The notes beneath the pieces are model-generated. The model was not told the DNA's origin. It made no database searches and saw only the letters and a program-made list of their open reading frames with translations. Below, piece after piece: positions 1 to 24,039 of a stretch of DNA of 24,039 bases. The stretch is from a virus (taxonomy: Duplodnaviria; Caudoviricetes): the IMG/VR virus record IMGVR_UViG_3300031566_000364, positions 1 through 24,039 of that record; one strand, 5' to 3'. Both the position numbers and the translations under genes were made by a program. Position 1 is the first letter of the stretch. Each line of letters begins with the position of its first letter.

Positions 1-850
1 TATCCTCTATCACATCGCAACCCTGCACGGCGTATTCTAGAGTAGCCCCCCCATAAATCCCAGGTGTCTTCTGCGTCATCACATACCACTCAACGGTGCG
101 GGCCACGGTATCATCCACCTCGACCTGCTGCGTCTTGCGCGCCCTATTGCACATCGAATGCCAAATGTTCGATGCTTCGCATTGCGTCGTCGCCGTGGCA
201 TTAAAAGCCACCGCCGCCGATTCGTGCCATGTGTCCGCGTCCCAGGCAGCAGCAGCGGCCGCCTCGGCGGCGGCGCGGTTGGGCTCGGAAACGCCCTGCC
301 CCTGTCGATACGCCGGATCCACTATCGATATTGCGTCGCCGTCCAGGAGTTGCCATATCAGCATGTTCAGGGCCGTCTGGATATCGTACATGATCCAGGG
401 GCCGATGATGTCACCCGCCACGGCATAGCCACCTGGCGAGATATAAGCCGGATCCGCCCAGTCCGTCCAATCGGTGGGGATAGTCGTAACTCGGCGGAAC
501 CCAGTATACTCGCCTCCACCACTCACGGCCTTTATCAGGTTGGCGGTCGTCCAAACGGGGATGGTTGTCTCACCGTCATAGTAATCGGCGGCGCGGGGCG
601 TCCCGTCGAGATCGTGGGACTGCACCCAATAATGTAAGGTATCAAAGATCCACTTTTGCAGGTCGGCCCATCCCATCCGACCTGCGGCGTGTGTTAGTGT
701 CTGTGCGATGTCCCCGGCAACCGGCACCGACTTCGCAGCCTCCCCAAGGACCGTCAAGCGCTCGTTCCAGGCTCCGACAAACTCAGTGGCATTGAGGACT
801 CTATTGAAAGGCGTCGTGCCCCAGCCAAGACCTGTTGTTGTCCAACTCAT
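1..850 (-). CDS. Putative tail-tip/minor tail protein, 3' end truncated by the window edge (>=283 aa; not in the supplied ORF track)
   Basis: ATG at 850 overlaps the TGA of 847..1851 (ATGA). Manual translation is open to base 1: MSWTTTGLGWGTTPFNRVLNATEFVGAWNERL...GDIIGPWIMYDIQTALNML...EYAVQGCDVIED. Function inferred from position only. Confidence 0.8.
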   Translation of the reverse strand, partial: MSWTTTGLGWGTTPFNRVLNATEFVGAWNERLTVLGEAAKSVPVAGDIAQTLTHAAGRMGWADLQKWIFDTLHYWVQSHDLDGTPRAADYYDGETTIPVWTTANLIKAVSGGGEYTGFRRVTTIPTDWTDWADPAYISPGGYAVAGDIIGPWIMYDIQTALNMLIWQLLDGDAISIVDPAYRQGQGVSEPNRAAAEAAAAAAWDADTWHESAAVAFNATATTQCEASNIWHSMCNRARKTQQVEVDDTVARTVEWYVMTQKTPGIYGGATLEYAVQGCDVIED

Positions 851-1851
851 GGGCCAACGAACCTCACATAGTCCCAGACCGCCACGCCGCCGATGATGGT
901 CAGGACTTGATAGTTTGTAACTGAACTTTCGGTGATGGTATGTTTATAGACGCCACCACCAACATCAGTGCCGATGACGACTGTGTTCGCAGCAGGTGTC
1001 TTGGCTAGTGTGTCAGTGTGAACACCAGCGTTTAGGAGTGTGTGTGTTTTGACGCCACCGAAAGACAGCCGCACAACAGCCCATTTTAGGCCAGTACCAC
1101 CCTGGATCAACAGGATCTGAGCAGCTCCTGTGACCCCACTTGTGAGATAATCACGCTCATTGTTAGTGACGTCAGCAAAGTCGTGGTCAGTACTCGTTAC
1201 ATTGATCTTTACCGGGCAGACACCGGCAGCGTAGCCGGAACCCTTTGCTCCACTTAGAATGTCCTGTGCTGCTATCACAAATAATCCGGTGTGAGCGGCC
1301 GTTGTCGGAGTTATTCCGGAAATTGCTACACGGCGTTTGAATTCTGGAAGATCAGCTGTGGGGTCAACTATGGCGGCATCAATACCGAGGATTTGACAAG
1401 CAGTAATGTTGACACCGCTAGTATTTTCGATAAGAATAGTATGGGAAAGTTCAGTCGGTCCTACTATTACCCCTGCAACATTGTAGTCGTCTTCAGGATG
1501 CGGGATGTAACGGAAAATGGTATCGGTACTCGCCTCCGATATTAGTCCGCTGATTACGTCGTCTCCAGTACTCCCAGTATACACCACTATATTGAACAGG
1601 TCTGCATTGGCACTGTAATATGCTCCATTCCTGTCGCACTCTCTCAGTGTCAGCGTGTTCCCACCAGTGTACGCCGCTTTCGGTCTACCGAACCGCACGT
1701 CAGGATCCTGTGGGGTATGGTAGGTACCCATTGGACCAGACTCAACACCCTTTCCTGTCGGTCTGCCGTGGAAAATCGTATCAAGCAAATCGTTGTAGTC
1801 AGTTGCCCTTATTCTACTCTTACCGGCGATTTTTCTAGTTAGCTTAGCCAT
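847..1851 (-). CDS. Putative minor tail/tail-tip protein (334 aa)
   Basis: Second gene after the tape measure; G/T/A/V-rich and beta-structured; C-terminal HTLLNAGVHTDT segment resembles a fibre motif. Function inferred from synteny. Confidence 0.65.
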   Translation of the reverse strand: MAKLTRKIAGKSRIRATDYNDLLDTIFHGRPTGKGVESGPMGTYHTPQDPDVRFGRPKAAYTGGNTLTLRECDRNGAYYSANADLFNIVVYTGSTGDDVISGLISEASTDTIFRYIPHPEDDYNVAGVIVGPTELSHTILIENTSGVNITACQILGIDAAIVDPTADLPEFKRRVAISGITPTTAAHTGLFVIAAQDILSGAKGSGYAAGVCPVKINVTSTDHDFADVTNNERDYLTSGVTGAAQILLIQGGTGLKWAVVRLSFGGVKTHTLLNAGVHTDTLAKTPAANTVVIGTDVGGGVYKHTITESSVTNYQVLTIIGGVAVWDYVRFVGP

Positions 1852-1852
1852 A

Positions 1853-2611
1853 TCAGAAATAATCTCCGAAAGATCTTTCGAAATCTATCGCCTCGTAAAG
1901 CTCATAATCTTCTCCGGTTTCCCCATCAAACAGTTGGTTTTCGTTCCATGTTATAAACTCCGGTTTTCTGGTTTCTCCGAATTCAATGCGACCGGCTCTA
2001 ATCCCGAAATTCAGAACCACATCAGAGTACCCTTTGGAATTTGTGTGAATTTGTGGGCCTTCAAACAGCCAAGTGTTCGGTGGGAAGGTATACCAGTAGT
2101 CGTCGTTGACACAGCAGGAAAAACGGAGAAGGTCGAAGATTTGCGCGCGGCTGAGTAAACCGACTACCAAATTCCGCGAATAATGTACAGTGATGCCAAG
2201 CACATCCAATTCTGGCGGAATCTTCTTTTCGTTGAAGTCTTGACGTGCCTTGATAGAACCGATAGAAGTTTCCAGCGAGTCGCTTTGGTATCCGAGAGCT
2301 TCTGGATCCGGTATCTCGATGTCTTCGCTTGTTAATCCACTTCCTGGTCCATAATTGACCTCGATCTTAGCATGCTTTACTCCCTCCACAACGTTGAATG
2401 GCCGTATAGTTATACCCCTGACTAAACTGTACGGGTCGTCCGGATGCTCTGCCCACAATTTAATGGGACCCGGCGGAGTAGACCCAGGGGTTAGAGCAGC
2501 TAAAGCAACCAAGGCACCGTCATACGGACCCTCCAAGTAGCGTACGATCGTTGTCCCGGAATCCGCTGAAAGGGATATTTCTCCGCTTGTGTAGCTTTCA
2601 ATATATTCCAT
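1853..2611 (-). CDS. Putative distal tail (Dit/hub-like) protein (252 aa)
   Basis: Directly follows the tape measure gene; acidic and aromatic-rich; size typical of distal tail proteins. Synteny-based. Confidence 0.6.
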   Translation of the reverse strand: MEYIESYTSGEISLSADSGTTIVRYLEGPYDGALVALAALTPGSTPPGPIKLWAEHPDDPYSLVRGITIRPFNVVEGVKHAKIEVNYGPGSGLTSEDIEIPDPEALGYQSDSLETSIGSIKARQDFNEKKIPPELDVLGITVHYSRNLVVGLLSRAQIFDLLRFSCCVNDDYWYTFPPNTWLFEGPQIHTNSKGYSDVVLNFGIRAGRIEFGETRKPEFITWNENQLFDGETGEDYELYEAIDFERSFGDYF

Positions 2612-2613
2612 AT

Positions 2614-5199
2614 TTAGTGTCCCCAGACGGCATTTCCGATATTAGCGATTACTGTGTCTATTGCACGACTGACTTCTTTGGCAATCTCGCTTAACAGATT
2701 CTTTGATTCTTCGATGTTTCTTGCCTGTTGTTCCGGTCCCCACTTACCTTTTGTTTCCTGGACTCCCTTTGATTGCATTAACAGCTTCCCACGCATGCCG
2801 AAGAAGACCCCACCAGGTGTGACGTACCGCTCACGAGCAAACCTATCGGTAACGGCTTTCAACTTGCGCTCATACTGCAGCGATTTCTTGATTCGTTCTT
2901 CTGTATATCCCCATCGCAGAGCCTCAACCCGCACCCAACGGTCAAGTTTGGCCCGTTCGATTTCTTCCTCTGTGTGGTCAAGTTCGTACAGTCTCCAAGC
3001 AGAATCAATGTACCACTTTCTAATTTTATTGGCTTCAGTTGTAGCATCCTTTATACTACGTTTCAACCGCTTGTCATCTTCCTCAGCAGACAACCTCGCG
3101 GTCTCTGCCAACTGGTCTTGTTCTATTCTTCCAATTGACTGTATTAAAGCGCGGTACCGCAATCCCATCTCATAGCGGTCAGTTTCCAATCTTGCACGCT
3201 GTTCACCGAGTTTTTTGTACAACTGGGACTCGTGTCTCAGACTAGCACTACTTTTAGCAAGATCTGTCAGTTTCTCATCATAGTAAGTGCTCCATGCTTC
3301 CCTTTCCTTATATATTCCAAGTAACTCCTTATCCGTTGATTCACGTACCATGGAGAGTTCTTTTTCATGTTCCGACATACCGATTCTGGCAAGGTTATAA
3401 CGAACAGCATGTAACCTTTCGGCGAACAGGAGCTTTTTCTTATCGAGTTCTAATGTCACCTTTTCAAAGCGTGTTTCAGCGTCCACTGCCATCAACCGGT
3501 CTTGTTCATATTTCAGCGCGGTTTTCAATGCTTGTACGCGGGTATTCAGGTAAACTCCCTCGGATGCGTAACCGGCTAATATGGCATCAATTCTAGCCTT
3601 TGATACATCTGTTGTTTCTTCGTATCCTCTCATTCCTTTGAAAGCCAATTTTTTCTCTTCAATAGCTTCAGCACGGAGCTCAACCTCTTTGAGAAGGCGA
3701 AGTAATTGCTCCACTCTTGTTGTTGCCTTTGGTCCGGCCTGCAATTCCCCGAGTTCCCTCATAGCATTGGCCGCTTTTTCCATGTGTTTGCCGGTTTCCT
3801 CTGTTACTTCTTCAAGTTTCCTCATTATCACCATTTGCTTGTTTGCATACCAGCCGATGGCAGCAAGCCCGATGACAAGAACAGCAAGGGTGGCTGAAAG
3901 TGCAACAGTGGCGATTTTTGCGATAGTGGCTGCTGCTGCTACACCTTTCCAAGCAATAGCTATCTTTGTGAGCAGTGCAGAGATACCCAACTTGGCAAGA
4001 GTCCAACCAAGAATTTTCCACCCAGCCGCAAAGCCAACTAGCACAAGAGTGATTGACGTAATCCATCCTATTATTGACTTTGTTCTTTCTGGCAAAACTG
4101 TTACGCCCTTGGCAAACATCTCAGTACCTTCGAGCGCAGCCTTGACAGCTGGCAGATAACTTTCTCCGATTTCTCTTGACAAAGCGCCAATAGACTTTGT
4201 CAACTGCATAACCCTGAATTGCGCTGTGTCTTGTACTATTGCCAACTTTTCCGTTGTTAGTCCGGCTCTTTCCTGCATATACGTCAAGTCTGACAGATAG
4301 CCCTCGTAGTTCTTTATCAGGGCTGCTACTGCGCGGTACCCACGGATAGTTGGAACAATTTGTCCGAGCTGCTCAGCAGTCGCATTTTTGAGGAGTTCTA
4401 GTACTCCGGTAAGACCGAGCACTTGCAGTGTCTGCTGGTTCATCTGCATGCCGAGATTCCTACCGGCTTCTTCCGTCGATCTGAGCGGACGCATAAAGGC
4501 ACGGAGTAATCCAACCAGCGCCGTCATAGCTCGCGGTGCCCTCATTCCGGTACGAGTGATCGTTGAAATGGCAGCGCCAAGTTCCTCAAGACGTATTCCA
4601 GCCATGCCTGCAGACGGAGCAATAATACCGACAACTGGAGCCAGTTCATCCATCGTGACTTTGCCGCGGCGAACGACAGCCCATAACCAGTCAGATATGT
4701 CGCCGGCACGAGTAGCCGCCATAGCGTAACTATTCAGCATCGTCGTAATGGCATCACCAGCAATTTGAACCGATGTGAAGCCGGAGACTGCTAGCTTACT
4801 GGCTTGTGTGAGTACATATAGCGACGTTCCCACCGGAACCATGGCTGACAGTACATCGTAAAGGGCCCGTGACATTACTTTGGTAGATTGGGCAAAGTCA
4901 ACAGACAGCTGTTTGACCCTGTCTGACAGCTCCCTCATAAGTATTAGTTCTTTACGCTCTAGTAAGGTTGCCACCATGGCCATCTGGTATTCAAACATGG
5001 CCGCTGCCGTTGTCGTAGCAGTGATAGCTGTGACCAATCCAGAAAAAGCAGCAATCCCAGCCGCTTGTATCGCGGTCATCACCTTCGGGTTTTCTTTGAT
5101 GAGCTTGTGTAGTGAATCCCACTTTTGTCGGAAGACTGTGTCTTTGAGGCCTACCTCGATGTAGACTCCACCGATTTTTTTGTCTCCGCCTTCAGCCAT
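2614..5199 (-). CDS. Tail tape measure protein (TP901-like core), 861 aa
   Basis: N-terminal IGGVYIEVGL; helical core (ALYDVLSA..., GKVTMDELA..., LEELGAAISTIT..G); central hydrophobic Ala/Leu/Ile segments; C-terminal coiled coil; follows the tail chaperone genes. Confidence 0.93.
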   Translation of the reverse strand: MAEGGDKKIGGVYIEVGLKDTVFRQKWDSLHKLIKENPKVMTAIQAAGIAAFSGLVTAITATTTAAAMFEYQMAMVATLLERKELILMRELSDRVKQLSVDFAQSTKVMSRALYDVLSAMVPVGTSLYVLTQASKLAVSGFTSVQIAGDAITTMLNSYAMAATRAGDISDWLWAVVRRGKVTMDELAPVVGIIAPSAGMAGIRLEELGAAISTITRTGMRAPRAMTALVGLLRAFMRPLRSTEEAGRNLGMQMNQQTLQVLGLTGVLELLKNATAEQLGQIVPTIRGYRAVAALIKNYEGYLSDLTYMQERAGLTTEKLAIVQDTAQFRVMQLTKSIGALSREIGESYLPAVKAALEGTEMFAKGVTVLPERTKSIIGWITSITLVLVGFAAGWKILGWTLAKLGISALLTKIAIAWKGVAAAATIAKIATVALSATLAVLVIGLAAIGWYANKQMVIMRKLEEVTEETGKHMEKAANAMRELGELQAGPKATTRVEQLLRLLKEVELRAEAIEEKKLAFKGMRGYEETTDVSKARIDAILAGYASEGVYLNTRVQALKTALKYEQDRLMAVDAETRFEKVTLELDKKKLLFAERLHAVRYNLARIGMSEHEKELSMVRESTDKELLGIYKEREAWSTYYDEKLTDLAKSSASLRHESQLYKKLGEQRARLETDRYEMGLRYRALIQSIGRIEQDQLAETARLSAEEDDKRLKRSIKDATTEANKIRKWYIDSAWRLYELDHTEEEIERAKLDRWVRVEALRWGYTEERIKKSLQYERKLKAVTDRFARERYVTPGGVFFGMRGKLLMQSKGVQETKGKWGPEQQARNIEESKNLLSEIAKEVSRAIDTVIANIGNAVWGH

Positions 5200-5498
5200 T
5201 AGCTTTCCTTAAAGGTTACTCCGGCCATTTTAGCAGCCAGTCGTAGGTCGTCGACGGTTTGTACCCTAACTGCCTGTCCACCAGTAAACAGGTGCCCACC
5301 TGACGGCGTGCCGGAATAATCTGCTGGTTCTAACAATCTTTCAACCTCAGCAATTTTCCAGACAAACAACTTTGCCTGGTAAAGCGACAGTTTTCCGACA
5401 TCTTCGACACTCATTCTGTAATACTTAATTAGTAGAGGAACTGATTGGTCCCATGTCAGCTCTCTGGCTTTTGGGTCGCCTCCTCTACTGCTAAAGGG
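5199..5498 (-). CDS. Tail assembly chaperone -1 frameshift extension (lambda gpGT-like T part); ORF track calls 5199..5414
   Basis: The -1 frame relative to 5456..5932 is open from about 5501 (KPFSSRGGDPKARELTWDQSVPLLIKYYRMSVEDVGKLSLYQ...) to the stop at 5199, which overlaps the tape measure start. Confidence 0.8.
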   Translation of the reverse strand, partial: PFSSRGGDPKARELTWDQSVPLLIKYYRMSVEDVGKLSLYQAKLFVWKIAEVERLLEPADYSGTPSGGHLFTGGQAVRVQTVDDLRLAAKMAGVTFKES

Positions 5499-5932
5499 TT
5501 TTCAACACCGGTTGGGTAGTTGAGCTGATCGAGGAGTGTGATCACCTCACTGATATTGGTAATTGTTACCAGACTGCACACTTCTTCTTCTGTAACTCCG
5601 GTGTTCAACTTGGAGACTGCACGCAGCAAGAAGAAACGCACGCCGAGGAGAGAACGCGACATTTCCATTTTCTCTTCGTCCGAGAAGACGTGTGCAAATA
5701 GCTCGACAATGGTGTTCTTGACTAACTCGGAGTCGAGATTAGCTTTCGCTGCACACTTCAGGAAGTCGTCCACTCGCTTAGCTTTGATATGCTCTTCGAA
5801 GTCGGCCATATCGTTGAGGTTTGTGCGCTGAGCCTGTAACTTTCTGCCACCAATCGTGATTTCACGCGAGGAGGCGAGTATCTCCGACAGTTGTGTTCTA
5901 CCGGAAACGGTGTTTTCTGCAGCGTTGCCCAT
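5456..5932 (-). CDS. Tail assembly chaperone (gpG-like), 158 aa
   Basis: Lies between tail tube and tape measure; REITIGGRKLQAQR start followed by helical acidic sequence; slippery site near the 3' end; AGAAAGG upstream. Confidence 0.85.
   Translation of the reverse strand: MGNAAENTVSGRTQLSEILASSREITIGGRKLQAQRTNLNDMADFEEHIKAKRVDDFLKCAAKANLDSELVKNTIVELFAHVFSDEEKMEMSRSLLGVRFFLLRAVSKLNTGVTEEEVCSLVTITNISEVITLLDQLNYPTGVENPLAVEEATQKPES
5492..5498 (-). other. Programmed -1 ribosomal frameshift slippery heptamer C CCT TTA
   Basis: Minus strand reads AAC CCT TTA in the chaperone frame, an X XXY YYZ heptamer lying just after the last -1 frame stop (TGA). Confidence 0.75.
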
Positions 5933-5950
5933 TTTCTGTAATCCTTTCTG

Positions 5951-6331
5951 TTAGATCGCGCCAATTGTCAGGTCGTCCGTGCCACGGAAGTTGACCGTGC
6001 AGGCACCGAGGCCGCCGACAGGAGCAGACGGGTTAATCGACAGGCAAAAAGCGTTGCCCTTGAAACCGAACCCGGTAGCAACCACGAGTTCCAACGAGGT
6101 CGCGGCGGCACCAGGAGCCGGTAGGGCTGCCGTGTCATCGAGATGCACGGTCATCGACCCGCTCCAATTCTTGAGACCCCCCCTGTATGAACGCCAACCG
6201 GTAGAGGCGAAGGTGGTTTTGTCCAACTCATCAGCCTCTACAGTCAGCGACCATTCGTGTGCGTTGACGACGGCGTTCGCATGGCCGCCTGCCCATGACA
6301 CACTCGCATCGTACCCAGCAAATTCTGTCAT
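5951..6331 (-). CDS. Major tail tube protein (minimal, 126 aa)
   Basis: Tube-protein motifs WSLTVEADELDKTTF..GWRSYRGGLKNWSGSM and terminal NFRGTDDLT; follows the tail terminator. Confidence 0.88.
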   Translation of the reverse strand: MTEFAGYDASVSWAGGHANAVVNAHEWSLTVEADELDKTTFASTGWRSYRGGLKNWSGSMTVHLDDTAALPAPGAAATSLELVVATGFGFKGNAFCLSINPSAPVGGLGACTVNFRGTDDLTIGAI

Positions 6332-6343
6332 TTTCTTTCTCCG

Positions 6344-6766
6344 TTAAATGTTCGTTGTTACTTTTCCTAAAACCAAACGGTAATTAGTTACGATGTGCCA
6401 AACACCGTCGTCTTCCCTGATTGGATGGACTCTTGTTCGCATGCACATGTAACTGTTGTATTCTTCGCCTGCAAACTCCAACGTTACATTGTCGTAGGCA
6501 GCGTGGACCTCTTCCAGAATTTCGCTGGATTCTGAAATGTCCTCACTCTTGGAATAAACATTGATGCTTAGTGTCAGGTTCTCAATCTCAGATACGCCGC
6601 AGAAAGTGTACTCAACCGGTCCACTGATCAAATCGACGACAATGAACGGGAACACAGCAGTTTTCTGCGGTGCAAGACTGAGGTAAACTCCAGTAACCCT
6701 GTTCATTAGGTCCGGAGCGCTCTTCGCCACATTTCCAATAGCCTCAATTATTGCTTTCAGATTCAT
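6344..6766 (-). CDS. Tail terminator/tail completion protein (SPP1 gp17/DUF3168-like)
   Basis: VYLSLAPQKTAVFPFIVV, INVYSKS and VWHIVTNYR pattern; position before the tube gene. Confidence 0.85.
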   Translation of the reverse strand: MNLKAIIEAIGNVAKSAPDLMNRVTGVYLSLAPQKTAVFPFIVVDLISGPVEYTFCGVSEIENLTLSINVYSKSEDISESSEILEEVHAAYDNVTLEFAGEEYNSYMCMRTRVHPIREDDGVWHIVTNYRLVLGKVTTNI

Positions 6767-6772
6767 GTTTTC

Positions 6773-7159
6773 TCAATCAACGTACGGCTTGCCAAGTAGG
6801 CGAATGATAGTCGGCATGGCACCGTAGGTAGTTTTCCAGAAAATTGGACGAGCAGCCATGTTAACGGTGCCGTCTTCAAGACAAGAGGCATAAAGACAGG
6901 TAGAACCAACAAAAATCCTTGGGTACCCGTTTGGAGCATCAATCCAGTGTATGCTCTCTATGAGTTCTCCTGTGCGATACCGCGGTGGTTCCCCTGCGCG
7001 TGATGCTGGAGGATAAGCCAGACTAATCTCCACTTTTATCGCGTTTACCAAAAAATCTCCAGCTGCCCTGAGTCTCTGGTTGAGCTCAAGTAGCGTCTTG
7101 TTGACGAATTCTTTGATCTGCAGAGACATGTAATAATTGAAGTTCATTTCAAATGCCAT
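6773..7159 (-). CDS. HK97 gp10-like neck/tail component
   Basis: PASRAGEPPRYRTGELIESI...YASCLEDGTVNMAARPIF matches the TG.L..SI / YA..LE.GT..M..RP signature. Confidence 0.88.
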   Translation of the reverse strand: MAFEMNFNYYMSLQIKEFVNKTLLELNQRLRAAGDFLVNAIKVEISLAYPPASRAGEPPRYRTGELIESIHWIDAPNGYPRIFVGSTCLYASCLEDGTVNMAARPIFWKTTYGAMPTIIRLLGKPYVD

Positions 7160-7490
7160 TCTGGTCTATCTCCTCAAGTCTCAGTACTGCTCGTATTCCG
7201 GCTTCGTCGACGTCACGAATTCCGGTGATACTGAGATAGCGGGAACCAAACACCACTCTGCAAGTGGCATCTACACCTGAAAGTCTCTTTGGGTCGCAGT
7301 ACATCTTGTGTGTGGTAGTCTCTGTTGTTTGGGCAGCTCTTATCTCCTCGAAGGAAGTCAGTGGACGGATACGACAATGCAAACGACGCACGACTCTCGT
7401 CCAAGTAACTACCGGAGTCAAGTAGTCCCCTGGAGCCCGTGTTGGCTTCTCAATATCAACCGTATGGATATAGAGGCCGGATGGGTCCAT
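7149..7490 (-). CDS. Head closure/head-tail joining protein (SPP1 gp16-like)
   Basis: 113 aa; HTVDIEKP, W......CRIRP, THKMYC and RVVFGSRYLSITGIRDVD pattern; synteny. Confidence 0.85.
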   Translation of the reverse strand: MDPSGLYIHTVDIEKPTRAPGDYLTPVVTWTRVVRRLHCRIRPLTSFEEIRAAQTTETTTHKMYCDPKRLSGVDATCRVVFGSRYLSITGIRDVDEAGIRAVLRLEEIDQNGI

Positions 7491-7723
7491 TACCCTTTAC
7501 CTTTCCCGAAGCTTCTTATCTCTTCAGCTAGGCGTGTCAAAACTTCCGTGTTCTCTTTCATGTGGTTACCAATCAAATCGAGATAATACTTGCGCTCGCG
7601 GCACGCCTCTTCCTCCCTGCGAGTGATATAACGAAGGAACAACACCACAGTGGTGATGACGGAAGCAGCCATTCCTGATTGAAAAACCCAGTCGTAACTT
7701 ATCTGCGCAATAATTGCCATCAC
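7490..7723 (-). CDS. Small membrane protein, putative holin-like (one TM helix plus amphipathic tail)
   Basis: 77 aa; hydrophobic GMAASVITTVVLFLRYI followed by charged RREEEACRERK and ENTEVLTRL; coupled to both neighbours. Confidence 0.5.
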   Translation of the reverse strand: MMAIIAQISYDWVFQSGMAASVITTVVLFLRYITRREEEACRERKYYLDLIGNHMKENTEVLTRLAEEIRSFGKGKG

Positions 7724-8835
7724 CTGTCAAGTCTCCTATTCATAAACATGCTTAGGGCCCTTTCAAATCTGTCAGAAGGAGTTATGGCATCGGCCACCCA
7801 CCGATAATCTCCGAGGGTTTCTGACTTCAAAGAAAGATTGCGACGTATGTCGGCGTATTGGATGACTATTTCAGAATATATGATAGAAGCCAATTCTGCC
7901 GGAATGGTTTCATACCCGCTGCGGTACTTAACAATGACGTTGTCGATGCCGGAAGCCCAACCAGTTGACAGGAACAAAATCCCACGGTCAGAGTAGACCG
8001 CGTAGTCAGAAAGGAAGTTGGACGGGACATACGAGGTAACCCAGGTGTTGAGGACATACTTTCCAGGAGATGGAATCAGGTCAGCACTGGCATGGTCTAT
8101 ACTGGCAGCAACCACTGCTTCCCATCCATTTCCTAGTGCGTTGATGGCGGCGACCATCGTCGACAAAGTTGTATGAGCAGAGAACAGCAGAGCACTCACC
8201 GTTTCGGTTGCTCCAATTTTTACTGTCAGCGTTATCCCGATTGATGAGACAACGACAAAAGCGGTAGAAGCTGTGGTGCTGGAGTTACGAACCATGATTC
8301 CGTTGGCTGTGGAAGTTGCCACATAATAGACGGAGATAATAGGAAAGTGATCTAGCAACAACTCGGTGTCGTTGTTCCCATCCATAAATACGCGCCTATC
8401 GGTAGCCGAGAATACCATCCCACAGATCTTCTCTGCTTGGGCGCTGACCCCATCGCACAGCTGGTCGATAATCCAGTTGTTTACGACTTGCAACACCGCT
8501 AGGTTATCTTCTAACAGGCAGGCTGTCGCTGCAGTCCGCACGAAATCTGTCGGGTCGTTTCCTGGCACCCCGACAGCCACAACCGACCAGTTGGCTGAAC
8601 CGGCGTTGACTGCTGTGACTAGTGCTGTCACCGTTGCGTAGGTAGCCAGAATGTAAGTAGTGGTTCCATTGATATTGTCGACAAGAACTAGGCCAGTCGT
8701 CGTTATCTCGACAGTCGCCGAAGTAACGCCGGCTTCTGTTGTCTTGTAAACTTCCAGACAGTCCACTCGCAGATCGAGGTCTGAGATCTTCAACCGGTCT
8801 TTGGTATTTTGGACAGTTACAAGACTCATTATCAA
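7720..8835 (-). CDS. Head-tail connector/adaptor (SPP1 gp15/HK97 gp6-like) enlarged by two inserted domains, 371 aa
   Basis: Core motifs LVTVQNTKDRLKI, SAQAEKICG..F, LLLDHFPIISV, VKYRSGYETIPAEL and KSETLGDYRW, interrupted by two similar ~90-aa T/A/V-rich inserts. Confidence 0.85.
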   Translation of the reverse strand: MIMSLVTVQNTKDRLKISDLDLRVDCLEVYKTTEAGVTSATVEITTTGLVLVDNINGTTTYILATYATVTALVTAVNAGSANWSVVAVGVPGNDPTDFVRTAATACLLEDNLAVLQVVNNWIIDQLCDGVSAQAEKICGMVFSATDRRVFMDGNNDTELLLDHFPIISVYYVATSTANGIMVRNSSTTASTAFVVVSSIGITLTVKIGATETVSALLFSAHTTLSTMVAAINALGNGWEAVVAASIDHASADLIPSPGKYVLNTWVTSYVPSNFLSDYAVYSDRGILFLSTGWASGIDNVIVKYRSGYETIPAELASIIYSEIVIQYADIRRNLSLKSETLGDYRWVADAITPSDRFERALSMFMNRRLDR

Positions 8836-9146
8836 TCCTTCAGGTACCGCGCTGTTCTTTCAAGTTTCATTGTTGTTTTCCAACCGTCGCCCGTAATAGT
8901 AGCCATAACATAGTAGTTGCCATCTTCAACGAGTGTTACAGTCGACGGGACCTCTCCGACGTAACATCCGTCAGAATATACAATGAAAGACAATGGGAGA
9001 TCAATTGCTCCTGCTACAGCCACCCCAGCTTCTGTGTAGAGGGTGGCAGTTATGATCGCGTCGTTTATATACCCTTTGGTGACCGCGTTCCTTAGACCCG
9101 AAAGGTACACCGCGGTGTCTGTCAGAATCCAAATATGTTCGCTCAT
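8832..9146 (-). CDS. Small beta-rich virion protein (possibly Ig/BppU-like), 104 aa
   Basis: YINDAIITATLY...G...DGCYVGEVP...LVEDGNYYVMAT pattern; coupled to the connector gene by ATGA. Confidence 0.55.
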   Translation of the reverse strand: MSEHIWILTDTAVYLSGLRNAVTKGYINDAIITATLYTEAGVAVAGAIDLPLSFIVYSDGCYVGEVPSTVTLVEDGNYYVMATITGDGWKTTMKLERTARYLKD

Positions 9147-9147
9147 G

Positions 9148-9369
9148 CTACTTTACCCTCGTCGACATCTCTCCGCCCATCCGCGGGAAGGTTTCCGCAC
9201 TCCCACAAATACGCGGGAATATCTCCATACTGCCACCGATACGCGGGAATGTTTGCATTCGTCCCCTGACAATTAACTCAACTTCAAGTATCAGAGAGAA
9301 CAAGGCACTGATCATATACGTTCGTTCCCGTTGATCAAGCAACGCATCCGGCCAGAGGAATAGATCCAT
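9148..9369 (-). CDS. Hypothetical 73-aa protein with three 10-aa repeats (FPR[I/M]xG)
   Basis: Fills the gap exactly (TAATG coupling at 9369, stop just before the next ATG); repeats TFPRIGGSME / IFPRICGSAE / TFPRMGGEMS. Confidence 0.7.
   Translation of the reverse strand: MDLFLWPDALLDQRERTYMISALFSLILEVELIVRGRMQTFPRIGGSMEIFPRICGSAETFPRMGGEMSTRVK
9170..9259. repeat. Three imperfect 30-bp tandem coding repeats
   Basis: CGCGGGAA core at 9182, 9212 and 9242 (period 30). Confidence 0.85.
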
Positions 9370-11153
9370 TATGCATCCTCCGCTTTAGCCCACTGCTGCG
9401 TCGTTCCGTCGTCTGTGACAGCCTGTTCAGTTACCGGTGTAACTCCAGTGTTTTCGTAGGTAGTCGCTGTGCCAGTTCCGCCGACTCCCTTGACCAGTTT
9501 GTTTCTGCCGAAGAATCGCAAGAACAATTGGACAACCATCCCGCGGAAGGTCGTCGCCACTCCAGTTGGTGAGGTGATAGGAAGGGTATCTAACCCATCA
9601 GCGGCTAATGCATAACCATTTTTACTGTCACAGTCAATAATAGTGGCAGACGCTGCAGAAACCTTTGTTCTGTCGTATCGCGTATTCGTGATAACCATAT
9701 CAACTGCGCCGGCACTCGTGTACAAATCATAACTTCCACCACTGCCAATCGTACTCGTGTAGATTCGGCAGTTCTCGACAAGGACCGTTGTATCATATGT
9801 ACCCGAGTCCTTTTTGGTACGGATTCCACACACAGGCGATGTAATGTTTGCGTGACTGCCCCTGCCATACAGATCACAGTTGCGCAGTATAATACAACCC
9901 CGCTCAGCATACAACGGGGCGATTATCTCAGCACCGGCAACCGCTTTATCAGCCCACAGTTTTGTGTTTTCGACTACTACAATAGGATTACCTCCTACTA
10001 TAGAGATTGGACGACAGTGATTTGCACCACCATAGGACCCGTCACTCTCAAGCCAGCAGTTCCGAATCAACCAGTTCCCGGCTTCAATTGCAATTCCATC
10101 ATAGTCACACTTAACACGACAGTTTTCGATGCGCATATTTGTGATACCGCCTGTATCACGTATCCCGTCTTGCGAGACATCGATGTCGCAGTCATGGATA
10201 AATATGTTCTTTCGCGCGTCAGTTTCGGCGGCAAATATACCGATTCTGGTCGCTGATGTTATGGACATGCACCCAATTTCACAGTCATCGTAACAATTGA
10301 AAAGTTCGTTTATACCGTCACCAGTTATATTTGTGACACCAATCCCAGCCCCAATCAGTCGTAGTGACTTTGTAGCTGCTTTGAGATCCGTACTCTCAGC
10401 ATATGTTCCCGCTGCTATCATCATAGTATCACCACTCGCGGCAAGCGTTATGGCTTGGGCTATGGTGGCTTTTGCGTCAATCGGCGATTTGCCCGAATAG
10501 GCGGCGTTACCGTTGGTGCCGTCAACGAACCACGTATTACCGGCGATTGCGGAGTCGTGAGTTCGTCCAGCGAGAGCGCCATGGAGTGTAATTCCGCCAG
10601 TCCCATCAAGAAGATCGTCAAGTTTGGCAGCAGAAGCCGCTGCCAGACCAGATACAACTATGCCAGTTGCCGCAGTAATATTGGTTGGCGTGGCTAACCC
10701 ACTCTGGATTTTTGTTACAGTAGCAGCTTCAACACTCGCTGCATCAATCCAATCTGGCGGTGCGGCAGGAAGATTTGTTAAAGTGGTTATTGTGCCGCTA
10801 TCAGCTTCAACATGCGGACTTAGATCACATTCAACCACTGCAGGTAGAAACAGGACATTGTCTTCAGTCACCATCAATTGAACGTGGTCAACACCGGTAG
10901 CAAAGGCAGCATCGGGAAAGTCTACGCGCCACAGACCGTTGCCGCAATTAAAGATCTTGTTGTCTTCGTGCGCCGAATTGGCAGCAGCCAGAAGAGCCGG
11001 ACAACCAGTTAATACCTGGGCAGCCTGGTCCCGCTGATAGATCACGTTAAAGTCGGTAGTGGGGCTTGGGTTCGTTGCCCACGTGCCGCCAGTCACACCA
11101 TCCTGGAGGTTAAAGTATGCAGATTGGTTTGTTGCGTTCTTGGCGACTATCAT
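9369..11153 (-). CDS. Virion fibre/spike protein with a central right-handed beta-helix (pectin lyase-like) domain, 594 aa
   Basis: TWFVDGTNGN...G.S...AKATIAQAITLAASGDTMMIAAGTYAE beta-helix cap followed by IHDCDI, IENCRV, IRNCWL, LRNCDL and VENCRI rungs; separate N- and C-terminal domains. Confidence 0.8.
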   Translation of the reverse strand: MIVAKNATNQSAYFNLQDGVTGGTWATNPSPTTDFNVIYQRDQAAQVLTGCPALLAAANSAHEDNKIFNCGNGLWRVDFPDAAFATGVDHVQLMVTEDNVLFLPAVVECDLSPHVEADSGTITTLTNLPAAPPDWIDAASVEAATVTKIQSGLATPTNITAATGIVVSGLAAASAAKLDDLLDGTGGITLHGALAGRTHDSAIAGNTWFVDGTNGNAAYSGKSPIDAKATIAQAITLAASGDTMMIAAGTYAESTDLKAATKSLRLIGAGIGVTNITGDGINELFNCYDDCEIGCMSITSATRIGIFAAETDARKNIFIHDCDIDVSQDGIRDTGGITNMRIENCRVKCDYDGIAIEAGNWLIRNCWLESDGSYGGANHCRPISIVGGNPIVVVENTKLWADKAVAGAEIIAPLYAERGCIILRNCDLYGRGSHANITSPVCGIRTKKDSGTYDTTVLVENCRIYTSTIGSGGSYDLYTSAGAVDMVITNTRYDRTKVSAASATIIDCDSKNGYALAADGLDTLPITSPTGVATTFRGMVVQLFLRFFGRNKLVKGVGGTGTATTYENTGVTPVTEQAVTDDGTTQQWAKAEDA

Positions 11154-12265
11154 TGTTTGCCTCCTGCCTTACCAATCCTCGGCAGCCACATACTCGGTAG
11201 TCCACGAGCAAAGCGGAGTACGTTATTGCCGGCGTCATCCATCGCAACTTCGCTTCGCAATTCACCTGCACCAAGCAACAGTCCGAACTTGTGGTTTACT
11301 TTGTCTTCATAGCCGTCAGTCGCGCCTATTACCTCGGTGTTAACCCCTTTGTACAACGAGGCAAGCTTGACACCGACAGATATTCCAGTGTTGCCGGCAA
11401 AGTAGTTGAACAGGTCGATAATGTACGCCGTGTCCATGTAGATGGCTCTAGTTGTGTTGTTTGTTAACCGGTTGCCAAACGCCAGAATAGGTCCATCAGT
11501 ACCATACAAACCGTACTGCTGACCGTCCATCACACAGAACGCAGCTACCTGACAAGGAGCCAGTCTGAACCCAGCCGTGCCACAATCATGTGCAAGACAC
11601 ACTATATGAGCTGATGGACCTGAAGTTGGAAAAAAGCCATAGGCGGAATTGTCGATTGCAGAACAACCAATAAACATGCATCGGCCGGTCGAGGTATACC
11701 CAAATGCGTTCCCGTTAGCTTGGCAACCGAAAAATATGCTGTCGTAAAACCTCTTTAATCCAGCAATACTGTCACCCCAACCGCTGATAACAGCATCATG
11801 AGAATAACAATTGATAAAGGCTATTCCGTATGCATGATTAGTTATGCAAACCGCGTTGCTGCCTATTGAACGACCTAATTCGAAGTTGCGAAATGTGAGG
11901 TCGTACATTGAGTCAAACGACAAGCAGTTGACTGCCCCACCAGCTCCTCCACCGTCTAACTTAGTGCGTGTACCGTTTTCAACCCAACTATCTCCAGCCT
12001 CGATGCCGATGTACGTAATTGGTGTTCCCAGAGCCGAGTCGCCGACATTGATGTCAACATTTATGGTAACAGCGCCGACGCCCCTATCATCATTTCCGGT
12101 GTTATTGAGCATGTACGTGCCGCGGATGTACACTGTGTCACCAGCAATTGCTGTGTCGAAAGCCAATTGCAGACCGGATGTGTTTAACCAGGGGTTTGCC
12201 GATGTGCCAACATCACCGCCACCCCCTACATTCTGTCCATCGTCAACATAATAGGTACTGGCCAT
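11150..12265 (-). CDS. Right-handed beta-helix (pectin lyase-like) protein, 371 aa
   Basis: STYYVDDG...GTSANPW...LQLAFDTAIAGDTVYIRG cap; FINCYSHD, FFGCQANGN, FIGCSAIDN and VCLAHDCG rungs. Confidence 0.8.
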   Translation of the reverse strand: MASTYYVDDGQNVGGGGDVGTSANPWLNTSGLQLAFDTAIAGDTVYIRGTYMLNNTGNDDRGVGAVTINVDINVGDSALGTPITYIGIEAGDSWVENGTRTKLDGGGAGGAVNCLSFDSMYDLTFRNFELGRSIGSNAVCITNHAYGIAFINCYSHDAVISGWGDSIAGLKRFYDSIFFGCQANGNAFGYTSTGRCMFIGCSAIDNSAYGFFPTSGPSAHIVCLAHDCGTAGFRLAPCQVAAFCVMDGQQYGLYGTDGPILAFGNRLTNNTTRAIYMDTAYIIDLFNYFAGNTGISVGVKLASLYKGVNTEVIGATDGYEDKVNHKFGLLLGAGELRSEVAMDDAGNNVLRFARGLPSMWLPRIGKAGGKQ

Positions 12266-12266
12266 T

Positions 12267-12725
12267 TTACTTTACCACTGTCTCGGCGTAAACGAAAACT
12301 TCCTTCTGGAACTTCTGAATCGTTACGCCATCGGCGTCTTCTACCTTTTCAATCTTCACATTTGGTCTTTTTTGTGAAGTTGAGTTATTCTCCTTGCGGT
12401 ACTCTTCTTCGTCTATCTCGACCCATTGCTTCGTGTCGCCCACACGATGCTTGCAATTCTCCGCACAGACAGGCAGACCGCGCTCTACCAACCAGGAATT
12501 TACGTGAGAGCAACGTGACACCTGCGCCCAGTTTCCACCGGTAACGGTCCATGTTGGTTGCTGCTTGCAATTGACGAAGTTGCCCCCATGAATGGTTAGG
12601 TTCCTAACGTCATTACAAATCTCGGTATTAGGGTAAAGTTGGGAACAGTTGCACGATTCAACGACGTCGCCGTCTTTGAACGGCGGATCTTTGAACGACC
12701 AGTTGCCTGTTTCTATCGTTGTCAT
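12267..12725 (-). CDS. Hypothetical Cys/His-rich protein, 152 aa
   Basis: Stop lies just upstream of the 11150..12265 start; GGNFVNC and GGNWAQ repeats; CSH...CAENCKH cluster. Confidence 0.7.
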   Translation of the reverse strand: MTTIETGNWSFKDPPFKDGDVVESCNCSQLYPNTEICNDVRNLTIHGGNFVNCKQQPTWTVTGGNWAQVSRCSHVNSWLVERGLPVCAENCKHRVGDTKQWVEIDEEEYRKENNSTSQKRPNVKIEKVEDADGVTIQKFQKEVFVYAETVVK

Positions 12726-12786
12726 CGTAAGACCTTAATGTCTGTTTCTTCCACACAACTGTTGTCAGCGTCCTGCAATCCATCGA

Positions 12787-13164
12787 TCACCGTGAATGCC
12801 AGTAAAGCGATATTGCAGACGTAGTGCCATTCCCGGAGCCTACGAACTTCACGGCGTGCATTCCCTTGACGTCGAGAACAAAGACTACTGACGCTGCGTT
12901 GGCAAGCGTTACCGGACTGCCGCTTGACCCTACTACCGGAAACTTGTATGTCCCAGCAGTAAAATCGGCAGCAGCGTTGACGTATTCTTTGAATACCCCG
13001 TCGGGGTGTGCCTGAACCTCGACTGAGAATGCGTCAAGTGCACCGGTGCCGCCGTTTGCAACCTCTACTGCCATCCGAGAGGCTCCATCCTCAACTTCCA
13101 CAGTGCCTATCTCAGTTGTCCCGGCGACTTCGACAGTCTTTACTATTTTTCCTTGCCAACTCAT
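12787..13164 (-). CDS. Putative head-accessory beta-sandwich protein, 125 aa
   Basis: V/G/A/T-rich; MAVEVANGGTGALDAFSVEVQAHPDG..F pattern; lies in the block after the capsid genes; ATGA-coupled. Confidence 0.55.
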   Translation of the reverse strand: MSWQGKIVKTVEVAGTTEIGTVEVEDGASRMAVEVANGGTGALDAFSVEVQAHPDGVFKEYVNAAADFTAGTYKFPVVGSSGSPVTLANAASVVFVLDVKGMHAVKFVGSGNGTTSAISLYWHSR

Positions 13165-13418
13165 TCTCTTACTGCCCTCCTCTTAGCGATCTTTTTGTTG
13201 GCCTTTCTTCCGACAGACACGTTCGTTGTCGTTTCTGGCGGCGTCGTTTTCACTTCCACCGTCGAAGTACTCTTCGACTTGTCTGATTTTACCAGCTCGA
13301 CCATTTGGCCGACCCCGTCTGGGTCCCAGTGCTTGTCACGGAGCTCAAACGTGTCTCCAGCGGTGTACAGACTGCCTCTGTACCGGATGAACTTGGTTGG
13401 CTTTACTCGTACCTTCAT
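13161..13418 (-). CDS. Small basic virion-associated protein (85 aa; likely start MKVRVK at 13418 rather than 13475)
   Basis: AAGAAAGGA upstream of ATG 13418 and no overlap with the previous gene; MKVRV...RYRGSLYTAGDTFEL motif is typical of small post-capsid genes; Lys/Arg-rich tail. Confidence 0.65.
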   Translation of the reverse strand: MKVRVKPTKFIRYRGSLYTAGDTFELRDKHWDPDGVGQMVELVKSDKSKSTSTVEVKTTPPETTTNVSVGRKANKKIAKRRAVRE

Positions 13419-13458
13419 GTTAGGTCCTTTCTTGCCGGACGTATCCGGCGTGTTGCCC

Positions 13459-13971
13459 TTATGCAGTGGCGCCAATAACGATTACGTCGACTGCGACTGT
13501 CGCACCGGAACCGGTTGAATCCAGTCCGATGATCTTGTGAGTGCCGTCAATTACAATCTTGTCGACAGGACTCCAGATCAGGAAGCATCCAAGCGGATCG
13601 ATTTGGATCTCGACATTGTCGTCGACGAGTCCGGTGAGGCCGAAGTCGAGTGAGTTCGCCACCGTTGGGTCAATTGTGATGTATTGCCCGGCGGTAGTGT
13701 TTTTGTTTACAACCAGGACTCCGTTGCACTTCACCAGAACAAGAGTCTGGCCGAAGGCATCCGTTATGGTAGCAAGGTCAATACTTTGCGTCGTATTGAC
13801 AACGGAGTAGGAATCATGGAACAGCCGGTCAGCCTTGTTTGCACCGGTTCCGGTAGCCAGTGCTTGTGAAAGCGAGTAGTCCATCGAATCCGTCGGCGTC
13901 GACAGATCGATTGGATCAATGTACTCGCACGTGAAGCGTAGGCCAAGTCGTGTTGAGAGTGCTCTGGCCAT
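13459..13971 (-). CDS. Putative structural protein, 170 aa, paralog of 22402..22905
   Basis: Shares DLS.P.D, G.G.N.AD...D, IDL....DAFG..L...K.....N and the terminal D....G with 22402..22905; AGAAAGG upstream. Confidence 0.75.
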   Translation of the reverse strand: MARALSTRLGLRFTCEYIDPIDLSTPTDSMDYSLSQALATGTGANKADRLFHDSYSVVNTTQSIDLATITDAFGQTLVLVKCNGVLVVNKNTTAGQYITIDPTVANSLDFGLTGLVDDNVEIQIDPLGCFLIWSPVDKIVIDGTHKIIGLDSTGSGATVAVDVIVIGATA

Positions 13972-14012
13972 TATTTATACCTTTCTTTCTTTTTCTTGGT
14001 TTCTGGCAGTTC

Positions 14013-14768
14013 TTATCGCAGCTGCCAAACGTCGAAGTAATCGATGTACATGTACCTCGACGCAACGCTGTCGTTTTGGATTGCGAAAGAGACTGCCATC
14101 GGTTCGTCGTCGTTGATGTTGGTAGTTACCGGCGTACCCTTGACTCCGTTGACGTACGGAACTAGGATAGAGACACCGTCCCAACCGAAAGCGAGATCGA
14201 TGAATATCCCGTCTTCCATTGTGGCCGCAGCGGCAACGGTGGTAGCTGCTGCATCCTTGTCGGAGACGAAGCCGACTAGAGCATTGCCAGTGGTGTCGGC
14301 CTTGAAGAAACCGGCACTGTCTTGCCTTCCTGTCATGATGGCCGTGTCTGTGACGTTCAACCCGACAAACAGAGCACATAACGAGATATCGTCGACTGCC
14401 ACTCCTGCTTCGAACCACACCGGATAACCGGCACGGAACAAAACAGACTCGTTATTACATTGGAAGTTGATGTCGTCGTCGTCAGCAGTGGCATCTGTCG
14501 TCAGCTTCAGTACCCCGTTGGCAAGGTTGGCAAGTGCCACTGTGCCACCGCCGGTACCATTCTTGGTGATCGCCCAATCTGCCGCTGTGAAGTGGGCAAA
14601 GTCGTCGCCGTAGTGATACCAGTCACGGGCATTCTGCAATCCGACATGGAAAGCTCTCGGGCCTCTCACCAAAGACCCATACATATCGGCCTGGAGGTCT
14701 GACGGGTTCCTCTCGGAGACCGTTGTCGGACCTCGGTCTAATCTGTCTGGGAATCGTAGCATTAACAT
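14013..14768 (-). CDS. Putative head decoration protein with a beta-sandwich (lectin/ConA-like) fold, 251 aa
   Basis: YGDDF......WAIT, NGVLKLTT, VWFEA, LFVGL, LVPYVNGV and MYIDYFDVWQLR pattern; second gene after MCP; GAAAGGA upstream. Confidence 0.6.
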   Translation of the reverse strand: MLMLRFPDRLDRGPTTVSERNPSDLQADMYGSLVRGPRAFHVGLQNARDWYHYGDDFAHFTAADWAITKNGTGGGTVALANLANGVLKLTTDATADDDDINFQCNNESVLFRAGYPVWFEAGVAVDDISLCALFVGLNVTDTAIMTGRQDSAGFFKADTTGNALVGFVSDKDAAATTVAAAATMEDGIFIDLAFGWDGVSILVPYVNGVKGTPVTTNINDDEPMAVSFAIQNDSVASRYMYIDYFDVWQLR

Positions 14769-14804
14769 TTTCCTTTCTTCTGTCGTAGAAAACTAGCAAT
14801 GAGC

Positions 14805-14853
14805 GGCAGGCATCTAAGGGAGGAAACGCCGGAAGCACCTAAAGATGCCTGCC
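14805..14853 (-). promoter_or_regulatory. Intergenic stem-loop (11-bp perfect arms, 27-nt loop)
   Basis: GGCAGGCATCT (14805-14815) pairs with AGATGCCTGCC (14843-14853); no U-tract follows on the minus strand. Confidence 0.6.
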
Positions 14854-14874
14854 TGCCCTGTCGCCACCTTCCTA

Positions 14875-15285
14875 TTACACCGGTGATTGCTTCGCCATGC
14901 CGAAAGCGACACAGGAAGCAAGCGCCTTGTTTGCCTCGTCGATTTCGAGTCTGACGCCGACGAAGTAGAACCCGCCGGCAGTGTCCAACTCTTCTGCACG
15001 GGCATCCGCTACGGCCACTCCGTCGGTGACTGTTGCAGTTGCGGTGAAGGTTCCGGCAGTGCCGAGTGCCTTAGCACCGGCCCCTGCAGCAGATGTTGCT
15101 TGCAACAGCGTGACTGTCATGATCTTCGTGTTCGTGATGGTCCCGCAAATTCCGATGCCGAGGAATCGCTCGTATTTACGAGCATCCACAAAAACCACGG
15201 AGTCGTTGTCGAATCCGATGATTCCTGAATCGGCTGCCGGAAGCGCGCCTGGATGCAATTTGAGAATTTCGCCAAGTTCGTACAT
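14875..15285 (-). CDS. Putative capsid cement/decoration protein, 136 aa
   Basis: First gene after MCP; VDARKYE, TVTLLQATSAAGAGAKAL and ELDTAGGFYFVGVRL pattern of jelly-roll cement proteins. Confidence 0.65.
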   Translation of the reverse strand: MYELGEILKLHPGALPAADSGIIGFDNDSVVFVDARKYERFLGIGICGTITNTKIMTVTLLQATSAAGAGAKALGTAGTFTATATVTDGVAVADARAEELDTAGGFYFVGVRLEIDEANKALASCVAFGMAKQSPV

Positions 15286-15324
15286 TCCAATAACCTTTTT
15301 TCGGTTAGGTGTTTATGTTGGCTA

Positions 15325-16494
15325 TTAGACCTTGATCCCGTCGATGATGTCGAACTCCGCCGGCTGGCGGACTATGCAATCGACGCGCATGATCGCACGG
15401 ACCCAGGTCTGGTCATACTTGAAAGAGTCTCCGCCAACGTCAGTGGCGACGATCTCGATCGAGTCCTTCTGGCCGATCAGGAACTCAGTCCAGTTTCCGA
15501 GGATGCCGTAGGAGCAGGAGGTGCCTACTCCGCACGTTCTGTTCGTCGGAATCTGGGTAGTCCATCGAACTGGGAAGCCAAGCAGGGCATCGTCGATACC
15601 CTTGGCAAGGTTCCCGAGCTCCAACAGATACCGTCCGGCGCCGTCTTTCAACTGCCTGAGGGTGTTCTTCGTCCTCGGGTTGAAGACCCATCCGGTATAC
15701 GTTCCATTAGCCAGTTCGATGACGCTCATGGCGTCCAGCAGGTCGTCGTAGGTCGGCTGAGCGCCGTTTCCGCCGCCGAGAATGGTCGTGGAGATACGGG
15801 CATCGTTCAGGATGCCAAGCGGCTGCGTGCCGCCAGCTCCCTGGATGAACACGAGATCTTCAGCCAGTTGACAGGCCGTTACGAGGTCCCTCTTGATGAT
15901 GTCGTCAGCAGCCGGCGAAGCGTCTCTCAGCAGAGAGTTCTGAATCGGAACAAGGCCAAGGGCCTCTTTCAGAACGAGCTGGTTCTGCTTGAACGTCGGT
16001 TGTGACTGGACGGACGTAGCGTCGGTGCCTTCGGCTACCCACGTAACCGTCGCGCCGGTGGCCTGCCCACCGATGAGGAGCGTGTCGCCCTTCATGTTGT
16101 ACGTCGACGGGTTCAACCCGCGGACCACGGCCTTCGCTCGCAGCAATCCGATGAAACCGGAGGAAACTTCCGGCGGAACCAGGACGCCGCCGGTGCCCAA
16201 CGTCTGCGAGGACAGTGCCTTCCTGAAAAACCACTTCTCGAGCTTCGCATCTGACCAGTCGCCGGATTTTACCCCGCGAATGTACTTGGCGATCGAGAAA
16301 TAGTTTTTGATCTTGTTTATCGATGGGCCACGCCACGGGGCATCGGAACTGGAACCCCCACGTGACTTGCGCATCGACTTCGCTCGCTTGCTCGGAGCAA
16401 GCCGTTTTTCAACGCGGCCAGAGACATAGGCAGACAGCCTCTTTTGGCGCTTGTTTCTTGCCTTTCTTGCGGCTCTTAACAATGGTCTTGGCAT
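15325..16494 (-). CDS. Major capsid protein, HK97 fold, 389 aa
   Basis: GGVLVPPEVS..FI..LR, TWVAEG, WVFNPRT...LRQLKDGAGRYL, LLGFPVRWTTQIP, ILGNW and SFKYDQTWVRAIMRVD motifs; GC-rich codon usage. Confidence 0.97.
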   Translation of the reverse strand: MPRPLLRAARKARNKRQKRLSAYVSGRVEKRLAPSKRAKSMRKSRGGSSSDAPWRGPSINKIKNYFSIAKYIRGVKSGDWSDAKLEKWFFRKALSSQTLGTGGVLVPPEVSSGFIGLLRAKAVVRGLNPSTYNMKGDTLLIGGQATGATVTWVAEGTDATSVQSQPTFKQNQLVLKEALGLVPIQNSLLRDASPAADDIIKRDLVTACQLAEDLVFIQGAGGTQPLGILNDARISTTILGGGNGAQPTYDDLLDAMSVIELANGTYTGWVFNPRTKNTLRQLKDGAGRYLLELGNLAKGIDDALLGFPVRWTTQIPTNRTCGVGTSCSYGILGNWTEFLIGQKDSIEIVATDVGGDSFKYDQTWVRAIMRVDCIVRQPAEFDIIDGIKV

Positions 16495-16521
16495 TCTTAC
16501 ATCCGATCATTCAGTTGCGGA

Positions 16522-17259
16522 TTAGGTTTTAACCTCTTCCTCTTCGTCTTCGTCTTCCTCTTCGGACTCTTCGCTGGCGGCCTCCTCGTCTTCGAGGTCT
16601 TCCAGCGACTCTTCCTCATCCTCACTGTCGTCGGCTGACTTCTCCAGAAGACCGAGGTCGTCCAGAGTATTGTCTACGGCGGAGTCAATGAGTTCGTCGA
16701 GCTCTTTCCGAGTTAGTGAGATTCGGTCGTCGTCGAGAGAGCGTTTTGCTTTCTTAACGACCTTCAACTTCTTCGTCACCCTTTGCTTCTTCCCCTTGGT
16801 CCCGGACAAAGCGCTCTTCTCGAGCTTCTTCTCCAAGCCTTCAAGGGCTTCGCTGATCTCAGAAAGTTGCTCTCTGTCTTCGTCCGAGAGTTTCACAGTT
16901 GTGGACTTTTTGCCTGTCGGCATCACGAAGCCGTCGCCGGCAGCTTTGGTCAGGACCCCGATCGCCTTTTGGAGATTGTCAGGGAAGTCGCCGAAGTACT
17001 TGCACAAGACTCTGACAGCCTTCTTCAACGATGACTGTTCAGTCTTGGGAACATCAGCTTTTTCCATTCTCTCGACAAAATCCTCCGGAGCATCGTCTCC
17101 GCAGAGTTCAGTCAGGCCTTTTACCAGTTCCTCGTTCATTTTGTTACCTTTCCTTTTTATTACACTGAAATGTCGATTTGAAGCAGGTTCGTCAACAAGA
17201 GAAACTTCCCAGACAAACATGTGTTCCATTTCAACGGGCTTTTTCGGAATCTTTGCCAT
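16522..17259 (-). CDS. Scaffold-like protein carrying the terminal protease strand (EVSLVDEPA) at its N-terminus, 245 aa
   Basis: Position before MCP; charged helical body with an acidic C-tail; N-terminal VWEVSLVDEPASNRHF; internal ATG at 17139 preceded by AAAAGGAAAGG. Confidence 0.8.
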   Translation of the reverse strand: MAKIPKKPVEMEHMFVWEVSLVDEPASNRHFSVIKRKGNKMNEELVKGLTELCGDDAPEDFVERMEKADVPKTEQSSLKKAVRVLCKYFGDFPDNLQKAIGVLTKAAGDGFVMPTGKKSTTVKLSDEDREQLSEISEALEGLEKKLEKSALSGTKGKKQRVTKKLKVVKKAKRSLDDDRISLTRKELDELIDSAVDNTLDDLGLLEKSADDSEDEEESLEDLEDEEAASEESEEEDEDEEEEVKT

Positions 17260-17343
17260 TCTTAATCTTTTCGTTAAAATGTTTGGAGTTCGAGGAAGCC
17301 CTTCTCTTGCGGTCAGAACGCATCGTTTGATCGCCCGACGCTA

Positions 17344-17375
17344 TATAATTATACTCCGGGAGAGTTCATTGGAAA
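17344..17375 (-). promoter_or_regulatory. Candidate sigma70-like promoter for scaffold/MCP
   Basis: Minus strand TTTCCA-16 nt-TATAAT in the only large (169 bp) gap of the operon. The -10 lies within the palindrome TATAATTATA (17344-17353); the -35 is weak. Confidence 0.4.
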
Positions 17376-17428
17376 CAAAAAAGTCACTGGAAAATTGAAA
17401 CATTTTATTCCGACGGAAATCAAAACAT

Positions 17429-19141
17429 TTATTCCGATCTTGAAGCCAAACCGGCCATAGAGAATCCGGTGATTTCTTCGTCGATAATGGCCTGCCACAC
17501 GTCAGGGTCACGAACGCGGACTGACAGCCACCACGCACCTGCCGGAATAAGAGTGCCCTCTTTATGCGTGTCTTCGCCGGCTTGGAAACATTCCAGAACG
17601 CAACAATTTAGTGGCTCCTCGTGATTCAATCGGATGAGCTGTGTACTCTCCATAAAGCTGAGCATTCCCTCAGTAATAGCTTCCGCTGTGGCATACTCTC
17701 CGTGAGAGTCTACTTCATTGGGAGCGTATACTATCCCGCTGACAATGTGTTGTGCGCTATTCGACTTCTGTATCTCGAACCGGAGTTCGCTGGAGGTCGA
17801 TTTCTTTGTCGCGACTTCCAGATTAGTTTTGTACTTGTGTTCCTTGAGCCACTTTCTCGCTTGTTCCGGTGTGAACTTACTGGCAGAAAACCGTATTGAT
17901 TGGATCTCAGTTTTCTGGTCGCTCGTTATACCCCAGATGACGTGAATACCGGGACCGAATTTGTTGTTCTCACGTCGGAATCTTACGTACTTGCTCGGCG
18001 GATTCTGCCTGGCAGCATGTTCGTTTGGGAACGGCTTCATAACAAGGTCGAATTCTTTGTTTCCTGCAGCGCTCTTTTTTTTACCAACGATTAGAGCGTT
18101 GCCGTTGAATAGATTGGACACCGTATAAGTGGCGGCATCCAGTTCCTTCAGTTCCCCGTCAGATAGCCCGACTTCGCAGCCAACGTCGTCCCCTTCTACC
18201 ACTTCCGTGACGGCCACGACACCGGACTTGGCGACTCTCATCATCTCTGCCAACGCCTTCCCACGGTCCTTGGCGCGAACAAGAGAGTGCTCAGCTACGA
18301 CGACGTCGAAGGAGTTGTCTTGGAAACCGAGCTCTTCTATGAATCCAAGAGAAACCTTGAGTCCCTTTTGTTTTGCCATTTCAACTGCGACAATGTTGTT
18401 GTCGGTGCCTACTACCTCACTTGCGGAAACCGATCGCAGAATCGGGAAAATGCGACCCGGACCGCAACCAACTACCAATACCGTTACCGGGTTGAATCCC
18501 TTGACGGCCTTCGACAACGCAGCCCCATCGTGGATTCGCGACAGTGTCCACTCTTCAAGTTCCTTATAGTGGCGGAACTGTTCATCTGCTTCAAAACCGT
18601 CCGGCCGGTCGATTTTACCGGTGCGTGATTTTGCTCGGAGGACCAGGTCAAATACCGGGATGTGCGGAGAGTACGGACCGGTTGGATTATACATGAAGGC
18701 GGTCTTTTTCTCTACTTGGCTGCGAATTGATTTGGAGACCTTTATTTCCATTCCGGGATTCTCGTGCTGACTCTTTACGACGATGTCTACGACACCGGCC
18801 TCATCTGGTTGAGAAAAGAACTCGCCACAGATTGAGATGTAATCCGGTACTAGTGTGACGTCGCCGAAGGCTGGTACGTCTATCCCAACCATTGTCTTGT
18901 GGAACAGCGACAGATCGATTGAGCCTCTTCTTTTGACTGATAGACCCCTTGCTGACAGCTCCTTCGCTACCAATTCATAGCGGTCAAGTATTTCGGACCG
19001 CGAGAGACCGCCCACTAGCGGGATCCCGATGCTCTTGCGGAAATTCTTGTTCCAAACCTGAATGAATCGCAGTCTAACAGAAAAGAGGTCTTTGTCGCTC
19101 AACGTCTTCAGGTTGTCGCGCTCAATGTCTTCAATGTGCAT
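17429..19141 (-). CDS. Multidomain protein: N-terminal unknown/NTase-like domain, class I SAM methyltransferase, PNEHAAR domain, XkdF-like prohead serine protease (570 aa)
   Basis: MTase: VLVVGCGPG, VVGTD, EELGFQDNSFDVVV, KALAEMMRVAK. Protease: IVSGIVYAPNEVDSHGE, IRLNH, IPAGAWW..VRV.D..VW..I....ITGFSMAG. Located between portal and scaffold. Confidence 0.88.
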   Translation of the reverse strand: MHIEDIERDNLKTLSDKDLFSVRLRFIQVWNKNFRKSIGIPLVGGLSRSEILDRYELVAKELSARGLSVKRRGSIDLSLFHKTMVGIDVPAFGDVTLVPDYISICGEFFSQPDEAGVVDIVVKSQHENPGMEIKVSKSIRSQVEKKTAFMYNPTGPYSPHIPVFDLVLRAKSRTGKIDRPDGFEADEQFRHYKELEEWTLSRIHDGAALSKAVKGFNPVTVLVVGCGPGRIFPILRSVSASEVVGTDNNIVAVEMAKQKGLKVSLGFIEELGFQDNSFDVVVAEHSLVRAKDRGKALAEMMRVAKSGVVAVTEVVEGDDVGCEVGLSDGELKELDAATYTVSNLFNGNALIVGKKKSAAGNKEFDLVMKPFPNEHAARQNPPSKYVRFRRENNKFGPGIHVIWGITSDQKTEIQSIRFSASKFTPEQARKWLKEHKYKTNLEVATKKSTSSELRFEIQKSNSAQHIVSGIVYAPNEVDSHGEYATAEAITEGMLSFMESTQLIRLNHEEPLNCCVLECFQAGEDTHKEGTLIPAGAWWLSVRVRDPDVWQAIIDEEITGFSMAGLASRSE

Positions 19142-20567
19142 CGGCCTTTGTCCTTTTATTTCGCTTCCTACGCCGTGTCAACACGCGTACATTATTCTCA
19201 GTCCGCTTGGCCAAGTTCTTGTTTGCGGTATCTTCGTCTGTGTTCCCGTTCTTGCCGGCAGTTTCCTCGTTTCTTACATTCGGCGGCAAACCGGTACCGC
19301 TAGCAGCCACTACCGGTGACATCGGGATTGTTGTCAACTGCTTGGAGATGTAAAACTGGTCGCCATCCTTGTACGGCTTGAGACCCTTGAACTTTCTAAC
19401 CTCATTCGGAGTGAGCACCCCATGCTGTATATCGGCGTTGTGCATGCGGCTCATCTTGACGGGGTCACCCTGGAGAAAGGCGTCCAGCTCATAGCCGAAA
19501 ATCAGTGAGTTGTCCCTAAACTTCGGAATAAGCTCGCGGTTGAGAACGTCGCGAATCATGAGGAGCTTAGGCACCATCGTATCGCGATGGAACGCAGTTT
19601 CTTGCAGCTCGTAGTTCGCGAACTTGGCGTAGTCCAGTAGACCGACTTTTACCGGCGGTACCCCAAACACGCTGAGAATCTCCTCGCGGTTGAGACGACG
19701 CAGAAGGAGCAGTTCCATGTCCTTTGTGCTTAGTGCAACAGGAGAATACTTCATGCCGCGAGGAAGTATGGGGGTCTGGTGGGAACCGGAAGGCCCGGTG
19801 AACCAGCGTCGCCAGTCAGAACGAAGGCGCTTAAGTTCCCCGCGACTCAACGGAAAGTCGGTTTCAAGTACCCCTGTGGGGGTGCCACCGTGTTGAAAGA
19901 AGTCCTTGTTGTAAGACGCTGCATACTGTTCAGTGAGAATTGTCTCGGTGGCAGCTTGAATACTGGACTGACCGTGCCAGTCATTGTTCGGGTTGAAATA
20001 ACGGAAGTGTATGATGCTCCGCGGGAGAAACTTACACTTGTAGGTTCCAATCTTAAACGTGTACGACGTGATCCTTTTGCGGTCCTTCGACGTATTTATC
20101 GACATCCTTGACGGCCTCAACGGCCAAATCTCCGCCGGAATGCGCAACCGATTGTATACGATTTCCCAGTAAACCTCTCCGCACAGTTCGAGGTAGATCA
20201 GGGAGACTTCTATGAGATCACGCCACGACATATTCGGATTCGGTCGATCAAGAAGAGTCAACAGGTCGTGGTCCATTAACTCTTCTTTACCGGTTTTCAC
20301 CCGACGATAAAGATGTATCGGTATACCGGAACCAGTCGATGCAATAGCGAAGACACAGCTGTATACCCACACTACTGACTGGTAAAGCGCGATGTACTCC
20401 GCAGCATCTTGCGGCGGTGCGATCTCCGTTCCGCCAAACAAGCTTCCGATAATCACTGGGAGAGTCTGCGACCGCTTGGCAATCGCTATTTGCGTTTTCC
20501 TTGTTGATTCGAGTTCTCCGGCAGTTGTTATACGAGCACTCTTTCTCGTTAACTTACCCACTGTCAT
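19131..20567 (-). CDS. Portal protein (HK97 family), 478 aa
   Basis: WVYSCVFAIA, LLDRPNPNMS, LELCGEVYW, IIHFRYFNP..DWHGQS, FFQHGGTPTGVL, ILSVFGVPP and GVLTPNEVR motifs. Confidence 0.97.
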   Translation of the reverse strand: MTVGKLTRKSARITTAGELESTRKTQIAIAKRSQTLPVIIGSLFGGTEIAPPQDAAEYIALYQSVVWVYSCVFAIASTGSGIPIHLYRRVKTGKEELMDHDLLTLLDRPNPNMSWRDLIEVSLIYLELCGEVYWEIVYNRLRIPAEIWPLRPSRMSINTSKDRKRITSYTFKIGTYKCKFLPRSIIHFRYFNPNNDWHGQSSIQAATETILTEQYAASYNKDFFQHGGTPTGVLETDFPLSRGELKRLRSDWRRWFTGPSGSHQTPILPRGMKYSPVALSTKDMELLLLRRLNREEILSVFGVPPVKVGLLDYAKFANYELQETAFHRDTMVPKLLMIRDVLNRELIPKFRDNSLIFGYELDAFLQGDPVKMSRMHNADIQHGVLTPNEVRKFKGLKPYKDGDQFYISKQLTTIPMSPVVAASGTGLPPNVRNEETAGKNGNTDEDTANKNLAKRTENNVRVLTRRRKRNKRTKADAH

Positions 20568-20585
20568 GCTCCTTGTGGAAATTAA

Positions 20586-21920
20586 CTAGACAAATTGAAT
20601 ACGGGAAAGCATTCCGGCGGAGGCAAACAGCATCATCAGAGCGTCAGCTTCATCCGGGCTCTTTATCCCGCGCTTTTTCAAATCTTTCTTCGATTCAATC
20701 TGTGTTGTCTTGTCACTGCGTATTAGGTACTTAATCGATGTTAGTTGTTTCTTGAGATTGCTATCATTCGGCAACCGCATTTTGTCTTGTTCCAAGCGGA
20801 GACGTATGGCCCAGTACCCTTCAGCTCTGCGATTGAAGAACTTGTAGGCGTCATACGGCGTGTTGCCGCCCTTGAATTCCTCTACCGGATAACCGAGTTC
20901 ATCCAATCGGTCATAGACACCGGCACCTACTCCGAGAGAATCGACAACGATGATTGACGGGTGAAAACTATTGGCTGTTGCAGCAACATCTGCAACGACT
21001 TCCATCGTGTTCCCCCTCGGAAACTTCTGGAACTGGTAGACCCAATTACCCCGCCGTTTTCCGATGACTGTTTGGTTGGCTCCAGAGCGCGCCACATCGA
21101 CAGACATTACTCGGGGGCCCTTGTGTTTTATGTTGCCGCCGCTTTTCTTTTCCATTGCCCGCGTTACCCAGAGAGCGGAAGCAATTTCATTACCGGATTC
21201 TGTTTCATCCCAGTTGCCCTCCAAGTACCGATTGACCCAGTCCGCCGGGTAGTTCCGACGGAGGCCGGCAATGTAGTCTGCTGGCAACGCCAAATTATCC
21301 GATGGCAGTGCTTGCACAAACCGGTGGTCTGGAATGTTTTCAGCGATAAAGCGGTCCCTAACCCAACCGGGCTCGGGATTAGCCGTCAACAACCCGCGGT
21401 AGTATGGACGCGTACCGTCTGGAAGCACGAGGTCAAGTCTCGACATCAGCAAAAGGAAGATATCCTCCGTAACCTCGGTAGCTTCTTCAATCCCGAAGAA
21501 CCCGAGAGTAAACGACTTGATGCGCTCATACGGCTTTTCGACCTGTGTCGGCTTTACTCCGCCGTAGTACAAAATTGACCCATTAATAAATTCGATGTAG
21601 TGTTCCGTCTTGTGCCAGGTACTAATCAACCTGGGATCAAGAAACTGGCCAAGTGTCACCAGCGTGGTTCTCTGTAAAGAGGTAAGTTCGTAGCGACAAA
21701 TGAATCCGACGTTCCCAGGGTACTCTAGGCAAAGTTGAATTGCCTCGTTAACAAACCAAACTGATTTGCCGGCGCGCATGCCGCCGCCGAAAAGGACATA
21801 ACGTTCGGGAGCTCGATGTGCCAACTGTTGCTTTGGATACGGTGTGTACCGTTTTGTCAGGTCCAATGTTGTCCCAGATTCTACGCCCTTTCCGGCGGCT
21901 TTGTACATCGTCGGGCTCAT
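20586..21920 (-). CDS. terL: Terminase large subunit, 444 aa
   Basis: PYPKQ adenine-binding motif, Walker A GGGMRAGKS, Walker B FFGIEEATE, coupling motif LTANP, nuclease motifs VDVARSG, VVDSLGVG and SPDEADAL. Confidence 0.97.
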   Translation of the reverse strand: MSPTMYKAAGKGVESGTTLDLTKRYTPYPKQQLAHRAPERYVLFGGGMRAGKSVWFVNEAIQLCLEYPGNVGFICRYELTSLQRTTLVTLGQFLDPRLISTWHKTEHYIEFINGSILYYGGVKPTQVEKPYERIKSFTLGFFGIEEATEVTEDIFLLLMSRLDLVLPDGTRPYYRGLLTANPEPGWVRDRFIAENIPDHRFVQALPSDNLALPADYIAGLRRNYPADWVNRYLEGNWDETESGNEIASALWVTRAMEKKSGGNIKHKGPRVMSVDVARSGANQTVIGKRRGNWVYQFQKFPRGNTMEVVADVAATANSFHPSIIVVDSLGVGAGVYDRLDELGYPVEEFKGGNTPYDAYKFFNRRAEGYWAIRLRLEQDKMRLPNDSNLKKQLTSIKYLIRSDKTTQIESKKDLKKRGIKSPDEADALMMLFASAGMLSRIQFV

Positions 21921-22402
21921 GCAGTTCTCCCAGCGACGTGCGTAGCTTGCGCGGCAACTTGTGCGGCAGCTTGCAGTTCTTTCTTTTTTCTAAAGCGGCG
22001 CCCGCCGGACAGTGTGACTTCTTCGCCGCCTGGAGTTGCGATTTTCAAATCCGGCAACGCGATTGCTTTCGATTCAATGAATCGCGTTTCCGGCTGGGCT
22101 GGAAGAGCGAGCCGTGCCGGAGGACGGGGGACCGCCGAAATCAACCTAACGGTTAATTTGTTATCGGAGGCAATGTGCTGCTCCACCGGGATTTGCTTGA
22201 AAATAGAGCCATAGACAAAACGCCGGTTCTCATCGCTCAGTCTCGCCCAACGGACTAGGCCCTTAAGGCCGCCAAGTTCGTGGAACGCAGCGAGGAGCCG
22301 CTCTTTGATGAGACGCGTTTGCGTCATCCGCGGCTTGCGACGGCCTCTTTCGCTAGCTGCGTTTAATTTCTCGTACTTGTTGTGTGGACCGAGTATAGCC
22401 AT
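21917..22402 (-). CDS. terS: Putative terminase small subunit, 161 aa
   Basis: ATGA-coupled directly upstream of terL; basic GRRKP N-terminus and helical LLAAFHELGGLKGLVRWA...KQIP core. Confidence 0.65.
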   Translation of the reverse strand: MAILGPHNKYEKLNAASERGRRKPRMTQTRLIKERLLAAFHELGGLKGLVRWARLSDENRRFVYGSIFKQIPVEQHIASDNKLTVRLISAVPRPPARLALPAQPETRFIESKAIALPDLKIATPGGEEVTLSGGRRFRKKKELQAAAQVAAQATHVAGRTA

Positions 22403-22905
22403 TAGACATGTATCCCGAGGACGTAGATGTCGTAGGTGATCGGAGAGGCGTTATCTGCTGCGTGTGCCAGCCGCAGTGTGTCTTCACCGACACCAATGTC
22501 GTAACCAACAAGTGGGGCTTCAATCAGAAGTCGCCCTCCAGCAGGAACCTTGACAATGTCACCGACACCGACCAGCCAGCCTTGCCAAGCCGACGCACCA
22601 CCGCCGACTAATAGGGTGGCCAATGTCCCGCGGTTCTTGATGTAGAGTAACTTGATCTTGGAAAAAGCAAGTTCGTCGCCGAAAGCGTCAACAATTGGCG
22701 CGCTGCCGACAAGGTCTATTCCGACGAAGTTGCCATATGTCAAAATACCGGAATCGGACCAGTGTATATCTGCCGCATTCCCACCAGCCCCGTAGACATT
22801 TTCCATTCCACTTGCCGGCTGGAAGAAGTCCTTCGGGACACTGAGGTCGAGTGCTTTGGTTCCTGTGATAGCGATTGAAATGCGACTTACTCCGGTGATT
22901 ACCAT
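22402..22905 (-). CDS. Putative structural protein, 167 aa, paralog of 13459..13971
   Basis: Motif-level similarity to 13459..13971; TAATG-coupled to terS; AAAGGA upstream. Confidence 0.75.
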   Translation of the reverse strand: MVITGVSRISIAITGTKALDLSVPKDFFQPASGMENVYGAGGNAADIHWSDSGILTYGNFVGIDLVGSAPIVDAFGDELAFSKIKLLYIKNRGTLATLLVGGGASAWQGWLVGVGDIVKVPAGGRLLIEAPLVGYDIGVGEDTLRLAHAADNASPITYDIYVLGIHV

Positions 22906-23099
22906 TTCTCTTGTCCTTTGTGTTGTGTCCTGTTGTTTTCAGAGCCAGTTGCCAACTACCCTGTCTCCACCGGCAACTGGCAGCAGCCACAATGTAATTG
23001 TACCCGGTAGCGGCCTCCTAGCGGAGTATAAAGTCGCAGGCAGATTGCAAATTGTGTTTTCCGGCAGAGTGTTATAGCTCGTCGCTAGCAGCAGCGTCT

Positions 23100-23195
23100 C
23101 GCGCTCGTCGCTGGCGGTAACGCCTAGCGGCGTCGTAACGAGCGGAGGGAGTGGAACGAGCGAAGCGAGTGTAGCGAGCAGAGAGAGCGGAGGCC
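23100..23195 (+). other. GC-rich structured non-coding element, candidate single-strand initiation/primosome assembly signal
   Basis: Hairpin GTCGCT-GGCG-GTAA-CGCC-T-AGCGGC (23107-23131); GCGAAGC mini-hairpin (23160-23166) inside GAACGAGCGAAGCGAGTGTAGCGAG. Confidence 0.4.
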
Positions 23196-23540
23196 CCCCT
23201 AAAAAAATGCAGGTGGAGTTAAAAAGCTGGAAATTGGAAAAAAGGACGTAAGGCGTAAGGGTAGAACAGTAATTTAATTTTTCCATATTTGAAAAATAAT
23301 CTTAATAGTCCCGATTGTAATAATAAGAATAATAATCTTAATAATCAAAAGCTAAAGAATCAATTTTCTTCGGTCCAAATAGTGGTCGAGATTGGTTTAT
23401 ACTTTTACTTTCTTTTTCCAATTTCCCTTTACAATTTCCAATTTCCATTTCCAATTCTCAAGACTTCAAATCTCAATAAGCCCAACAATCAAGAATGCTA
23501 TGCCCATCTTAAAATCTTAATAATCTTAATAATCCCAAAC

Positions 23541-23596
23541 TCACCCAAAATGGCCTCAAAGGTGATAATGGCCTGAATCACCCAAAATGGCCTCAA
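23541..23596. repeat. 19-bp direct repeat TCACCCAAAATGGCCTCAA x2 with a partial copy between
   Basis: Copies at 23541-23559 and 23578-23596; AATGGCCTGAA lies between them. Confidence 0.85.
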
Positions 23597-23603
23597 TCAC
23601 TTT

Positions 23604-24039
23604 TTAAGGCCTTAAATCTTAATAATCCCAATAACCTAGATTATCCATGATGCTTTGCCCACCTTCAAATCTTAATAATCCCAATAATCTTAAAATGTTC
23701 TTAAAAAACAATTTTTGGCCTACAATTTTAATAATTCCAATAATCTTAAAATGTTCTTAAAAACAATTTTAAGGCCTTAAATCTTAATAATCCCAATAAC
23801 CTTAAAATGTTCTTAAAAACAATTTTAAGGCCTTAAATCTTAATAATCCCAATAACCTTAAAATGTTCTTAAAAACAATTTTAAGGCCTTAAATCTTAAT
23901 AATCCCAATAACCTTAAAATGTTCTTAAAAACAATTTTAAGGCCTTAAATCTTAATAATCCCAATAACCTTAAAATGTTCTTAAAAACAATTTTAAGGCC
24001 TTAAATCTTAATAATCCCAATAACCTTAAAATGTTCTTA
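23604..24039. repeat. AT-rich 56-bp tandem repeat array running off the window edge
   Basis: Unit TTAAGGCCTTAAATCTTAATAATCCCAATAACCTTAAAATGTTCTTAAAAACAATT is perfect at 23769, 23825, 23881 and 23937 and partial at 23993. Degenerate or partial copies at 23713, about 23665 and 23604. Confidence 0.97.

What the first reader, a model, noticed from the sequence alone, without database searches (positions are those of the whole stretch)
17139..17779. Prohead protease apparently split across two genes, with the scaffold N-terminus supplying the missing strand
Seen: the 570-aa protein ends just after the nucleophile motif (ITGFSMAGLASRSE*). The motif that normally follows, EVSLVDEPA, appears at residues 18-26 of the next gene, after a 169-bp non-coding gap. 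Both halves look intact and the summed spacing (about 25-30 aa) is normal. Known: HK97/herpes assemblin-fold proteases carry His, the GxS serine and then an E/H-V-S-L-V..PA strand in one chain, and Bacillus XkdF-type proteins are recalled to have that strand permuted to the N-terminus. Inference: the enzyme is completed in trans by the scaffold, so it would be active only inside the assembling prohead. It could also be an intermediate in the circular permutation.
Basis: partly seen in the sequence, partly recalled or inferred. Interest (0 to 1): 0.85.

Follow-up and report, generated by a model that had tools for sequence, protein, structure and literature searches.

The report
Head protease completed by scaffold strand
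In this uncultivated phage, and in many others including cultured ones, the gene for the head-maturation protease stops just after its catalytic serine and the missing last piece of the fold opens the separate scaffold gene, so the enzyme is likely completed and anchored only when the two proteins meet.

Summary
Confirmed and not an artefact. The 570-aa gene ends 9 residues after Ser561 of an XkdF-type (PF14550) protease core. EVSLVDEPA lies at residues 18-26 of the next gene, 169 bp on and in another frame. The layout is common: 95 of 130 nearest viral loci, and 7 of 16 GenBank phages read (RcZahn, Sonali, Summit). Gaps vary in length and frame, partners lie up to 7 kb away, and one is on the opposite strand, so splicing or ribosome hopping cannot explain it. 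One-chain relatives carry the same strand after the serine (psiM2) or at the N-terminus (Bacillus/Lactococcus XkdF type). The core model matches T4 gp21 only to residue 149; a natural one-chain relative matches to 172. In split pairs the strongest cross-gene covariation lies beside His507 and Ser561. An internal start behind the strand (138 of 187 loci) points to long and short scaffold forms. A tether-only role remains possible. I found no description in 10 searches of a partial library. This scan noted the same split before on other genomes.

The parts
17429..19141 (-). Gene A, 570 aa: unassigned N-terminal region, SAM methyltransferase domain, small BRX-like domain, C-terminal XkdF-type protease core
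   Evidence: N-terminal 1-200 without a usable Atlas hit
17435..17776 (-). Protease core, residues 456-569 (PF14550); invariant Asp478, His507, Glu517, Ser561; stops 9 residues after Ser561
   Evidence: model matches T4 gp21 8..149, Z 9.0, rmsd 2.5, 108 aligned
17621..17623 (-). His507, predicted catalytic base
   Evidence: invariant in 119 of 119 rows; role by homology to T4 gp21 His85
17459..17461 (-). Ser561, predicted nucleophile (GFS)
   Evidence: invariant in 119 of 119 rows; role by homology to T4 gp21 Ser140
18209..18484 (-). Class I SAM-dependent methyltransferase domain (residues about 220-311), likely cargo carried with the protease
   Evidence: PF08241 E 3.3e-15; cargo role inferred
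17831..17962 (-). Small BRX-like domain (residues 394-437)
   Evidence: PF08381 E 1.7e-6
17260..17428 (-). 169-bp intergenic gap, AT-rich, frames of A and B differ; one sigma-70-like match at 17375-17348 that is not conserved in relatives
16522..17259 (-). Gene B, 245 aa: N-terminal protease strand followed by a likely scaffold (Lys-rich middle, acidic tail); directly before the major capsid gene
   Evidence: (capsid gene follows in 170 of 187 split loci); scaffold role inferred from position and from the C-terminal halves of one-chain relatives
17155..17259 (-). Donated module, residues 1-35 of gene B, with EVSLVDEPA at 17208-17182 and a conserved closing Lys35
   Evidence: (Ser20, Val22, Ala26, Lys35 at 90% or more)
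16522..17139 (-). Predicted short form of gene B from Met41, without the strand; strong Shine-Dalgarno-like site at about 17144-17155
   Evidence: Met plus SD-like site 18-44 residues after the strand in 138 of 187 split loci; 22 of 183, 19 of 182 and 18 of 181 in control windows
15325..16494 (-). HK97-fold major capsid protein, likely substrate; candidate cut after Lys92, just before the capsid domain
   Evidence: PF05065 102-384, E 1.7e-49; site from a motif scan, untested
19131..20567 (-). Portal protein
   Evidence: PF04860 E 4e-75
20586..21920 (-). Terminase large subunit
   Evidence: PF03237, phrog_2

Best explanation
The head-maturation protease is encoded in two genes: gene A holds the His-Ser core and gene B opens with the missing strand, which likely docks into the core's barrel, likely completes the active site, and would tie the enzyme and its fused cargo to the scaffold. 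Shown: the split, its spread, and homology of the peptide to the post-serine strand. Predicted: the strand lies between the His507 strand and the Ser561 strand, puts Ser20 at the position of T4 gp21 residue 168 and supplies the loop (Pro25-Ala26) that forms the oxyanion hole. Inferred: gene B is made in a minor long form (weak start, with strand) and a major short form (Met41, scaffold only), so the long form would set how many proteases are recruited per prohead. The completed enzyme would then cut after hydrophobic-x-Lys sites in scaffold, cargo polyprotein and capsid N-terminus, and a cut near Lys35 would free it from the scaffold.
For: Spread: 95 of 130, 76 of 80, 8 of 49 and 10 of 80 loci are split in four scans; 7 of 16 GenBank phages; 133 of the 150 closest proteins end within 20 residues of the serine with no strand in the chain. 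Coupled retention: of 10 apparently orphan cores tested, 7 have the strand gene 0.8-7.4 kb away on the same contig; the other 3 are fragments 13-29% complete. Four whole phage records and a longer contig of this phage each hold exactly one strand match, and 0 of 5 records hold PF04586 or ClpP as a substitute. Structure: the core alone matches gp21 8..149 (Z 9.0), the natural one-chain psiM2 protein 12..172 (Z 12.2, rmsd 2.3, 119 aligned). The serine's own strand is 8 residues long in the one-chain model and under 3 in the core-only model. Covariation in split pairs only (196 rows, Meff 117): top cross-gene pairs Asn506-Asp23 z 6.1 and Ala563-Pro25 z 5.9, against a highest z of 3.1 in 16 re-paired controls. 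In KSHV protease the oxyanion arginines lie 28-29 residues after Ser114 (PMC9305915, passages). Internal start 138 of 187.
Against: No complex was modelled and no activity has been measured. AlphaFold gives the core alone pLDDT 87.7. The core holds two invariant acids (Asp478, Glu517) that could serve as third triad member. Glu18 is kept in 97 of 103 window-like split loci but replaced by Phe, Tyr, Leu or His in the RcZahn and permuted groups. The covariation set is shallow for about 140 columns, its control only partly removes shared ancestry, and the one-chain subset (Meff 38) ranks Asn506-Asp23 only 80th of 2990. The mapping of Ser20 to gp21 168 rests on range ends only. The scaffold role of gene B has no family match. 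No RNA data.
Confidence: 0.68

Rival explanations
1. Tether only: the strand docks in trans, but mainly as a hook that loads the protease and its cargo enzymes onto the scaffold; the core is largely active without it.
For: Core folds confidently alone and has its own invariant Asp478 and Glu517. Glu18 is not conserved outside the window's clade. Split gene A often carries cargo: of 50 long relatives that I chose, 14 have an ATP-dependent ligase, 8 a class I methyltransferase and 4 a D12 adenine methylase.
Against: The best-kept strand residues (Ser20, Val22, Ala26) sit at the predicted triad and oxyanion positions, and the top couplings flank His507 and Ser561. Small split cores of 114-123 aa without cargo (Sonali, vir075) keep the arrangement.
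Confidence: 0.2
2. The core is a dead or self-sufficient remnant (for example completed by self-association or by substrate), and the strand on gene B is a leftover of fission with another role.
For: No assay exists for any XkdF-type protein in the papers I saw. The cores of 3 of 10 orphan loci tested had no strand match.
Against: His and Ser are invariant in 119 of 119 cores. The strand is kept even when its gene is 7 kb away or on the other strand. Core and strand distances correlate (Mantel r 0.59, 68 rows, 0 of 999), although shared descent also gives this. The 3 misses are small fragments.
Confidence: 0.08
3. The two ORFs are joined in cis (splicing, ribosome bypass, frameshift) or by assembly error, giving an ordinary one-chain protease-scaffold.
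For: Summed spacing matches the one-chain form (27 against 24 residues). No RNA data exist for this phage.
Against: Estimated gaps run from -71 to 2392 nt in all three frames (n=183), with whole genes in between in some loci. In L035 the strand gene is on the opposite strand. Four runs' contigs show no variant. Cultured phages share the layout.
Confidence: 0.03

Closest known systems
XkdF-type prohead protease-scaffold proteins (Pfam PF14550, PHROG 3017): Bacillus phages BMBtp14, PBP180, 0105phi7-2 gp5; Lactococcus phage 28201
   Same: Same core (31-37% identity), same strand motif, same place between portal and major capsid gene, scaffold-like region follows.
   Different: There the strand is at the N-terminus of the same chain (strand-core-scaffold). 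Here core and strand-scaffold are separate genes, and the core ends a cargo polyprotein.
Methanobacterium phage psiM2 ORF12, psiM100 ORF12, PhiF3 ORF13 (one-chain, usual order)
   Same: Core then strand then scaffold in the same linear order as genes A and B; break point falls in their Lys-containing linker.
   Different: One chain. The related Methanobrevibacter virus vir075 is split at this spot with a 3-nt gap.
T4 gp21 (PDB 5JBL), HK97 gp4 family (PF04586) and herpesvirus assemblins (PDB 1VZV, 8J3S)
   Same: Same barrel fold and His-Ser pair (Z 9.0 for the core, 12.2 for the one-chain relative). A short scaffold from an internal start resembles herpes UL80/UL80.5, lambda C/Nu3 and Mu I/Z (recalled).
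   Different: All carry the post-serine strand in one chain. Herpes enzymes are switched on by dimerisation (PMC9305915, abstract and passages), not by a donated strand.
Polyvalent proteins with a C-terminal assemblin-like peptidase (Iyer et al. 2017, PMC5512222)
   Same: Cargo domains with the peptidase always at the C-terminus (passage); gene A fits this.
   Different: The passages seen do not mention a missing strand; 'permut' and 'XkdF' occur 0 times in the main text. Its FTP supplements were not seen.

Membership tests
PF14550 Peptidase_S78_2 (XkdF) | HMM score over the gathering cut-off across the model | tested here: met
   82.9 bits against 24, profile 4-125 of 126. The model itself ends just after the serine motif, so it does not see the split.
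Assemblin / prohead protease fold (T4 gp21, herpes S21, HK97 S78) | Beta-barrel fold | tested here: met
   Predicted model to 5JBL Z 9.0, rmsd 2.5, 108 aligned; 1VZV Z 5.3; Foldseek 5jbl prob 0.80 but E 0.33
Assemblin / prohead protease fold (T4 gp21, herpes S21, HK97 S78) | Catalytic His and GxS serine | tested here: met
   His507 and Ser561 invariant in 119 of 119; T4 H85/S140 from bioRxiv 10.64898/2026.03.04.709575 (passages)
Assemblin / prohead protease fold (T4 gp21, herpes S21, HK97 S78) | Post-serine strand with third triad residue and oxyanion loop in the same chain | tested here: not met
   Chain ends 9 residues after Ser561; homologous strand on gene B
HK97 gp4 family PF04586 | HMM match | tested here: not met
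   No PF04586 hit for the core at E 1 or in the longer contig
One-chain XkdF protease-scaffold | Strand, core and scaffold in one ORF | tested here: not met
   Two ORFs in different frames
Prohead proteases generally | Cleaves capsid or scaffold proteins during assembly | not testable with these tools
   Candidate hydrophobic-x-Lys sites only
Split enzyme completed in trans | Physical binding of the two gene products | tested here: inconclusive
Polyvalent proteins (Iyer 2017) | Several unrelated domains with an assemblin-like peptidase at the C-terminus | tested here: met
   Methyltransferase, BRX-like domain and C-terminal PF14550; virion packaging not tested

The most novel reading that the evidence does not exclude
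A large, common class of tailed viruses of bacteria and archaea uses a naturally split serine protease as an assembly switch. The core is dead until a strand on the rare long form of the scaffold completes its active site, which fixes enzyme number and place, loads cargo enzymes into the head, and keeps free protease activity out of the cytoplasm, where host CBASS enzymes sense it. The split form has arisen more than once and has re-fused into circularly permuted enzymes, so it is a living intermediate of circular permutation.
Probability: 0.35. Interest if true: 0.88.

Novelty: new variant of a known kind. Interest (0 to 1): 0.72.

Why it matters
How prohead proteases are kept quiet until they are inside the prohead is poorly understood for most phages. 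A two-gene enzyme makes this testable with a 120-residue domain and a 35-40-residue peptide, and in cultured phages of harmless hosts (RcZahn, Sonali). It explains why this peptidase is reported always at the C-terminus of polyvalent proteins and why the Pfam model stops at the serine, and it assigns a function to many 'hypothetical' genes before the capsid gene. Usual, split and permuted forms of one enzyme coexist, which offers a natural test of the fission-fusion route to circular permutation. Since prohead protease activity can trigger CBASS (bioRxiv 10.64898/2026.03.04.709575, abstract and passages), gating by a donated strand could bear on immune evasion; that link is speculation.

Tried and rejected
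Word-index protein search returned only the window's own protein. Single-protein locus scans found only this phage or nothing. tblastn with the 40-residue peptide gave 7 weak records; the one opened lay antisense to a terminase gene and was rejected as chance. Profile searches of solved structures found no relative by sequence. Foldseek on PDB gave no match at E 0.001. A conserved promoter in the gap was rejected: -10-like hexamers in 13 of 44 gaps against 15.5 expected. The one-clade test on all 145 rows did not finish; the 46-row subset was chosen after seeing the first tree. Atlas searches named no family for gene A 1-200 or gene B. No RNA holder listed. Start sites in my scripts take the nearest upstream ATG and are sometimes wrong (the window's gap was called 208 instead of 169), so gap sizes are approximate. 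Loci are redundant and picked by similarity to my queries, so counts are not frequencies in nature. Of 25 'none' loci in the 130-locus set, several are cut by contig ends, and L114 and L147 show a diverged strand by eye; the 22 'none' loci were not followed up. Two key papers were not held: gp21 Asp168 and herpes His157 are recalled, not read. Literature searches gave no listing on a split prohead protease. I read passages of six papers (PMC10219371, PMC5694885, PMC8601537, PMC7824862, PMC5512222, PMC9305915) and one preprint, and no supplements.

Full report
Observation. The window is a tailed-phage head and tail module on the minus strand: terminase, portal, gene A (570 aa), gene B (245 aa), HK97-fold capsid protein. 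It is a virus record estimated 32% complete, held by soil metagenome runs. Gene A ends with a PF14550 domain (456-569) that has His507 and the GFS Ser561 and stops 9 residues later. Gene B carries EVSLVDEPA at 18-26. The 169-nt gap changes the frame and is closed in all three minus-strand frames. Contigs of 4 of 4 runs bridge it unchanged, though they may be the source samples.

Three layouts of one enzyme. I read 16 of 69 GenBank phage records hit by the core. One (psiM2) has the strand after the serine in one chain. Eight (Bacillus, Lactococcus, Enterococcus, Clostridium, Dulem 37, HCTV-2) have it at the N-terminus of the chain. Seven (RcZahn, RcTiptonus, Summit, Sonali, Vibrio phage 1, HJ05, BHU-15) have it at the start of a later gene annotated as hypothetical or otherwise. 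A strand profile, with 0 of 276 reversed-protein and 2 of 276 reverse-strand hits at 10 bits, gave: 95 split, 10 permuted, 25 none of 130 viral loci nearest the window; 76 split, 4 none of 80 RcZahn-like loci; 8 split, 1 upstream, 38 permuted, 2 none of 49 genome loci. For 80 psiM2-like loci it gave 10 split, 29 permuted, 19 usual order (6 by pattern) and 22 none. Of the 150 closest protein representatives, 133 end within 20 residues of the serine without a strand, 5 are permuted, 1 is in usual order, 7 have longer tails without a clear strand, and 4 were not classified. These sets are redundant and query-biased. The capsid gene follows gene B in 170 of 187 split loci.

Not joined in cis. Estimated gaps span -71 to 2392 nt in all three frames (n=183). 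In L035 the strand gene lies upstream on the opposite strand. Of 10 cores without a nearby strand, 7 have it 0.8-7.4 kb away, including a complete 93.5-kb genome with a single match; the 3 misses are fragments. Four whole phage records and a longer contig of this phage each have one strand match, and 0 of 5 records hold another S78 or ClpP protease.

The strand is part of the fold. Its profile aligns to the post-serine segment of one-chain proteases (95.5%, E 1.6e-8). The AlphaFold model of the window core (pLDDT 87.7) matches T4 gp21 residues 8-149 (Z 9.0, rmsd 2.5, 108 aligned) and VZV protease 11-125. The natural one-chain psiM2 protein (pLDDT 84.9) matches gp21 12-172 (Z 12.2, rmsd 2.3, 119 aligned), VZV at Z 9.3 and CMV at Z 7.0. 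If the last five aligned residues are ungapped, the serine of the strand (Ser20 here) falls on gp21 residue 168, recalled as the third triad member; PMC5694885 (passage) places the triad Asp 25 residues after the Ser in a gp21 homolog. The serine's own strand is 8 residues in the one-chain model and under 3 in the core-only model. In KSHV protease the oxyanion arginines lie 28-29 residues after the serine (PMC9305915, passages), which by homology corresponds to the Pro25-Ala26 loop.

Evidence for contact in trans. Mean-field coupling on split pairs only (196 rows, Meff 117) ranks Asn506-Asp23 first of 2990 cross-gene pairs (z 6.1), then Ala563-Pro25 (5.9), with Thr558-His30, Arg504-Val22 and Arg504-Ser20 in the top ten. 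Sixteen controls re-paired among near relatives reached 3.1 at most. With all 294 rows the top z was 7.4 against 4.2 in 54 controls. These pairs flank His507 and Ser561. The data are shallow, and the one-chain subset did not single out the same top pair.

Two forms of gene B. A Met with an SD-like site lies 18-44 residues after the strand in 138 of 187 split loci, against 18-22 of about 182 in three control windows; Lys/Arg/Gly codons there may inflate SD-like matches. In the window Met41 has a strong site and Met1 a weak one. I infer a minor long form with the strand and a major scaffold-only form. The strand closes with a Lys in 98 of 103 window-like loci. Hydrophobic-x-Lys-(Ser/Ala/Gly) sites number 8 in gene B, 6 in gene A, 3 in the capsid protein and 0 in portal, but 6 in the 861-aa tape measure, so the cut-site reading is a lead only. 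In phage 0105phi7-2 the mature capsid protein lacks residues 1-10 and residue 11 is Lys (PMC10219371, passages).

Evolution. On a 145-row, 117-column quick tree the window lies in a starred clade of 75 split and 2 permuted proteins. A usual-order protein (P0146) lies in the starred RcZahn split clade, and at least 8 state changes are needed. vir075 is split with a 3-nt gap while psiM2, psiM100 and PhiF3 are one-chain, but its branch is long and its place unsure. On a 46-row subset chosen afterwards, single origins were rejected for permuted (p 0.004) and split (p 0.002) forms. Repeated switching is likely; its direction at the base is unresolved.

Mechanism and rivals. Most likely (0.68) the strand on the long scaffold form docks into the core, completes the active site and anchors the enzyme with its cargo. 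Tether only (0.20) is supported by the confident core fold, the invariant Asp478 and Glu517 in the core, the loss of Glu18 in other clades, and frequent cargo (ligase in 14, methyltransferases in 8 and 4 of 50 chosen long relatives). Dead or self-sufficient core 0.08; joining in cis 0.03. 'Active only inside the prohead' is not shown.

Novelty. The fold, the family and the C-terminal position in polyvalent proteins are known (PMC5512222, passages). The RcZahn paper lists the protease and capsid genes without remark on a split (PMC8601537, passages). Ten searches of a library that lacks most subscription papers gave no description, and two key papers were not held, so absence from print is not certain. 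Five earlier notes of this scan describe the same split on other genomes; they are not independent support, and I took the tether wording from them. Verdict: real, widespread, a new variant of a known kind, interest 0.72.

Noticed in passing
L035 95..955 (-) and 3419..4381 (+): Strand-scaffold gene is divergent from the portal-protease genes; related loci (L091, L116, L136, L137) have it 5-7 kb away with unrelated genes between.
   Followed up: yes
L057, L064, L103, downstream of the core gene: A block of metabolic-looking genes (alcohol dehydrogenase-, transketolase/E1- and short-chain dehydrogenase-like by eye) sits between protease and scaffold genes.
   Followed up: no
window 17831-17962: Small BRX-like domain in gene A; a similar motif appears by eye in gene B of RcTiptonus, HJ05 and BHU-15, suggesting modules move between the two genes.
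   Followed up: no
L002, L004, L013-L015, L017, C-terminal 80-90 residues of the core gene: RcZahn-type cores end in a His-rich repeat domain (GHxH motifs), possibly metal-binding.
   Followed up: no
window 18485-19141: Gene A residues 1-220 are conserved in relatives (P0002, P0004, L035) but match no Pfam family or Atlas cluster.
   Followed up: partly
P0057, P0081, P0109, P0138, P0139: A recurring W-P-S motif in linkers and C-termini of protease polyproteins; could be a capsid-targeting signal.
   Followed up: no
window 16494-16522: Gene B and the capsid gene are in the same frame, 27 nt apart, with two stops between them.
   Followed up: no
window 17396-17433: Short direct repeat around the stop codon of gene A (two near-copies about 25 nt apart).
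   Followed up: no
L276: Campylobacter locus with the strand upstream in a different ORF and the core cut short; looks like a broken permuted gene.
   Followed up: partly
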